Part shown: positions 1-64,000 of the stretch, one piece after another
Numbering within the stretch: position 1 is the stretch's first letter
Layout of the letters: each line of letters begins with the position of its first letter
Source of the DNA: an uncultured Actinomycetota bacterium
Lineage (GTDB): Bacteria; Actinomycetota; Actinomycetes; Mycobacteriales; SCTD01
Direction of reading: 5' to 3'
Assembly (NCBI GenBank): GCA_963784705.1
Contig: CAWASC010000008.1
Coordinates: forward strand, 292,334 to 356,333
DNA: 64,000 bases
Made by a program: the position numbers and the translations under genes
The notes under the pieces: generated by a model
What the model was told of the DNA's origin: nothing
The model's database searches: none
Seen by the model: only the letters and a program-made list of their open reading frames with translations

Positions 1-748
1 GGCCCTCGAGCAGCGCCGCATAGGTCTGCTCGACCTCCGTCTCCGCGATGTCGTTGAAGGTGCCACCGGGAGAGATGCGGATGCCCACCCGCTCCCCGCC
101 GATCGCGGCGGCGACGGCCGTCGCGACCTCGACGACGAAACGGGCGCGGTTCTGCGGCGACCCCCCGTAGGCGTCGGTGCGGTGGTTGGTGCTGTCGGAC
201 AGGAACTGCTGCAGCAGGTAGCCGTTGGCAGCGTGCAGCTCCACCCCGTCGAGCCCGGCCGCGACGGCCCGCTGGGCGGCGTCGACGAACTCCCCGACCA
301 CTCTCGCGAGCTCCTCGGTGCCGAGCTCCCGGGGGGCCTGCATGGCCTTCATGCCGGCCTCGGTGTAGACCTCGCCGGCCGGGGTGACGGGCGACGGCGC
401 GACCGGTCGCAGCCCGGTGATGGCCTCGTGACCAATCCGTCCGGCGTGCATGAGCTGCGCGACGATGCGCCCACCCTCGGCGTGGACGGCGTCCGCCACC
501 AGGCGCCACCCCGCGACCTGCTCGTCCGTGTGCAGCCCGGGGGTGTGCGGGTAGCCCTGGCCGACGGCGGAGGGCTGCGTCCCCTCGCTGATGATCAGCC
601 CGGCCGTCGCGCGCTGACCGTAGTAGGTCGCGGCGAGCTCGGTCGGCGCTTCCCCGGCCCCCGCGCGGTTGCGCGTCAGCGGTGCCATGACGAGCCGGTT
701 GGTCAGCAGGTAGGGGCCGAGCTGGAAGGGCGCGAACAGGTCAGTCAT
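1..748 (-). CDS. Old Yellow Enzyme family NADH:flavin oxidoreductase (first ~249 codons; 3' end outside window)
   Basis: Own reverse translation from ATG at 748-746 reads MTDLFAPFQLGPYLLTNRLVMAPLTRNRA...AGLDGVELHAANGYLLQQFLSDSTNHRTDAYGG, the OYE/NemA TIM-barrel pattern. It is missing from the ORF track only because it runs off the window edge. ORF 182..2095 + is its antisense shadow. Confidence 0.8.
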   Translation of the reverse strand, partial: MTDLFAPFQLGPYLLTNRLVMAPLTRNRAGAGEAPTELAATYYGQRATAGLIISEGTQPSAVGQGYPHTPGLHTDEQVAGWRLVADAVHAEGGRIVAQLMHAGRIGHEAITGLRPVAPSPVTPAGEVYTEAGMKAMQAPRELGTEELARVVGEFVDAAQRAVAAGLDGVELHAANGYLLQQFLSDSTNHRTDAYGGSPQNRARFVVEVATAVAAAIGGERVGIRISPGGTFNDIAETEVEQTYAALLEG

Positions 749-835
749 GGGAGCTCCAGGGTCAGGGGCAGTACGTGCGGTTCCTTGCACGTACAAACAG
801 TCACCTGCCCCGGCGCGTCCAGCAGGGAACGTGAT

Positions 836-3280
836 CTACCGCACCCACTCCGGGCCGAGGGGGGCCAGTGCGGTGACCCGGACCACGGCCTCGCCCGCCT
901 CGTCGGACGCAGCGAGGTCGATCTCACCGTGCAGCGCCCAGTCGTGGTCGCCGGCGTCGTCACGGAGCACCTGCACGACGCTCGTCCCGTCGATCCGGAG
1001 GAACCCCGGACCGCGGGCGTCCGCGTCGAGCAGCACCTGCTGGTGGTCGGCGTAGTAGGCGTCCAGCCCCGCGTCCCAGTCGACGTCCGGGTCGAGGGCA
1101 CGCAGCAGGTCCGCCCGGTCGAACGCCACCGCGTGCACGCGCTTCCACATCGCGTTGCGCACCAGGACCCGGAAGGCGCGGGTGTTGCGGGTGAGCGCCG
1201 GCACCGGCTCGGGCACCACCGGCCCACCACCACTGGCCAGCTCGGTCCACTCGTCGAGCAGGCTCGAGTCGACCTGCCGGACCACCTCCCCCAGCCACGC
1301 CTGCAGGTCCTCGAGCTCCTCGGTCCGGAACGCGTCCGGGACCGAGCGGCGCAGCGCCTTCCACGCGTCGGCGAAGGCCCGGAGCACCAGCCCCTCACTG
1401 CGCTGGAGGCCGTAGAGCGCGACGTACTCGTTGAAGGTGGTGCCCTGCTCGTAGAGGTCGCGCGCGACGGCCTTGGGTCGCAGCTCGTGGTCGATGATCC
1501 ACGGGTGGGACTGGCGGTAGATCTCGTACGCCGCGGTCAGCAGCTCCTCGAGCGGTCGCGGGTAGGTGATGTCCTCCAGCAGCGTCATGCGCTCGTCGTA
1601 CTCGATGCCGTCGCTCTTCATCTGCTGCACGGCCTCGCCGCGCGCCTTCTTGCGCTGCGCGGCGAGCACCTGGCGCGGGTCGTCGAGGGTCGCCTCCACG
1701 ACGCTGAGAACATCCAACGCGTACGTCGGGGAGTCGGTGTCGAGCAGCTCGAAGGCCGCGAGGGCCAGGAGGGCCAACGGCTGGTCAAGGGCGAAGTCGG
1801 GCTTCAGGTCGACGGTCAGCCGGACCGACCCGTCCACCCGCTCCAGCACCCCACCGGCCTCGAGCGACCGGAACACCCGGATGGCCTGGCGTACCAGCAT
1901 CCGCTGCCGCGAACGGGACTCGTGGTTGTCGAGCAGCAGCCGGCGCATGTGGCCGAAGAAGTCATCGCCGCGCGCCGCGACGTTGAGCAGCATCGCGGCG
2001 GACACCCGCATCTGCGACGTCATGGTCTCCGGCGTCGCGCCCACCAACCGGTCGAAGGTCTTCTCGTCCCAAGAGACGAAGCCCTCGGGCGGTGACTTGC
2101 GCTTATAGGACCGCTTCTTCTTCTCGTCGTCGCCGAACTTCGCGAGCGCCCGGGTGTTCTCGATGACGTGGTCGGGCGCCTGGACGACGACGAGGCCGGC
2201 GGTGTCGAAGCCTGCCCTTCCCGCGCGGCCGGCGATTTGGTGGAACTCCCGCGCCCGCAGGTGGCGCACCCGCGTCCCGTCGTACTTGCTCAGGGCGGTG
2301 AACATGACGGTCCGGATGGGCACGTTGATCCCGACCCCGAGGGTGTCGGTGCCGCAGACGACCTTGAGCAGCCCGGCCTGCGCGAGCGTTTCCACCAGCC
2401 GGCGGTACTTCGGCAGCATCCCGGCGTGGTGCACGCCGATGCCGTGCCGTACCAGCCGCGACAGCGTCTGGCCGAACTTCGTGGTGAACCGGAAGTCGCC
2501 GATGAGGTCGGCGATGCGGTCCTTCTCCTCGCGGGTGCACACGTTGACGCTCATCAGCGCCTGGGCGCGCTCGACCGACGACTCCTGGGTGGCGTGCACG
2601 ACGTAGACAGGCGCCTGGTGCGTCTGGAGCAGCTCGGTGAGCGCATCGTGCAGCGGCTCGAGGGACCAGGCGAACGTCAGCGGCACGGGTCGCTCGGCAC
2701 CGGCGATCTCGACCGTCTCCCGACCGCTGCGTCGCGTCAGGTCCTCGCGCAGGTCGGCGGTGTCCCCGAGGGTGGCGCTCATCAGCAGGAACTGCGTCGA
2801 CGTCATCTCCAGCAGCGGCACCTGCCAGGCCCAGCCTCGCTCGGTGTCGGCGTAGTAGTGGAACTCGTCCATGACGACCAGCCCGATGCCGGTCTGCGTC
2901 CCCGCACGCAACGCCCGGTTGGCCAGCACCTCCGCGGTGCAGCACACGATGGGGGCGTCGGTGTTCACCGCCGCGTCGCCGGTGGCCATGCCGACGTTCT
3001 CCGCGCCGAAGACCTCGCAGAGCGCGAAGAACTTCTCGCTCACCAGCGCCTTGATCGGCGCGGAGTAGTAGGACTGCTCCCCACGGCTCCACGCGGCGAG
3101 GTGCGCACCCACCGCGACGAGCGACTTGCCGCTGCCCGTCGGCGTGGCGAGGACGACGTGGCTGCTCGCGAGCAGCTCGAGCAACGCCTCCTCCTGCGCG
3201 GGGTAGAGCGCGACCGGCGACCACGCGGTGAACGCGTCGAGCACCGCGTCGGGTCCCCCGGTCACCGGCGTCAGCGTCAC
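836..3280 (-). CDS. Ski2-like DEAD/DEAH-box helicase with long C-terminal DUF3516-type region
   Basis: ORF 836..3421. Walker A ATPTGSGKS, DEFH box (VVMDEFHYY), helicase-C motifs (HHAGMLPKYR, QIAGRAGRAG). Start moved to in-frame GTG 3280-3278, which overlaps the upstream TGA as GTGA. Confidence 0.85.
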   Translation of the reverse strand: MTLTPVTGGPDAVLDAFTAWSPVALYPAQEEALLELLASSHVVLATPTGSGKSLVAVGAHLAAWSRGEQSYYSAPIKALVSEKFFALCEVFGAENVGMATGDAAVNTDAPIVCCTAEVLANRALRAGTQTGIGLVVMDEFHYYADTERGWAWQVPLLEMTSTQFLLMSATLGDTADLREDLTRRSGRETVEIAGAERPVPLTFAWSLEPLHDALTELLQTHQAPVYVVHATQESSVERAQALMSVNVCTREEKDRIADLIGDFRFTTKFGQTLSRLVRHGIGVHHAGMLPKYRRLVETLAQAGLLKVVCGTDTLGVGINVPIRTVMFTALSKYDGTRVRHLRAREFHQIAGRAGRAGFDTAGLVVVQAPDHVIENTRALAKFGDDEKKKRSYKRKSPPEGFVSWDEKTFDRLVGATPETMTSQMRVSAAMLLNVAARGDDFFGHMRRLLLDNHESRSRQRMLVRQAIRVFRSLEAGGVLERVDGSVRLTVDLKPDFALDQPLALLALAAFELLDTDSPTYALDVLSVVEATLDDPRQVLAAQRKKARGEAVQQMKSDGIEYDERMTLLEDITYPRPLEELLTAAYEIYRQSHPWIIDHELRPKAVARDLYEQGTTFNEYVALYGLQRSEGLVLRAFADAWKALRRSVPDAFRTEELEDLQAWLGEVVRQVDSSLLDEWTELASGGGPVVPEPVPALTRNTRAFRVLVRNAMWKRVHAVAFDRADLLRALDPDVDWDAGLDAYYADHQQVLLDADARGPGFLRIDGTSVVQVLRDDAGDHDWALHGEIDLAASDEAGEAVVRVTALAPLGPEWVR

Positions 3281-4320
3281 CCCGGCAGTCTGCCAGCCTC
3301 CACCAGCGGGTCGGCCTCGGTGACCGGGAAGTGGCAGGCGTACTCGTGGCCCACGGGGCTGCCCGCGGCCTGCACCAGCGGCGGCATCTGCTGCGCGCAG
3401 ATCCCCTGCGCGCGCGGGCACCGCGTGCGGAACGGGCAGCCGGACGGGGGGTCCGCGGGGCTCGGCACATCACCGGTGAGGCGGATGCGCGGCTTGCTCT
3501 CGACCTCCCGGGTGTGCTCGACCTCGGGGACAGCGGACAGCAGCGCGTGCGTGTAGGGGTGCCTCGGACGGGTGTAGAGCGAGGTGCGGTCGCCGACCTC
3601 GAGGACCTTGCCGAGGTACATCACCGCGACGCGATCGCTCATGTGCCGCACGATCGACAGGTCGTGGGCGATGAACAGGAACGCGAGCCCGAGGTCGCGC
3701 TGCAGCTGCTGCAAGAGGTTGACGACCTGCGCCTGGATCGACACGTCGAGCGCGGACACCGGCTCGTCCGCGACGATGAGCTTGGGCTGCAGCGACAGCG
3801 CACGCGCGATGCCGATGCGCTGCCGCTGACCGCCGGAGAACTCGTGCGGGTAGCGGTTGTAGTGCTCGGGGTTCAGCCCGACCAGCTCGAGCAGCTCCTG
3901 CACCCGGCGCTTGCGGCCGCCCGGCGGGTCGATCTTCTGCACCTCCATGAAGGAGGACACGATCGCGCCGACGGTGTGCCGCGGGTTCAGCGAGGAGTAG
4001 GGGTCCTGGAAGATCATCTGGATCTCACCGCGGATGGGTCGGAGCTCCTTGACCGACAGGTGCGCGATGTCACGACCGTCGTACCGGATGGCGCCGGAGG
4101 TCGGCTCGAGCAGGCGGGCGATGAGCCGCCCGGTCGTCGTCTTGCCGCAGCCGGACTCGCCGACCAGGCCGAGGGTCTCGCCGGCCGAGACCGACAGGGT
4201 GACGCCGTCGACCGCCCGCACCGCGCCGATCTCGCGCTGCAGGATCAGGCCGCTGCGGATCGGGAAGTGCTTGGTGAGTCCCTCCACCTCCAGCAACGGC
4301 GAGTGCGACGGGGAGCTCAT
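3277..4320 (-). CDS. Peptide/nickel ABC transporter ATP-binding protein (OppF/DppF type)
   Basis: ORF 3277..4605 trimmed to ATG 4320-4318 (MSSPSHSPLLEVEGLTKHF), an ATGA overlap with the upstream stop. Walker A GESGCGKTT, signature FSGGQRQR, Walker B LIVADEPVSALD, Cys-rich oligopeptide C-terminal tail. Confidence 0.9.
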   Translation of the reverse strand: MSSPSHSPLLEVEGLTKHFPIRSGLILQREIGAVRAVDGVTLSVSAGETLGLVGESGCGKTTTGRLIARLLEPTSGAIRYDGRDIAHLSVKELRPIRGEIQMIFQDPYSSLNPRHTVGAIVSSFMEVQKIDPPGGRKRRVQELLELVGLNPEHYNRYPHEFSGGQRQRIGIARALSLQPKLIVADEPVSALDVSIQAQVVNLLQQLQRDLGLAFLFIAHDLSIVRHMSDRVAVMYLGKVLEVGDRTSLYTRPRHPYTHALLSAVPEVEHTREVESKPRIRLTGDVPSPADPPSGCPFRTRCPRAQGICAQQMPPLVQAAGSPVGHEYACHFPVTEADPLVEAGRLPG

Positions 4321-5357
4321 GAGCGAGGCCCTTCCCAGAGCGGGAGGAGCTCCCGCTCGACGATCTCGTGCCGAACAGGTTCGGTGAGGTGGCAGGCGGT
4401 CTCGCCACCAGGTACGCCGGAGGGACGCAGCTCCGGGCGCTCGGTCGTGCAGCGGTCTCCCGGCACCCGGTCGCTGTAGTCGCACCGGGGCTGGAACGGA
4501 CAGCCGGGGGGGAGCGCGATGAGGCTCGGCGGCGTCCCGCGCACGGGGACGAGCGGCGCGGTGACGTCGTTGTGCAGCCGAGGGATGGACGACAGCAGAC
4601 CCCACGTGTAGGGCATCTGCGGCCGGGACAGCACGGTCCGGACCTCGCCCTTCTCGACGCAGCGTCCGGCGTACATCACGAGCACGTTGTCGGCCACCTG
4701 CGAGACCACGCCGAGGTCGTGCGTGACCAGGATGATCGCCGAGTTGAACTCCCGCTGCAGGTCCGCGAGCAGGTCGAGGATCTGCGCCTGGACGGTGACG
4801 TCCAGGGCGGTCGTCGGCTCGTCCGCGACGAGCAGCGACGGGTTGTTGGCCAGCGCCATCGCGATCATCGCGCGCTGGCGCATGCCGCCGGAGAACTCGT
4901 GCGGGTAGTTGTCGACGCGCCGGTCCGGCTGCGGGATGCCGACGCGACCGAGCAGGTCGACCGCACGGGTGCGGGCGGCCCTGCGCGAGCCCCCCGCGTG
5001 CCGCCGGTAGCCCTCGGCGATCTGGTTGCCGATCGTGTAGAACGGGCTCAGCGCGGTGAGCGGGTCCTGGAAGATCATGGCGACCTGGTTGCCACGCCGC
5101 TCGTTCAGCTCGCGCTCGGACAGGGCGAGCAGGTCGGTCCCCTCCAGCAGGACCTGCCCGCTGATCGTCGTACGGCGGCGGTCGTGCAGCCCCAGCAGCG
5201 ACAGCCCGGTGACCGTCTTGCCCGACCCCGACTCCCCCACGATCCCGAGGGTCTGCCCGCGCTCCAGGGTGAACGAGAGTCCGTCGACTGCCCGCACCAC
5301 CCCGTCGTCAGTCGGGAAGCTCACCGCGAGGTCGCAGACCTCCAGGAACGCGGTCAC
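4317..5357 (-). CDS. Peptide/nickel ABC transporter ATP-binding protein (OppD/DppD type)
   Basis: ORF 4317..6227 trimmed to GTG 5357-5355 (VTAFLEVCDLAVSF), a GTGA overlap with the permease stop. GESGSGKTV, FSGGMRQR, LLVADEPTTALD. Confidence 0.9.
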   Translation of the reverse strand: MTAFLEVCDLAVSFPTDDGVVRAVDGLSFTLERGQTLGIVGESGSGKTVTGLSLLGLHDRRRTTISGQVLLEGTDLLALSERELNERRGNQVAMIFQDPLTALSPFYTIGNQIAEGYRRHAGGSRRAARTRAVDLLGRVGIPQPDRRVDNYPHEFSGGMRQRAMIAMALANNPSLLVADEPTTALDVTVQAQILDLLADLQREFNSAIILVTHDLGVVSQVADNVLVMYAGRCVEKGEVRTVLSRPQMPYTWGLLSSIPRLHNDVTAPLVPVRGTPPSLIALPPGCPFQPRCDYSDRVPGDRCTTERPELRPSGVPGGETACHLTEPVRHEIVERELLPLWEGPRS

Positions 5358-6340
5358 AGGCGCACCCGCGGGTCGATGAAGGCATAGGCGACGTCGACCA
5401 CGAGGTTCGCGAACACGATCACGACGGCAGCGAGCAGCACCGTCGCCATGATCATCGGCAAGTCGCTCTGCACGACGGAGTTGATGGCGAGCCGTCCGAC
5501 GCCCTGGATCGAGAACACCGACTCGGTGATGATCGCGCCGCCGAGCAGTCCGGCGAGATCGAGGCCGAAGATCGTGACGATCGGGCTGACCGCGGCACGG
5601 CCGGCGTGCTTGACGTAGATCGAGCGGGCGGACAGGCCGCGGGCACGACCGGTGCGCACGAAGTCTTCTTGCAGCGCCTCGATCATCGAGGCCCTGGACA
5701 GCCGTGCGTAGACCGCAGCGCTGACGAAAGCGAGCACCAGCCAGGGCAGCAGCAGCCCTCCGGCCCACGCGACAGGATCCTGCGTCAGGGGGGTGTAGCC
5801 GGGGCGTGGCAGCCAGTTGAGCTTGTCGACGAGGACCAGCCGGGCGATGACCCCGATGAAGTAGATCTGCAGCGACGCGCCGGTCAGCGACAGGCCGATC
5901 GCCACCTTGTCCAGGGGGCGCCCTCGGTTCAGCGCGGACACCACGCCGGCCCCGACCCCGCCGAGCAGGAACAAGATCGCGGCCCCGATGGCGAGGGAGG
6001 CTGTCGCCGGGAAGCGGTCCAGGAACGTCTGCCAGACCGGCTGGTGGTTGACGAAGGAGTAGCCGAAGCAGGGGGCGTCGCAGTGCGCCGGCTGTCCGCT
6101 CTCGAGGACGTCGCGTCCGACCGCGATGCCCTTCATGTAGGAGCCGTACTGCACGAGCAGGGGGCGGTCGAGCCCGAGGTTGTGGTGGATCTCGGCGAGC
6201 TTCTCCGGCGTGCAGATCTTGCCGCACGACAGGCGCCCGGGATCTCCGGGGATGGCGAAGAACAGGAAGAAGGTGACCGCACTGACGATGGCGAGGATCA
6301 GCACCGAGCTCAGGACGCGGCGGACCACGAAGCGCAGCAC
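5354..6340 (-). CDS. ABC transporter permease (OppB/DppB type)
   Basis: ORF 5354..6340. MLRFVVRRVLSSVLILAIVSAVTFFLFFAIPGDP N-terminus and a multi-TM binding-protein-dependent transport component body. Confidence 0.9.
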   Translation of the reverse strand: MLRFVVRRVLSSVLILAIVSAVTFFLFFAIPGDPGRLSCGKICTPEKLAEIHHNLGLDRPLLVQYGSYMKGIAVGRDVLESGQPAHCDAPCFGYSFVNHQPVWQTFLDRFPATASLAIGAAILFLLGGVGAGVVSALNRGRPLDKVAIGLSLTGASLQIYFIGVIARLVLVDKLNWLPRPGYTPLTQDPVAWAGGLLLPWLVLAFVSAAVYARLSRASMIEALQEDFVRTGRARGLSARSIYVKHAGRAAVSPIVTIFGLDLAGLLGGAIITESVFSIQGVGRLAINSVVQSDLPMIMATVLLAAVVIVFANLVVDVAYAFIDPRVRL

Positions 6341-6435
6341 GGCTTCCTCCTCACAGCGGGGTCACGGGTGGTCAGGGGTCAGGGGTCCAGCGCTCGGCCG
6401 GCCCGCGCGAGGCGGGCCGGCCGAGCACCAGGGCA

Positions 6436-8208
6436 CTAGCTCTTGAGGTAGACGCCGTTCAGGGACGGCTCACCGAGCACCTTGGACAGGTACACGCCAC
6501 CCACCTTCGGGCCGTAGATCTGGTAGGCCTTGTCGTACAGGTAGGGGATGTACGGCACCTTCTCCATGATCTTCTTGTCGAGCGCGCCCCAGTCCTTCGC
6601 GGCCTGCTCGAGGTCAGTCTCCAGGGAGATCCGGTCGATCTCGGCGTTCACCTCGGGGTCGTTGAAGTGCTCGTAGTTGGGCGACCCGTTGGCGATCTTG
6701 CGCCCGTCCAGCGTCGGCGGGATGACCGTGCCGGCGCTCGGCCAGTCCGCTCCCCAGCCACCGCCGTAGATGTCGAGCGGGTTGTCGACCTTGCCGATGA
6801 CGTCGTAGAAGTTCTTCGGGTCGATCGGCTTGAGGACGACCTTGAAGCCCGCCTTCTCGAGGCCCGCCTTGACGACGACCGAGCCCTCCTGGCCCTTCGG
6901 GGTGTTGGCGTAGCCGTAGACGACGCTCATCCCGACCTTGCCCTTGGCCTCGAGGATGGCCTTGGCCTTCTCCGGCTGCCCCTGCGGGAACTTCTTCTGG
7001 TCGTACAGGTCGAACGCCTCGTACCCGGGAACCGTCGGGGAGAGGTTCGTGCTGGCGAAGTCACCGGCGGACGAGCCACCGATGAGCTGACGCAGCTGGA
7101 ACGACGGCCACGCGTAGAGCAGCGCCTTGCGCAGCTCGACGTCCTTGATCCGGGTGTTGTTGATGTTGCGCACCAGGACGAAGGCGGTGTTGCCCTGCAC
7201 GGTGCGGGCCTTGAGCTCGGGGGTGGTGTCGACCTGCTTGAGCACCTCGGAGGTGATGAGGGTCGTGAGGCTCATGGCCTTCTGGTCCTCGCCGTTGGCC
7301 GCGATGAGGCGCTGGTTGATCGCCAGGGTGTCGCTGCCGAAGGTGAACTGGTAGCTGTCGACGTACTGGTGCCGTGCGGGATCGGTCTTCGGGTCCCACA
7401 TGGGGTTCTTGACCAGCGTCAGGCTCTTGTCGACCTTGTGCTCGCTGATCTTGTACGGACCGGTGGCCTGCGGCATCAGGTCGTACTTCTCGCGGGTGTC
7501 CTTCGCCTTCTGCACCGGTGAGGTGGTCGTGAGGCCGGCCGCGAACGGCATGTCCGAACGCGGCTGGTCGAAGAAGAACGTGATGGTCTTCGCCGCGTCA
7601 TCGGCCTTGATGACCGTGTCCGGCAGCTCCTTGCCCTTGTACGGGCCCTCGTAGAAGGAGCGGAAGTCACCCGCCTTGCCGGCCAGCCACTCGTAGAGGT
7701 AGGTCGGGCCCTCGGTGAAGGTGCTGTCGAAGCCACGCTCGACGGCGTACTTGATGTCCGAGGCCTTGATCTCGTTGCCGTCGTCGAACTTCACGCCGTC
7801 GCGCAGGGTGTAGGTCCAGGACTTGCCACCGTCGGTCGTGACACCGGTGTTGGTGGCCAGGTCACCCACCAGCGTGACCTTGCCGTCCTTCTCGATGTAC
7901 GTCGTCAGCTGGCGCTCGACCATCTGCGCGAGCGACTGGTTGTTGTTGACGTAGATGCGCGCCGGGTCGAGGTGGGAGAAGTCGGTCGTCTCGAACAGCG
8001 CGACCGTGCCTCCGGTCGTGTGCCCGGGGACGTCGTACGCCGGGCCCTGCGCCTTGTCGTCGACGGCGAACTCGAACGCCCCTGCCTTCGCGCCGGTGGT
8101 GCTGCCCCCGTTGCCGTTCTTCGTACTGCTCCCACCGCCGCAGGCAGTGACGCCCAGCACGAGGATGCCTGCCGCTGCGACTGTCCGCAGCCCAGTGCTC
8201 CGACTCAT
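6436..8208 (-). CDS. ABC transporter substrate-binding lipoprotein, family 5 (peptide/nickel)
   Basis: ORF 6436..8208. Signal peptide ending in lipobox LGVTAC, followed by a ~560-aa family-5 SBP body. Confidence 0.9.
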   Translation of the reverse strand: MSRSTGLRTVAAAGILVLGVTACGGGSSTKNGNGGSTTGAKAGAFEFAVDDKAQGPAYDVPGHTTGGTVALFETTDFSHLDPARIYVNNNQSLAQMVERQLTTYIEKDGKVTLVGDLATNTGVTTDGGKSWTYTLRDGVKFDDGNEIKASDIKYAVERGFDSTFTEGPTYLYEWLAGKAGDFRSFYEGPYKGKELPDTVIKADDAAKTITFFFDQPRSDMPFAAGLTTTSPVQKAKDTREKYDLMPQATGPYKISEHKVDKSLTLVKNPMWDPKTDPARHQYVDSYQFTFGSDTLAINQRLIAANGEDQKAMSLTTLITSEVLKQVDTTPELKARTVQGNTAFVLVRNINNTRIKDVELRKALLYAWPSFQLRQLIGGSSAGDFASTNLSPTVPGYEAFDLYDQKKFPQGQPEKAKAILEAKGKVGMSVVYGYANTPKGQEGSVVVKAGLEKAGFKVVLKPIDPKNFYDVIGKVDNPLDIYGGGWGADWPSAGTVIPPTLDGRKIANGSPNYEHFNDPEVNAEIDRISLETDLEQAAKDWGALDKKIMEKVPYIPYLYDKAYQIYGPKVGGVYLSKVLGEPSLNGVYLKS

Positions 8209-8267
8209 GAACCGACCCTTCTGTTCGACGATCTCGCCGCCGCGGGATGCGGGCGGTGAGCGAGCTG

Positions 8268-9335
8268 CTAGGTAGTGCTCTTGGGATCCAGCGCGTCGCG
8301 CGCGGAGTCACCGAGCAGGTTGAAGCACAGGACGAGCAGGAACAGCGCCACGCCGGGGAACAGCATGTAGGCGAGGTCGTCCTGGTAGACCTGCGCGCCG
8401 CGGTTGATCATCCGGCCCCAGTCGGGGATGGGCTCGACGATGCCGACGCCGAGGAAGGACAGCGCCGCCTCGGTCGTGATGAGCGACGGCAGGGTGAGCG
8501 AGAACGTCACGAGCGTCGGGGACCACAGGTTGGGCAGCAGCTCGCGCCGCACGATCCGCCACGAGCTCGCCCCGGACATGCGGGCGGCGTCGACGAACTC
8601 GCGCTCGCGCAGCGACAGCACCTGCCCGCGGATCAGGCGCGCCTGGTAGACCCAGCCGAGCACCGACAGGATGAAGATGATCGACCCGAAGCGCAGCCAG
8701 ACCGGCGTCTCCTCATCGGGCGCGACGAAGACCGACTCGACGATCGGGCTGAAGGCGATGATGAACAGCAGGCCGGGGAAGGCGAAGATCACATCCATGA
8801 CGCGTCCACCGACCGCGTCCACCCAGCCCCCCAGGTAGCCGATCACCAGCCCGTAGAGCACGCCGAAGGCAGTGGTCAGCAGGGCGGCCGAGCCGGCGAT
8901 GAACAGCGACGTCCTGGCGCCGTAGACCAGCTGCATGAACGTGTCGCGCCCCAACCCGGGCTCCAGGCCGAGCCAGTAGCTGCTGCTGATCCCGCCGAAG
9001 CGACCGGCCGGGAAGCCGTAGTCGTCCAGCAGCCCCGGGTTGTCCTGGCCGTAGGTGACGTAGGGCGTCTTGCCGTAGACCTTCGACAGCAGGGGCGCCA
9101 GCACGGCGAGCAGGATGAAGAACAGCACGACGTACGCCGAGACGACACCGACCCGGTCGCGGCGGAAGCGCTGCCACGCGATGAGGCGCGGCGACCGGCC
9201 CGTGTCCGGGGTTGCCGCGCTGAGCTCGTGGGGCTCGGGCGCCGAGGGCGCGCCCGCGGTCAGGACCTCGCTGATGTGTCGCCTCCCTCCTGGGTCGAGG
9301 AGGTGACCGTAGAGCACAAGGTGCCAGCGACGCAC
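8268..9335 (-). CDS. ABC transporter permease (OppC/DppC type)
   Basis: ORF 8268..9335. IAWQRFRRDRVGVVSAYVVLFFILLAVLAPLL N-terminal domain and permease core. True start uncertain (the ORF opens with GTG; the first ~30 codons look non-native). Confidence 0.85.
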   Translation of the reverse strand: MRRWHLVLYGHLLDPGGRRHISEVLTAGAPSAPEPHELSAATPDTGRSPRLIAWQRFRRDRVGVVSAYVVLFFILLAVLAPLLSKVYGKTPYVTYGQDNPGLLDDYGFPAGRFGGISSSYWLGLEPGLGRDTFMQLVYGARTSLFIAGSAALLTTAFGVLYGLVIGYLGGWVDAVGGRVMDVIFAFPGLLFIIAFSPIVESVFVAPDEETPVWLRFGSIIFILSVLGWVYQARLIRGQVLSLREREFVDAARMSGASSWRIVRRELLPNLWSPTLVTFSLTLPSLITTEAALSFLGVGIVEPIPDWGRMINRGAQVYQDDLAYMLFPGVALFLLVLCFNLLGDSARDALDPKSTT

Positions 9336-9385
9336 TCGGCGCCCCGAACGTTATCCGGCCGCAACCTGGTTCTGGCGGAAGGGCT

Positions 9386-10912
9386 TCATCGCGAGCGACG
9401 GGGCGCGGGCGGCTGGCCGGCGCGGGCGGCCAGCTCGGCGCGGGTGCGCGCCGGACCTTGCGGCGCCCCTGCGCGGCGGGGGTTACGGGCCTTCGCGGGG
9501 GCGGCACCGGAGCCGGACGCCGCTGCGGTGCGCGTGGCCTCCCGTGCTTCAGGGGTCGAGGCCTCGTGCTGCTTGGGTGCGCGCGCGCCACCTCGGGGTG
9601 CTCCGCTGCTCCCACCTGCGCGGGGCGAGCCGGCACCGCCGCGACTGCCTCCACGGCCCTGGCCTCCATTCTGACCACCGCCGCGCCCTCCGCCCTGGCC
9701 GCGGGGCGCCCGGGCGGGCTGCTCGACGACCGGCGCCGGCTCGACGTGCGGCGCGGCAGGTCCCGCGAGCTCGGCGATGATCGGAGCACCTGGCCGGACC
9801 GGCCGGGTGTCGGGGTTGATGCCCGCCTGCTTGGTCATCAGGCGGACGTCCTTGTGCTGCTCGGGGGTCGCGAGCGTCACGACGATGCCGCCGGCACCGG
9901 CTCTCGCCGTACGCCCGGAGCGGTGCAGGTAGGCCTTGTGCTCGGTCGGCGGGTCGACGTGGATGACCAGCGCGACGTCGTCGACGTGGATGCCGCGAGC
10001 CGCGATGTCGGTGCAGACGAGCACCCGCGTCGAGCCGTCCATGAACGCGCCGAGGTTGCGCTCGCGCGCCCCCTGGGACAGGTTGCCGTGCAGCTCCACC
10101 GCGGGGATGCCCGAGGCGGTGAGCTGCTTGGCCAGCTTCTTCGCGGTGTGCTTGGTGCGCATGAACAGCACCGAGCGGTCGAGTCCCCCGGCGAGCCCGC
10201 GGACGACGTCCATCTTGTCGGCGGCACTGACCTGGAACACGTAGTGCGTCATGGTGCTGACGGGGGCGACCGCCGGGTCGACCGAGTGGGTCGTCGGCTC
10301 GTGCAGGTAGCGCTTCACCAGGACGTCGACGCCGTTGTCGAGCGTGGCGGAGAAGAGCATCCGCTGGCCCTTCTTGGGCGTCTTGTCGAGCAGCCGCTTG
10401 ACCGCGGGGAGGAAGCCGAGGTCGGCCATGTGGTCGGCCTCGTCGAGGATGGTGATCTCGACGGCGGACAGGTCGGCGAAGCCCTGGTTGATGAGGTCCT
10501 CGAGCCGGCCCGGGCAGGCGATGAGCACGTCCACGCCGGGCGCGAGCGCCTTGACCTGGGGGTTCTGGCCGACCCCGCCGAACACGACAGCCGTCGTCAG
10601 GTGGAGGCGTTCGGCGAGCGGCTTGACGACGGCGAGCACCTGGTTGGCGAGCTCACGGGTCGGGACGAGCACGAGGCTGCGGGCCTTGCGCGGCTGCCGG
10701 GCGCCACCGGCCAGGTTGGCCACGAGCGGCAGGCTGAAGGCGAGCGTCTTGCCGCTCCCCGTGCGGCCTCGGCCGAGCACGTCCTTGCCGGCGAGGGTGT
10801 CCGGCAGCGTCGCGGACTGGATGGGGAACGGCGCCGTGAGCCCCTGCAGGTCGAGCTCGGCGCAGAGCAGGGGCGGCACGCCGTACGACGCGAAGGTGCG
10901 GGAGGTGGTCAC
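9386..10912 (-). CDS. DEAD-box RNA helicase with C-terminal Arg/Gly-rich tail
   Basis: ORF 9386..11041. Q-motif FPIQ, GRTGSGKT, DEADHM, SAT, HRSGRTARAG. C-terminus is GGGRGGGQNGGQGRGGSRGG-rich. Start placed at in-frame GTG 10912-10910 (VTTSRTFASYGV); this start is moderately uncertain. Confidence 0.88.
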   Translation of the reverse strand: MTTSRTFASYGVPPLLCAELDLQGLTAPFPIQSATLPDTLAGKDVLGRGRTGSGKTLAFSLPLVANLAGGARQPRKARSLVLVPTRELANQVLAVVKPLAERLHLTTAVVFGGVGQNPQVKALAPGVDVLIACPGRLEDLINQGFADLSAVEITILDEADHMADLGFLPAVKRLLDKTPKKGQRMLFSATLDNGVDVLVKRYLHEPTTHSVDPAVAPVSTMTHYVFQVSAADKMDVVRGLAGGLDRSVLFMRTKHTAKKLAKQLTASGIPAVELHGNLSQGARERNLGAFMDGSTRVLVCTDIAARGIHVDDVALVIHVDPPTEHKAYLHRSGRTARAGAGGIVVTLATPEQHKDVRLMTKQAGINPDTRPVRPGAPIIAELAGPAAPHVEPAPVVEQPARAPRGQGGGRGGGQNGGQGRGGSRGGAGSPRAGGSSGAPRGGARAPKQHEASTPEAREATRTAAASGSGAAPAKARNPRRAGAPQGPARTRAELAARAGQPPAPRRSR

Positions 10913-10945
10913 GTCCCATTGTCGCAGGTGGGGCAGGCTGATCGG

Positions 10946-11662
10946 ATGGCTGAGCGGATCGAGTGGATGGACGATCGGACGGCACCGGATCGCCGTGCCC
11001 CTGTGCCCGTCCCGCTGGAGGGCTTCCACGCGGTCAAGCACGCCCTCCGCTTCGCGCCCGGCCTGGTGGTCGAGGTGGCGGTGCGCTCGCTCGACGACGC
11101 CTCAGCGCTCTGCGCCGCCCTCGCCCCGGACGTCGCGGACGCGTTGCTGGCACGGGCCCACGTCGAGGAGGTCGACCATCCCACCGGCGTGCGCGGGACG
11201 GCGCACCGGCCCGCGGTGAAGGGGGCGGTGCTGGTCAGCCGACGCGCACCGCTGGTCCTGCTCGACGACCCGCGGCACCCCGGCAACGCCGGCGCCGTCG
11301 TGCGGGTCGCCGCGGCCGCGGGCGCCTCCGGGGTCGCGGTCCTGGGCGCGCTCGACCCGTGGCACCCTGCCGTCGTGCGGGGCGCCGCGGGACTGCACTT
11401 CGCCCTCCCCGTGCTGACGACGGCACTGGAGCAGGTGACCGGCCCGGTCTTCGCCCTCGACGGCGACGGAGAGCCCTTCGCCGGGCTGCCCGACGACGCC
11501 GTGCTCGCCGTGGGGTCCGAGCGCCAGGGCTTGAGCGCTCACGTCCGGGCGCGCGCCGACCACGTCGTCGCCCTCCCGATGCGCGAGGGCGTGTCGTCGC
11601 TGAACCTGGCCACCGCCGTGAGCGCCGCGCTGTACGCGTGGCGTCTCAGCCCACCGGGCTGA
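10946..11662 (+). CDS. TrmH/SpoU family RNA 2'-O-methyltransferase
   Basis: C-terminal part of ORF 9458..11662 from ATG 10946 (MAERIEWMDD). Motifs LLDDPRHPGNAGAVVR, AVGSERQGLS and GVSSLNLATAVSAALYAW are typical of the SpoU methylase knot. Confidence 0.85.
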   Translation: MAERIEWMDDRTAPDRRAPVPVPLEGFHAVKHALRFAPGLVVEVAVRSLDDASALCAALAPDVADALLARAHVEEVDHPTGVRGTAHRPAVKGAVLVSRRAPLVLLDDPRHPGNAGAVVRVAAAAGASGVAVLGALDPWHPAVVRGAAGLHFALPVLTTALEQVTGPVFALDGDGEPFAGLPDDAVLAVGSERQGLSAHVRARADHVVALPMREGVSSLNLATAVSAALYAWRLSPPG

Positions 11663-11672
11663 CCCCGACGGG

Positions 11673-12737
11673 TCAGCCCGCCGCCGGCAGGTCCCGCTCC
11701 TGGAGGACGGCGGCCGCCACCTCGGTGAGGCGCCGAATCTCGGTCGGAGAGACCTGCTGGTCCAGGAGCGCCAGCAGCAGCCCGGCCAGCGCGTAGTCGG
11801 GGTCGCAGGCCACGGCGCGTTCGAGCGCGATCGTCACGGCAGCACCCGCACCCTGGCAGTAGGTGACCCAGCCGTAGAGCGTGCACACGGGGGCAGCCCA
11901 GGCATCCGGCGCCCGCCGGCAGAGCGCTGCGAGCAACGAGCAGAGAACGGACGCGTCGTCGGGCTCGACGGCAGCCAGCAGGTCGCGCACCGTGGTGTCG
12001 GTGAGGCTCACCACCAGGTCGGCGGCGTCCTGTCTCGACAGCGCTGCGTCTCCCTCCGACCAGGCCCGCAACGCGCCGTCCCAGCGCAGGAGCGCGGCCT
12101 GGCGCGCCGGCTCGACACCGAGATCGGCGACGACCTGCGCGAGCGCCTCCGCCGCGTCGGTGTAGGCCCGCACGTCCGCGGCCTCGTTCGCCTCAGCGTC
12201 CACGACGTAGGCCGGACCCTGCAGGCTGGCTGCCAGGGCTGCTCGACTGGGCAGCAGCCCCCGCCCCTCGAGCACCCGCTCGGCCGCGAGCAGGCCGAGA
12301 CCGTCGGACTCCTCCGTGGGATCGATGAGCGTGCCCTGCTCGGGACAGCAGACCGGGTCGTCGCACAGGTAGGACCAGAACCGGCCGCCGCGCACCAGGA
12401 GGGCGTCCACGACGGGGCAGGGACTCCGGTGCGCCAGAGCGGCCACCAGCGACGACCGGACGAGCTCCCCTCGGTCCGGCTGCTCGGTGTAGACGATCAC
12501 GAGCACGCGGGTGGCGCGGTCGGCACGGATGCGCCACTCGAGGTCGGCGATCAGCGCGTCTTCCTGACCCGGCGACGGGAGGTCGATGCGGAGGGTCAGG
12601 CCGAGACGACCCCGTGGCTCGTGGAGGCAGGCGAGCACCAGGGACTCACTGGGTGTGAAGCCAAGAGTCATCGGGATCGCGGCGACGATCTCGGAGGGAC
12701 GGGACAGGCGGGCAACGGGTGGGGTGGGTGTGGTCAT
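11673..12737 (-). CDS. DUF4192 family protein
   Basis: ORF 11673..12737. The N-terminus LSRPSEIVAAIPMTLGFTPSESLVLACL matches my recollection of the actinobacterial DUF4192 signature. No catalytic motifs seen. Confidence 0.7.
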   Translation of the reverse strand: MTTPTPPVARLSRPSEIVAAIPMTLGFTPSESLVLACLHEPRGRLGLTLRIDLPSPGQEDALIADLEWRIRADRATRVLVIVYTEQPDRGELVRSSLVAALAHRSPCPVVDALLVRGGRFWSYLCDDPVCCPEQGTLIDPTEESDGLGLLAAERVLEGRGLLPSRAALAASLQGPAYVVDAEANEAADVRAYTDAAEALAQVVADLGVEPARQAALLRWDGALRAWSEGDAALSRQDAADLVVSLTDTTVRDLLAAVEPDDASVLCSLLAALCRRAPDAWAAPVCTLYGWVTYCQGAGAAVTIALERAVACDPDYALAGLLLALLDQQVSPTEIRRLTEVAAAVLQERDLPAAG

Positions 12738-12827
12738 GACCGCAGCGTCGGAGCCGGCGGCCCCTCAGCGCGTCGACCGGCACGCTCCTGTGGAGAAGCC
12801 CAGGGGCTGTGGACGACGGCCTACGCG

Positions 12828-14120
12828 TCAGGCGAAGTAGAAGTAGCGCAGCCAGACGTAGGGCCACGCGATCGCGATCGTCGCGGCCGCCGTGACCAGC
12901 CCGTACTTGGTGAACTGCCAGAAGGAGATGGGGTGACCGTTGCGGGCCGCGATCCCGATGATGACGACGTTGGCACTGGCACCGACCGCCGTGGCGTTAC
13001 CGCCGAGATCGGCGCCCAGGGCCAACGACCACCACAGGGCGTTCCCCTGCTCCGGGCTCGGTGCGGCCACGACCAGGTCCTGGACGAGCGGGCTCATCGT
13101 CGCGACGTACGGGATGTTGTCGACGATGCCGGAGAGCACCGCCGAGCCCCAGAGAAGGGCTGTCGAGGCGACGAAGTAGTGCCCGTCGACAGCCTCGGTC
13201 GCCTTCTTGCCGAGCTCCTCGATGATGCCGACCTCGACCAGCGCCCCGACCATGACGAACAGGCCCATGAAGAACACCAGCGTGGCCCACTCGACCTCCT
13301 CGAGGAACTGCGGCGGCTCGAGCTTGGAGAGGGCGACGAGGGCGCCCGCTCCGAGCAGTGCGACCAGCGAGGGCTCGACGTGCAGAGCGGAGTGGCTGAC
13401 GAAGCCCACCATGACCGCGAGCAGGACCACGCCCGACTTCACGAGCAGCGGGCGGTCGCGGATGACCTCCCGCTCGTCGAGCGCCATGAGCTCGGCCACG
13501 CGGTCGGGGTCGTAGTCCAGCGCGTGGCGGAACATGATGCGGGCCAGTCCGACGAACACCACCATCAGCACCACGATGATCGGGCCCATGTTGAGCACGA
13601 AGTCGTTGAAGGACAAGCCCGATCGCGTCGAGATGATGATGTTGGGCGGGTCGCCGATGAGGGTCGCCGCGCCGCCGATGTTGGACGCGAGCGCCTCGGC
13701 GATGAGGAACGGCACCGGTTTGAGGCCCAGCCGCTCACAGACCAGCAGCGTGACGGGCGCGATGAGCAGCACCGTCGTGACGTTGTCCAGCAGCGCGGAT
13801 GCCACCGCGGTGATGACCACGAGCATGACCAGCACGGCGAACGGCTTGCCCTTCGCCTTCTTCGCCGACCAGATCGCGAGGTAGTCGAAGACCCCCGTCT
13901 GCTTCAGCACGCTGATGATGACCATCATCCCGAGCAGCAGGAAGATGACGTTCCAGTCGACGCCGGTCTCCTCGCTGAAGAAGGCGACCTTCGCGTCGAC
14001 CACCCCGAGCAGCACCATGGCCGCAGCCCCACCGAGAGCCGCGGCGACCCGGTGGATGCGCTCGGTGGCGATGAGGACGTACGCGCCGACGAACGCGGCG
14101 ACGACGAGGACTTCCGTCAT
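12828..14120 (-). CDS. ArsB/NhaD (SLC13-like) family permease
   Basis: ORF 12828..14120. ~12 TM segments. DNVTTVLLIAPVT and GGNATAVGASANVV motifs typical of arsenical-pump / YbiR-type anion permeases. Confidence 0.85.
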   Translation of the reverse strand: MTEVLVVAAFVGAYVLIATERIHRVAAALGGAAAMVLLGVVDAKVAFFSEETGVDWNVIFLLLGMMVIISVLKQTGVFDYLAIWSAKKAKGKPFAVLVMLVVITAVASALLDNVTTVLLIAPVTLLVCERLGLKPVPFLIAEALASNIGGAATLIGDPPNIIISTRSGLSFNDFVLNMGPIIVVLMVVFVGLARIMFRHALDYDPDRVAELMALDEREVIRDRPLLVKSGVVLLAVMVGFVSHSALHVEPSLVALLGAGALVALSKLEPPQFLEEVEWATLVFFMGLFVMVGALVEVGIIEELGKKATEAVDGHYFVASTALLWGSAVLSGIVDNIPYVATMSPLVQDLVVAAPSPEQGNALWWSLALGADLGGNATAVGASANVVIIGIAARNGHPISFWQFTKYGLVTAAATIAIAWPYVWLRYFYFA

Positions 14121-14572
14121 GCCGAGTCACCGACCAGGCGACGCAGCAGGCTGCTCATCGTGATCGCCCCCAGCAGCTCGCCGTCACGCACGACGGCGAC
14201 CAGCGGGCTGTGCGCGCGAGCCATCACGGCGGCGATCTCGAGCACGGTCGCGTCCCCGTCCACGACGGGCAGCTCGGTCCGGCCGCCCGAGCGCGGGAGC
14301 AGCGCCTTGACAGGGACGTGCGTGAGCTTGCCGACCATCTCGTCGGCCGCCTTCTCCGACAGGGCCCGCGCCAGCGCCGGGTCCTCCTGGATGTACTCCG
14401 GGAGCAGGAACCGCAGCACCTGCGACCCCGGGAGGACGGCGCAGGGGTGGTCGTCCGCGTCGAGCACGATGAGACCGGGTCGGCTCTGCGACGCCATCTG
14501 CTGCGCTGCGGCGCGGCTGTCGTCCTCGAGTCCGACGACAGGGAAGGGCTCGGCAAGGTCCTGGGCGCGCAT
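14117..14572 (-). CDS. CBS domain pair protein
   Basis: ORF 14117..14572. Two CBS-like units (GLIVLDADDHPCAVL; LVAVVRDGELLGAITMSSLL). ATGA overlap with the downstream permease suggests an operon. Confidence 0.8.
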   Translation of the reverse strand: MRAQDLAEPFPVVGLEDDSRAAAQQMASQSRPGLIVLDADDHPCAVLPGSQVLRFLLPEYIQEDPALARALSEKAADEMVGKLTHVPVKALLPRSGGRTELPVVDGDATVLEIAAVMARAHSPLVAVVRDGELLGAITMSSLLRRLVGDSA

Positions 14573-14649
14573 GGGGCTCCGTCCGGAGGAGAATCAGGGC
14601 AGGATCAGCACAACTGCCGACCAGACTTCCCGGCGCACCGGAGACCACC

Positions 14650-15927
14650 CTAGGCGGTCGCGTCGCTGTCCCGCTCTGCCAGCAGGTCGTACGCCTTGGT
14701 CCGCAGGCGCAGGAGGACGGCCGCGAGCAGCGCCGCGAGCACCGATCCGACGAGCACGGACACCTTGACGACGTCGACGCGCGGCTCCCCCTCGAAGGCG
14801 AGTTCGCCGATGAGGAGCGACACCGTGAAGCCGACCCCGGACAGCACAGACAGCGCCACCACGTCGGCCCAGACCAGGTCGTCGTCCAACGACGCGTGCG
14901 TGAAGCGCGACACCAGCCAGGTGGCACCGAGGACGCCCAGCGACTTGCCGACGACCAGCCCGAGCACCACACCGACCGCGACCGTGTCGGTCAGGCTGTC
15001 CCGCAGGCCACCCACCCCCCCGACCGCGACTCCGGCGGAGAAGAAGGCGAAGACGGGTACGGCGACTCCCGCCGACAGGGGTCTCAGCAGGTGCTCCAGG
15101 TGCTCGGCCAGCCCGACCCCCTCCTCGTGCGCCGGGGTGTCCTCGCCATCGTCACCCTGGTGCGGCACGGGGACGACCAGGGCGAGCAGCACCCCCGCCA
15201 CCGTCGCGTGCACTCCCGACTCGTGCACCAGCACCCAGCACAGCAGCGCCAGCGGTACGACGAGCACCGGTGTGGTGATACGGCGCTGCACCAGCAAGGC
15301 GAACACCGCGAGCACGAGCAGAGCGCCGGCGAGCGGCAGCAGGTGCAGGTCGTCGCTGTAGAACAGCGCGATGATGGTGATGGCGATCAGGTCGTCGACC
15401 ACGGCCAGGGTCAGCAGGAAGGTGCGCAGCGCCGCGGGCAGGCGCGAGCCGACCACCGCGAGGACAGCCAGGGCGAAGGCGATGTCCGTCGCCGTCGGGA
15501 CGGCCCACCCCGACAGGTCACCGTCACCGCGCAGGTTCACGACGGCGTAGAGGCCAGCGGGGAGCAGCACCCCGCCGACCGCCGCGGCGACTGGTACCGC
15601 TGCCCGTCGGGGGTCCCGCAGGTCCCCGCTGACGAACTCCCGCTTGAGCTCGAGACCGGCGACGAAGAAGAAGATCGCCAGCAGGCCGTCGGCCGCCCAG
15701 ACGCCGAGGCTCAGGTCGAGGTGCAGCGCCGAGGGACCGATCGTGGCGTCGCGCAGGTCGAGGTAGGACTGGCCCACCGGCGAGTTCGCCCAGACGAGCG
15801 CCAGCACCGCGGCCCCGAGCAGCAGCGCTCCGCCGTACGTCTCGGTGCGCAGGATCTCGGCGATCCGGGCTGCCTCGGGAAGGGAGGCCCGGGAGAGCAA
15901 CCGCGGTCGGGAGGGCTCGGGCTGCAT
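14650..15927 (-). CDS. nhaA: Na+/H+ antiporter NhaA
   Basis: ORF 14650..15927. WANSP...[26 protein letters not shown] and [11 protein letters not shown] motifs characteristic of NhaA. Confidence 0.9.
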
Positions 15928-15971
15928 GACGCCACGCTAACCCCCCGGTGGACCAGGCCTAGTCTGCACGC

Positions 15972-16352
15972 GTGCCCCGCCTGACCGTGCCCGTACAGCT
16001 GCGCTTCGCCGACCTCGACCCGCTCAACCATGTGAACAACGTGGCCTACTTCGCCCTCATGGAGACGGCGCGCGTAGAGCTGCTGCGGACGACCGCGAAG
16101 CTCCTGATGGGTCAGATCGTCATCGCGCACAGCGAGTGCGACTACCGCACCGAGATCCGCGGTGGCGTGCGGAGCGTGGACGTGACCGTCAGTGTCGAGC
16201 GCGTGGGCACGAGCTCGTTCACAGTGCTCCACGAGATCCGCGCGGGCGAGGTCCTGTCCGCCGTCGGACGCACCGTCATGGTCGCGCGCGGATCGGAGGG
16301 TGGCTCTCGGGCGCTGACGGTGGCCGAGCGCGCCGTTCTCCTGAGCGATTGA
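15972..16352 (+). CDS. Hotdog-fold acyl-CoA thioesterase (4HBT/YbgC type)
   Basis: ORF 15972..16352. LRFADLDPLNHVNNVAYFALMETARVELL is the typical 4HBT N-terminal catalytic segment. Confidence 0.8.
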   Translation: MPRLTVPVQLRFADLDPLNHVNNVAYFALMETARVELLRTTAKLLMGQIVIAHSECDYRTEIRGGVRSVDVTVSVERVGTSSFTVLHEIRAGEVLSAVGRTVMVARGSEGGSRALTVAERAVLLSD

Positions 16353-16458
16353 GCCGGAAGCGCCCCGATTGTCCGACGGCGGGCAGGCCGTCCCGGTTGT
16401 TGCGACCGCACACCGCTGAAGGCGCACGAGACGGCGTCCCGGACGGCAAGATGCTGTC

Positions 16459-17943
16459 GTGACCATGGAGCAGCTCAAGGCGCTGGCTGGGGCGATGACA
16501 AGCAGCCCGGAGGAGTCCCTGCGCCGTCTGCTGATCCTGGCCTGCGAGCAGTTGTCCATGGACCTGGCGTTCGTCGGTCAGCTCGACGGCGACAGCCATC
16601 GCGTCGTACGCCAGGCGGTGACGCGCCACGGGAGCGTCGTGGCGGAGGCGGTCGGCCTGCGCGAGGCCCTCGTCGACTCCTGGTGCGGACGCGTGCTCGA
16701 CGGCGACGGCCTGCTCATCGGGGAGGTGTCGGGACGGGACGACCTGCTCCGCCTCCCGACCACGTCCGCGTTCGACATCCAGTCGTACGCCGGCGTCACC
16801 CTGCAGGACGAGGCCGGTCGGCCGGTCGGAACCCTCTGCGCGCTCGGTCACCAGCCGCACGACAGCCTGAACCCGCGCGACCTCGCCACCCTGCGCGCGA
16901 TCGGGGAGGTCCTGGTTCCCCTGCTGCGCGAGCTGGACAAGCCGCACCTGCCGCTGCCGCGCGACCGTCCCAGCGCGGCCCTTCCCATCGCCACGGTCGC
17001 CAGCACCGTGAGCGACTCCACCGACGTGGAGACGCTCAGCCGTCCGCTGCTCGACCTGCTGCACGACCTCACCGGCCTTGCGTCGACCTACCTGACGGTC
17101 ATCGACGAGGAGCGGGGGATGCAGGAGATCCGCTTCTCCCACAACACCCTCGAGGGGTTCGCGCTGCCGGAGGGGCTGCACGTGCCCTGGGACGACACCC
17201 TGTGCAAGCGGTCCCTGGAGGAGGGGCGACCCTGCACCCTCGACGTCCCCGCGGTGTGGGGAGACTCCGACGCCGCCGCGGCTCTGGGGATCCAGGTGTA
17301 CGTCTCGGTGCCGATCGCCCTGTCGGACGGTCGCGTCTGGGGGACCCTCTGCGCGGCCGACTCCCGCACCGCGGAAGGGGTCGAGGAGCACCTGGACACC
17401 CTGCGGTTGTTCGCCCGGCTGGTCTCGGCGCAGGTCGAGCGCGACTCAGCGGTCGAGCGTGCCCAGCTTCAGGCACTACTGGCGCGCAGCGAGGCGGACA
17501 CCGATGCCCTGACCGGCTGCGCCAGTAGGCGGGTCGTCGAGCCGTGGCTGGCCACCAACCTCGGCGACCTCGAGCCCGAGGAGACGGTGCTCGTCGCCTT
17601 CGTCGACCTCGACCGCTTCAAGGGCGTCAACGACGAGCACGGCCACGCTGCCGGCGACCTGGTCCTGACTGCCGTCGCCCACCACCTTCGAGCGGCGGCG
17701 CGACCTGGGGACCTTGTGGCGCGATGGGGCGGGGACGAGTTCGTCGTGGCTGCGCGCCTCCCACGCCGGGCTGCGTCGGACGTGGCCCTCCGCCTGCGTG
17801 CCGACCGTCAGGTGCGGGTGGAGGCCCTCGGCCTCGACATCACCCTGTCCATCGGCACAGCTCTGTCCGAGAGCCACCTGGCGCACGAGCTCCTCGGCGC
17901 CGCCGACCGCGCGATGTACGCCGTCAAACGCGCCCGCGCTTGA
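16459..17943 (+). CDS. GAF-GAF-GGDEF diguanylate cyclase
   Basis: ORF 16459..17943. Two GAF-like regions, then DALTGCASRR...DLDRFKGVNDEHGHAAGD...ARWGGDEFVV. An RxxD I-site (RPGD) sits at the canonical spacing before GGDEF. Confidence 0.85.
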   Translation: MTMEQLKALAGAMTSSPEESLRRLLILACEQLSMDLAFVGQLDGDSHRVVRQAVTRHGSVVAEAVGLREALVDSWCGRVLDGDGLLIGEVSGRDDLLRLPTTSAFDIQSYAGVTLQDEAGRPVGTLCALGHQPHDSLNPRDLATLRAIGEVLVPLLRELDKPHLPLPRDRPSAALPIATVASTVSDSTDVETLSRPLLDLLHDLTGLASTYLTVIDEERGMQEIRFSHNTLEGFALPEGLHVPWDDTLCKRSLEEGRPCTLDVPAVWGDSDAAAALGIQVYVSVPIALSDGRVWGTLCAADSRTAEGVEEHLDTLRLFARLVSAQVERDSAVERAQLQALLARSEADTDALTGCASRRVVEPWLATNLGDLEPEETVLVAFVDLDRFKGVNDEHGHAAGDLVLTAVAHHLRAAARPGDLVARWGGDEFVVAARLPRRAASDVALRLRADRQVRVEALGLDITLSIGTALSESHLAHELLGAADRAMYAVKRARA

Positions 17944-18045
17944 GCCGCGGTCAGGCGCGGATCCGTCGAGCGCGAACGGCCCGTCGCTGGCGTCGCTGAC
18001 GTGGTGCGGGTTTTGGTGTCGTGGGCGTCCCTGGACGCGGCGTCC

Positions 18046-18220
18046 TGGGGCTGGGGTGCCGGGGTGCCGGGGTGCCGGGGTGCCGGGGTGCCGGGGTGCC
18101 GAGGTGCCGGGATGCCGGGATGCCGGGATGCCGGGATGCCGGGATGCCGGGATGCCGGGATGCCGGGATGCCGGGGTGCCGGGGTGCCGGGGTGCCGGGG
18201 TGCTGGGGTGCTGGGGTGCT
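18046..18220. repeat. Octanucleotide tandem array, 21 units (GGGGTGCC / GGGATGCC / GGGGTGCT)
   Basis: Read directly: (GGGGTGCC)x6, GAGGTGCC, (GGGATGCC)x8, (GGGGTGCC)x3, (GGGGTGCT)x3, with degenerate flanks. It lies between the convergent stops at 17943 and 18296. Confidence 0.95.
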
Positions 18221-18295
18221 GGCGTCGTGACGCACGAGCGTCCGCAGCACCAGCCCGTCGCTGTCCCCAGCTGGACGCCCGCCGCGCCACCGTGG

Positions 18296-20177
18296 CTACC
18301 AGCCGCGCAGGAGGGGTCTCGGTCGGCGGAGGTAGCTGCGGTCGAGGGGGGTGGTCCAGCGAAGGCTGCCGTCTTGTTCGCGGGTGACGGTGAAGTAGTG
18401 GTGCTTGGCCTGGTGGTGGTGGGTGCACTCGCTGCTGGTGTTGCGCGCGGTGCTGGGTCCTTGTGGCCAGGGCACGAGGTGGTCGCTCTGGCAGTCGCGG
18501 GCGAGGCGTCGGCAGGCTGGGAACGTGCACGTGAGGTCGCGGGTCTTGATGAACCGGGACAGCCGTCGGGGGAGGGCGTAGCTGCGGCTGTCCAGGGGAC
18601 GCTCGTCGACGGCGGCGGTGGTCAGGCGCGCGTGGGCACGGGTCCGCGCCTGGTGGCTCCAGCTGCTGGGGTCCTGCGGTGCTCGCTCCGGGGGCGGGCA
18701 GCCGGCGGGGCAGGTGCTGTCGTCCGGCTCGGGCGGCGGCGTGCTCTGGTCGGCTGGTTCGGTGCGGTCGAGGGTGTGGTCGTTCCAGAGCAGGTCGGAC
18801 TCACTCGGCGGCTCGGGCTCGGGATGACCGTCGTTGTCGGTTTGCTCGTGGTCGGGCTGGTCGTGGTCGGGCTGGTCGTGGTCGGGCTGGTCGTGGTCGG
18901 GCTGGTCGTGGCCGGGGGGACCCGAGCTACCGCCACTCGGACCGCTCCCTTCGCCTGAGCCGCCGCTTGGTCCGTCGCCGCCTGGGCTGTCGCTGTCGCC
19001 TCGTCCGTGGGGCGGCACGGTGATGAGGACGGTGAGGCGCCGGTCGCGGACCTCGTCCCACGCGGCCCGGCCGTGTCCGGCGGGCGTGTGGGTGCGGGCG
19101 TGGTGGTGCAGCAGGGCGGTGAGCTGCTGCTCGAGGTCGCTGGTCAGGGTGCTGATGAGGTGTTCGAGCTCCGGGTCGTCCTGGTCCTCCGGGCCGGACC
19201 TCCGGCGCTGCCTCGGGTTCGGGTTCGGTCTGGTGGGTGTGCCCACACCCGTGCTGCCGGGCCGCGTCTTCCGCGGTGGGGGCGGGGAGGTCGGGGCGGT
19301 GCACGGTGCTGTCGACGCTGACGAGCGTCCCGTGCTCGTCGACGACAGCCCGGCGCAGCTCGGCCTGGGTGAGGAGCTCACGCGCTTCTGGGGCGCTGAT
19401 GAGGCCGAGGCCGGGGATCTCTCCTGGCTCGTCCCCACCTTCGAGCGTCGCGAGGCTCACGATCACCAGCGCCTGCCACGACCCGGGCTGGACGCGTCCG
19501 CAGATCAGGTCCATCAGGGTGTCGAACCGGCGCTGGTCCAACGACCGCTCATCCCCGGGGTGCTTGGGCAGGGCGAGGGTGTCGATGCTCGCCAGGATCA
19601 TCGCGATCTGACTGGTCGTGCCGGTGGCCCAGAAGCTCGCGTTGCCACCCGGGTCGGTCTGATCGGCCCCGACCCGGCGTTCCCGCTTGGCCTTGTCCCA
19701 CCGCTTGGCTGCCGCGTCCGGGTCGAGCACCATCACCGCAGCGCGGGCGGCCTGCCGCAGCTGATGGGGCGTCCGGGCATCGTGGGCGCCCTGGACGAGG
19801 TCGATGACCTGCTCCTGCACCTCACGGGACAGGCCGAGGCCGCAGATCGTGTCGAGCAGCGCATCAGCGTGCCGGACGCTCCACCCACCCTGCGACGCCG
19901 GGGTCCCGACCCGGGCCATGACGGCGGGGAACGCGCTGTAGAGCTGGGCGTTCTCGATCCACCGCTGCGCCGTCCCCGAGCTCTCCGACAACGCCAACGC
20001 GAGCTCGTCACTGACGTAGTCGCGGTGCCCGATCAGGACGTCCTCGGAAGCGAACGCGTTCAGCTGCACCCGCAGCTCGTGGTCGAGCTGCGCCCGACGG
20101 GCGACGAGGTCCTCGATCACGCGCAGCCGCGCGCGTGCCCGCGCGGTGCGGGTCAGCGGCGCAGCGAGCTCGGACAT
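18296..20177 (-). pseudogene. DUF222 / HNH endonuclease (REP13E12-like), one frame break
   Basis: N-terminal DUF222 part is in ORF 18927..20207 (start ATG 20177, MSELAAPLTRTARARARL). C-terminal HNH part is in ORF 18296..19438 (CTFPACRRLARDCQSDHLVPW...ECTHHHQAKH). The two frames differ by one nucleotide, switching roughly at 19150-19260. Confidence 0.8.
18848..18915. repeat. 15-bp in-frame tandem repeat x4.5 inside the HNH gene (encodes DHDQP units)
   Basis: GTGGTCGGGCTGGTC repeated head to tail on the plus strand. It translates on the minus strand as HDQPDHDQPDHDQPDHDQPDHEQ. Confidence 0.9.
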
Positions 20178-20249
20178 GACATAGAGACTACTCCGTGACA
20201 CCGACAAAATCAGTCCAAACTGCTGCTGTGTATACGAATTTTGAACTAT

Positions 20250-20590
20250 GCGAGAGGGTCGTGCCCCTGAAAGAACAACCCTGACCGACCGTTGTCCCGA
20301 AAGAGGGCCACCCCGGCCGACCTCATGCCTGCGAGCTCGAGCAGCTCGACGCGGCGAACATGACCCCCCGCCGTACAGAACAACCCTGACCGACCGTTGT
20401 CCCGAAAGAGGGCCACCCCGACCGACCTCGTGCCTGCGAGCTCGAGCAGCTCGACGCGGCGAACATGACCCCCCGCCGTACAGAACAACCCTGACCGACC
20501 GTTGTCCCGAAAGAGGGCCACCCCGACCGACCTACTGCTCGTGGGCCTGCTCGAGAAGCTCGACGCCGTTGCCGAACGGATCGGCGGTCA
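20250..20590. repeat. 105-bp tandem repeat, about 3 copies, merging into the 3' end of the VOC gene
   Basis: Units start at 20273, 20378 and 20483 (GAACAACCCTGACCGACCGTTGTCCCGAAAGAGGGCCACCCCG...). Copies 1 and 2 differ at 2 positions. The second half of each unit resembles the real VOC gene terminus at 20532 onward. Confidence 0.9.
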
Positions 20591-20903
20591 TGCCCCTGCG
20601 GGCACCGAGCAGCAGCGTCCCTGGCCGCCAGGGATGGCCCGCACCGGTCAGCGCTGTCACGAGCGCATCGAGGTCGTCGGCATCGCCCACGAGGAGCGCG
20701 AAGTGCTGGGCGGGATGCGGTGCACCCTCCCGTTCGCTGACATGGACCTGGGTGGCGCCGCCGGGCAGGTCCAGCCACGCACCCACCTGCGCGACGCCCT
20801 CGGTGGGCTTCGCGACGCGGGTCAGGCCGAGCAGCTCGTAGAACGCGACCGCCCGGTCGGTGCCACCGGGTGGCACCGGGACGTTGATGTGGTGCAGCCT
20901 CAT
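20532..20903 (-). CDS. VOC (glyoxalase/bleomycin resistance/dioxygenase) family protein
   Basis: ORF 20532..21011 trimmed to ATG 20903 (MRLHHINVPVPPGGTDRAVAFYELLGL), preceded by a GAGGAG Shine-Dalgarno. Typical VOC beta-alpha-beta-beta-beta N-terminus. Confidence 0.8.
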   Translation of the reverse strand: MRLHHINVPVPPGGTDRAVAFYELLGLTRVAKPTEGVAQVGAWLDLPGGATQVHVSEREGAPHPAQHFALLVGDADDLDALVTALTGAGHPWRPGTLLLGARRGMTADPFGNGVELLEQAHEQ

Positions 20904-20914
20904 GGCAGATCTCC

Positions 20915-21679
20915 TCACGTGGCGTTGGGTACGGCTCCGCCGAAACGGCGGTCGCGGTCGCTGTACGCCGCGCACGCCCGCCACAGCACCCGCCGGTCGA
21001 CGTCCGGCCACAGCTCCGGGGCGAAGTACAGCTCGGCGTAGGCCGACTGCCAGAGCAGGAAGTTGGAGGTCCGCTGCTCCCCCGACGTCCGCAGGAACAG
21101 GTCGACGTCGGGCATGTCGGGCTCGTCGAGGTAGCGGGCCAGGAGCCGCTCGTCGACCTTCTCCGGCTTGACCTTGCCGGCAGCCACGTCGTGCGCCAGA
21201 GCCCTTGCCGCGTCAGCGATCTCGGCCCGACCCCCGTAGTTGACGCACATGGTCAGGGTGCACACGTCGTTGCGCTTGGTCAGCTCCTCAGCGGCCTCGA
21301 GCTCGGCGATGACCGACCGCCACAGCCGTGGTCGGCGCCCGGCCCAACGCACACGGACACCGAGCTCGTTCATCTCGTCACGGCGCCGTCGGATCACGTC
21401 ACGGTTGAACCCCATGAGGAACCGGACCTCGTCAGGGCTGCGCTTCCAGTTCTCCGTGGAGAAGGCGTACGCCGACACCCATCGCACACCCACCTCGATG
21501 GCCCCCTCGACGAGGTCGAACAGCGCGGCCTCGCCCGCCTCGTGGCCGGCAGTGCGGGGCAGCCCGCGGTCCTTGGCCCAGCGCCCGTTGCCGTCCATCA
21601 CCACGGCGACGTGCCGCGGCACGTCGCGCAGGACCGGGGCGCGTGCGCCGGACGGGTGGGGGGTCGGCGCCCGGTTCAC
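20915..21679 (-). CDS. uppS: Isoprenyl transferase (undecaprenyl diphosphate synthase family)
   Basis: ORF 20915..21934 trimmed to GTG 21679-21677 (GTGA overlap with the recO stop). [40 protein letters not shown] motifs. Confidence 0.9.
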
Positions 21680-22419
21680 GCCCGCTCCACCAGCGGCAAC
21701 GACCGCAGCCCGCGCTCGAGGTGCCACTGCAGGTGGGCGGCGACCAGCCCGCTCGCTTCCCGGCGGGTGCGCGGCTCGGAGGCCTCCGCCGGTTCCCACT
21801 CCCCCGACATGAGGTCGCTCATGAGCAGCAGCGCCACCGGGCTCGGCGACGACGAGCCGGGCGGGCGGCAGGAAGCGCAGACCGCGCCACCCGCGGGTAC
21901 CGAGAACGCACGGTGCGGTCCCGGCGCGGCGCACCGCGCGCAGTCGTGCAGCGCCGGCGCGTAGCCGGACACCGACATCGCCCGGAGCAGGAAGGCGTCG
22001 AGCACCAGTGACGGGTCGCGACGGGGGACGTCCTGGGTCAGGGCGCGCAGGGCACCGATGACCAGCAGGAAGAGCCGCAGCGACGGCTCGCGCTCTTCAG
22101 CGGTCAGTCGCTCCGCGGTCTCGAGCACCGCCGTCCCCGCGGTGTAGCGCGCGTAGTCGCCGACCAGCTGACCGCCGTACGACGTGAGGGACTCGGCCTG
22201 CGTGACGATGTCGAGGTTGCGACCGGCGTAGAGCTGCACGTCGACGTGGCTGAAGGGCTCGACCGTCGAACCGAACTTCGAGCGCGTCCGGCGTACTCCC
22301 TTCGCCACGGCGCGCACCCGGCCGTTCCGGCGGGTGAGCAGCGTGATGATGCGGTCGGCCTCACCGAGCTTCTGCACGCGAAGGACCACGCCCTCGTCCC
22401 GGTAGAGGCTCACCCGCAA
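21676..22419 (-). CDS. recO: DNA repair protein RecO
   Basis: ORF 21676..22419. [32 protein letters not shown]-fold N-terminus and C-terminal Cys cluster CARCAAPG...CASC. Confidence 0.9.
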
Positions 22420-22515
22420 ACGCTATCCCGGCTCGCGCCTCGGCGCGCTGCGCCACGCGTGCCCACGAGCGTGGCAGGGTAGGGGACGTCCGACAAGCAT
22501 GACGGAGGGGGTGTT

Positions 22516-24108
22516 GTGGCGGGAGGCATCGTGCTGCGCCCGGGTCGCTGGGCGCTTCCTCCCCAGCCGCCCGAGTCATGGACCAGCGGTCCGGCCGCGC
22601 TGAGCCTGTTCGTCGCCATCGCCACCTCGCTCGTCCTTCCCCCCGCGACGCTGCTCCCGCACGGTCGGAGCACCGCGGCGGCGTACGTCGCTGTGCTGGT
22701 CGTCGAGGGGGTCCTGACCGCGTTCACGACGTACCTGCTGCTGCTGCAGTCGGCCATCGCGCAGGACCGTCGTCTGCTCTGGGCGGCGGGCGGGTTCGGG
22801 TTGTTGTGGGCGCTGACGCTCGCCCGTGCGCTCGGGCCGGAGGTCACGTGGACCGCGCCCTACCGCGGCACAGGCGACGTCAGCACCGCCCTGTCGGTGG
22901 CATGGGTCGTCATCTTGCCGACGGTGGTGCTGACGGCCGGGCTACGGCACCGCACGACCGCGCTGCTTGCCGTCCCCGCGGTCCTGGTCACGTGCCTCAC
23001 GCTGGCCCTCGCGCACGTGGACACGACGGCGGCCGGTGGCCTCCGCAGCGCCGGTCGGGTGGTGCTGACCGCCGCCGTGGCGCTCGCCGTCGCCGCAGCG
23101 GTCTGGTGGCGCCGTCGGGTCCCCCAGGGCAACCGAGGAGCGTGGGGGTGGGTCGGTAGCGCCCTGCTGCTCGTCCCCGTGGTCGCCGTGCTCCGCCAGG
23201 TCAGCGGCGAGGACGGTGCTGCGCCGGTCTGGGCTCCGTGGGCCGTGGAGATCCTCACGCTGACCGTGACGGCGCTCGGGCTTGCGGTGCTGACGTTGCG
23301 GGGGTTCTGGCCGCAGGCCCGGCGGTGGCGTCTGCTGGAGACGGAGGTCCGGCAGCTGCGGTCGGCCTCGCCGCTGCTGCCGGGGCTGTCGGTGACCCCG
23401 CTCGACGAGTCAGGCCTGCCCGAGCGGGACGAGGTCGCCGACACGGTCGCTCGGGGTGCGGCGCAGGTGGCGCTCCAACCGGTGCGGGACCTGCTGACCC
23501 TCGACCCGTTGGGGCAGGAGGCCCTGGCGCGCTTCGGTGGTCGGGTGCCCACGGACCGGTGGTTCCGAGCGGCAGCCATGCACGGCCTCGGCGCCGAGCT
23601 CGAGTGCCTCACGCTGGGTGCCGCCCTGCGCTGCCTGAAGGACTTGCCCTCCACGCAGTTCCTCGCGGTCAACACCAGCCCCGCCTCCCTCGAGGACGAG
23701 CGCGTCCTGGCGCTGCTGCTCGCAGTCGACCTCAGCCGGGTCGTCGTGGAGATCACCGAGCACGACGCCGTGCGCGACTACGCCCTCATGCGGCGGACGC
23801 TCTCCGACCTCCGGGCCGCCGGAGCGCGCATCGCTGTCGACGACGTGGGGGCCGGCTTCGCCTCCCTGCGCCACGTCCTTCAGCTGCAGCCCGACCTCGT
23901 GAAGCTCGACACCAGCCTCACGCGGGACGTCCACGTGAGCGCGCGCCAGCGGGCGCTGGTCCGGGCGGTCGTGCAGTTCGCCGACGAGGTGGGCGCGCAG
24001 GTGCTCGCGGAGGGCATCGAGATCAACGAGCAGCTCGCTCCGCTCATCGACGCGGGCGTCACGCTCGGGCAGGGCTGGCACCTCGGTCGCCCCGTCATCT
24101 GCACCTGA
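22516..24108 (+). CDS. Membrane-anchored EAL-domain c-di-GMP phosphodiesterase
   Basis: ORF 22516..24108. ~270-aa multi-TM N-terminus of unassigned family, then an EAL domain with all catalytic motifs visible (EALAR, AVNTSP, EITE, DDVGAG, KLD, EGIE, QGWHLGRP). Confidence 0.85.
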   Translation: MAGGIVLRPGRWALPPQPPESWTSGPAALSLFVAIATSLVLPPATLLPHGRSTAAAYVAVLVVEGVLTAFTTYLLLLQSAIAQDRRLLWAAGGFGLLWALTLARALGPEVTWTAPYRGTGDVSTALSVAWVVILPTVVLTAGLRHRTTALLAVPAVLVTCLTLALAHVDTTAAGGLRSAGRVVLTAAVALAVAAAVWWRRRVPQGNRGAWGWVGSALLLVPVVAVLRQVSGEDGAAPVWAPWAVEILTLTVTALGLAVLTLRGFWPQARRWRLLETEVRQLRSASPLLPGLSVTPLDESGLPERDEVADTVARGAAQVALQPVRDLLTLDPLGQEALARFGGRVPTDRWFRAAAMHGLGAELECLTLGAALRCLKDLPSTQFLAVNTSPASLEDERVLALLLAVDLSRVVVEITEHDAVRDYALMRRTLSDLRAAGARIAVDDVGAGFASLRHVLQLQPDLVKLDTSLTRDVHVSARQRALVRAVVQFADEVGAQVLAEGIEINEQLAPLIDAGVTLGQGWHLGRPVICT

Positions 24109-24165
24109 CGCGTTTCCCCCGGCGCCACCGGCAGGGATCGGCCCCACGACGTCGAACCGCTCGCC

Positions 24166-25545
24166 ATGCGCCGTCTTCGCACCGCCCTGCTGGCCGCCTG
24201 CCTCGCCCTTCCCGTGTCGGCCGCTGTCCCGTCACAGGCAGCGACTCCACCTGCCGGCGCGATCAGCAAGGGGGTGACGTTCCTCGCGAACATCCCCGAG
24301 CTCCGCACCGCGATCTCGATCAACTTCATCGGTACGACGATGTTCGCCTCGACGGTCACCGGCATCTTCAGCTACGACATCAGCGACCCGTCCGCACCGA
24401 AGCGCGTGGGCGCTCTGCCGCAGTACATCTGGGAGAACGAGGACGTCGACGTCGACGCCAAGCGCAAGCTGCTGTTCCTGTCGCGTGACCCGCGGGGGTT
24501 CACGAGCCCGGCCACCACGGCCTTCCCGTACGGCGCGGTCCAGGTGATCGACGTGTCCAACCCGGCGCTGATGCGGCAGGTGTCGATGACGCTCATCCCG
24601 AGCGGGCACACGACCACCTGCGTGGACGGGTGCAACTACACCTGGACGGCCGGCCCGGCCAAGGCGGCCACCCAGCCCGCCGACTGGGGTGGCCGTCCCG
24701 TCTACGCCCTCGACATGCGTGACCCGGCCCACCCGGTCGTCTGCCCCCACCCGATCGCCGCGGACCTCAACGACGGCAAGACCGACTACACCCACGACGT
24801 GCAGGTCGACGCCGCGGGCGTGGCATGGGTGTCCGGCAGCGGCGCGGTCAAGGGCTACTGGGTGAGCGGCACGCACCGCAACGCACAGACCGGCAAGACC
24901 CAGAAGGCCACCGGCTGCGACCCCGTGCCGTACGCCGGTGGCGGCACCGACCTCGGATCCCTGACCGGTCGCGGTGGCGTCATGCACAACAGCTACCACC
25001 CTCGCTACCTCAGGGACACCGTCATCGCGACGGAGGAGGTCACCGGCTCCGACTGCAAGGGCAGCGGCAAGCTCGCTGCCTACGACCTGAAGAACACCTA
25101 CGGCGGTGCGGGGTTCCGATCCACGCCGGCCAAGAAGTTCCGGATGACGCTGCTCAGCACGTGGACCCCTGAGAAGCAGGCCGGCTCGAGCGGCTGCGAC
25201 AGCGCGCACTACTTCACCGACCGCGGAGACGGGCTGCTCGCCGCCGCGTTCTACGCGCAGGGCACCCGCTTCCTCGACGTGCGCGACCCGCGGCACATCC
25301 GCCAGGTCGGCTTCTACCGACCCGATGACGCGAACGTGTGGGCGTCGTACTGGCGACCGGGGGGCTACGTGTTCGTGGCGGACTTCACCCGCGGCGTCGA
25401 CGTCCTGAAGATCGGCGCGCTGAGCAACACCGTCGCTGCGCCGGCCCTGTCCCCGAGCGCGCTGCAGAACCTGCCCAGCAGCCAGTTCGGCTGGCTCTGC
25501 CAGGTGCCGAAGGCTCTCGCGAGCGCACGACCGCAGGTGCGCTAG
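24166..25545 (+). CDS. Secreted beta-propeller-like protein with LVIVD-type repeats
   Basis: ORF 24166..25545. Signal peptide MRRLRTALLAACLALPVSAAVPSQA. Recurrent strand motifs followed by D(V/I)S(D/N)P: FSYDISDPSAP, VQVIDVSNPAL, YALDMRDPAHP, RFLDVRDPRHI. Confidence 0.55.
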   Translation: MRRLRTALLAACLALPVSAAVPSQAATPPAGAISKGVTFLANIPELRTAISINFIGTTMFASTVTGIFSYDISDPSAPKRVGALPQYIWENEDVDVDAKRKLLFLSRDPRGFTSPATTAFPYGAVQVIDVSNPALMRQVSMTLIPSGHTTTCVDGCNYTWTAGPAKAATQPADWGGRPVYALDMRDPAHPVVCPHPIAADLNDGKTDYTHDVQVDAAGVAWVSGSGAVKGYWVSGTHRNAQTGKTQKATGCDPVPYAGGGTDLGSLTGRGGVMHNSYHPRYLRDTVIATEEVTGSDCKGSGKLAAYDLKNTYGGAGFRSTPAKKFRMTLLSTWTPEKQAGSSGCDSAHYFTDRGDGLLAAAFYAQGTRFLDVRDPRHIRQVGFYRPDDANVWASYWRPGGYVFVADFTRGVDVLKIGALSNTVAAPALSPSALQNLPSSQFGWLCQVPKALASARPQVR

Positions 25546-27359
25546 ACGCCGACGACCACGGCGGCGGCGACGGGGGCGAAGCTCACCTGGTCGGCCGGGA
25601 CGGGACGACCGAACAGGTAGCCCTGGGCGACCGTGCACCCGAGCACAGCCAGGCGATCGCGCACCCGCTCGGTCTCGATCCCCTCGGCGACGAGCTCGAC
25701 GCTGAGGTAGCGGGCGAGCTGGATCGTCGAGGACACGATCGCGATGGCCCTGGGGTCGTCCTCCAGCCCGACGACGAAGGAGCGGTCGAGCTTCAGCCCC
25801 GCCAGCTGCGGGAGATCGCGCAGGTACCCGAGCGAGGAGTACCCCGTCCCGTAGTCGTCCACCTGGACGCCCACCCCGAGCGCGGCCAGCCGGACGATGA
25901 CCTCCTCCGCGGCGTCGGCCGCGCGGACGAACGCCTCCTCGGTCAGCTCGAGCTGGAGGGCACTCCCCGGCAGCCGGTAGCGCTCCAGGGTGCGCCGCAC
26001 CAGGCCGACGAGGTCGTGCTCGAGCAGATCACGCGCGGTCACGTTCACCGACACGGGAACCGGATGACCGTCGGCGGCCCAGAGGCACTGCTGCTTGAGC
26101 GCCTGCTGCAGGACGGTCTGCGTCAGCTCGTGGGACAGGCCGGCCGCCTCCATCGCGCCGAGGAACTCACCGGGCGCGAGCAGACCCCACCGCGGGTGCC
26201 GCCAGCGCACCAGCGCCTCCATGCCCACGACTGCGCCATCGGTGAGCCGTACCTGAGGCTGGTAGTGCAGCTCCAGCTCGGCGGAGGACAGCGCGGTGCG
26301 CAGCTCCCCGTCGTCGTACGCCGGTGGAGCGGGAGTGCGGGAACGGATCAGGCTCAGGACGACCCGGCAGCTGTGCGCCAGCCGGGAGAACGACACGAGC
26401 AGGGCCAGTGCGGCCAGGACCGTCGCTGCCGTCGGGACCTCCCGCTGCGTGGCCACCAGGAGGACGACGACACACGTCGCCTGGAGCAGCACCGGGACCA
26501 CGACACTCGGGAGCGGGTCCGCGCGATCGGGCCGCCGGCTCGGGGGCGCCCACGCCGACAGGGCGACCAGGGCGGTCGAGACCAGCGACAGGCCGGCCAG
26601 GGGAGAGCCCGGCAGGAACCCCGCGTGGACGGTGACGTAGAGGTACGCACCGTCCAGCACGGCGAAACCGGCGACGGCGGCGCCGAACAGCCACAGCCCG
26701 GGAGGCGGCGCCCAGCCGAAGGCGACCACGAGGCCGAGGACGAGCAGCAGCAGAACCCCGTCGAACGCGGGGTACAGCAGGCCCGTGACGATGGCGGCGC
26801 GGTCGTCCTGCGCCGCGACCTGGCTGATGCTGCCGGCCAGGCAGGCGACGCCGACGGCGCCGACCGTGAGTCCTGCGGTCAGGGCGTCCAGCAGGACAGC
26901 TCCGGTGAGGCTCCGGAAGCGCTGCCGCACGAGGAGGACGAGCGCAGCTGTCAGCGCCAGGCACATGCCCAGCCAACCCGCGTCGGAGAGGGAAGGAACC
27001 GGGAACTCGTGTCGCGGCCGGAGGTAGGCGAACAGGAACACGAAGGCGCCTGCGCGCAGGGCGAGTCCGACGGCGACGAGGGTCCAGAGCAGCCGGTCGA
27101 CCCGGCACAGAGCCGGCCGCAGGGCAGCGAGAAGGGCCACGGCGACGTACGCCGTCCCTTGCAGCCAGCCGTCGACGTCCACGCGGAAGCCGGGGCGCGG
27201 ACGGACTCCCGGCAGCGTCGTCGCCGTGAAGGCGAGCACCAGGACGAGCACGAGGGCGTGCATCACGGCGACCCGGGACCGCCAGTGCCGCGGGGCGGGC
27301 AGCGTCCAGCTGCGCAGTGTCCAACTGCGCAGTGTCCAACTGCGCAGTGGCGTCCCCAT
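25542..27359 (-). CDS. Membrane-anchored EAL-domain c-di-GMP phosphodiesterase
   Basis: ORF 25542..27359. ~8 TM segments, then EAL with full motifs (MEALVRW, SVNVTA, ELTEE, DDYGTGYSS, KLDRSF, EGIE, QGYLFGRP). An alternative start at ATG 27263 (MHALVLVLVL) would put the 15-bp repeats outside the CDS. Confidence 0.85.
   Translation of the reverse strand: MGTPLRSWTLRSWTLRSWTLPAPRHWRSRVAVMHALVLVLVLAFTATTLPGVRPRPGFRVDVDGWLQGTAYVAVALLAALRPALCRVDRLLWTLVAVGLALRAGAFVFLFAYLRPRHEFPVPSLSDAGWLGMCLALTAALVLLVRQRFRSLTGAVLLDALTAGLTVGAVGVACLAGSISQVAAQDDRAAIVTGLLYPAFDGVLLLLVLGLVVAFGWAPPPGLWLFGAAVAGFAVLDGAYLYVTVHAGFLPGSPLAGLSLVSTALVALSAWAPPSRRPDRADPLPSVVVPVLLQATCVVVLLVATQREVPTAATVLAALALLVSFSRLAHSCRVVLSLIRSRTPAPPAYDDGELRTALSSAELELHYQPQVRLTDGAVVGMEALVRWRHPRWGLLAPGEFLGAMEAAGLSHELTQTVLQQALKQQCLWAADGHPVPVSVNVTARDLLEHDLVGLVRRTLERYRLPGSALQLELTEEAFVRAADAAEEVIVRLAALGVGVQVDDYGTGYSSLGYLRDLPQLAGLKLDRSFVVGLEDDPRAIAIVSSTIQLARYLSVELVAEGIETERVRDRLAVLGCTVAQGYLFGRPVPADQVSFAPVAAAVVVGV
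27304..27348. repeat. 15-bp tandem repeat x3 (GTCCA(G/A)CTGCGCAGT)
   Basis: Read directly. If ATG 27359 is used it encodes WTLRS x3. Otherwise it lies in the 5' region of the EAL gene, just downstream of the era stop. Confidence 0.9.
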
Positions 27360-27395
27360 CGGTCGAGGGTAGGGGTCAGCCCGTGATCACGGAGG

Positions 27396-28289
27396 TCAGA
27401 AGCCGAGCTTCTTGAGCTGCTTGGGGTCGCGCTGCCAGTCCTTCGCGACCGTCACCCGCAGGTCCAGGTGGATCGGCGTGCCCAGCAGCGTCTCCATCTG
27501 CTTGCGGGCGGTGATGCCGACGTCCCGCAACCGGGTACCGCCCTTGCCCAGCACGATCGCCTTCTGCGAGTCGCGCTCCACGTGGATGAGGGCGTAGACG
27601 TCGAGCAGTGGCCGGTCGTCCGGGCGGCCCTCGCGGGGCAGCATCTCCTCGATGGTCACAGCAATGGAGTGCGGCAGCTCGTCGCGCACGCCCTCGAGCA
27701 CGGCCTCGCGGATCATCTCGCCCGCCAGCACCTGCTCGGGTTCGTCGGTGAGCTCGCCGTCGGGGTAGAGCGGCGGCCCTTCCGGCATGCGGGCGACGAG
27801 CAGGTCCTCCAGGAGCTTCACCTGGAACCCGTCGACCGCGCTGGTGGGCACGACGTCGGCCCAGTCGTGCAGGGCGCTCACGGCGAGCAGCTGCTCTCCG
27901 ACGCGGTCCGGCTTCACCAGGTCGGTCTTGGTGACGACGGCGATGACCGGCGTGGACACCTGCGCCAGCTCGGCGGCGATGAAGCGGTCCCCCGGACCGA
28001 TCTTGTCGTCGGCGGTGACGCAGAAGCAGATGACGTCGACGCTCGCGTAGGTCTCGCGCACGAGGTCGTTGAGCCGCTCCCCCAGCAGGGTGCGCGGCTT
28101 GTGGAGACCGGGGGTGTCGACGACGACGAGCTGCGCGTCCTCGCGGTGCACGATGCCCCGGACCGCGTGGCGCGTGGTCTGCGGACGGGAGGACGTGATC
28201 GCGATCTTCTGCCCGATCAGGGCGTTGGTCAGGGTCGACTTGCCGGCGTTGGGACGCCCGACGAAGCAGGCGAAGCCGGAGCGGTGCAT
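27396..28289 (-). CDS. era: GTPase Era
   Basis: ORF 27396..28289. GRPNAGKSTL, DTPG, TKTD G-motifs plus a C-terminal KH domain. Confidence 0.95.
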   Translation of the reverse strand: MHRSGFACFVGRPNAGKSTLTNALIGQKIAITSSRPQTTRHAVRGIVHREDAQLVVVDTPGLHKPRTLLGERLNDLVRETYASVDVICFCVTADDKIGPGDRFIAAELAQVSTPVIAVVTKTDLVKPDRVGEQLLAVSALHDWADVVPTSAVDGFQVKLLEDLLVARMPEGPPLYPDGELTDEPEQVLAGEMIREAVLEGVRDELPHSIAVTIEEMLPREGRPDDRPLLDVYALIHVERDSQKAIVLGKGGTRLRDVGITARKQMETLLGTPIHLDLRVTVAKDWQRDPKQLKKLGF

Positions 28290-28657
28290 CAGCTGTGCCG
28301 CGTCTCGCGCAGTGCGCCGTCAGGACCGGCGACCAGCAGCGGCGTGCCCGTCCCGAACTCTCCCAGGACGGCCAGGTCGGTCTCGGCCACGAGCGCCTCG
28401 GTGACGACGGCCGCCGCCTCGAAGCTGCGCGCGCCGCTGGAGGCGGCCGCGGCCACGGCGGCGCGCAAGGCGGTCGTCGTCAGGGTGGGGTCGCCGTTCT
28501 CGACCGTCGCGGCCGAGTAGGTGCGCCCGTCGGTGTCACGCACGGCCGCGCCCTCTGCGACGCCGGTGTGCGGGACGTGCGCGCGCAGGCGGGCCGCGCG
28601 GGCCAGCGTCACGATCTTGGCGTCCTCGTCGGTCAGGTCGGCGGTGCTGTGGGTCAC
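28289..28657 (-). CDS. Cytidine-deaminase-fold protein lacking the zinc-binding catalytic motifs
   Basis: ORF 28289..28657. It occupies the conserved slot between the corC-type gene and era. I could not find the H/CAE or PCxxC motifs, so a non-catalytic fold member is inferred. Confidence 0.5.
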   Translation of the reverse strand: MTHSTADLTDEDAKIVTLARAARLRAHVPHTGVAEGAAVRDTDGRTYSAATVENGDPTLTTTALRAAVAAAASSGARSFEAAAVVTEALVAETDLAVLGEFGTGTPLLVAGPDGALRETRHS

Positions 28658-29925
28658 GTGCTCTCTTCCTCCATGCGTCGGACCAGGACGGTCCCGATGC
28701 GGTTGCGGCGGCCCTTGGCGCTCTCGGCGACCAGGACCAGCCCGTTGATGCGTGCGGTCGCGCCGGGGATCGGCACGCGCCCCAGCAGCGTCGCGAGCAG
28801 TCCGCCGACGGTGTCGACGTCCTCGTGCGGCAGGGACACGCCGTACAGCTGCTCGAGGTCCTCGATGGGGAGCCGGGCAGTGATCCGCCGGGAGCCGTCG
28901 TCGAGGTCCTCGACGGCCGGGGCCTCACGGTCGTACTCGTCGGTGATCTCACCGACGACCTCCTCGACGATGTCCTCGAGGGTGACCAGACCGGCGGTAC
29001 CGCCGTACTCGTCGACGACGACGGCGATGTGCCCGAGCTCGGTCTGCATCTCGCGCAGCAGGTCGTCGACGGGCTTGCTCTCCGGCACGAACACCGGCGG
29101 GCGCAGGACGTCCTCCACCTTGAGGGCCCCTCCGCCCTCGGTGCGCTCCTTCTTCACCAGGTCGCGCAGGTAGACCACGCCGAGGACGTCATCGGTGTTG
29201 TCCCCGACGACGGGGACCCGACTGAATCCGCTGCGCAGCAGCAGGTTCAGCGCCTGCCGGACCGTCTTGCCGCGCTCGATGGTGACGATGTCGGTCCTCG
29301 GCACCATGACCTCGCGCACGATGGTGTCCGACAGCTCGAAGACCGACTCGATCATGTCGCGTTCGGACTGCTCGACCACCCCGCGCTGCTGCGCGCGCTC
29401 GACCAGGTCACGCAGCTCGGCCTCGGAGGCGAACGGTCCCTCGCGAAAGCCCTTGCCCGGCGTGAGCGCGTTCCCGACCAGGATGAGCAGCGAGGGCAGC
29501 GGACCGAGCACCCGCGTCAGCACCGTGAGCGGTCCCGCCGCCGCCAGCGCGACGCGCGGGGCCTGCTGCCGCCCGAGGGTCCGCGCCGCCACCCCGATGA
29601 CGACGTAGCTGACGACGGTCATCACCGCGACGGCCACCACCACCGCGACCGCTCCCCCGATGCGGTCCAGGCAGTACGACGTCACGAGACCGACGGCGGC
29701 GATCTCGCAGATCACCCGCAGGAGCAGGACCAGGTTGACCGACCGCGGCCCCTCCGCGACGAGCGACTGCAACCGCAGCGCCCCGGGGCGTCCCTCCTCG
29801 ACGAGCTCGTCGACGGCGATGTGCGAGATCCGCGAGAGCGCGACCTCGGCGCAGGTGAGCAGCGCCGCGACGACCACGAAGGCCGCCGCGAGCAGCGGCG
29901 TCACCAGGTGGCTCAGGGTGCTCAC
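28654..29925 (-). CDS. Hemolysin-family / CNNM (DUF21-CBS-CorC_HlyC) membrane protein
   Basis: ORF 28654..29925. N-terminal 4-TM DUF21 region, CBS pair ([14 protein letters not shown]...; [10 protein letters not shown]), C-terminal transporter-associated domain. Confidence 0.9.
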
Positions 29926-30413
29926 CCGCGACCTGCGCGCCAGGCTGCCAGCAGCTCGCCCTGCAGCCCGAACATCTCGGCGTGCTCCTCGGGCTCACCG
30001 TGGTCGAACCCGAGAAGGTGCAGCACCCCGTGCGTCGTCAGGAGCTCGAGCTCGTCGGCGGTGCTGTGACCGGCCTCGGTGGCCTGTCGCTCCGCCACCG
30101 CCGGGCACAGCAGGACATCACCGAGCAGGACGGGACCGTCGTCCTCCCCGCGCTCGCGCGCCGAGTGCGCGGGCCCTGCGCCCCGCGAGCCGCGCAGGTC
30201 GAGCTCGTCCATCGGGAAGGCCATGACGTCGGTCGGTCCCGGCTCGTCCATCCACTTCACGTGCTCGGCGGTCATGCGCTCCTCGTCGACCAGCAGCACC
30301 GACAGCTCGGCGAGCGGGGACACCCCCATCGTGTCGAGCACGTGTCGCGCGACCAGCACCAGGGCGCGCTCGTCGACGTCGTGCTCGGACTCGTTCAGGA
30401 TCTCGATGCTCAT
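29922..30413 (-). CDS. ybeY: rRNA maturation RNase YbeY
   Basis: ORF 29922..30413. The [11 protein letters not shown] zinc-binding motif is diagnostic. Confidence 0.95.
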
Positions 30414-30420
30414 CGGGCCC

Positions 30421-31770
30421 TCATGTCGTCCCCAGTCCCAGCGCCGCGAAGGGACGAGGGTCGCGGGTGTAGGCGTAGCCGGCGAACAGCAGGTGGCTCA
30501 CGCTGCCGTCGTCGAGCCGCACGACGGTCAGCCGTTCCCCCCGCTCGCGTCCCGCCGTCGCCTCGAAGGCGTTGGCGTCCGTACGACGCAGGCGGGTGCG
30601 TCGACGCTCAGGCGCTCCGCGACCGTGCATCGTGAGCTCGCCATCGCGCCACTCCACGAGGACCTCGGAACCCTCGCTCCACCACGGACCCAGCAATGGC
30701 CGCACCTCGTCGGGCACCGTCGCGGGGACCCACGCGGGAGCCGGGCGGGGGTCGGCGTCGAGGACGGTCGTGAGCAGCTCGGCGGCCAGGCCCTCCGGGT
30801 CGGCGGACCGCCCGGTGTTGGTCAGCACGACCGCACCCGTGCGCTCCCGCTCGTCGCGGAAGGCGTAGCAGCCGGCGAGGAAGCCGGGCATCGCACCGCC
30901 GTGCCCGTGCAGGACCCGCTCGCCCTGACGGCGCAGCATCAGCCCGGCTCCCCAGGCGAGCGCGAAGGTGCTGGGGTCGAACACCACCAGCGGCTGGCGC
31001 ATCTGCTCGAGGGTGTCGACGGCGAGCACCGTCGGGTCGGGGTCGGCGAGGAACGCCGCCCACCGGGCCAGGTCCGCTGCGGTCGACCACAGCTGCATCG
31101 CCGGCGCCGCTGCGCCGGTCGGGAACGGAGGCTCGGCATGCACCGCATCCGCCCACGGCTCGGTGAAGTAGCCCTGCGCCGCCGCACCGACCGGCTCGAG
31201 GCCGGTGGACGTCATGCCCAGCGGGGTGAGGAGCCGCTGCTGCACCTGCTCGGCCCAGCTGCTGCCGGTGACCTGGCCGATGACCTCGCCCAGGACGGCA
31301 TACGCCAGGTTGCTGTAGTGGTGAGCGGTGTCCGGCGGGAGCACCTGGTCGGCGGCCTCGAGCTCGGCGAGCAGCCGCTCCCGGCCCGGCTCCTCGAGGG
31401 TGACCCACATGTCGCCGACCTCACGCTGCAGCCCGCTGCTGTGCGCGAGCAGCCGACGCAGGGTGAGCCGCCCGTGGCGCGTACCGGGCAGGTGCACCGC
31501 CAGCGGGTGGTCGAGGTCCAGCCGTCCCTCGTCGCGCAGCTGGTGCAGCAGGACAGCGGTGAAGGTCTTGGTGATCGACCCGATCCGGAACGCCACGTCC
31601 TGGCCGGCCGGCGCTGCCTCGGGCTCGACGACGGCCGAGCCGACGGCGCCCGACCAGCAGACCGTGCCCTCCCGGACGACGGCGGCAACGACCGACGGGG
31701 CGCGCCACTCCCGCTGCGCGGTGGCGATCCGCCGGTCGAGGTCAGCGGCGTACGACGGGGCATCGGTCAC
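30421..31770 (-). CDS. Serine hydrolase, beta-lactamase (class C-like) family
   Basis: ORF 30421..31770. SxxK (GSITKTF) and YxN (HHYSNLAY) motifs, plus a C-terminal extra domain. Confidence 0.85.
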
Positions 31771-32798
31771 CGGGGGCCGCGCTTGCTGTCGTCACGACGC
31801 CCGGGAGCACGCACCGTCTTCGCGAGCTCGGCGTCGTACTGCGCGTAGGCGTCGACGATCCGGCCGACGAGGCGGTGCCGCACGACGTCCTCGCTGGACA
31901 GCAGCGCGAAGTGCACGTCCTCGACGCCCTCCAGGATGTCGCGCACGACGCGCAGGCCGCTCACGGTGCCGCCAGGCAGGTCGACCTGGGTGACGTCTCC
32001 GGTCACCACCATCTTCGAGCCGAAGCCGAGGCGGGTGAGGAACATCTTCATCTGCTCGGCTGAGGTGTTCTGCGCCTCGTCGAGGATGATGAACGCGTCG
32101 TTGAGCGACCGACCTCGCATGTAGGCCAGGGGCGCCACCTCGATGGTCCCGGCAGCCAGCAGCCGCGGGATGGTCTCGGCGTCGATCATGTCGTGCAGCG
32201 CGTCGTACAGCGGGCGAAGGTAGGGGTCGATCTTGTCGGTGAGCGTGCCGGGCAGGAAGCCCAGGCGCTCCCCCGCCTCGACCGCGGGGCGCGTGAGGAT
32301 GATCCGGTTGACCTGCTTGGCCTGCAGTGCCTGCACGGCCTTGGCCATCGCCAGGTAGGTCTTGCCGGTGCCGGCCGGACCGATGCCGAACACGATCGTG
32401 TGGTCGTCGATCGCCTCGACGTAGCGGCGCTGGTTGACCGTCTTCGGGCGGATGGTGCGGCCGCGGTTGCTGACGATGTTGAGGGTGAGGACGTCGGCCG
32501 GACGGTCGGTCGTGCTGCCGGTCAGCATCGCGAGGCTGCGCTCGACGGCGTCTGCCGTGAGCTGCTGCCCCTGGGCGACCAGCGCGATGAGCGCGTCCAG
32601 CAGTCGCGTGGCCAGGGCGTTGTCCGCCGCGGCACCGGTGAACGTGACCTCGTTGCCGCGCACGTGCACGTCACTGACGAGCACGCGTTCGAGGACCGCG
32701 AGCAGCTCGTCACGGCTGCCGAGCAGCGCGACCATGGGCGTCGCCTCGGGCACGACGATCTTCGTGGTGACAGTGGCGCTCGCCGGGTTCTCGGACAT
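31767..32798 (-). CDS. phoH: PhoH family ATPase
   Basis: ORF 31767..32798. [13 protein letters not shown] Walker A and FIILDEAQN Walker B. Confidence 0.95.
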
Positions 32799-32839
32799 CA
32801 GGCTCCCAGCCTATCGGTCGCCCTCGGCTGCCGACCGGG

Positions 32840-33187
32840 TCAGGCCGGACCGACGAGCAGCCCCAGGTTGCGCCCGCCGAGCACGTGCACGTGGAAGTGG
32901 AAGACGGTTTGACCGCCGTCCGGCCCGGTGTTCGTGAGCACCCGGTAGCCCCCGGTCAGCCCCTCCTGCTCGGCCACCCGGGCTGCTTCGGCGAAGACCT
33001 CGCCCAGGTACGCCGGGTCGGCCGTCGCCAAGGCGGCGAGGTCGGCGTGGTGCTCCTTCGGGATCACCAGCACGTGCGTCGGCGCCCACGGGTTGAGGTC
33101 GCGAAAGGCCAGGACCCGGTCGGTCTCGAGCACCTTCGTGCTCGGGATGTCGCCCGCGACGATCGCGCAGAACACGCAGTCAGCCAT
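32840..33187 (-). CDS. HIT family nucleotide hydrolase/transferase
   Basis: ORF 32840..33187. CVFCAI N-terminus and histidine triad HFHVHVLGG. Confidence 0.9.
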   Translation of the reverse strand: MADCVFCAIVAGDIPSTKVLETDRVLAFRDLNPWAPTHVLVIPKEHHADLAALATADPAYLGEVFAEAARVAEQEGLTGGYRVLTNTGPDGGQTVFHFHVHVLGGRNLGLLVGPA

Positions 33188-33758
33188 GGGTCCCCTCCCG
33201 ATGGCGGGTGACGTAGAGGCCGGCCGCGCCCGCGGCGCCGAGGGTGACGCCGCCCAGGACCACGAGCACGATGAGGCGGGCGACCGGGTCGGACTCGCTG
33301 GCCTTGCGCATCGCCGCGACCGGCGAGGCCGAGGGGGTCGCCGTGGCGACGGGGATCGCGCCTGTGTCGACAGGGGCCAGCGTCGGCGCGGACGTCGTCG
33401 TCGCGGAGGTGCTGCGCGGTCGGGGACTGGGCGACCGCGTCACCGCGGACCGGGTGACCACGGTGCTAGGTGCCGCGCTCGGAGTCGCGGTCGTCGTGGG
33501 CACGGGGTCCTGGGACGGTTCTGGGGTGGGGGTTGCGGTGCGGGTCGGCAGGGGGATCGGGAGCATCGTGGGCGAGGGGCTGCCCGCCGGCTCGGGGGCT
33601 GGCTCCTGGGTGGGTGTGGGCGCATCGGTGGGCTCGTCCGAGGCGGCCACCAGCGGCAAGGCACCGGCGTCCGTCGTACCGCCGGGCAGAAGGGTCAGCA
33701 CGGGAAGCGCGACGAGGGTCGCTCCGACTGCGAGGGCGCGCAGGCGGGCGGACGACAT
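33180..33758 (-). CDS. Pro/Thr-rich secreted protein with C-terminal membrane anchor (hypothetical)
   Basis: ORF 33180..33758. N-terminal signal-like segment, long PT-rich low-complexity body, C-terminal hydrophobic helix followed by TRHREG. No LPXTG motif. Confidence 0.45.
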   Translation of the reverse strand: MSSARLRALAVGATLVALPVLTLLPGGTTDAGALPLVAASDEPTDAPTPTQEPAPEPAGSPSPTMLPIPLPTRTATPTPEPSQDPVPTTTATPSAAPSTVVTRSAVTRSPSPRPRSTSATTTSAPTLAPVDTGAIPVATATPSASPVAAMRKASESDPVARLIVLVVLGGVTLGAAGAAGLYVTRHREGTHG

Positions 33759-33877
33759 GGCCCGCAGGATACGGCGCGATCTCGGGTCGCGGTGCCAACC
33801 TTCTCGGTGGGGCGGCGCGTCGGTAGGGCCATGACAGCGCTTCTGGGGCTTCGCGGACGAGGGCGGGGGACGCGGCG

Positions 33878-34369
33878 ATGACCGAGCAGGACACGCTCAC
33901 CGCGCTCTACACCGCGCACTACCGCGGGCTGGTGCGGCTGGCCGCGCACCTGACCGGTGACCGGGACAACGCCGAGGAGGTGGTGCAGGACGCCTACGTC
34001 GCGGTCGCCGGCTCCTGGCGCGGCCTGCGCGAGCCCGCCAAGGCCGAGGCCTACCTGCGTACGGCGGTCGTCAACGGCTCCCGCTCGCGGCTGCGCCGCC
34101 GGCAGGTCGCGGCCAGGCACCGGCCGGAACCGATGCCGGACATGGCCTCCGCCGAAGCGGGGGCGCTCGTCCACGTGCAGCGCGACCTCGTCCTGCAGGC
34201 GCTGCACGCCCTGCCTCGACGGCAGCGCGAGGCGGTCGTCCTGCGCTACTACGCCGACCTCACCGAGGCCCAGACCGCCGAGGCCATGGGCTGCGGCGTC
34301 GGCTCGGTCAAGAGCTACACCTCGCGCGCCATGCAGGCGCTGCGCCCGCTGCTGGAGGAGTCCCGATGA
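33878..34369 (+). CDS. ECF (SigE-family) RNA polymerase sigma factor
   Basis: ORF 33878..34369. Region 2 (AEEVVQDAYVAV) and region 4 HTH (LPRRQREAVVLRYYADLTEAQTAEAMGCGVGSVKSY). Confidence 0.9.
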   Translation: MTEQDTLTALYTAHYRGLVRLAAHLTGDRDNAEEVVQDAYVAVAGSWRGLREPAKAEAYLRTAVVNGSRSRLRRRQVAARHRPEPMPDMASAEAGALVHVQRDLVLQALHALPRRQREAVVLRYYADLTEAQTAEAMGCGVGSVKSYTSRAMQALRPLLEESR

Positions 34370-36038
34370 GCACCCCCGAGGAGCGGCTGTCCGCTCTGCT
34401 GCATGACGAGGACGTCGCCGTGAGCGGAGACGGCCTGTCCCGCATCCAGGCCCGGGTGGCCCGTCGGCGACGCAGGCGCCTGGTGCTCGCGCCCGTCGCC
34501 GCGCTCGCCGTGGTCGGGGTTGTCGCGACCGCCGTGCTCGCCGTCGACCGCGACCCCAAGTCGGCCCTGCTGCCCGGTGGCAGCAGCGCGTCACCCGTCG
34601 CTCCCGTCGGATCCGCCCGCCGAGCAGGGATACGCCGGACCGGCGATCTGGCCGTTCACCACCCCGACCGAGGCCGCCGCCTGGCGCGCAGACTCCTCGG
34701 CGCAACCGTGCGCTGGTGACGGCCCAGCAAGTCGCCGAGCCTTCCTGACGCGACTTCCTGCGGCTGTCCGGGCCGGCCTCCGGACCACCCTCGAGGTCAT
34801 CGGCGCCGGCTCTCCCAGCGACCCTGGGGCGTCTCGGTCTCTGTGGGAGACACGTCGATCGGGCGTGCTTGTCGCTCGAGCAGCTCGGTGCCGGACGGGC
34901 CATGGACCGTCGCGCAGCTCAGCCCGAACGGCCTCACGTGGCCGCCCCGACGCCAGTGAACGGGGCGGTGACGACTCCCCTGACGGTGACCGGCACGCTC
35001 GCGCAGGGGGTTGACGAGAACATCCGGCTGACCCTTCTCACCCAAGACGGTCGGGAGGTCGCGACCGGGGGCGCTCCCGCGGGCCGTGAGGCGCCGTGGA
35101 GCGGGACGCTGACCTGGACCGACACCTCGTGGACCTACGGCGCGGTCATCGGTCAGACGTTCTCGCCCAAGGACGGCGCGCTGACCCGCCTGTTCGCCGT
35201 ACCCGTCGTCCGGGCCGACGGCGCGAGCTCGTCGGCGGAGTCCTTCGCCGCCACGGTCGCCGGTCACATCAGCCTCTACGACAGCCTCAATGGTGAGCAC
35301 CTCAGCCAGCTGACCTTCCCACCCACCGGCAGCGCGGACCGGGAGCCCGCGTGGAACGCTGGAACGGTGGTGTGGGTGCGGGCGAGCACCCAGGGGTGCC
35401 GTAGCGGGCTGAACCAGCTGGTCGCGGGCACCGCCTCCACCCTCGTCGCCCCCTCAGCGTCCGACATCCGGACTCCCCGGTTGTCGGACGACGGACGCAC
35501 GCTCGCCTGGGTGTCTCGGTCCTGCTCGACCGGTGCCGAGCAGGTCGTGTCCCGTCGCGACGCCACGGACACCGCGCTGGACGTGCCCGCCGGGTCCACC
35601 GCTCGGGTGCTCGACGTCGCCGTCGACGGAGCACTGCTGGTGCACCTGAACGACGTCGGCTCCAAGGACAACCCCGGGACCGTCGGGCTGCTGCCCGCCG
35701 GGGCGGGATCGCTCGACGCGCTCATCCCCCTCACGCCTGAGGGGTCGTGCTTCCTGGCCGTGGCCGCCACCTTCACCCCACAGGTCAGCGCCTGGGAGAC
35801 CTGCGGGGACCGCTCCCGACTGGTGCGGTTCGGGACGGACGGTCGACGGGCGAGCGCGGGACCGCTGGTCGGAGCGCGGGCGGTCGCCAGCAGCGCCGAT
35901 CAGGGCGGACGTCAGCTGCTGCTGATCACGGCCGACGACGGCGGGCAGGTCGTGACCCTGTACAGCAACGAGGTCATCGACTTCGTCCGCCGGTGTGTCG
36001 GCACCGCCGACAGCTGCCCGACCGAACCGTCCTGGTGA
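34366..36038 (+). pseudogene. Sigma-partner membrane protein (TM helix + Gmad2-like Ig domain + beta-propeller-like C-terminus), several frame breaks
   Basis: ATGA-coupled to the sigma gene. The N-terminal TM part is in ORF 34366..34719. IWPFTTPTEAAAW is in ORF 34520..35014. DGPWTVAQLSPNGLT is seen only in a third frame. The remainder (TPLTVTGTLAQGVDENIRLTLL... to the stop) is in ORF 34869..36038. Confidence 0.6.
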
Positions 36039-36210
36039 CGCACCCCGTTCCTCGCCCCCGCTCGCACCGTCCGACACCGCGGACACGTCCACGCGTGCAC
36101 TCTTCGGACAGCGCGCGGGGCTGACCCGGGCGACGCTTGTCTCTCTCGGCCTCACCGGCTCCTGAGGTGACACCCAGCGAACTCGCAGGGTTCTGACCTA
36201 CCCTCCGACC

Positions 36211-36869
36211 ATGACCGGCCTCATCGAGAGCGCGCTCTCGAGCGTCCCCGACTGGGTCGTCTACCTGACGGTGTTCCTCCTGCCGTTCCTCGAGGCGAGC
36301 GTCTTCCTCGGCTTCGTGTTCCCCGGCGAGACCGCGCTGGTCTTCGGCGGGGTGCTCGCCAGCCAGGGCAAGGTCAGCCTGACCACGCTGCTCGTCCTGG
36401 CGGTCGTCGGCGCCATCACCGGCGACGCCGTCGGGTACGGCGTCGGCCGCCGCTACGGCTCACGGCTGCAGGCCAGCCGACTCGGCCAGCGGATCGGCGA
36501 CGAGCGCTGGCGAGGTCACCGAGCGCTTCCTGCAGCGCCGCGGCGGCACAGCGGTGTTCTTCGGCCGCTGGACGGCGCTGCTGCGCGCCATGGTCCCCGG
36601 CGCTGCCGGGATGGCGCGGCTGCCGTACCGCACGTTCTTCGTCTTCAACGTCCTCGGCGGCACGATCTGGGCCGTCGCGTGCGTGTACGGCGGCTACCTG
36701 GTCGGCGACGTCGTCGGCCAGCTACGTCTCCGGCTTCGGCTACGTCATCGGCGGCATCGTGGTGCTGTTCGTGGCCCTGCACCTGGTCAAGAAGTACCGC
36801 GAGAAGCGCCGCGGCGTGGCTCAGGCCGACCCGGTGCTCGCCGCTACCAGCGACGTGTCCGAGCGCTGA
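36211..36869 (+). pseudogene. dedA: DedA family membrane protein, two +1 frame breaks
   Basis: Frame 1: MTGLIESALSSVPDWVVYLTVFLLPFLEASVFLGFVFPGETALVFGG. Frame 2 (ORF 36554..): FFGRWTALLRAMVPGAAGMARLPYRTFFVFNVLGGTIWAV. Frame 3: YVSGFGYVIGGIVVLFVALHLVKKYREKRR to TGA 36867-36869. Length 659 minus 2 is a multiple of 3. Confidence 0.8.
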
Positions 36870-37594
36870 CCACCGCGATCGCGGCGGCCCCCGCGGTCGA
36901 GGTCCGCAGCACCGAGGACCCGAGGCGCACCGGCGTGCCGCCCAGGACGGCCAGCTCATCGGCACCGATCCCGCCCTCCGGGCCCACGACCAGCACCACG
37001 TCGCCGGTGAGCTCGACCGACGACAGGGCCTCGGTGGCGTCCTCGTGCAGCACGAGCAGCTGACCGGGCAGACCCGCCACGTCCGGCGTGCGCACGGGGT
37101 CGGTGACCTCGGGGAACCACGCGCGGCGGGACTGCTTGGCCGCCTCGTGCGCCGTCGACCGCCAGCGGGCCAGCGCCTTCGGCCCGCGGTCGGCGTCCCA
37201 CTTCACGATGCAGCGCTCCGCCGCCCACGGGACGATCGCGTCGACGCCGACCTCGGTCGCGAGCTCGACGGCGAGCTCCCCGCGGTCGCCCTTGGCCAGC
37301 GCCTGCACCAGGGTCACCCGCGGGGACGGCGCCGGCTCGACGACGCGCTGCGTCACCGACGAGCGTCACGCGGTCCTTGCCCACGGCGACCAGCGGACCG
37401 GTCACCCGCGTGCCCCGGCCGTCGACCAGGTCGACGACCTCGCCGACCCGCAGGCGTCGTACGGTCGCGGCGTGCCGGCCCTCCGGCCCGTCCAGGAACG
37501 AGGGTGTCCTGATCAGGCTGAGAGTCAGGCGAGAGTCACGCCGAGAGTCAGGCCGAGGGTCCAGGTCCGGGTGCCAGAAGACCGGGTTGCTCAC
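36844..37594 (-). pseudogene. rsmE: 16S rRNA (uracil1498-N3)-methyltransferase RsmE, one frame break
   Basis: The N-terminus is in ORF 36956..37594 (GTG 37594; LDGPEGRHAATVRRLRVGEVVDLVDGRG). The C-terminus is in ORF 36844..37356 (VTLVQALAKGDRGELAVELATEVGVDAIVPW...GPEGG). The break is near 37350-37365. Length 751 minus 1 is a multiple of 3. Confidence 0.8.
37518..37565. repeat. 12-bp imperfect tandem repeat x4 in the rsmE 5' coding region
   Basis: CTGAGAGTCAGG CGAGAGTCACGC CGAGAGTCAGGC CGAGGGTCCAGG, read directly on the plus strand. Confidence 0.8.
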
Positions 37595-38716
37595 TTCTTG
37601 CGGCGACCGAACAGCCCGCCGCCGCCGGAGCGGGCGGTCATGCCCGGCCGCTCCTCACCGCGCAGCGTCGCGAGGTCGCGCAGGAGCTCCATCTGCTTGT
37701 CGTCGAGCTTGGTCGGGACCTGCACCTCGAGGTGCACGTGCAGGTCACCCCGACCGGTGCCCCGCAGGTGCGGCACCCCGCGGGCGCGCAGCGTGAACAC
37801 CTCGTGCGGCTGCGTCCCCGCGGGGACGTCGAGCTGCTCCTCGCCGTCCAGGGTGACCAGCGGCATCGACGTACCGAGCGCCGCGGCAGTCATCGGCAGC
37901 GTGACGGTGCAGTGCAGGTCGTCGCCGTCGCGGGTGAAGACCGGGTGCTGCTTCTCGCGGATCTCCACGAACAGGTCGCCGGACGGGCCACCGCCCGGAC
38001 CGACCGCGCCCTCGCCGGCGAGCCGGATGCGCATCCCGTCCTCGACCCCCGCCGGGATCTTCACGGTGAGGGTACGGCGGGCACGCACGCGCCCGTCGCC
38101 GTGGCACTCCCCGCACGGGTGCTCGATGACCGTGCCGGTACCGGTGCAGCGGGGGCAGGCGCGGGTCGTCATGACCTGGCCGAGGAAGGAGCGCTGGACC
38201 TGCTGGACCTCACCGCGGCCGCGGCAGGTCTCGCAGGTGGTCGGAAGCGTGCCGGAGGCCGTCCCCTGCCCGTCGCAGGTGCCGCACAGGACGGCCGTCT
38301 CGATCTGCAGCTCGCGCTGCCCGCCGAACGCCGTCTCGGCCAGCTCGCACTCGATGCGCAGCAGCGCGTCCTCGCCCTGCTGCACGCGGCTGCGCGGGCC
38401 ACGTCCGCCGCCACCGCCGCCGAAGAAGGCGTCCATGATGTCGCCGAGGCCACCGAAGCCCTGCCCGAACGGGCTGCCACCGCCGCCGCCGCCACCGGAG
38501 GCGAGCGGGTCACCGCCGAGGTCGACGACCTGCCGCTTCTGCGGGTCCGACAGCACCTCGTAGGCGGACGGTGACCTGCTTGAACCGCTCCTGCGCCTCC
38601 GGGTCGGGGTTGACGTCGGGGTGCAGCTCGCGGGCGAGCTTGCGGTAGGCCTTCTTCAGCTCGTCGTCGGTCGCGTTCTTGCCCACGCCGAGCAGGCCGT
38701 AGTAGTCGGTCGCCAC
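37591..38716 (-). pseudogene. dnaJ: Chaperone DnaJ (hrcA-linked copy), one frame break
   Basis: The J-domain is in ORF 38510..38716 (GTG start; DYYGLLGV...[19 protein letters not shown]). The continuation [12 protein letters not shown], the G/F region, four CxxCxGxG zinc-finger motifs and the C-terminal domains are in ORF 37591..38556. One extra C in ACCGTC-C-GCCTAC (about 38565) accounts for the shift. Confidence 0.85.
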
Positions 38717-38719
38717 GGC

Positions 38720-39745
38720 TCAGGCCCCGGCCAGCAGGTCACCGACGTAACGCGCCACGGCCCGCACGCTGCTGATGTTGCCCGCGTAGTCCATCCGGGT
38801 CGGGCCGAGCGACGCCGAGGCCGCCGACGGCCTCGGTCCCGGTCAGGCCGTACCCGACGGTCACCACTGAGGTGGACCGCAGTCCCTCCACGCTGTTCTC
38901 CTCGCCGATCTTCACGTGCACGGTGGTGGGGTCGTTGACCTCACCGATGAGCTTGAGCAGCACGACCTGCTCCTCCAGCGCCTCGAGCACCGGCCGGAGG
39001 GTCTGCGGGAAGTCCAGGGCGTGCCGCGTGAGGTTGGCGGTCCCGCCGATGGCGATGCGCTCCTCCGGCCGCTCGACCAGGGTGGTGAGGACGACCGACA
39101 GCACCGAGGTCAGCACCGGGCGCAGCGACGGAGGCGCCGCGTCGGGCAGGTCCTCCAGCGCGCGCGGGCGCGTCGACCAGGCGGGCGCCGTGCAGCCGGG
39201 GCCCGAAGACCTCCCGCAGCGCCGACACGTCCTCCTCGCTGACCAGCCCGGGCAGCTCGAGCACCCGCTGCTCGACCCGGCCGGTGTCGGTGATGAGCAC
39301 CAGCAGCAGCCGGTTCGGCGCCAGGTGCACGATCTCCAGGTGCCGGACGACCGAGCGGCTCAGCGACGGGTACTGCACCACCGCCACCTGCTGGGTGAGC
39401 TGCGAGAGCAGGCGCACGCTGCGGTGCACGACGTCGTCGAGGTCGACCGCCCCCTCGAGGAAGGTCTGGATCGCGCGCTTCTCCGCCGGCGACAACGGCT
39501 TGACGCTCGACAGGCGGTCGACGAACAGCCGGTAGCCCTTGGACGGTCGGGATGCGACCGGCGCTGGTGTGCGGGTGGGTGATGAACCCCTCGTCCTCGA
39601 GCGCCGCCATGTCGTTGCGCACGGTCGCCGGGCTCACGCCGAGGCCGTACCGCTCGGCCAGGCTCTTGGAGCCGACCGGCTCGTTCGTGGACACGAAGTC
39701 CTCGACGATCGCGCGCAGCACCTCGAGCTTGCGGTCGTCCAGCAC
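38720..39745 (-). pseudogene. hrcA: Heat-inducible transcription repressor HrcA, three frame breaks
   Basis: Start GTG 39745 ([17 protein letters not shown]), 8 nt after AGGAGG. The pieces lie in ORFs 39110..39778, 38941..39495 and 38739..39116. The last ~30 codons ([31 protein letters not shown] 38722-38720) are in a fourth register. Each step is -1 in coordinate phase. Length 1026 minus 3 is a multiple of 3. Confidence 0.85.
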
Positions 39746-39772
39746 CCGCTCCACCTCCTGGCAACCCGCGAC

Positions 39773-39797
39773 TGGCACTCACCTGAGTCGAGTGCCA
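39773..39797. promoter_or_regulatory. CIRCE operator (HrcA binding site)
   Basis: TGGCACTC-ACCTGAGTC-GAGTGCCA: a perfect 8-nt inverted repeat with a 9-nt spacer, matching the CIRCE architecture TTAGCACTC-N9-GAGTGCTAA. It sits ~30 nt upstream of the hrcA start. Confidence 0.8.
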
Positions 39798-39824
39798 AGT
39801 GTACGGCGAACCGGCTGCTCCGGC

Positions 39825-40241
39825 TCAGCCGCGCGCGCCGTGGCGGACCCGCGGCTGCTGCAGGTCGATCTCGAACCAGATGCACTTGCCGACCGGCTGC
39901 GGTGCGACACCCCACCGGTCGGCCAGCGCGTCGACGATGGCCATGCCCCGGCCGCCCTCATCCGTGGCGGACGCCTCGCGCCGGCGCGGGTGGTCCGGGC
40001 TGCCGTCGCTGAGGCTGACCCGCACGACCTGGTCGGTCAGGGTGAGCACGAGCTCCATCGGCGCGTCCTGGTGGGCGTGCTGCACGGCGTTGGTGACCAG
40101 CTCGCTGACGACCAGGGCGATGTCCTCGACCAGACCGGACGGGACCGACCAGAGGAGCAGCAGTTCGGACGCAGAACGGCGGGCGGTCCTGGCCGCGGTC
40201 ATGTGCGGGACGAGGTCGACGCTCGCGTGCAGTGCGCTCAC
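39825..40241 (-). CDS. HATPase_c-type ATP-binding protein (RsbW-like anti-sigma factor / Ser kinase family)
   Basis: ORF 39825..40241. N-box ELVTNAVQHA, then SDGSP and GGRGMAIVDALADRWG motifs. Confidence 0.7.
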   Translation of the reverse strand: MSALHASVDLVPHMTAARTARRSASELLLLWSVPSGLVEDIALVVSELVTNAVQHAHQDAPMELVLTLTDQVVRVSLSDGSPDHPRRREASATDEGGRGMAIVDALADRWGVAPQPVGKCIWFEIDLQQPRVRHGARG

Positions 40242-40283
40242 GACAACCCCCTCGCCCGCCTCAGACCACAGATCGGTGAGTGC

Positions 40284-41777
40284 CTACCCCGCGGAACCCC
40301 GCGTCACACGCGCCGGACGGGCGCTGCTCGTGCTGCGCGAGCGCGGGTACCGGTCCCGCTCCCGACGCGGGCTCTCCGGGCGCGGGACGTAGGTCACGAC
40401 GACCGGGTCCCCGGACTCGGCAACCGCACGGACGGCAGGGTGGCCGGGAACGACGGTGACGGCGCTGACGTCGACGCCTGCCTGCTCGCGCAGCCGTTGG
40501 TGGTCGCGCACCTCGCCGGACATGAGCAGCGACAGCACGGTCCCTCGGGCACCGGCTCTCGCCGTACGGCCCGAGCGGTGCAGGTAGTCCTTGTGGTCGG
40601 CCGGCGGGTCGAAGTGCACGACGAGGTCGACCTCGTCGACGTGGATGCCACGGGCGGCGACATCGGTCGCGACGAGCACCCGGGTGCTCCCCCCGGCGAA
40701 CGCGTCGAGCGCGCGCTTGCGGGCGTGCTGCGTCAGGTTGCCGTGCAGGGCAACGGCGTTCGTCCCGCCGGTGGACAGCTGCGCGGCGAGGCGGTCAGCG
40801 CCGTGCTTGGTGCGGACGAAGAACAGCGTGCGGGCCGGGCGGGTGGCGATCTCGGCGGCGATCGCGACCTTGGCCTCGCGACCGACGGCGAAGACCAGGT
40901 GGTCCATGGTGTCCACGGTGCTGGCCGCCGCTGCGACAGCGTGCACGGCCGGGTTGCTGAGGTAGCCGGTGGCGAGCCGGTCGACGCCGCGGTCCAGCGT
41001 CGCGGAGAACAGCATCCGCTGGCCGGTCGTCGGGGTCAGGTCCAGCAGCGCGGTGACGGCGGGCAGGAACCCGAGGTCGGCCATGTGGTCCGCCTCGTCG
41101 AGCACGGTGAGCTCGATCTGCGACAGGTCGCACTCGCGCTGGTCGACGAGGTCCTGCAGCCGTCCGGGGGTGGCGACGACGAGGTCGACACCGCGACGCA
41201 GCTGGTCGACCTGACGTCCCATGGACGTTCCGCCGTACACGGTCATGACCTTGAGGTCGAGCGCCTGGCCGAGGGGGGCGAGCGCGTCGTGGACCTGCTG
41301 CGCGAGCTCGCGGGTGGGCACGAGGACCAGTCCGCGGGGCGCCTTGGGCAGGCGGGTGCCGCCGACCAGTCGGGTGAGCAGGGGCAGGCCGAAGGCGAGC
41401 GTCTTGCCCGAGCCGGTCTGGCCGCGTCCGAGGACGTCGCGGCCGGCGAGGGCGTCGGGCAGCGCCCTGGCCTGGATGGCAAACGGGGCGGTCACGCCGC
41501 GGCGGGCGAGCGCCTGCACCAGGCGGTCCGGCAGACCCAGCTCGGCGAACGTGGGAACCGGCGCGTCGGCCTGTACGGCGGACAGGGCCGCCGCCGCGTC
41601 GAGGGCGGTCTCCAGCGGGCTGACCGCGACGACGCGCGGGGCGCTCGCCCGGCTGCGGCCGGAGGAGCGGCCCTGGCTGCGACCGCGGGAGGCGCTGCCG
41701 GCAGAGGCGGGGCGGCCGGACGTCGAACGCCCCGACGTCGGGCGGGAGGGCGTACGGGCAGGGGGAAGGGCAGGCAT
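40284..41777 (-). CDS. DEAD-box RNA helicase with N-terminal Arg/Ser-rich extension
   Basis: ORF 40284..41903 trimmed to ATG 41777 (GGAG 9 nt upstream). FAIQ Q-motif, GQTGSGKT, DEADHM, SAT, HRSGRTARAG. The N-terminus is SGRSTSGRPASAGSASRGRSQGRSSGRSR. Confidence 0.9.
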   Translation of the reverse strand: MPALPPARTPSRPTSGRSTSGRPASAGSASRGRSQGRSSGRSRASAPRVVAVSPLETALDAAAALSAVQADAPVPTFAELGLPDRLVQALARRGVTAPFAIQARALPDALAGRDVLGRGQTGSGKTLAFGLPLLTRLVGGTRLPKAPRGLVLVPTRELAQQVHDALAPLGQALDLKVMTVYGGTSMGRQVDQLRRGVDLVVATPGRLQDLVDQRECDLSQIELTVLDEADHMADLGFLPAVTALLDLTPTTGQRMLFSATLDRGVDRLATGYLSNPAVHAVAAAASTVDTMDHLVFAVGREAKVAIAAEIATRPARTLFFVRTKHGADRLAAQLSTGGTNAVALHGNLTQHARKRALDAFAGGSTRVLVATDVAARGIHVDEVDLVVHFDPPADHKDYLHRSGRTARAGARGTVLSLLMSGEVRDHQRLREQAGVDVSAVTVVPGHPAVRAVAESGDPVVVTYVPRPESPRRERDRYPRSRSTSSARPARVTRGSAG

Positions 41778-42019
41778 GACAGGTGACTCCGTCGGGCTCG
41801 TGTGCTGTGGTGCGGGGCCGCTTGCGAAGGTGGGAAGCGGCAGGTCCGGACCGGAAAGACATCCGGCGAACGGGGCACGACACACGAGCGACCATGCGGG
41901 CAAGGGGTGCCCGACTGGCGAGGACAGGAGGTCCTGCGCCCAGGCTACCGGTACGACCCGCCCCGACGGGCTCGCACGCCTGTGCCGTCGGTCACCGGCT
42001 CCCGCGCTAGGTTCCCGGC

Positions 42020-42418
42020 ATGACGCAGCCCCCGTGGGACCCGCCGCCCGGCTCTCCCCCGCCCCCGCCTCCCCCGTACGGCGGCGGCTACCCCCCCGCG
42101 GAGGACACCACCCTCAGCGTGCTGGTGCACCTGTCGTGGTTCGCCTTCGCCCTGCTCGGACCTCTGGTGCTGTTCCTCGTCGTGAAGGACGACCCGACCA
42201 AGCAGATGACCCGGCACCACGCGGTGGAGTCCCTGAACTTCCACCTGAGCATGGGCCTCTACGCGGTGATCTCGATCCCGCTGCTCTTCGTGATCGTGGG
42301 CTTCTTCACCCTGATCGCGGTGATCGTCGGCGGCACGGTCCTCGCCATCGTGGCGGCCGTGGCGGCCGGCCGGCGCGAGGCGTACCGCTACCCGCTCACG
42401 ATCCGGCTCGTGCACTAG
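42020..42418 (+). CDS. DUF4870-type small membrane protein with Pro-rich N-terminus
   Basis: ORF 42020..42418. PPPGSPPPPPPPYGGGYPP, then 3 TM helices with the VKDDP...HHAVESLNFHL motif that I associate with DUF4870. Confidence 0.65.
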   Translation: MTQPPWDPPPGSPPPPPPPYGGGYPPAEDTTLSVLVHLSWFAFALLGPLVLFLVVKDDPTKQMTRHHAVESLNFHLSMGLYAVISIPLLFVIVGFFTLIAVIVGGTVLAIVAAVAAGRREAYRYPLTIRLVH

Positions 42419-42422
42419 TCCG

Positions 42423-43601
42423 TCAGTCCACCAGGTCGCGCACGACGGCGTCCGCGAGCAGACGTCCCCGCAGGGTCAGCACCGCCCGACCAGCCGCGAA
42501 CCGGTCCGGGACCAGCAGGCCGTTCTCGGCGTGGGCGCGCGCGGCGTGGCGTCCTGGCTCGCGCAGCACGTCGAGGTCGAGCCCCTCGGCCAGCCGCAGC
42601 TCCAGCAGCACCCGCTCCACCCGCCGGTCCTCGTCGGTCAGCACCTCCCGGGCCTGCGCAGGGCTGAGGCCCTGTCGCAGTCGCGCGGCGTACGCCGTCG
42701 GGTGCTTGACGTTCCACCACCGCACCCCGCCCACGTGGCTGTGCGCCCCGGGTCCTGCCCCCCACCAGTCGCCGCCGCGCCAGTAGCCGACGTTGTGCCG
42801 ACAGGGCTGCCCCCAGTTCGACACCTCGTACCAGCCCAGGGGGGCGAGCGCCTGCTCGGCCTGGAGGTACCGGTCGGCGAGCACGTCGTCGTCGGGCATC
42901 GGCACCTCGCCCCGCCGGACCTGCGCACCGAGCCGGGTGCCCTCCTCGACGATGAGCGCGTAGGCGCTGACGTGCGTCGGCTCGGCCGCGAGGGCAGTGT
43001 CCAGCGAGGTCTGCCAGTCCTGCTCGGACTCCCCCGGGGCGCCGTAGATGAGGTCCAGCGACACCTGCTCGAAGCCGGCCGCGCGCGCCTCCCGCGCCGC
43101 CTGCTCCGGCCGTCCCGGCGTGTGGGTCCGATCCAGCACCGCCAGCACGTGCGGGACCGCGGACTGCATGCCCAGGCTGATCCGGGTGAACCCGGCCTCC
43201 CGCAACGCGGCAAGCGACCGGGGGTCGACGGAGTCCGGGTTCGCCTCCGTCGTGACCTCGGCATCCGGCGCCAGTCCGAGCTCGTCGCGGACAGCCTGCA
43301 GGACCCGCGCCAGGTCCGAGGCGGGCAGCAGCGTCGGGGTTCCGCCACCGACGAACACGGTCGTCACCGGGGGCGTCTCGCCGAGCACCTGACGCGCGAG
43401 GCCGAGCTCGCGCACCACCGTCTCGGCGTACGACGCCTGCTGGCCGTCGAGGTCGGTGTAGGTGTTGAAGTCGCAGTAGCCGCAGCGCGTCCGGCAGAAC
43501 GGCACGTGGACGTACACGCCGAGCGCATCCCCGACAACGACCCCGGCGGGCAGGGAGCCGTCCATGGGGACCGGTTCACCGGCGGGCAGGGCTCCAGGCA
43601 C
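42423..43601 (-). CDS. hemW: Radical SAM heme chaperone HemW (coproporphyrinogen III oxidase-like)
   Basis: ORF 42423..43601. YVHVPFCRTRCGYCDFNT CxxxCxxC cluster and a HemN_C-like tail. Located next to lepA, as is usual. Confidence 0.9.
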   Translation of the reverse strand: MPGALPAGEPVPMDGSLPAGVVVGDALGVYVHVPFCRTRCGYCDFNTYTDLDGQQASYAETVVRELGLARQVLGETPPVTTVFVGGGTPTLLPASDLARVLQAVRDELGLAPDAEVTTEANPDSVDPRSLAALREAGFTRISLGMQSAVPHVLAVLDRTHTPGRPEQAAREARAAGFEQVSLDLIYGAPGESEQDWQTSLDTALAAEPTHVSAYALIVEEGTRLGAQVRRGEVPMPDDDVLADRYLQAEQALAPLGWYEVSNWGQPCRHNVGYWRGGDWWGAGPGAHSHVGGVRWWNVKHPTAYAARLRQGLSPAQAREVLTDEDRRVERVLLELRLAEGLDLDVLREPGRHAARAHAENGLLVPDRFAAGRAVLTLRGRLLADAVVRDLVD

Positions 43602-43640
43602 CCGCCGAGGCTAGCCGCGGGTCACTACGCTGCCCGTTCC

Positions 43641-44246
43641 ATGGAGCTCGTGCTGGTCCGCCACGCCCTACCGGTGCGCATCGACGCGACCCACGACGGC
43701 TCGCCCGCCGACCCTGGGCTGGCCGATCTCGGCCGGCAGCAGGCAGCCCGCGTCGTCGAGGCGCTGCGCGGGGAGCGGGTCGACGCGGTCTACTCCAGTC
43801 CGGCGCGGCGGGCGCGGGAGACGAGCGAGCCGCTCGCGGCGGCCCTCGGTCTGCCCGTGACGGTGGTGGACGGGCTGAACGAGTTCGACAGCGGGCACAG
43901 CTCCTACGTCCCCGTGGAGGAGCTTCGGGCCGAGGCCGACGAGCGCTGGCAGCAGCTGGTGCGCGGCGAGCTGCACCCGTCGGTCGACCCGCTCGCGTTC
44001 CGGGCGGGTGTCGTCGACGCGGTCGAGGGCGTCGTCGCGGCGCACCCCGGCGGGCGGGCCGTGCTGTTCAGCCACAGCGGGACGATCAACGCGTACGCCG
44101 GTCATGTGCTGTCCCAGGAGCGCCCGCTGTGGTTCGCCCCGGCGTACGCCTCGGTGACCAGGGTGGGCGCAGCCCGGGACGGCCGGCGCGGCGTGGTCAG
44201 CCTCAACGAGACCGGCCACGTCCGCGACCTGCTGGCTCAGCCGTAG
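43641..44246 (+). CDS. Histidine phosphatase family protein
   Basis: ATG 43641, in frame with ORF 42531..44246. LVRHALP (RHG-type motif), SSPARRARET, and a FSHSGTINAY second His motif. Confidence 0.85.
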   Translation: MELVLVRHALPVRIDATHDGSPADPGLADLGRQQAARVVEALRGERVDAVYSSPARRARETSEPLAAALGLPVTVVDGLNEFDSGHSSYVPVEELRAEADERWQQLVRGELHPSVDPLAFRAGVVDAVEGVVAAHPGGRAVLFSHSGTINAYAGHVLSQERPLWFAPAYASVTRVGAARDGRRGVVSLNETGHVRDLLAQP

Positions 44247-44989
44247 CGGTAGACGGTCACCCAGTCGATCGCGAAGGTCACGTCGCGCGGCTGCGACGCG
44301 CTGATCGGCCCGATGGCCTTGTTGGCACCGGTCTGCATCACCAGGCGCATCGGCTGGTGCGGCACCGCCTTGCCGGTCATCGTCGCCCACACGCGTCCGT
44401 CGAGCGTGTAGCGGATCACGTTCGGCGCCCACTCGACGCCGTACGTGTGCCACTGGCGCATGTCCACGTTGACGAAGGCGTGCTGCTGGCTGTTCTCGGT
44501 GCCCCAGTGGGCGGTGGCCATCGTGCGGCCCTCGGGACCCTCGGCCTCGCTGAAGTCGATCTCCGGCGGCCAGCCGGACACGGGCCACAGCATCATCACG
44601 TGTCCGATGCCGTCCGCCCGGTCGAAGCGGGCGCGGACGCGGTACTTGCCGTAGGTCTGCGGCAGGCTGGTGAGCATCATGCCGCTGGTGACGAAGTCCG
44701 TCCCCTCGCGGTAGCCGTGGATCCAGGCCTGTCCGCCGTGCATCTCGACGTGGTTGGGCTTCCAGACGCCGTGGTCGCCGGGGAAGCCGGTGTAGGTCCC
44801 CCAGCGCTTCTCGTTCAGCGCGCCGTTGAAGTCCTCGCGCAGGACCTGCTTCCAGATCCCGGTGCTCCCGCGGGGGGAGACCGTGTTGGCCGAGGCGACG
44901 GCATGGGGCATGAGCAGGGAGGAGCAGGTGGCGAGAGCGGTCGTGAGGAGAGCACGACGTCGAAGCCGGCCTGAGGGGGTCCGGGACAT
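44237..44989 (-). CDS. Secreted glycoside hydrolase family 16
   Basis: ORF 44237..44989. Tat-like RRRALL signal. Catalytic EIDFSE (ExDxxE) motif in WPPEIDFSEAEG. Concanavalin-like fold length. Confidence 0.8.
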   Translation of the reverse strand: MSRTPSGRLRRRALLTTALATCSSLLMPHAVASANTVSPRGSTGIWKQVLREDFNGALNEKRWGTYTGFPGDHGVWKPNHVEMHGGQAWIHGYREGTDFVTSGMMLTSLPQTYGKYRVRARFDRADGIGHVMMLWPVSGWPPEIDFSEAEGPEGRTMATAHWGTENSQQHAFVNVDMRQWHTYGVEWAPNVIRYTLDGRVWATMTGKAVPHQPMRLVMQTGANKAIGPISASQPRDVTFAIDWVTVYRYG

Positions 44990-45121
44990 GAGTCAGGGCA
45001 CCGATCAGTCGGGGGGGAAGCGGTCTGGGGTTGTCGTCAGGCTAGCCCGTACGGACTAGTCATCGACAGCGCTCGCGTGATCTTGAGGTGTGGCATGACT
45101 CACGGCCGGCACCCGTCACTC

Positions 45122-46957
45122 CTACTTGGCCTTCTCCTCGCCGGTGGACAGCGCGGCGATGAACGCCTCCTGCGGGACCTCGACGCGACCCACCATCTTC
45201 ATCCGCTTCTTGCCCTCCTTCTGCTTCTCCAGCAGCTTGCGCTTGCGGGTGATGTCACCGCCGTAGCACTTCGCGAGCACGTCCTTGCGGATCGCGCTGA
45301 TCGTCTCGCGGGCGATGACCTTCGCACCGATCGCGGCCTGGATCGGGACCTCGAAGCCCTGCCGAGGGATGAGCGTGCGGAGCTTGGTCGTCATCGAGTT
45401 GCCGTAGGCGTAGGCCTTGTCCTTGTGCACGATGGAGCTGAAGGCGTCGACCGGCTCGCCCTGCAGCAGGATGTCGACCTTCACCAGCGCCGACGCGAGC
45501 TCGCCGGCCGGCTCGTAGTCGAGCGAGGCGTAGCCGCGGGTGCGTGACTTCAGCTGGTCGAAGAAGTCGAAGATGATCTCGCCGAGCGGCATCGTGTACT
45601 TCAGCTCGACGCGGTCCTCGGACAGGTAGTCCATCCCCAGCAGGACCCCGCGCCGGCCCTGGCAGAGCTCCATCACGGTGCCGACGAACTCGCTCGGCAG
45701 CAGCACCATCGCCTTGACCACGGGCTCGTAGATCTCGGCGATCTTGCCCTTGGTCGGCCAGTCGCTGGGGTTGGTGACGACGATCCTCTCGCCGGTCTCC
45801 AGGACCACGTTGTAGACGACGTTCGGTGCCGTGGAGATCAGGTCGAGGCCGTGCTCGCGCTCGAGCCGCTCGCGCACGATCTCGAGGTGGAGCAGCCCGA
45901 GGAAGCCGACGCGGAAGCCGAAGCCGAGCGCGGCGGAGGACTCCGGCTCGTAGACCAGCGCGGCGTCGTTCAGGCGCAGCTTGTCGAGCGCCTCACGCAG
46001 CGCCGGGTAGTCGGAGCCGTCCAACGGGTAGAGGCCGGAGAAGACCATCGGCCGGGGGTCGCGGTAGCCGCCGAGGGACTGCCCCGCGGGGTTGCGCACC
46101 GTGGTGAGCGTGTCGCCGACGCGCGCCTGCCGGACGTTCTTGACGCCTGGGATGACGTAGCCGACCTCGCCGGCGGACAGGAACTCCGTCGGCATCATCT
46201 CCGGGCTGACGACCCCGACCTCGAGGATGTCGTGCGCGTTCTGGGTCGACATCATCAGGCCGCGGTCCTTGGTGGACAGCTGGCCGTCCATGACGCGCAC
46301 GTAGGTGATGACCCCGCGGTAGGAGTCGTAGACCGAGTCGAAGATCATCGCCCGGGCGGGGGCGTCGAGCACCCCCATCGGCGGGGGTACGTCGCGCACG
46401 ATCGTGTTGAGCACGTCGGTGACGCCCACGCCGGTCTTCGCGCTGATGCGCAGCACGTCGTCGGGCTCGCAGCCGATGATCTTGGCGATCTCCTCGGCGT
46501 ACTTCTCCGGCTGGGCTGCGGGCAGGTCGATCTTGTTGAGCACCGGGATGATGTGCAGGTCGTTCTCGAGCGCGAGGTAGAGGTTGGCGAGGGTCTGCGC
46601 CTCGATCCCCTGCGCGGCGTCGACGAGCAGCAGCGTGCCCTCGCAGGCAGCCAGCGACCGGGACACCTCGTAGGTGAAGTCGACGTGACCCGGGGTGTCG
46701 ATCATGTTGAGGACGTACGACTTGCCGTCGTCGGCGGTCCAGGGCAGGCGGACGTTCTGCGCCTTGATGGTGATGCCGCGCTCGCGCTCGATGTCCATCT
46801 TGTCGAGGTACTGCGCGCGCATCTGCCGCGCATCCACGACCCCGGTGACCTCGAGCATCCGGTCGGCCAGCGTCGACTTGCCGTGGTCGATGTGGGCGAT
46901 GATGCAGAAGTTGCGGATGATCTCCTGCGGGGTGGCGAGACCGCCAGGAATGGGCAC
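45122..46957 (-). CDS. lepA: Translation elongation factor 4 (LepA)
   Basis: ORF 45122..46957. [28 protein letters not shown]-motifs and the LepA C-terminal domain. Confidence 0.95.
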
Positions 46958-46965
46958 GAGCCAGT

Positions 46966-48093
46966 CTATCGGCGCACCGGCTCGCCACCGGCCCAGACGC
47001 CGACGACGTCGTGGAGGGCCTCGGGATCGGTCGTGGGGTCGCCGCGTACGGCGAGCAGGTCAGCGTCAGCGCCTGGGGCGAGCACCCCTTTGCGCCCCGC
47101 CAGCCCGAGCGCCTCGGCCGCGACCGAGGTGAGCATCCGCAGCACCGCCACCCCCTCGATGGCCCGCGCGAGGTCAGTGGTCGCGTGGGGCAGCACGCCG
47201 TGTGGCTTGGCCGGCCCCACCCCGGCGTCTGTGCCGACGACGAAACGAGCGCCGTGGCCCACCAACCACGCGTGGTTCTGCGCGACGGCCTCGAGACGTT
47301 GCGCGATCGCCGGCGGCGGCACGGCGCCCGGGAGCGCACCGAGGGTCGCGCTCACCACGACGCCGCTGTCCACGATGCGCTGCAGGACCTCCTGCGTCGC
47401 ACCGACCCCCGACGGCGTCATGAACGTCACGTGCTCGAGGGTGTCGAAGCCGGCGTCGAGGGCGTCGATCACCGAACCGGCCGCGTGCACGTGCGCGGCC
47501 GTCTGCAGCCCCAGGGAGCGGGCAAGGTCCACGAGCTGGCGCAGGTCCGGGTTGTGGAACTGCGGCTCGAACGGGGAGTTGCCGGGGGTGATGTTGCCCC
47601 CGCTGACCATCACCTTCACCACCTGACAGCCCCGAGCAGCCCGCTCCTCGACCGCCCGTGCCATCTGCGCGAACCCCGTGACCTCGCCGCCCAGGAACCA
47701 GCAATGACCCTGCACCGGCGTGAGCGGTGGACCGCTCGCGAGCACGGTGAGCGGACTGTCGACCCGGAGGGCGAGGAAGTCCCGATCGCCCAGGTCGCGG
47801 ACCGTGGTCACCCCCGCCGCCAGCTGCGCCGCCGCGTTGTCCTGCATCCGGGCCAGCAGCTGGTCGTCCGACACCGAGAAGGAGCCGACCACGTCGGTCG
47901 ATGAGGGGTCGAAAGCCAGGTGCACGTGCGCGTCCACGAGTCCCGGCATCAGCGTCACGTCGCCGAGGTCCACGGCGTCCGGCACGGCGCGCTGCTCCAC
48001 GGCCTCCACCCGGCCGTCCACCACCACGACGGTCGCCGCCCCGACCACCTGGTGGCCGTCGAACACCCGCGCTGCCCGATAGGCCTGACGCAT
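46966..48093 (-). CDS. Amidohydrolase family protein
   Basis: ORF 46966..48093. Metal-binding [10 protein letters not shown] near the N-terminus and a later HVTF...GTDAG pattern. Confidence 0.8.
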
Positions 48094-48109
48094 GACGCCC
48101 CTTTCGTTC

Positions 48110-48936
48110 TCAACCCAGTCGGGTGACCATGACGCTCACGGACAGGTGCTGCGCACCACCCCCGGCGTACACGCCCTTGATGGGTGAGACGTCGGTGTAG
48201 TCACGGCCACGGGCCACGACGACGTGTCGCTCCCCCGCGGGTGCCAGGTTCGTGGGGTCGAAGCCCCACCAGCCGCCCAGCCACGCCTCGACCCACGCGT
48301 GGCTCTCCCCGGCGACCGTGGCTCCGACCTCGGGCTCCTTGCTCGGGTGCAGGTAGCCGCTCACGTAGCGCGCCGGGATGCCCCGGCGAGCGCAGTCCCG
48401 CGAGCGTGACGTGGGCGATGTCCTGGCACACGCCCTTGCCCAGTCCCCAGGCGTCGATGGCGCGGGTCCCGACCCCGGTGCTCCCGGGCACGTAGGCCAC
48501 CCGCCCGTGCACCAGCTCCGCCACGCCCAGCAGGACGTCGTACGGCGATCCGGTGACGTTGCCGCACAGCTCGACGAGCTCGGGGTCGGGCTCGGTGCGC
48601 GGGCTCGCGCCGACCAGCTCCGGGTGCAGGTCGCGGGCGTCGTCGAGGACGCCCAGTCGACCTCCGGCGGCGGGCTGGCGTTGGCCGTGTCGACGACCGA
48701 GGTGCAGGTGACCTCGAGGCTGGTGTGCGGCACGTGCACGTCGAAGGCCACCACCTGCGTGCCCCAGTAGTCCCAGTAGCGCTGCTGCGGCGCGTCCGGA
48801 CGGGTGCGACGGCGCTGGACAGGGTCAGCTGGGCGAGGCCGGTCTGCGGGACGAGGCGCACCTCGTTGTAGGACGAGACCACCTCGGTGTCGTAGGCGTA
48901 CTCGCTGCGGTGCACCACCTGAAGGCGCATGCTCAT
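48110..48936 (-). pseudogene. Transglutaminase-like protein (Bact_transglu_N + TGase core), three frame breaks
   Basis: Start ATG 48936 (MSMRLQVVHRSEYAYDTEVVSSYNEVRLVP) in ORF 48361..49728. Middle VAFDVHVPHTSLEVTCTSVV in ORF 48110..48754. Catalytic GKGVCQDIAHVTLAGLRS in ORF 48201..48524. C-terminus IPARYVSGYLHP...GESHAWVEAW...FDPTN is back in ORF 48110..48754. Confidence 0.8.
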
Positions 48937-49864
48937 GCGTCGCTCCAGGACAGGGCGGCGGTGTGGTGGAAGTAGCGCGCGGCGAGCGCCGACCCGGTGT
49001 CGGCGCAGGTCATCTGCAGCCCCTCGAGCAGCTCCGGCAGGTCGGCCATCAGGCCGGCGGAGACGCGGTACTCCAGGTCGGTGCGGGCGCGACCGAGCAG
49101 GCGACGGGCCACCGCGTCGACGCCGACCCGGCCCATGCCGGGGTCGAGCTCGGCCAGGCACCGCTCGGCCTGCGACAGAGCGGCGTAGATCGATCGCGGG
49201 AACAGCCGGTCGAGCACGAGGAACTCCACGACCCGGTCCGGCTCGACGGCGGCGCGGTAGGTGCGCAGGTAGGCCTCGTGCGCGCTGCAGCTCTTGAGCA
49301 GACCGATCCAGCCCGAGCTCGAGCCGCGCTGCTGCCCCCGCGCCCACAGCAGGCGGGCGGTCATGTCGACGCGCTCGAGGGAGCGGCCGAGCACGAGGAA
49401 GCGCCAGCCGTCGTCGCGCGGCATGGTGCTGTCGAGCAGCCCGCTCGACCACCGCGCCGCGCTCGCGGACGTAGCGGAAGAACCCGCCCGGGCCGTGCCG
49501 CTCCGCGCGCGGCCTGCTGGCTCGGGAGCGCGTGGTAGGTCGCGTTGATGGCCTCCCACAGCTCGCTCGACAGGGCCTCGCGCACACCCCGGGCGTTCTC
49601 GCGCGCCGCGGCGAGCGCGCCGACGATGGAGCTGGTGTCCCCGCTGGCGAAGGCGAGACGGTCGGTCGTGCCGCGCACGTCGGTCGGCGCGTCCTCGTCC
49701 TCGACGCCCATGACCGACAGCAGGTCACGGCAGGCGGCGAGCTGGTCGACCCAGGGGTCCTCGAGCAGGCCCTGGACGTGCACGTCGAGCAGGCGGCTGG
49801 TGTCCTCGGCGCGCTCGACGTAGCGACCGATCCAGTAGAGCGACTCGGCGACTCGGCTCAGCAC
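48933..49864 (-). pseudogene. Alpha-E domain protein (DUF403 type), two frame breaks
   Basis: Start GTG 49864 (VLSRVAESLYWIGRYVERAED) in ORF 49361..49972. A short middle piece (HGPGGFFRYVRER) is in ORF 48361..49728. The C-terminus (DDGWRFLVLGRSLERVDMTARLL...) is in ORF 48933..49559. ATGA overlap with the TGase start. Confidence 0.8.
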
Positions 49865-51419
49865 GACGTCGCCCCCTGCTGCTGTTGCTGCTGCTGGTCC
49901 TGCCAGGGGCCGCGGTCGAGGGCGTAGTCGGTCGAGCTGGCCGACGCCCGAGGATCGGCTCGTCGGCGTCACCCTCCGCCGGACCGTGGTCGCCGGCGAG
50001 CACCCAGGTGTCCTTGGAGCCGCCGCCCTGGCTGGAGTTGACGACCAGCGAGCCCTCCGGCAGCGCGACGCGGGTCAGCCCACCCGGCACCACCCAGATG
50101 TCGGTGCCGTCGTTGACCGCGAACGGGCGCAGGTCGACGTGCCGCGGTGCCAGCCGGTCGCCGACGCTCGTCGGGCTGGTCGACAGCTGCACCACCCGCT
50201 GAGCGATCCAGCCGCGCGGGTCGGTGCGGATCGCCGTACCGAGCGCAGCGAGCTCCTCGTCGCTGGCCTGCGGACCGATGACCAGGCCCTTGCCGCCGCT
50301 GCCGTCGACGGGCTTGAGCACGAGCTCGTCGAGGCGGTCGAGGACGTAGGCGCACTCGTCGGGGTCGTCGAGCCGGTGCGTCGCGACGTTGTCGAGGACC
50401 GGCTCCTCTCCCAGGTAGTAGCGGATCAGCTCGGGGACGTAGGTGTAGATGAGCTTGTCGTCGGCCACGCCGTTGCCGACCGCGTTGGCGATGGTCACCT
50501 GACCGAGGCGGGCGGCGTTGAGGATGCCGGGGCAGCCGACCATCGAGTCCGGTCGGAAGTGCAGCGGGTCGAGGAAGTCGTCGTCGATGCGGCGGTAGAC
50601 GACGTCGACGCGCTGCTCGCCCGCCGTCGTCCGCATCCACACCTTGCCCTCGCGACAGGTGAGGTCGCGGCCCTCGACCAGCTCGACGCCCATGAGGCGG
50701 GCGAGCAGGGAGTGCTCGAAGTAGGCGCTGTTGTAGACCCCGGGCGTGAGGACGACGACCGTGGGGTCGTAGACGCCCGCGGGGGCCGAGGCACGAAGGG
50801 CGTGCAGCAACCGGGCGGGGTACTCCGCCACGGGGCGCACCCGGTGGGTGGTGAACAGCTCGGGGAACACCCGCGCCATGGCCCGGCGGTTCTCCACGAC
50901 GTACGAGATCCCGCTGGGGGTGCGGAGGTTGTCCTCGAGGACGCGGAACCTGCCCTCCTCGTCGCGGATGAGGTCGACGCCCGAGACGTGCACCCGGACG
51001 CCGTTCGCCGGCCGCACGCCCTGCGCGGCGCGGCAGTGGGCGCTGCTGCTCACGATCACGCGCAGCGGCACGATGCCGTCCTTGACGACCGCCTGCTCGC
51101 CGTACACGTCGGCGAGGAACATCTCCAGCGCCTTGACGCGCTGCTGCACACCGCGCTCGACGTCCACCCACTCGCTGGCGGTGACCACCCGCGGCACCAG
51201 GTCGAGCGGGAAGGTCCGCTCCTCACCCGACAGGCTGAAGGTGATGCCCTGGTCGCGGAACGCACGGGTCAGCGCCGTGCTGCGACTGGCGAGGTCCTCC
51301 GCGGTCATCTCGCGCAGGGCCTCGTAGAGCGCCGCGCTCTCCGGGTGCGGGGTGCCGTCCGCGGCGAAGACCTCGTCCCACGCGGCGCCGCGTGCGTAGC
51401 CGTCGAAGAGGTCCCCCAT
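49858..51419 (-). pseudogene. Circularly permuted ATP-grasp type 2 protein, one frame break near the 3' end
   Basis: ATG 51419 (MGDLFDGYARGAAWDEVF) in ORF 49725..51632, intact to ...SSQGGGSKDTWVLAG. After a shift near 49940-49990 a second frame reads ...YALDRGPWQDQQQQQQQGATSC, ending at TGA 49860-49858 and overlapping the alpha-E GTG (GTGCTGA). Confidence 0.8.
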
Positions 51420-51441
51420 CGGCGTCACGCTAGGCACGCGT

Positions 51442-51490
51442 GGTGTCGGAGGTGTTGCACGGCCGTGAACTCGGTTGCACCTGCGACACC
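51442..51490. repeat. 13-nt inverted repeat (one mismatch) with 23-nt spacer upstream of the ATP-grasp gene
   Basis: GGTGTCGGAGGTG (51442-51454) and CACCTGCGACACC (51478-51490). TTGCAC occurs twice within and adjacent to the spacer. Confidence 0.7.
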
Positions 51491-51640
51491 TCCTCGTTGG
51501 GCCTTCCTCGCTCGGCCGCTGCTGCGCAGGGCCGTCCGGTGAACCTATCGGGCCGGAGCGCTCCTCGCCCGGGCTTGCCCCACCCCGCTGGCTGCTAGTC
51601 TTGCTCGACCGCATGCGGCGTCGCTGCTGCATGCCTCTGC

Positions 51641-51676
51641 TTCCGTGACACCTTCCGTGACACCTTCCGTGAACCG
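51641..51676. repeat. 12-bp tandem repeat x3 (TTCCGTGACACC) upstream of rpsT
   Basis: TTCCGTGACACC TTCCGTGACACC TTCCGTGAACCG, read directly, ~40 nt upstream of the rpsT GTG. Confidence 0.9.
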
Positions 51677-51715
51677 ACCTGCTTCACAGACTGCTCAGAC
51701 GAGGACCCTTCCGCA

Positions 51716-51985
51716 GTGGCGAACATCAAGAGCCAGATCAAGCGCATCAAGACCAACGAGAAGGCGCGCCTGCGCAACAAGTCGGTCAAGAGCGCACTGA
51801 AGACGTCGGTCCGCAAGTTCCGCGAGGCCGCGGAGTCCGGCGACGCCGCTGCTGCCACGACCGCGATGCAGACCGCGAGCCGTCAGCTCGACAAGGCGGC
51901 CAGCAAGGGCGTCATCCACAGCAACCAGGCCGCGAACCGCAAGTCCGCGATGGCCAAGAAGGCCGCGGAGCTCGCCGCCAAGTAG
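51716..51985 (+). CDS. rpsT: 30S ribosomal protein S20
   Basis: ORF 51716..51985. [30 protein letters not shown] is the canonical S20 N-terminus. Confidence 0.95.
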
Positions 51986-52041
51986 GTCGCTGTCCCGCGC
52001 AGGCGTCGGGCCCCTCCGGGGGTACGGCGCCTTCGTGCTGC

Positions 52042-52305
52042 TCAGGGCAGGTGACGGGCGTGCAGCGCGCCGGCGAGCAGGTCGTGGCACTTCACCACGC
52101 CGCCCACGGCCACCGGGAGCACGACGATCGACCAGGCGGAGGCGAGGTCGGCCATCGCCAGCAGCGCACCGGCGGCGACCATGCCCTCGCCCAGCACCGC
52201 ACGCTGCCAGCTGTTCGGGTGGATGTGCTGCAACCGGAGCAGCCGGGGGTAGAGCGGGTGCTTGCCGTCAGGCCCAGCCTGCGGGTCGGTCTGCGGGTCG
52301 GTCAT
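52042..52305 (-). CDS. Small hydrophobic protein, ATGA-coupled to holA (hypothetical)
   Basis: ORF 52042..52479 trimmed to ATG 52305 (MTDPQTDPQAGPDGKHPLYPRLL...), which overlaps the holA TGA. It has two hydrophobic segments. No family recognised. Confidence 0.4.
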   Translation of the reverse strand: MTDPQTDPQAGPDGKHPLYPRLLRLQHIHPNSWQRAVLGEGMVAAGALLAMADLASAWSIVVLPVAVGGVVKCHDLLAGALHARHLP

Positions 52306-53270
52306 CGGGTGCTGGTCCGCGCCTGGACCACGGCGAACAGCACCCGCTCGACGGCGTAGGCCGCGTCGACGCCAGCGCCCTTGACCTCCCCGTCGGCCAC
52401 GGCAACGGCCTGCAGCGCATCGGACAGGCCCTCCGGCCGCCAGCCCCGTGCCTGCTTCTGGGTCTTCTCGACCTTCCACGGAGGCATGCCGAGCTGACCG
52501 GCGAGCTGGTGCGCCGGCTGGCGACCGGCGCCGGCCACCTGGGCGACGGCGCGCAGTGTGCTGGCCAACGACGACGTCACGAGGACCGGAGCGAGCCCGG
52601 TCGCCTCACCCCACCTCGCCAGCTCGAGCGCACCGGCGAGGTCACCGTCGACCGCGCGGTCGGCGATGGCGAAGCCGCTCGACTCCGCCCTTCCGCGGTG
52701 GTAGCGCGCCACCACCTCGGTCGTGATCGGTCCCTCGGTGTCGGACAGCAGCTGGCTGGCGGCGGAGCAGAGCTCGCGCAGGTCGGAACCGACGGCGTCG
52801 AGCAGCGCGGTGACGGCCTCCTCCGCGACCTGCCGGCCGTCGGAGCGGAGCTCGGCGCGCACCAGGTCGCGCCGTTCGCCTGCCTTGGTGATCTTGGGGG
52901 CGTCGACCCGTCGCGCACCCGCAGCGGCCAGCGCAGTGATCGTCGCCTTGCCCTTCACCCCGCCGGGGTGCACGGCGACGACGCAGATCTCCGGCAGCGG
53001 GTCGGCGGCGTACGCCACGAGCTCGTCGACGACGGCCTTGTCGAGGTCCTGCACACCGCGGAGCACGAGCACCCGCTCGTCCCCGAACAGCGACGGGCTG
53101 AGCACCTCGACCAGGTCCCCCGGAGCGACGCCTGGCGCGTCGAGGTCCACCACCTCGGTCTGCGGGTTGCGGGCCCGCGCGGCGCGCAGGACGGCACTCA
53201 CCGCCCGCGAGACCAGCAGCTCCTCGTCCCCGACCACGAGCGTCAAGGGGACGAGGAGGTCGGCAGCCAT
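52302..53270 (-). CDS. holA: DNA polymerase III subunit delta
   Basis: C-terminal 322 codons of ORF 52302..55772, from MAADLLVPLTLVVGDEELLVSRAV. Typical HolA N-terminus and length. The start coordinate is derived from ORF-track arithmetic. Confidence 0.85.
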   Translation of the reverse strand: MAADLLVPLTLVVGDEELLVSRAVSAVLRAARARNPQTEVVDLDAPGVAPGDLVEVLSPSLFGDERVLVLRGVQDLDKAVVDELVAYAADPLPEICVVAVHPGGVKGKATITALAAAGARRVDAPKITKAGERRDLVRAELRSDGRQVAEEAVTALLDAVGSDLRELCSAASQLLSDTEGPITTEVVARYHRGRAESSGFAIADRAVDGDLAGALELARWGEATGLAPVLVTSSLASTLRAVAQVAGAGRQPAHQLAGQLGMPPWKVEKTQKQARGWRPEGLSDALQAVAVADGEVKGAGVDAAYAVERVLFAVVQARTSTR

Positions 53271-55772
53271 GCCCCCAGCGTAGGGCGGTCCCCGCTGCCG
53301 CACCGGCGCCGCGCCCGGAGCGGGAGCGCGCGGCGGCAAGGCCACGGCGTCGCACCGGGTGAGGGCCGCGGCCGGGAGCCCGAGGACGGGACGCGCGAGG
53401 GTCCCGGTGTCCCGCGGGAGGGCGTGGTGAGCCACCGGCTGCCCCGCGGTCCCCTCCCCGCCGCGACCCACGGAGACCAGGCTGCCGTCCCGAAGGGCGA
53501 GAGCGACATCGCCGTCGAGATCGCTGCGGTAGATCCGCACCCCGTCCACCGCCAGCCGTTGCAGCGTCACGGCCGCGGGGTGGCCGTACGGGTTCCCCGC
53601 GCCGACCGGGGTCAGCGCGACCTGCGCGTGCACCGCGTCGAGGAAGGCAGGGTCCTGCTTACGGCTGCCGTGGTGCGGGACCTTCAGCACGTCGGCCTGC
53701 AGTGTCACGCCTCGCTCGCGCAGTGACCGCTGCGCGTCGCCCTCGAGATCACCGGCGAACAGCACGCTCACCCCGTGCGTGACCAGCCGCAGCACGATCG
53801 AGCTGTTGTTGGGATCGCTGTCGGTGCCATGGCGCGCCGTCGCGTCGATCACCTCCCACCCGACATCGCCGCTCCGACGTACCTCCCCGATCGCGGCCCG
53901 GGAGACCGGGACCCCGCGTGCGCCGAGCCAGCCGAGCAGTCGCTCCCGCTCGACCGCGGGCTCGTCGAGAGGCCCGATCTCCACCTCGCCGACCTTACGA
54001 CCGCGCAGCACGCCGGGGACGCCCTCGACGTGGTCGGCGTGCAGGTGCGTCAGCACGAGCAGCGCGACCTGGGTCACCCCGAGACGCCGCAGGCACCGGT
54101 CGACCCGCTGCGGGTCCGGACCCGCGTCGACGACGAGAACCCCCGTCTCGAGCCGGACGACGTAGCTGTCGCCCTGTCCGACGTCGCAGGACACCAGCAG
54201 CCACCCGGGCGGGGGCCACCCCGGTCGTACGACGACGAGGGCGACCACCGCGAGGACGACCCCTGCCGTGGTCGCGGCGGCGAGGCGCCGCAGGGTGGGC
54301 ACCGACAGGACGACGGCGAGCGACGCGAGCAGGAGCAGCGCGAGACCCGCGCCGAGCCACCCCGCAGGCAGTGTGGTCCCCGCTCCCGGCTGGGCAGCGC
54401 CGGTGTGTGCCAGGGTGACCAGCCACCACGTCGGCACCCACCCCAGCCACGCGCACCCCTGCGCCAGCGGCAACCACACCGGGGCGACCAGCGCGGCGAG
54501 CACCCCCAGCACCGTCGCGGGAGCGACAGCGGGGACGGCGAGCAGGTTCGCGGGTACGGCGAGCAGGCCGACGGACCCGGACAGCGCCACCACCACCGGG
54601 GTGCACGCCACCTGCGCTGCCGCCGGCACGGCGATCGCCTCCGCGAGCCACCTCGGCATCCGGCGGGCCATCCGGTCGCGCCACACGGGCGCCAGCACCA
54701 GCAGGCCGGCGGTGGCGAGCGTCGACAGGGCGAACCCCGGTTGGGGCGCCAGATCGGGGTCCACGAGCACGAGTGCCAGGACGGCCGCGCACAGGGCCGG
54801 CGGGGCCTGAGCACGAGTCCCGCCGGCGAGGGCGAGCAGCCCGACGACGCCCATCGCGCCGGCGCGCAGCACGGAGGGCTCGGGGCGAGCCAGCACCACG
54901 AACGCGAGCAGCGCGAGCACACCCAAGAGCGGTCGCAGTCGCAGGGCCAGGCCGACCCAGCGACACAGCAGCAGCGCTGCGCCGACCACGACGGCGACGT
55001 TGGACCCGCTGACGGCTGTGAGGTGGGTGAGCCCGGTCGTGCGGAAGTCTTCCTGCAGCCGCGGGTCGAGGCGGCTGACGTCCCCGTCGACGAGCCCCGG
55101 GAGCAGTCCCCGCTCGTCGTGCGGCAGCGGGTCGGTCGCGTCGCGCAAGCCCTGGCGCAAGCGCCCTGCCACCCGCTGCACCACCGAGGGCCCGCCGAGC
55201 CGCACGACCTCCCCGCGCACGGACAGGAGAGCGGTGACGTCGTCCCCGCGGTCCGCTGCGCGCACCCGGCCCTCGAGCCGGAGGCGTTGGCTGGGCAGCA
55301 GGCCGAGCAGGGAGTCGTCGGAGGACAGCACGAGCAGGGGTTGACGCAGGTGCGTGCTCACGCCGGCCGTGGTCAGGGTCGTCACCCGGCCCTTGGCGAT
55401 GACCAACCGGCGGAAGGCCAGCACGTCCCCGCGCGGTGGCACCACACGGGGATCGGTGAGCAGGGTGACCTCGACGGTGACCGACGCCGTGCGCCGTGCC
55501 GCCTCGGCGAGCGGCCCGGAGGTGCGTGCCTGCACGTGGACGCCGGTGACGACCGCCGCTGCTGCCGCGGCGACGCACGCACCCGCCGCGACGACGCCGA
55601 CACCGGAGACACCGATGCGGCGGCTGGTCAGCAGGGCGAGACCGGCCACGACCAGCACCGGCGCCCCCACCAGCAGCCACGTCGGTGGGAGCAACCGACC
55701 GAGCCAGGCGACCAGCCACGCCGCGGCGGCGGGGGGTGCGAGGCGTAGGTCCAGAGCGGGACGGCCGCTCAC
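53271..55772 (-). CDS. comEC: Competence protein ComEC/Rec2 (membrane domain + metallo-beta-lactamase domain); no stop of its own in this frame
   Basis: GTG 55772 (GTGA overlap with the comEA stop). Multi-TM competence domain, then VSCDVGQGDS...LTHLHADHVEG...KVPHHGS MBL motifs. The frame continues uninterrupted into holA. Confidence 0.8.
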
Positions 55773-56500
55773 ACCCGCACCTTTGCCTTCAGGCTGGCGT
55801 ACTTGGACTCACCGATGCCGGACACCTCCCGCAGCTGGTCGACCGACGCGAACCTGCCGTGCTCGGTGCGCCAGTCCACGATCCGCTCGGCGAGCACCGG
55901 GCCGATGCCGGGCAGCTCCTCGAAGTCCTTGGCGGTCGCCGCGTTGAGGTCCAGCAGGCCCGACCCCGGTGCCCCTCCCGGTCCCCCGGCCGCACCGATC
56001 GGGGCCGTGACACCGACGAGCAGCTGCTCGCCGTCCGTCAGCTTGCGCGCGAGGTTCAGCGCCGTGGTGGACACCCCGGGAAGCGCCCCTCCGGCACGGC
56101 GAAGCGCGTCGTCGACGCGGGACCCCGGCGACAGGTGCACCAGTCCCGGCCGACGCACCTTGCCCGCCACGTCGACGACGATCTCCGCACCGGGCGCCGC
56201 GGAGGACCGCGCACCCGTGCCGGGCACCGGTGGCACGGTCGCCGGCACCTCGCTCGGACGGCCACGCAGGACCAGCACCCCGGCCACCCCCGCCGCGACG
56301 ACCGCGACGAGCAGCAGCGCGAGCACCCCGCGGCGCCCTGGGTCCCACCGACCGCGCGTCAGCACCTGCCGCACCGAGGTCTCGTCGGCGAGGTCGGGCT
56401 GCTGCGGCACCCAGCCCCCTGATGATCCGGTGGGCACCCCGGTCAGGCCGTGCAGGCGCTCGACGACGTCAGGGTCGGGCTCGGCAGGTCGGAAGGGCAC
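55769..56500 (-). CDS. comEA: ComEA family DNA-binding protein
   Basis: ORF 55769..56500. N-terminal TM segment, SLBB-like middle, C-terminal helix-hairpin-helix pair LDLNAATAKDFEELPGIGPVLAERIVDWR...VSGIGESKYASL. Confidence 0.9.
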   Translation of the reverse strand: MPFRPAEPDPDVVERLHGLTGVPTGSSGGWVPQQPDLADETSVRQVLTRGRWDPGRRGVLALLLVAVVAAGVAGVLVLRGRPSEVPATVPPVPGTGARSSAAPGAEIVVDVAGKVRRPGLVHLSPGSRVDDALRRAGGALPGVSTTALNLARKLTDGEQLLVGVTAPIGAAGGPGGAPGSGLLDLNAATAKDFEELPGIGPVLAERIVDWRTEHGRFASVDQLREVSGIGESKYASLKAKVRV

Positions 56501-56560
56501 CGGGCGACGCTAGGGACGGCGCCCTGGCGATCCGCCGCCTACCAGCAGGTCTGTGGACGG

Positions 56561-57118
56561 TCAGGCCCGCTGTGGACGACGCCCAGCCCGAAGGTTGCCG
56601 GTGTGCCGGACCACGACGAGCACGGCGAGGGCCGCGGCCCACCCGCGGTCCTGTCCAGCGACCAGCGCGGTGACCAGGACGGCCACCGACGCGCAGACGG
56701 ACGCCAGCGCGACCCACCTGCCGACCGCCAGCACCAGGAGCCAGACGGCCAGCACGACGAGCACCCACGCGGGGTGCACCCCCAGGACCGCGCCGGCAGC
56801 GGTCGCCACCCCCTTGCCCCCGCGTCCCCGAAGGTACGGCGAGGTGATGTGCCCGAGCACGGCGGCGAGTCCGACGACGAGTCCGAGCCGGTGGTCGACG
56901 AGACCGAACCCTGCCGCGGGCACCGCACCTTTGGCCACGTCGAGCAACGCGACGAGCACCCCGGCCCGCCGACCGAGCGCCCGACCGGCGTTCGTCGCGC
57001 CAGGGTTACCCGAGCCGATGGCGCGCAGATCGACACCTCGCGCTCGCGCGAGCAGGGTCGCCGGTGAGATGGCGCCGACGAGGTAGCCGACGACGGCTGC
57101 CGAGATCAGCGCCGCCAC
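56561..57118 (-). CDS. plsY: Glycerol-3-phosphate acyltransferase PlsY
   Basis: ORF 56561..57118. The GSGNPGATNAGRALG motif and a 5-TM profile. Confidence 0.9.
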   Translation of the reverse strand: MAALISAAVVGYLVGAISPATLLARARGVDLRAIGSGNPGATNAGRALGRRAGVLVALLDVAKGAVPAAGFGLVDHRLGLVVGLAAVLGHITSPYLRGRGGKGVATAAGAVLGVHPAWVLVVLAVWLLVLAVGRWVALASVCASVAVLVTALVAGQDRGWAAALAVLVVVRHTGNLRAGRRPQRA

Positions 57119-57945
57119 ACCACGACCCCGAGCATGCCCGGGCCGACGTGCGCGCCGACGACCGCGCCGACCTCACTGACGTAGAGCGACTGAAGTCCAG
57201 GCAGCTCGGCGCGCAGCTCGTCGGCGAGGACCGCTGCGCGGGCGGGCGCGGCCAGGTGGTGCACCGCCACATCGACCGGTCCCTCCCCCGCCGCCGTACG
57301 GACGAGCTCGCGCAGCCGCGCCATCGCGCGGCTGAACGTCCGCACCTTGTCCAGCAGCTCGATCGACCCGTCGCGCAGCACCAGCAGGGGCTTCACCGAC
57401 AGCGCCGTACCCACCAGCGCCGACGTCGCCGTCACGCGGCCACCGCGGCGCAGGTGCTCGAGGGTGTCGACGTAGAACACCTCGTACGCGTCGGCGTCCC
57501 GCGCGGCGGCCTCGACGCAGTCCACCGACGCTCCACCGGACGCCGCCTCCGCGGCCGCGATCACCCGGAACCCCAGACCCATGGCGAGACTGCGGCTGTC
57601 GACCACGCGCACGTCGATGCCCTGCTCGGCCACCACCCGCGCCGCGACGACCGCGGCGTCGTACGTCCCGGAGAGGGCGGCGGACAGGTGCACCGACACG
57701 ATCTCGCGCACCCCGCAGGCCTGGTACGTCGAGACGAGCTGACCGGGAGTGGGGCGCGACGTGGTGACCTGGACGCGGCGCTCACCGAGGGCCCGCGCGA
57801 CGTCAGCCGGCAGGACCTCGACGCCCTCCTGCCCCGACCAGCCGCCGAGCACGACGTGCAGGGGCACGACGTCGACGCCGTACTTGTCCGCCACGCCGTC
57901 GGGCAGGTAGGCGGTCGAGTCGGTGACGACAGCGACCTGGGACAC
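57106..57945 (-). CDS. DegV family fatty-acid-binding protein
   Basis: ORF 57106..57945. VAVVTDSTAYLP N-terminus and a typical ~280-aa DegV length. Confidence 0.9.
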   Translation of the reverse strand: MSQVAVVTDSTAYLPDGVADKYGVDVVPLHVVLGGWSGQEGVEVLPADVARALGERRVQVTTSRPTPGQLVSTYQACGVREIVSVHLSAALSGTYDAAVVAARVVAEQGIDVRVVDSRSLAMGLGFRVIAAAEAASGGASVDCVEAAARDADAYEVFYVDTLEHLRRGGRVTATSALVGTALSVKPLLVLRDGSIELLDKVRTFSRAMARLRELVRTAAGEGPVDVAVHHLAAPARAAVLADELRAELPGLQSLYVSEVGAVVGAHVGPGMLGVVVWRR

Positions 57946-57983
57946 GCCAGCAAACCTAACCCGAACGACGAGCCCCGGACGTC

Positions 57984-60458
57984 CTATCCAGGGACGATGT
58001 TGACGAGCTTCGGCGCACGGACGATGACGGTCCGCGGCGCGACGCCGCCGAGCAGGTCGACGACCTTCTCCGACGCCAGGGCCAGGGCCCGCAGGTCGTC
58101 CTCGCTGATGCCCGGCGGGACCTCGAGCTTGTCGCGCACCTTGCCCGCGACCTGCACGACGCAGGTCACCAGGTCATCGACCAGCAGCGCCGGGTCGGCG
58201 GTCGGCCAGGTCGACGCGTGCACCGAGTCGCCGCTGCGGACGTCGTGACCCAGCCGGGACCAGACCTCCTCCGCGGTGTACGGCGCGTAGCAGCTCAGCA
58301 TGACCGCCAGCGCTTCCACCCCCTGGCGCAGCGACGCCGGTCCTGAGGCACCTGCGTCACAGGCCTTGCGCAGCACGTTGGTCAGCTCCATGAACCGCGC
58401 GATCGACACGTTCAGCCGGTGGTTCTCGGTCAGTCGGGTGACCTCGTCGACCGTCTTGGCCACGGCCCGGTCGACCGCCAGGTCTCGACCGTCGCCCGTC
58501 AGCGCGCCCACGTCGGTGGCCAGACGCGCGACACGAGCCAGCCACTTCACCGATCCCGCAGGAGACACGTCCGCCCAGTCGATGTCGTCCTCCGGCGGTC
58601 CGGCGAAGACGATCGAGAGGCGGACCGCGTCCACCCCGTACGCCGTCAGCTCGCCGCCCAGGTCGACGCCGTTGCCCAGGGACTTGCTCATGGCCTTGCC
58701 CTGGTTGATCACCTGACCCTGGTTCAGCAGCGCGCTGAACGGCTCGACGAAGTCGACCATGCCCATGTCGTGCAGCACCTTGGTGAAGAACCGGCTGTAC
58801 AGCAGGTGCAGGATCGCGTGCTCGACGCCGCCGACGTACTGCGCGACGGGCATCCACTCACGCACCGCCTCCACGTCGAACGGGCCCTCGGTGTAGTCCG
58901 GCGAGCAGTAGCGCAGGAAGTACCACGAGCTGTCGACGAAGGTGTCCATGGTGTCGGTGTCGCGCTGGGCCGGACCGTGGCAGGACGGGCACAGGGTCGT
59001 GACCCAGTCGGTGTTCGACGCCAGCGGAGACTGCCCCTTCGGCTGCAGCTCGGAGCCCTTCATGTCCGACGGCAGCCGCACCGGCAGCTGGTCGTCGGGA
59101 ACGGCGACCTCACCGCAGTCGGGGCAGTGCACGATCGGGATGGGCGCGCCCCAGAACCGCTGGCGGGACAGCAGCCAGTCGCGCAGCCGGTAGTTGACCG
59201 CCATCTTCCCGGTGGCGCGCTCGGCCAGCACCTCGATCGCGCGGTCGATGGCCTCGACCTTGCCCAGTCCGTCCAGGGACCCGCTGTTGACCAGGACGCC
59301 GTCACCGGCCGTCGCGACACCGGTCTCGTTCGGGTCGGCCTCACCGGTGTCGACGACGACGCGCACCGGCAGGTCGAAGGCGCGCGCGAAGTCCAGGTCG
59401 CGCTGGTCGTGCGCGGGCACCGCCATGATGGCGCCGGTGCCGTAGTCGGACAGGACGTAGTCGGCAGCGAAGACCGGCAGCTCCTCACCGTTCAGCGGGT
59501 TGGTCGCCGTGACCCCCAGCGAGACCCCCGTCTTCGGTCGGTCGGTCGCCAGTCGCTCGATGTCGGTCAGTCGCTTCACCTGCTCGCGGTAGGCCTCCAG
59601 CGCCTCGCGCTGCTCCGGCGCGCACAGCTCCTCCGCCAACGCAGCGTCGGCCGCCACGACGAAGAACGTCGCGCCGTACAGCGTGTCGGGACGTGTCGTG
59701 AAGACCGTGACCTGCCGCTCGCCGATGGCGAAGTCGACGTGCGCGCCGACCGACCGCCCGATCCAGTTCTTCTGCATGAGCAGGACACGCTCGGGCCAGT
59801 GGCCCTCCAGCTGCGCCATGTCGTCCAGCAGCCGGTCGGCGTAGTCGGTGATCTTGAAGTACCACTGCGTCAGCTCGCGCTTGGTGACCTCGGCGTTGCA
59901 GCGCTCGCAGCGGCCGCCGACGACCTGCTCGTTGGCCAGGACCGTCTGGTCCTGCGGGCACCAGTTGACCGCGCTGTTCTTGCGGTAGGCCAGCCCCCGC
60001 TCACGAAAGCGCAGGAACAACCACTGCGTCCACCGGTAGTACTCCGGGTCGGAGGTGTGCACCCGCCGGTTCCAGTCGAAGCTGACGGCGTACCTCTTGA
60101 AGGACTCCGCCTGGGTGTCGATGTTGGCGTAGGTCCACTCCGCCGGGTGCGCGTCCCGCTTGATCGCGGCGTTCTCCGCAGGCAGGCCGAACGAGTCCCA
60201 GCCGATGGGGTGCAGGACGTCGTACCCGCGGCGCATCCAGTAGCGCGCGACGACGTCGCCGATCCCGAACGCCTCGGCATGACCCATGTGCAGGTCGCCG
60301 CTGGGGTAGGGGAACATGTCCAGGACGTACTTCTTCGGCGCCCCGGCGCGCACCCCGACCCGGTTGAGGTCGAGGTCCTGCCACACCGGCAGCCAGGTGT
60401 CCTGCACCTCGTGCGGGTCCAGGTGTCCGGGTCCGCGCTCGTCCTCGACGCTCGTCAT
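57984..60458 (-). CDS. leuS: Leucine--tRNA ligase
   Basis: ORF 57984..60620 trimmed to ATG 60458 (GGAGGAG 5 nt upstream; [22 protein letters not shown]). HIGH-type motif [11 protein letters not shown] and KMSKS ([10 protein letters not shown]). Confidence 0.95.
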
Positions 60459-60513
60459 GGGTCTCCTCCGAGGGGTGCGGGTGGCGCGGGCAACAAGGGC
60501 GGGTGCGGGCAAC

Positions 60514-60539
60514 AAAAAAGCCCCCGTGGTCACGAGGGC
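60514..60539 (-). terminator. Intrinsic-terminator-like hairpin plus U6 tract inside the leuS 5' leader
   Basis: Minus strand reads GCCCUCGUGACCACGGGGGC followed by UUUUUUG: a 7-8 bp GC stem including one G-U pair, with a 4-6 nt loop. It lies ~55 nt upstream of the leuS ATG. Confidence 0.65.
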
Positions 60540-60540
60540 G

Positions 60541-60606
60541 CCGCGCTGGACCGAGGTTCGGTCAGCGCGGCTCGGGAAGGAGCGTGCTGTGCATGACCTC
60601 ACCCTA
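60541..60606 (-). promoter_or_regulatory. Candidate leuS leader: TAGGGT -10-like box, leaderless 10-codon uORF ([10 protein letters not shown]), 13-bp stem-loop
   Basis: Minus strand: TAGGGT (60606-60601), 6 nt, then ATG CAC AGC ACG CTC CTT CCC GAG CCG CGC TGA (60594-60562). The stop lies inside the stem CCGCGCTGACCGA / TCGGTCCAGCGCGG (60570-60541). Confidence 0.4.
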
Positions 60607-60629
60607 TCGCGCGCGTCCACCCACTTAAG

Positions 60630-61665
60630 GTGATGGGCGTGACCGCACCGACGCAGGAGCCCGTGGCGGCCCCTGTCGTCGAGTCACCGTGGCGGATGGC
60701 GGGCCTGCAGGCCAGGCAGCGCCGCCGGTGGTTGCTGCTGTGGACCGCCGTGCTCTTCGTCGTGATCAGCGCGCTCACCGGGTTCCCCACCGGCCGCGAG
60801 ACGCTGACGTTCTGGATGCTGGCCTTCCTGCTCGCCGCCTGCGCCGGTGACTGGGGACTGTGGCGCGCGGTCGTCGTGCGCGACTGGCTGCCTCTGCTCG
60901 CGGTGCTGTGGTCCTACGACCTGCTGCGCGGCCTGGCCAATGACGTCGGCGGGCACCTGTGGAACCTGCCGACGTACAGCGCCGGCGACGGCCGCACCGC
61001 ACGCGCGAACATGACGGAGATGATCGACCTCGACAAGGCGGTCTTCGGCGGTCACGTCCCCACCGTCTGGTTGCAGGACAGGCTCTTCACGCCCGGTCAG
61101 GTGCACTGGTGGGACGGCATCGCGGTTCCCGTGTACATGTCGCACTTCCTGGTGTCACTCGCGCTGGGCATCGTGCTGTGGTGCGTCGCCTACCCGCTGT
61201 TCCGCCGCTACCTCGCCGCGCTGGTCACGCTGACCGTCATCACGCTGGTCGACCTACCTGCTCGTACCCGGCCGCTCCCCCGTGGATGGCCGCGCTGAAC
61301 GGCAAGCTCGGCGCAGGCACCGAGATCCACCGCGTCGTGCAGGAGTCGATCGTCACGCTCGGTGGGAGCACGGCCGGGTCAGCGGTCGAGCGGGGCGCGG
61401 CCTACTCCAACCCGGTGGCCGCGATGCCGTCGCTGCATGCGGCGATCCCGATGATGCTCCTCCTGCTGTTCTTCGGCCGGGTCGGCCCAGTCCTCAAGGT
61501 CGTGCTCGTCGCCTACGCCCTCACGATGGCCTGCACGCTCGTGTACGGCGGCGAGCACTACGTCACCGACGTGCGCTCGGCTGGGTGTACGCCGCGGTCT
61601 CCGTGGTGGGTGTGAATATCTACCTGGCACGACGCGACCGCGTGGCACCGGCCGGACCTGCCTGA
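60630..61665 (+). pseudogene. PAP2_3-type (inositolphosphotransferase/IPC-synthase-like) membrane protein, two frame breaks
   Basis: N-terminal TM part is in ORF 60630..61298. The middle with AMPSLHAAIPMMLLLL and GGEHYVTDV is in ORF 60959..61615. The tail LGWVYAAVSVVGVNIYLARR is in ORF 61282..61665. Both steps are -1 in phase. Confidence 0.65.
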
Positions 61666-61671
61666 CCGCGC

Positions 61672-63290
61672 TCAGACGACCGCTGTCTCCGCCATCGCCA
61701 GGTCGCCCTCGCGCTCAGCCGACCGGTGCGCCTGCAACCCGCCCTCGGTCCGCAGCGGAACCTCCTTGATGAACCAGGTGCCGACGAAGGCGACCAGCGC
61801 CACGCAGGCCATGGTGAGGAACACCGTGTGCATGCTGTCGGCGAAGCCCTCGAGGATGACGCGCTGGGCAGCCGCCGGCAGGGTGCCGAAGTTCTCGGTG
61901 TTGTCGAGCGAGACCGTGCGGATCGACTGCAGCGCTGAGCTCGGGAAGCCCGCCGCGGCGGCGCGATCGATGATGTTGCCGCGCACGGTGGAGAACAGCA
62001 GGGCCAGGCCGACCGCCGCACCGAGCGTGCCACCCATGGAGCGGAAGAACGTTACCGAGCTGGTGGACAGGCCCATGTCCTGCGGGGGCAGCGCGTTCTG
62101 CACGGCGATGACGAGCATCTGCATCGTGAGCCCGAGCCCGATGCCCACGACGACGGTGTACGCCATCACCTGCGGGATCGGGGTGTCGACGCCCAGCGTG
62201 CTGAACAGCAGCATCCCGATGATCGCGACGAAGGTGCCGACGACGGGGAACACCTTGTAGCTTCCCGGTCCGCTGCATGATGCGGCCGACGGTGAGCGAG
62301 GACCCCATGAGCCCGGCCATGAGGGCCATCATCTCGAGGCCCGCTGCGGTCGGCGACTGCTGCTTCACGATCTGCAGGTAGAGCGGCATCATCACCAGCC
62401 CGCCGAACATCGACGATCCCGACGAGGAACGACACCGTCACCGGTCACGCAGAAGACGCGGTCCCGGAAGATGCGTAGCGGCAGGATCGCGTCCTCACCC
62501 ATGTGGCGCTCCCGCGGGATGAAGCTCAGCAGGGAGACGACCGCCAGGGCGAGCATGCCGAGGGTCAGCGCGGAGCCCCAGCCCCACTCGCGGCCCTTCT
62601 CCGCCACGAGCAGGAGAGGTACGACGGTGCTCGACAGCAGGGCCGCGCCGAGGAAGTCGATGCGCCGGTCACTGCGCCGCGACGGCAGGTGCAGGTTGCG
62701 CCACACCACGTAGAAGGCGGCGGCGCCGACCGGCACGTTGAGGTAGAAGATCCAGCGCCAGCCGTCGACGCCGAGGATCGCGGCACGGCCGGCGAAGAAG
62801 CCGCCCAGGACCGGCCCGAGGACACTGGAGGTCGCGAAGACCGACGTGAAGTACGCCTGGTACTTCGCGCGCTCGCGCGGCGCCACCAGGTCGCCGATGA
62901 TCGCGAAGGCGAGCGCTCAGCAGGCCGCCGGCGCCGAGGCCCTGCAGGGCGCGCTACCCGGCGAGCTCGTAGATCGAGTGCGCCTGCCCGCACAGCACGG
63001 AGCCGAGCAGGAAGACGGCGATCGCGAACAGGTAGAACGGCTTGCGCCCGTAGAGGTCGGACAGCTTGCCGTAGAGCGGGGTGCTCACGGTCGAGGTCAC
63101 GAGGTAGGCCGTCGTGACCCAGGCCTGCGCGGTCTGTCCGTCGAGCTCGGTCCGCGATGGTCCGCATCGCGGTGGACACGATGGTCTGGTCGAGCGAGGC
63201 GAGGAACATGCCGAGCAGGAGTCCGCTGAGGATGCTCAGGATCTGCTTGTGGCTCAGGCCGCCGGGCGCAGGGGCGGTGGACGTGGTCAT
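61672..63290 (-). pseudogene. MFS drug efflux transporter (DHA2/EmrB-QacA type, 14-TMS length), five frame breaks plus an in-frame TAG
   Basis: ATG 63290 ([47 protein letters not shown]). Later pieces are found successively in four other registers (ORFs 62392..62886, 62166..62441, 61715..62410, 61672..62253). An in-frame stop sits at 62956-62954 (YELAG*RALQGLGAGG). Length 1619 minus 5 is a multiple of 3. Confidence 0.8.
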
Positions 63291-63739
63291 GCGTTCTCCA
63301 GTTGGGGGGACTCGCGGTGCAGGTCCTGGTTGAGGCGCGCGAGGCGCGCGGTGAGGTCGTGGAGGTCGGCATCGGTCCAGTCGGGCGTGACCTGGGCCAG
63401 CGAGTGGGCGCGGGCCGCGGTCAGCTGGTCGACCACGTCGTGCCCGGTCGCGGTGAGCACCAGGCGGGTCGCCCGCCGGTCGTCGGGGTCGTCCTCCCGC
63501 CGTACCCAGCCACTGCGCTCGAGGCTGCTGACCTGGCGGCTGACGCTGCTGGGGTCCAGGCCGAGGGCGCAGGCGAGCTCGGTGAGCCGGACAGGACCGA
63601 GAGCGGACAGCCGACTGAGCACGTGCGCCCCGGCGACCTCGATCAGCACGTCCGAGGCCTCGATGGCGTCGGCGGACAGCTCCTTCATACTGCGCAGCAG
63701 CGTGGACAGCTCTCCCCACAACCGCGCTCTGCTGTCCAT
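63287..63739 (-). CDS. MarR family transcriptional regulator
   Basis: ORF 63287..63823 trimmed to ATG 63739 (MDSRARLWGEL). Winged HTH LTELACALGLDPSSVSRQVSSLERSGWVRREDDPDDRRATRLVLT. ATGA overlap with the MFS start. Confidence 0.85.
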   Translation of the reverse strand: MDSRARLWGELSTLLRSMKELSADAIEASDVLIEVAGAHVLSRLSALGPVRLTELACALGLDPSSVSRQVSSLERSGWVRREDDPDDRRATRLVLTATGHDVVDQLTAARAHSLAQVTPDWTDADLHDLTARLARLNQDLHRESPQLENA

Positions 63740-63849
63740 GCGCTCCAGGAAACTACTTGCTGGCTGCAAGCACAAGTTCTCGGACGGGTGACGCTGCTCA
63801 CGCGACAACGGCAGGTCTGACACCGGGTCCGATCGGGTAGTCGGCCGGG

Positions 63850-64000
63850 GTGCCTGACCTCGACGCTGTTGCCCGCGACGTCTTCGGCTGGGAGGAGCTC
63901 CGCCCCGGTCAGGTCGAGGCGATGACTGCCGTCCTGGAGGGCAAGGACGTCCTGGCCGTGATGCCCACGGGGTCGGGCAAGAGCGCGATCTACCAGGTCC
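63850..64000 (+). CDS. recQ: RecQ family DNA helicase (first ~50 codons; continues beyond window)
   Basis: Own translation from GTG 63850: VPDLDAVARDVFGWEELRPGQVEAMTAVLEGKDVLAVMPTGSGKSAIYQV. This shows the RecQ motif 0 and Walker A. Confidence 0.75.
   Translation, partial: MPDLDAVARDVFGWEELRPGQVEAMTAVLEGKDVLAVMPTGSGKSAIYQV

Follow-up and report, generated by a model that had tools for sequence, protein, structure and literature searches.

Upstream of leuS, the gene for leucyl-tRNA synthetase (LeuRS), a 64,000-nt stretch of DNA from an uncultured Actinomycetota bacterium (the window) carries a small open reading frame (uORF) with two adjacent Leu codons, a stem-loop, and an intrinsic terminator. 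This raises the question of whether the supply of leucine controls the expression of leuS by premature termination of transcription and, if so, which kind of switch could be responsible. The positions of the features are compiled in Table 1.

Table 1. Features of the leuS leader region; positions are those of the window.
Feature	Position	Strand	Remarks
−10 box TAGGGT	60601..60606	−	family consensus G-N-TANNNT
Leader uORF, 10 codons plus TGA	60562..60594	−	ATG at 60594; TGA at 60564-60562
Candidate sensing Leu codons	60577..60582	−	CTC at 60582-60580; CTT at 60579-60577
Hairpin 1, GCCGCGCUGACCGA / UCGGUC-CAGCGCGGC	60540..60571	−	predicted fold; 14 bp with one bulged C
Intrinsic terminator, GCCCUCGU-GACC-ACGGGGGC plus U6	60514..60539	−	stem 60539-60520; U6 60519-60514
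Predicted 5' UTR of leuS after read-through	60459..60513	−	C-rich; no TA dinucleotide
leuS, leucyl-tRNA synthetase	57984..60458	−	824 aa; presumed regulated gene; ATG at 60458

A profile search of the leuS product found the Pfam domains tRNA-synt_1_2 (2.6e-58), tRNA-synt_1, and Anticodon_1, and the editing, catalytic, and anticodon-binding domains of a LeuRS were all present. The host is not a Streptomyces; its LeuS has its closest matches, with 77 to 79% identity, among uncultured Actinomycetales and Marmoricola-like genomes, and the scans of genomes and metagenomes yielded no relative with an identity above 79%. Look-ups with the exact sequences of LeuS and DegV matched no record. The true start of leuS is the ATG given in Table 1, with the Shine-Dalgarno sequence GGAGGAG at 60469-60463 on the minus strand, and not the in-frame GTG at 60620, which an ORF caller may pick. 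On the other side of the leader, a plus-strand gene for a membrane protein starts at 60630 or 60634, and an ORF at 60959-61615, which overlaps this gene in another frame, matches PAP2_3. Because this neighbor is divergent, the terminator cannot be that of a preceding minus-strand gene, and it is situated between the promoter region and the start of leuS, as the initial reading of the letters without database searches (the sequence-only reading) had stated.

The last T of the terminator and the leuS ATG are separated by 55 nt. An 11-nt direct repeat, TTGTTGCCCGC, at 60515-60505 and 60496-60486 (minus strand), had been considered in the sequence-only reading as a possible mark of the true leuS promoter. 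This was ruled out: the 55-nt stretch is devoid of a TA dinucleotide, so that a TANNNT box is impossible there, and the second copy of the repeat is not conserved and is absent from the closest relatives; the first copy is common to one of the related loci (L081). A scan of the leuS upstream region for E. coli-type promoters also gave none, as expected at a genomic G+C content of 72%. Since leuS appears to have no promoter of its own after the terminator, the sequence context indicates that its expression very probably depends on read-through.

The minus-strand upstream sequence GATAGGGT contains the TAGGGT box at 60606-60601, and only 6 nt (GAGGTC) separate this box from the ATG of the uORF, which is the geometry of a leaderless transcript, as is predicted here. 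The uORF reads ATG CAC AGC ACG CTC CTT CCC GAG CCG CGC TGA. Its CTT codon ends exactly 5 nt before G60571, the first paired base of hairpin 1, and its stop codon sits inside the 5' arm of this hairpin. Hairpin 1 has a calculated stability of −25.5 kcal/mol and is followed without any spacer by the terminator stem-loop GCCCTCGT-GACC-ACGGGGGC, with 8 bp, a GACC loop, and −12.9 kcal/mol. The box, the uORF with its Leu codons, the hairpin, and the terminator were all found at the places given by the sequence-only reading, which had also correctly put the stop codon into the 5' arm of the stem; the length of this stem had to be corrected from 13 bp to 14 bp with one bulge. The suspected rarity of CUU was confirmed: CTT has a share of 2.1% among the Leu codons of 25 long window ORFs, and leuS, with its 75 Leu codons, does not use it at all. 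The terminator is the sole terminator-like site in the region 59800-61400. A single match in 1.6 kb, with 0.5 expected, is insignificant by itself, and the significance of the element beyond chance results from the conservation of the leader.

This conservation, a check that the sequence-only reading had proposed and that came out in its favor, was evaluated with two samples, 80 genome loci encoding relatives of the LeuS N terminus and 80 independently fetched metagenome loci encoding LeuS relatives. In about 30 of the 80 genome loci, a simple scan of the sequence before leuS found a C-rich/G-rich terminator with a T run, mostly CCCCTC...GAGGGG. The complete arrangement of a TANNNT box, 6 to 7 nt, an ATG or GTG, an ORF with Leu codons, a GCCGCG...CGCGGC hairpin, and the terminator was present in 34 genome loci, and these 34 leaders plus that of the window were aligned with MAFFT into alignment A1, the source of covariance model R1. 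A second alignment, A3, contained the metagenome copies only, with the window left out, and was the source of covariance model R2. R1 matched 38 genome and 30 metagenome loci, out of 80 each, and all 68 matches were on the leuS strand, no more than about 320 nt upstream of the region matching LeuS. R2 matched the window at 60509-60608 (minus strand) over the full model length with 58.5 bits and an E value of 4.5e-14; this was the only significant match in 64 kb, with the next-best E value above 2. The only other confident R1 match, at positions 6100-6198 of locus L008, was a second leader with an LVLLL peptide.

Among the genome loci, R1 identified the leader in Streptosporangiales (Thermoactinospora, Nonomuraea, Streptosporangium, Spirillospora), Micrococcaceae (Arthrobacter, Pseudarthrobacter, Zhihengliuella), and Propionibacteriales (Nocardioides, Kribbella, Microlunatus), and also in Frankiaceae and Pseudonocardiales, and did not find it in the sampled loci from Nanopelagicales, Microbacteriaceae, Bifidobacterium, and Nocardia. 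It was absent as well from the two closest LeuS relatives among the genomes (L001 and L002, 78 to 79% identity), so that the leader is dispensable; it is widespread but often lost. The Rfam search proposed by the sequence-only reading, done with Rfam 15, found no T-box, Leu_leader, Leu-Phe leader, or other family in 60300-60800 at E values up to 10, the permissive scan returning chance-level matches only (anti-hemB, E value of 0.37). No match occurred in the whole window at the gathering threshold, and the leuS-leader family is absent from Rfam.

Both stems are maintained by compensatory changes. In A3, 98.1% of the cells were paired and 9 of 16 pairs had changed on both sides, a level reached by none of 500 shuffles, and sliding the partners by 1 to 3 columns as a control left 41 to 57% paired. 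Helix 1 was paired to 98.5%, with changes on both sides in 4 of its 9 modelled pairs, and helix 2 to 97.5%, with 5 of 7. RNAalifold on A1, which had not been fitted to a structure, recovered the same two helices and again 9 compensatory pairs out of 16. The median stabilities in the family were −21.6 kcal/mol for hairpin 1 and −14.6 kcal/mol for the terminator. The loop of hairpin 1 ranges in length from 3 to 41 nt, and the terminator is located about 35 nt from the leuS start in some relatives. The stem cores GCCGC/GCGGC and CCCCUC/GAGGGG are nearly invariant, beyond the needs of pairing. A single nucleotide links hairpin 1 to the terminator in 62 sequences; four have a linker of 2 nt and the window has none, which gives a range of 0 to 2 nt for all 67.

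The reading frame is conserved as well. A start codon, ATG in 43 and GTG in 25 cases, follows the TANNNT box after 6 to 7 nt in 68 of 68 distinct sequences, so that the leaderless geometry noted for the window is a property of the family, and in all 68 this start is in phase with the codon located 5 nt ahead of hairpin 1. The last Leu codon follows the start codon at a distance of 15, 18, 21, 24, or 33 nt, always a multiple of three, which means that indels occur in units of three. Between the last Leu codon and hairpin 1, 66 of 67 sequences have exactly 5 nt; in the remaining one, L095, a fourth Leu codon has been inserted, and the third is still at 5 nt. The Leu codons themselves swap synonymously (CTG CTC CTT, CTC CTT CTT, CTT CTG CTT). 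Conserved start and frame together with synonymous Leu variation, a pattern of substitutions across the aligned leaders, show that the putative leader uORF is under selection as a reading frame.

Three Leu codons occur in 48 of 70 leaders (a run of three in 47) and two in 16, whereas L009, L073, and L010 have one Leu codon or none adjacent. The sequence-only reading had regarded two Leu codons as few; two is indeed the number in the window, where ACG occupies the place of the first Leu codon of its closest counterparts, and most members of the family have three. These counterparts are the leaders of L146 (MQELLLPEPR*), which has the same GCCCTCGTGA terminator arm as the window, and of L081 (MRSFVRLLLAGPR*). 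The 187 Leu codons of the family include 88 CTT, mostly at the last position, 49 CTG, and 46 CTC, and CUU thus represents 47% of the leader Leu codons compared to the 2.1% in the genes of the window. Outside of the Leu run the peptide is variable, with two C-terminal forms, …LLLT* and …LLLxxPR*. The stop codon is mostly a TAG, the final G of which is the first paired base of hairpin 1, in 37 sequences, or a TGA placed 7 nt into the 5' arm in 24, including the window. A second small ORF, starting from a conserved NTG after the T run with GAGGGG as Shine-Dalgarno sequence, was also considered and ruled out, its frame being no more open than the other two (median of 79 versus 68 nt).

The statement of the sequence-only reading that actinobacterial leuS had not been described as controlled by an attenuator did not hold. 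Seliverstov et al. (2005, BMC Microbiol, PMC1262725) predicted "classical candidate attenuators" with antiterminator and terminator hairpins before the leuS genes of S. coelicolor and S. avermitilis and likened them to the attenuator of pheST in E. coli; Droste et al. (2021, Front Microbiol, PMC8079986) mapped transcription start sites in S. lividans and reported leuL2, MRAVRLLLSEPR*, upstream of leuS, transcribed leaderless. Nothing beyond these two publications was found on leuS leaders or attenuators, and no experimental test of the leucine dependence of any such leader was found in the literature searched. The element in the window is the counterpart of S. lividans leuL2, a kind of leader already described in Streptomyces, and not a discovery. 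This match is based on the published peptide and the architecture. Both are positioned directly upstream of leuS, are leaderless, as reported for leuL2 and predicted for the window, and continue into a hairpin and a U stretch, and all leuL2-type features are present in the window: the position, the spacing from box to start, a Leu ORF within the 8 to 16 codons typical of this kind, the hairpin, and the abutting terminator. Peptides of this type have 8 to 12 residues with a Leu run. The first eight residues of leuL2 are those of MRAVRLLLT* from L028 and L112, which together with MRVTLLLTEPR* is akin to leuL2; the EPR* end is common to leuL2, the window, and L061. The leuL2 peptide has three Leu codons, the window two.

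The best explanation of these features, to which a probability of about 70% may be given, is a leucine-sensing leader-peptide attenuator that controls leuS via premature termination, as the sequence-only reading had proposed. It rests on the presence of all parts, their co-conservation upstream of leuS at 68 independent loci, the covariation of both stems, the conserved frame, the bias toward a rare codon, and the rigid spacing. The proposed order of events, with a direction of regulation that is inferred, is as follows. From the TAGGGT promoter, transcription would begin at the A of the uORF ATG or at a neighboring base, and a 70S ribosome would read the 10-codon leader directly from the 5' end of the RNA. 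RNA polymerase would reach the intrinsic terminator about 80 nt downstream, before leuS, and the synthesis of LeuRS would depend on read-through. The share of read-through may be set by the speed of the ribosome over the Leu codons, above all the rare CUU, which would report the supply of charged tRNA-Leu. Since homeostasis demands that slow decoding of Leu codons raises LeuRS synthesis, slow passage should lead to more read-through and more LeuRS, a homeostatic feedback as in E. coli pheST.

Two systems from E. coli and its relatives can be compared with this leader. In pheST of E. coli, the synthetase genes are under the control of a short leader peptide, PheM, rich in the cognate amino acid and followed by an intrinsic terminator, and starvation is expected to raise synthetase expression there as in the case of leuS. 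However, pheM is led by a Shine-Dalgarno sequence and has five Phe codons together with alternative hairpins that overlap (1:2, 2:3, 3:4), whereas the leuS leader is leaderless, with two to three Leu codons and no overlapping antiterminator. The enterobacterial leu leader (Rfam Leu_leader, RF00512) senses charged tRNA-Leu with consecutive Leu codons, including the rare CUA. A rare Leu codon within the run, CUA or CUU, and a downstream terminator are common to both leaders, but RF00512 controls the biosynthetic genes leuABCD instead of a synthetase gene and works by classical alternative pairing; no similarity of RF00512 to the window leader in sequence or model was detected.

Alternatively, the leader may form a constitutive short transcription unit or leaky insulator that does not sense leucine, with read-through being fixed or set by general factors, for example NusA/NusG or the growth rate. 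The lack of an antiterminator (see below) would agree with this, as would the low number of Leu codons in the window and in the three leaders mentioned above with one or none adjacent. Moreover, Seliverstov et al. (PMC1262725) pointed out that substitution of the presumed regulatory codons in the ilvB leader of S. coelicolor was without effect, which calls for caution because actinobacterial leader peptides need not be textbook attenuators. Such a unit would nevertheless leave unexplained why a Leu codon is found at the identical distance from hairpin 1 in 67 of 67 leaders, when the third Leu codon of L095 is counted, why runs of three Leu and the rare CUU are so strongly enriched, and why the element is found specifically before leuS, with the other confident match in L008 being again a leucine leader. 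The conserved frame and the Leu-specific rare-codon ORF argue against the insulator, which is regarded as unlikely.

A second alternative keeps the leucine sensing and assigns it to a classical trp-type switch, in which a ribosome halted at the Leu codons covers the 5' arm of hairpin 1, leaving the 3' arm free to form an antiterminator with the 5' arm of the terminator. Antiterminator and terminator hairpins have been stated for both Streptomyces species (PMC1262725), and in L008 and L083 the loop of hairpin 1 is long and contains G-rich segments, which allow masked alternative folds of −16 to −17 kcal/mol involving the 5' arm of the terminator. The folding controls argue against this switch. 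In partition-function folding with a ribosome mask and the A site placed at every codon, the probability of the terminator was about 1.0 in 31 of 35 sequences. A census of all stems of at least 4 bp across the alignment revealed no conserved competitor of the terminator, nor did folding of the nascent RNA before the 3' arm was made. Pairing of the hairpin 1 3' arm with the terminator 5' arm was significant in none of 64 cases when compared to shuffles, with a median interaction gain of −1.95 kcal/mol, which is weaker than that of the shuffles (median z of +0.74), and the window itself reached −4.1 kcal/mol compared to a shuffle mean of −4.9 kcal/mol. These two arms are only 0 to 2 nt apart, and the G-rich GCGCGGC matches CCCCUC in antiparallel orientation at merely 4 of 6 positions, with C-U and C-C mismatches. 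Finally, due to the fixed 5-nt spacer, a ribosome with the last Leu codon in its A site stops short of hairpin 1.

Another pairing that was evaluated as a switch is that of the CUCCUU Leu tract with the GAGGGG of the terminator 3' arm, which is possible in 24 to 28 of 35 sequences. It was ruled out: the ribosome covers the tract in both states, and in the free RNA the pairing loses to the terminator, which has a probability of 1.0. A classical region 2:3 antiterminator switch does not exist in the family members examined, and the "classical" label of 2005 is not borne out for them. The failure of the sequence-only reading to find an obvious antiterminator pairing in the window therefore holds for the whole family, and the trp-type switch has little chance of being correct.

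The terminated RNA of about 80 nt or the 10-residue peptide may also have a role in trans, besides or instead of the control in cis. The short transcript should be abundant, the stem cores are more invariant than pairing requires, and a trans-acting leader RNA and peptide, rnTrpL and peTrpL of Sinorhizobium, have been reported (bioRxiv 10.1101/606483). On the other hand, the peptide is variable outside of the Leu run, with its two C-terminal forms, and the element is always linked to leuS, so that such a role is very improbable. An incidental ORF next to a binding site for a protein or tRNA, either for LeuRS autoregulation as in the case of E. coli ThrRS or for a T-box-like contact to uncharged tRNA-Leu, would fit the invariant cores, the two rigidly juxtaposed stems, and the T-box of actinobacterial ileS (PMC1262725), but has an equally slim chance, given the negative Rfam result for a T-box or another family and the start, frame, and synonymous Leu variation of an ORF under selection. 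As for the insulator, the frame conservation and the Leu-specific use of a rare codon argue against both possibilities.

For the leucine-sensing attenuator, the absence of an antiterminator together with the rigid spacings suggests that the switch may work by position instead of alternative pairing, with hairpin 1 as a ribosome-controlled spacer that shares no bases with the terminator. This positional version is the preferred one for the switch, but it is tentative, and the odds are against it. According to Takyar et al. (2005), the ribosome unwinds mRNA up to about position +11, counted from the first nucleotide of the P site. When CUU occupies the A site, the 5-nt spacer would put the beginning of hairpin 1 at about +12 from the P site, so that the hairpin should stay folded against the mRNA entry as long as the ribosome waits. 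On the other side of the stem base, the 5' arm of the terminator starts after 0 to 2 nt, and the waiting ribosome and the folded hairpin 1 would thus leave almost no free RNA before the terminator stem. With the ribosome within about 6 nt of this stem, the scarcity of free RNA might hinder closure of the terminator in the exit channel of the polymerase. A ribosome moving on to the stop codon would instead unwind hairpin 1 and thereby release, in the window, 22 nt or more of single-stranded RNA, and the terminator would fold. Hairpin 1 would be the element that the translating ribosome must unwind, and it may also make the polymerase pause until the ribosome has caught up, as a leaderless ORF of 30 nt would require. 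This is the opposite of the trp arrangement, in which the stalled ribosome disrupts the first hairpin. The sole state that could give read-through upon starvation would be a folded hairpin 1 with the ribosome abutting it.

Precedents for parts of such a switch exist. In pyrBI-type coupling, a nearby ribosome represses a terminator. In E. coli, termination at tR2 dropped from about 90% to less than 10% when a stop codon was placed 5 bp instead of 28 bp ahead of this terminator, and 10 to 15 nt of free upstream RNA were argued to be necessary for closure of the terminator hairpin (Li et al., PMC4824070). In pyrBI and tR2, and possibly also in the leuS leader, the ribosome could block terminator closure without an antiterminator RNA. 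The difference is that the ORF ends a few nucleotides from the terminator linearly in pyrBI and tR2, whereas in the leuS leader this proximity would come about only via the folded hairpin 1, which loops out 32 to 65 nt.

For the window, these results mean that the 5' region of its leuS gene can be annotated with a 10-codon leader ORF predicted to be leaderless, a premature terminator, and a leuS start at 60458. A leader so far reported only from Streptomyces has now been seen in about 40% of the sampled Actinomycetota leuS loci, and this family now has a usable covariance model. What remains of interest is the missing antiterminator in combination with the invariant spacings of 5 nt and 0 to 2 nt, and with it the way in which the peptide tunes the terminator. 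If the positional reading is true, the leuS leader would be an attenuator that operates without any antiterminator RNA.

The Leu-codon tract CUCCUU of the leader is similar to the terminator 5' arm (CCCCUC) and also to the anti-Shine-Dalgarno sequence. Its pairing with the terminator 3' arm GAGGGG was possible in 24 to 28 of the 35 sequences of A1, the alignment of 34 leader loci plus the window, and the sequence of the terminator stem was conserved far beyond the level that pairing alone requires. Conservation continued behind the T run with a TG(Y)CC(G)G motif, which was present in many loci, for instance, L005, L020, L038, and L074 (examples are ...TTTTTTCATGTCCGGA and ...TTTTGTGTGTCCGG...), and which in L020 formed a perfect extra hairpin, GTGTCCGG-CG-CCGGACAC. 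That this motif marks a conserved second open reading frame was considered and rejected across the family alignment.

Features of the leuS leader, its surroundings, and related loci
Feature	Location	Strand	Remarks
TG(Y)CC(G)G motif	A1 columns 147-152		Conserved; directly 3' of the terminator T run
Leu-codon tract versus terminator 3' arm	A1 columns 46-51 against 135-140
11-nt direct repeat TTGTTGCCCGC	Window 60515-60505 and 60496-60486	-
leuS frame	Window 57984-60620	-	Open across the entire leader; 878 aa from GTG 60620
Divergent PAP2-family membrane protein	Window 60630-61298 and 60959-61615	+	Two overlapping reading frames
TAGCAT box plus hairpin	L002:500-560		In the leuS upstream region of a Marmoricola MAG
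Paralogous second leader copy	L008:6100-6198	+	35.8 bits

The direct repeat in the read-through 5' untranslated region has the appearance of a tandem duplication spanning about 19 nt. Among the two loci with the leaders most similar to that of the window, L081 and L146, the first copy was shared by L081 (TTTTTGTTGCCCGCC), and the second copy was missing in both. Because the leuS frame stays open as far as the upstream GTG, an automatic gene caller could run leuS over the attenuator and start it there. Such an extended gene model may account for the lack of any record identical to the 824-aa product in an exact-sequence search.

The divergent gene looks split: one frame carries the N-terminal transmembrane part, and the PAP2_3 domain is encoded in the second frame. 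This arrangement is suggestive of a frameshift, pseudogene, or sequencing error. Its synteny with leuS was retained in L001 and L002, the loci of the closest genome LeuS relatives. The L002 hairpin, GAGCCCCCGT-CCGC-ACGGGGGCTC, is similar to the terminator stem of the window, and this region, which contains no T run, no leader open reading frame, and no hairpin 1, may be a decayed leader remnant.

The second leader in L008 is located about 1.1 kb downstream of leuS of the same locus and is composed of a TATCCT box, followed after 6 nt by a GTG, the peptide MRLVLLLR*, and the hairpin GCCGCGCCGAC...GTCGGCGTGGC; no CCCCTC terminator was seen behind it up to the end of the locus. A different leucine-related gene may be under the control of this copy, which may also represent a link between the leuS leader and the “LEU element” leaders of leuA.
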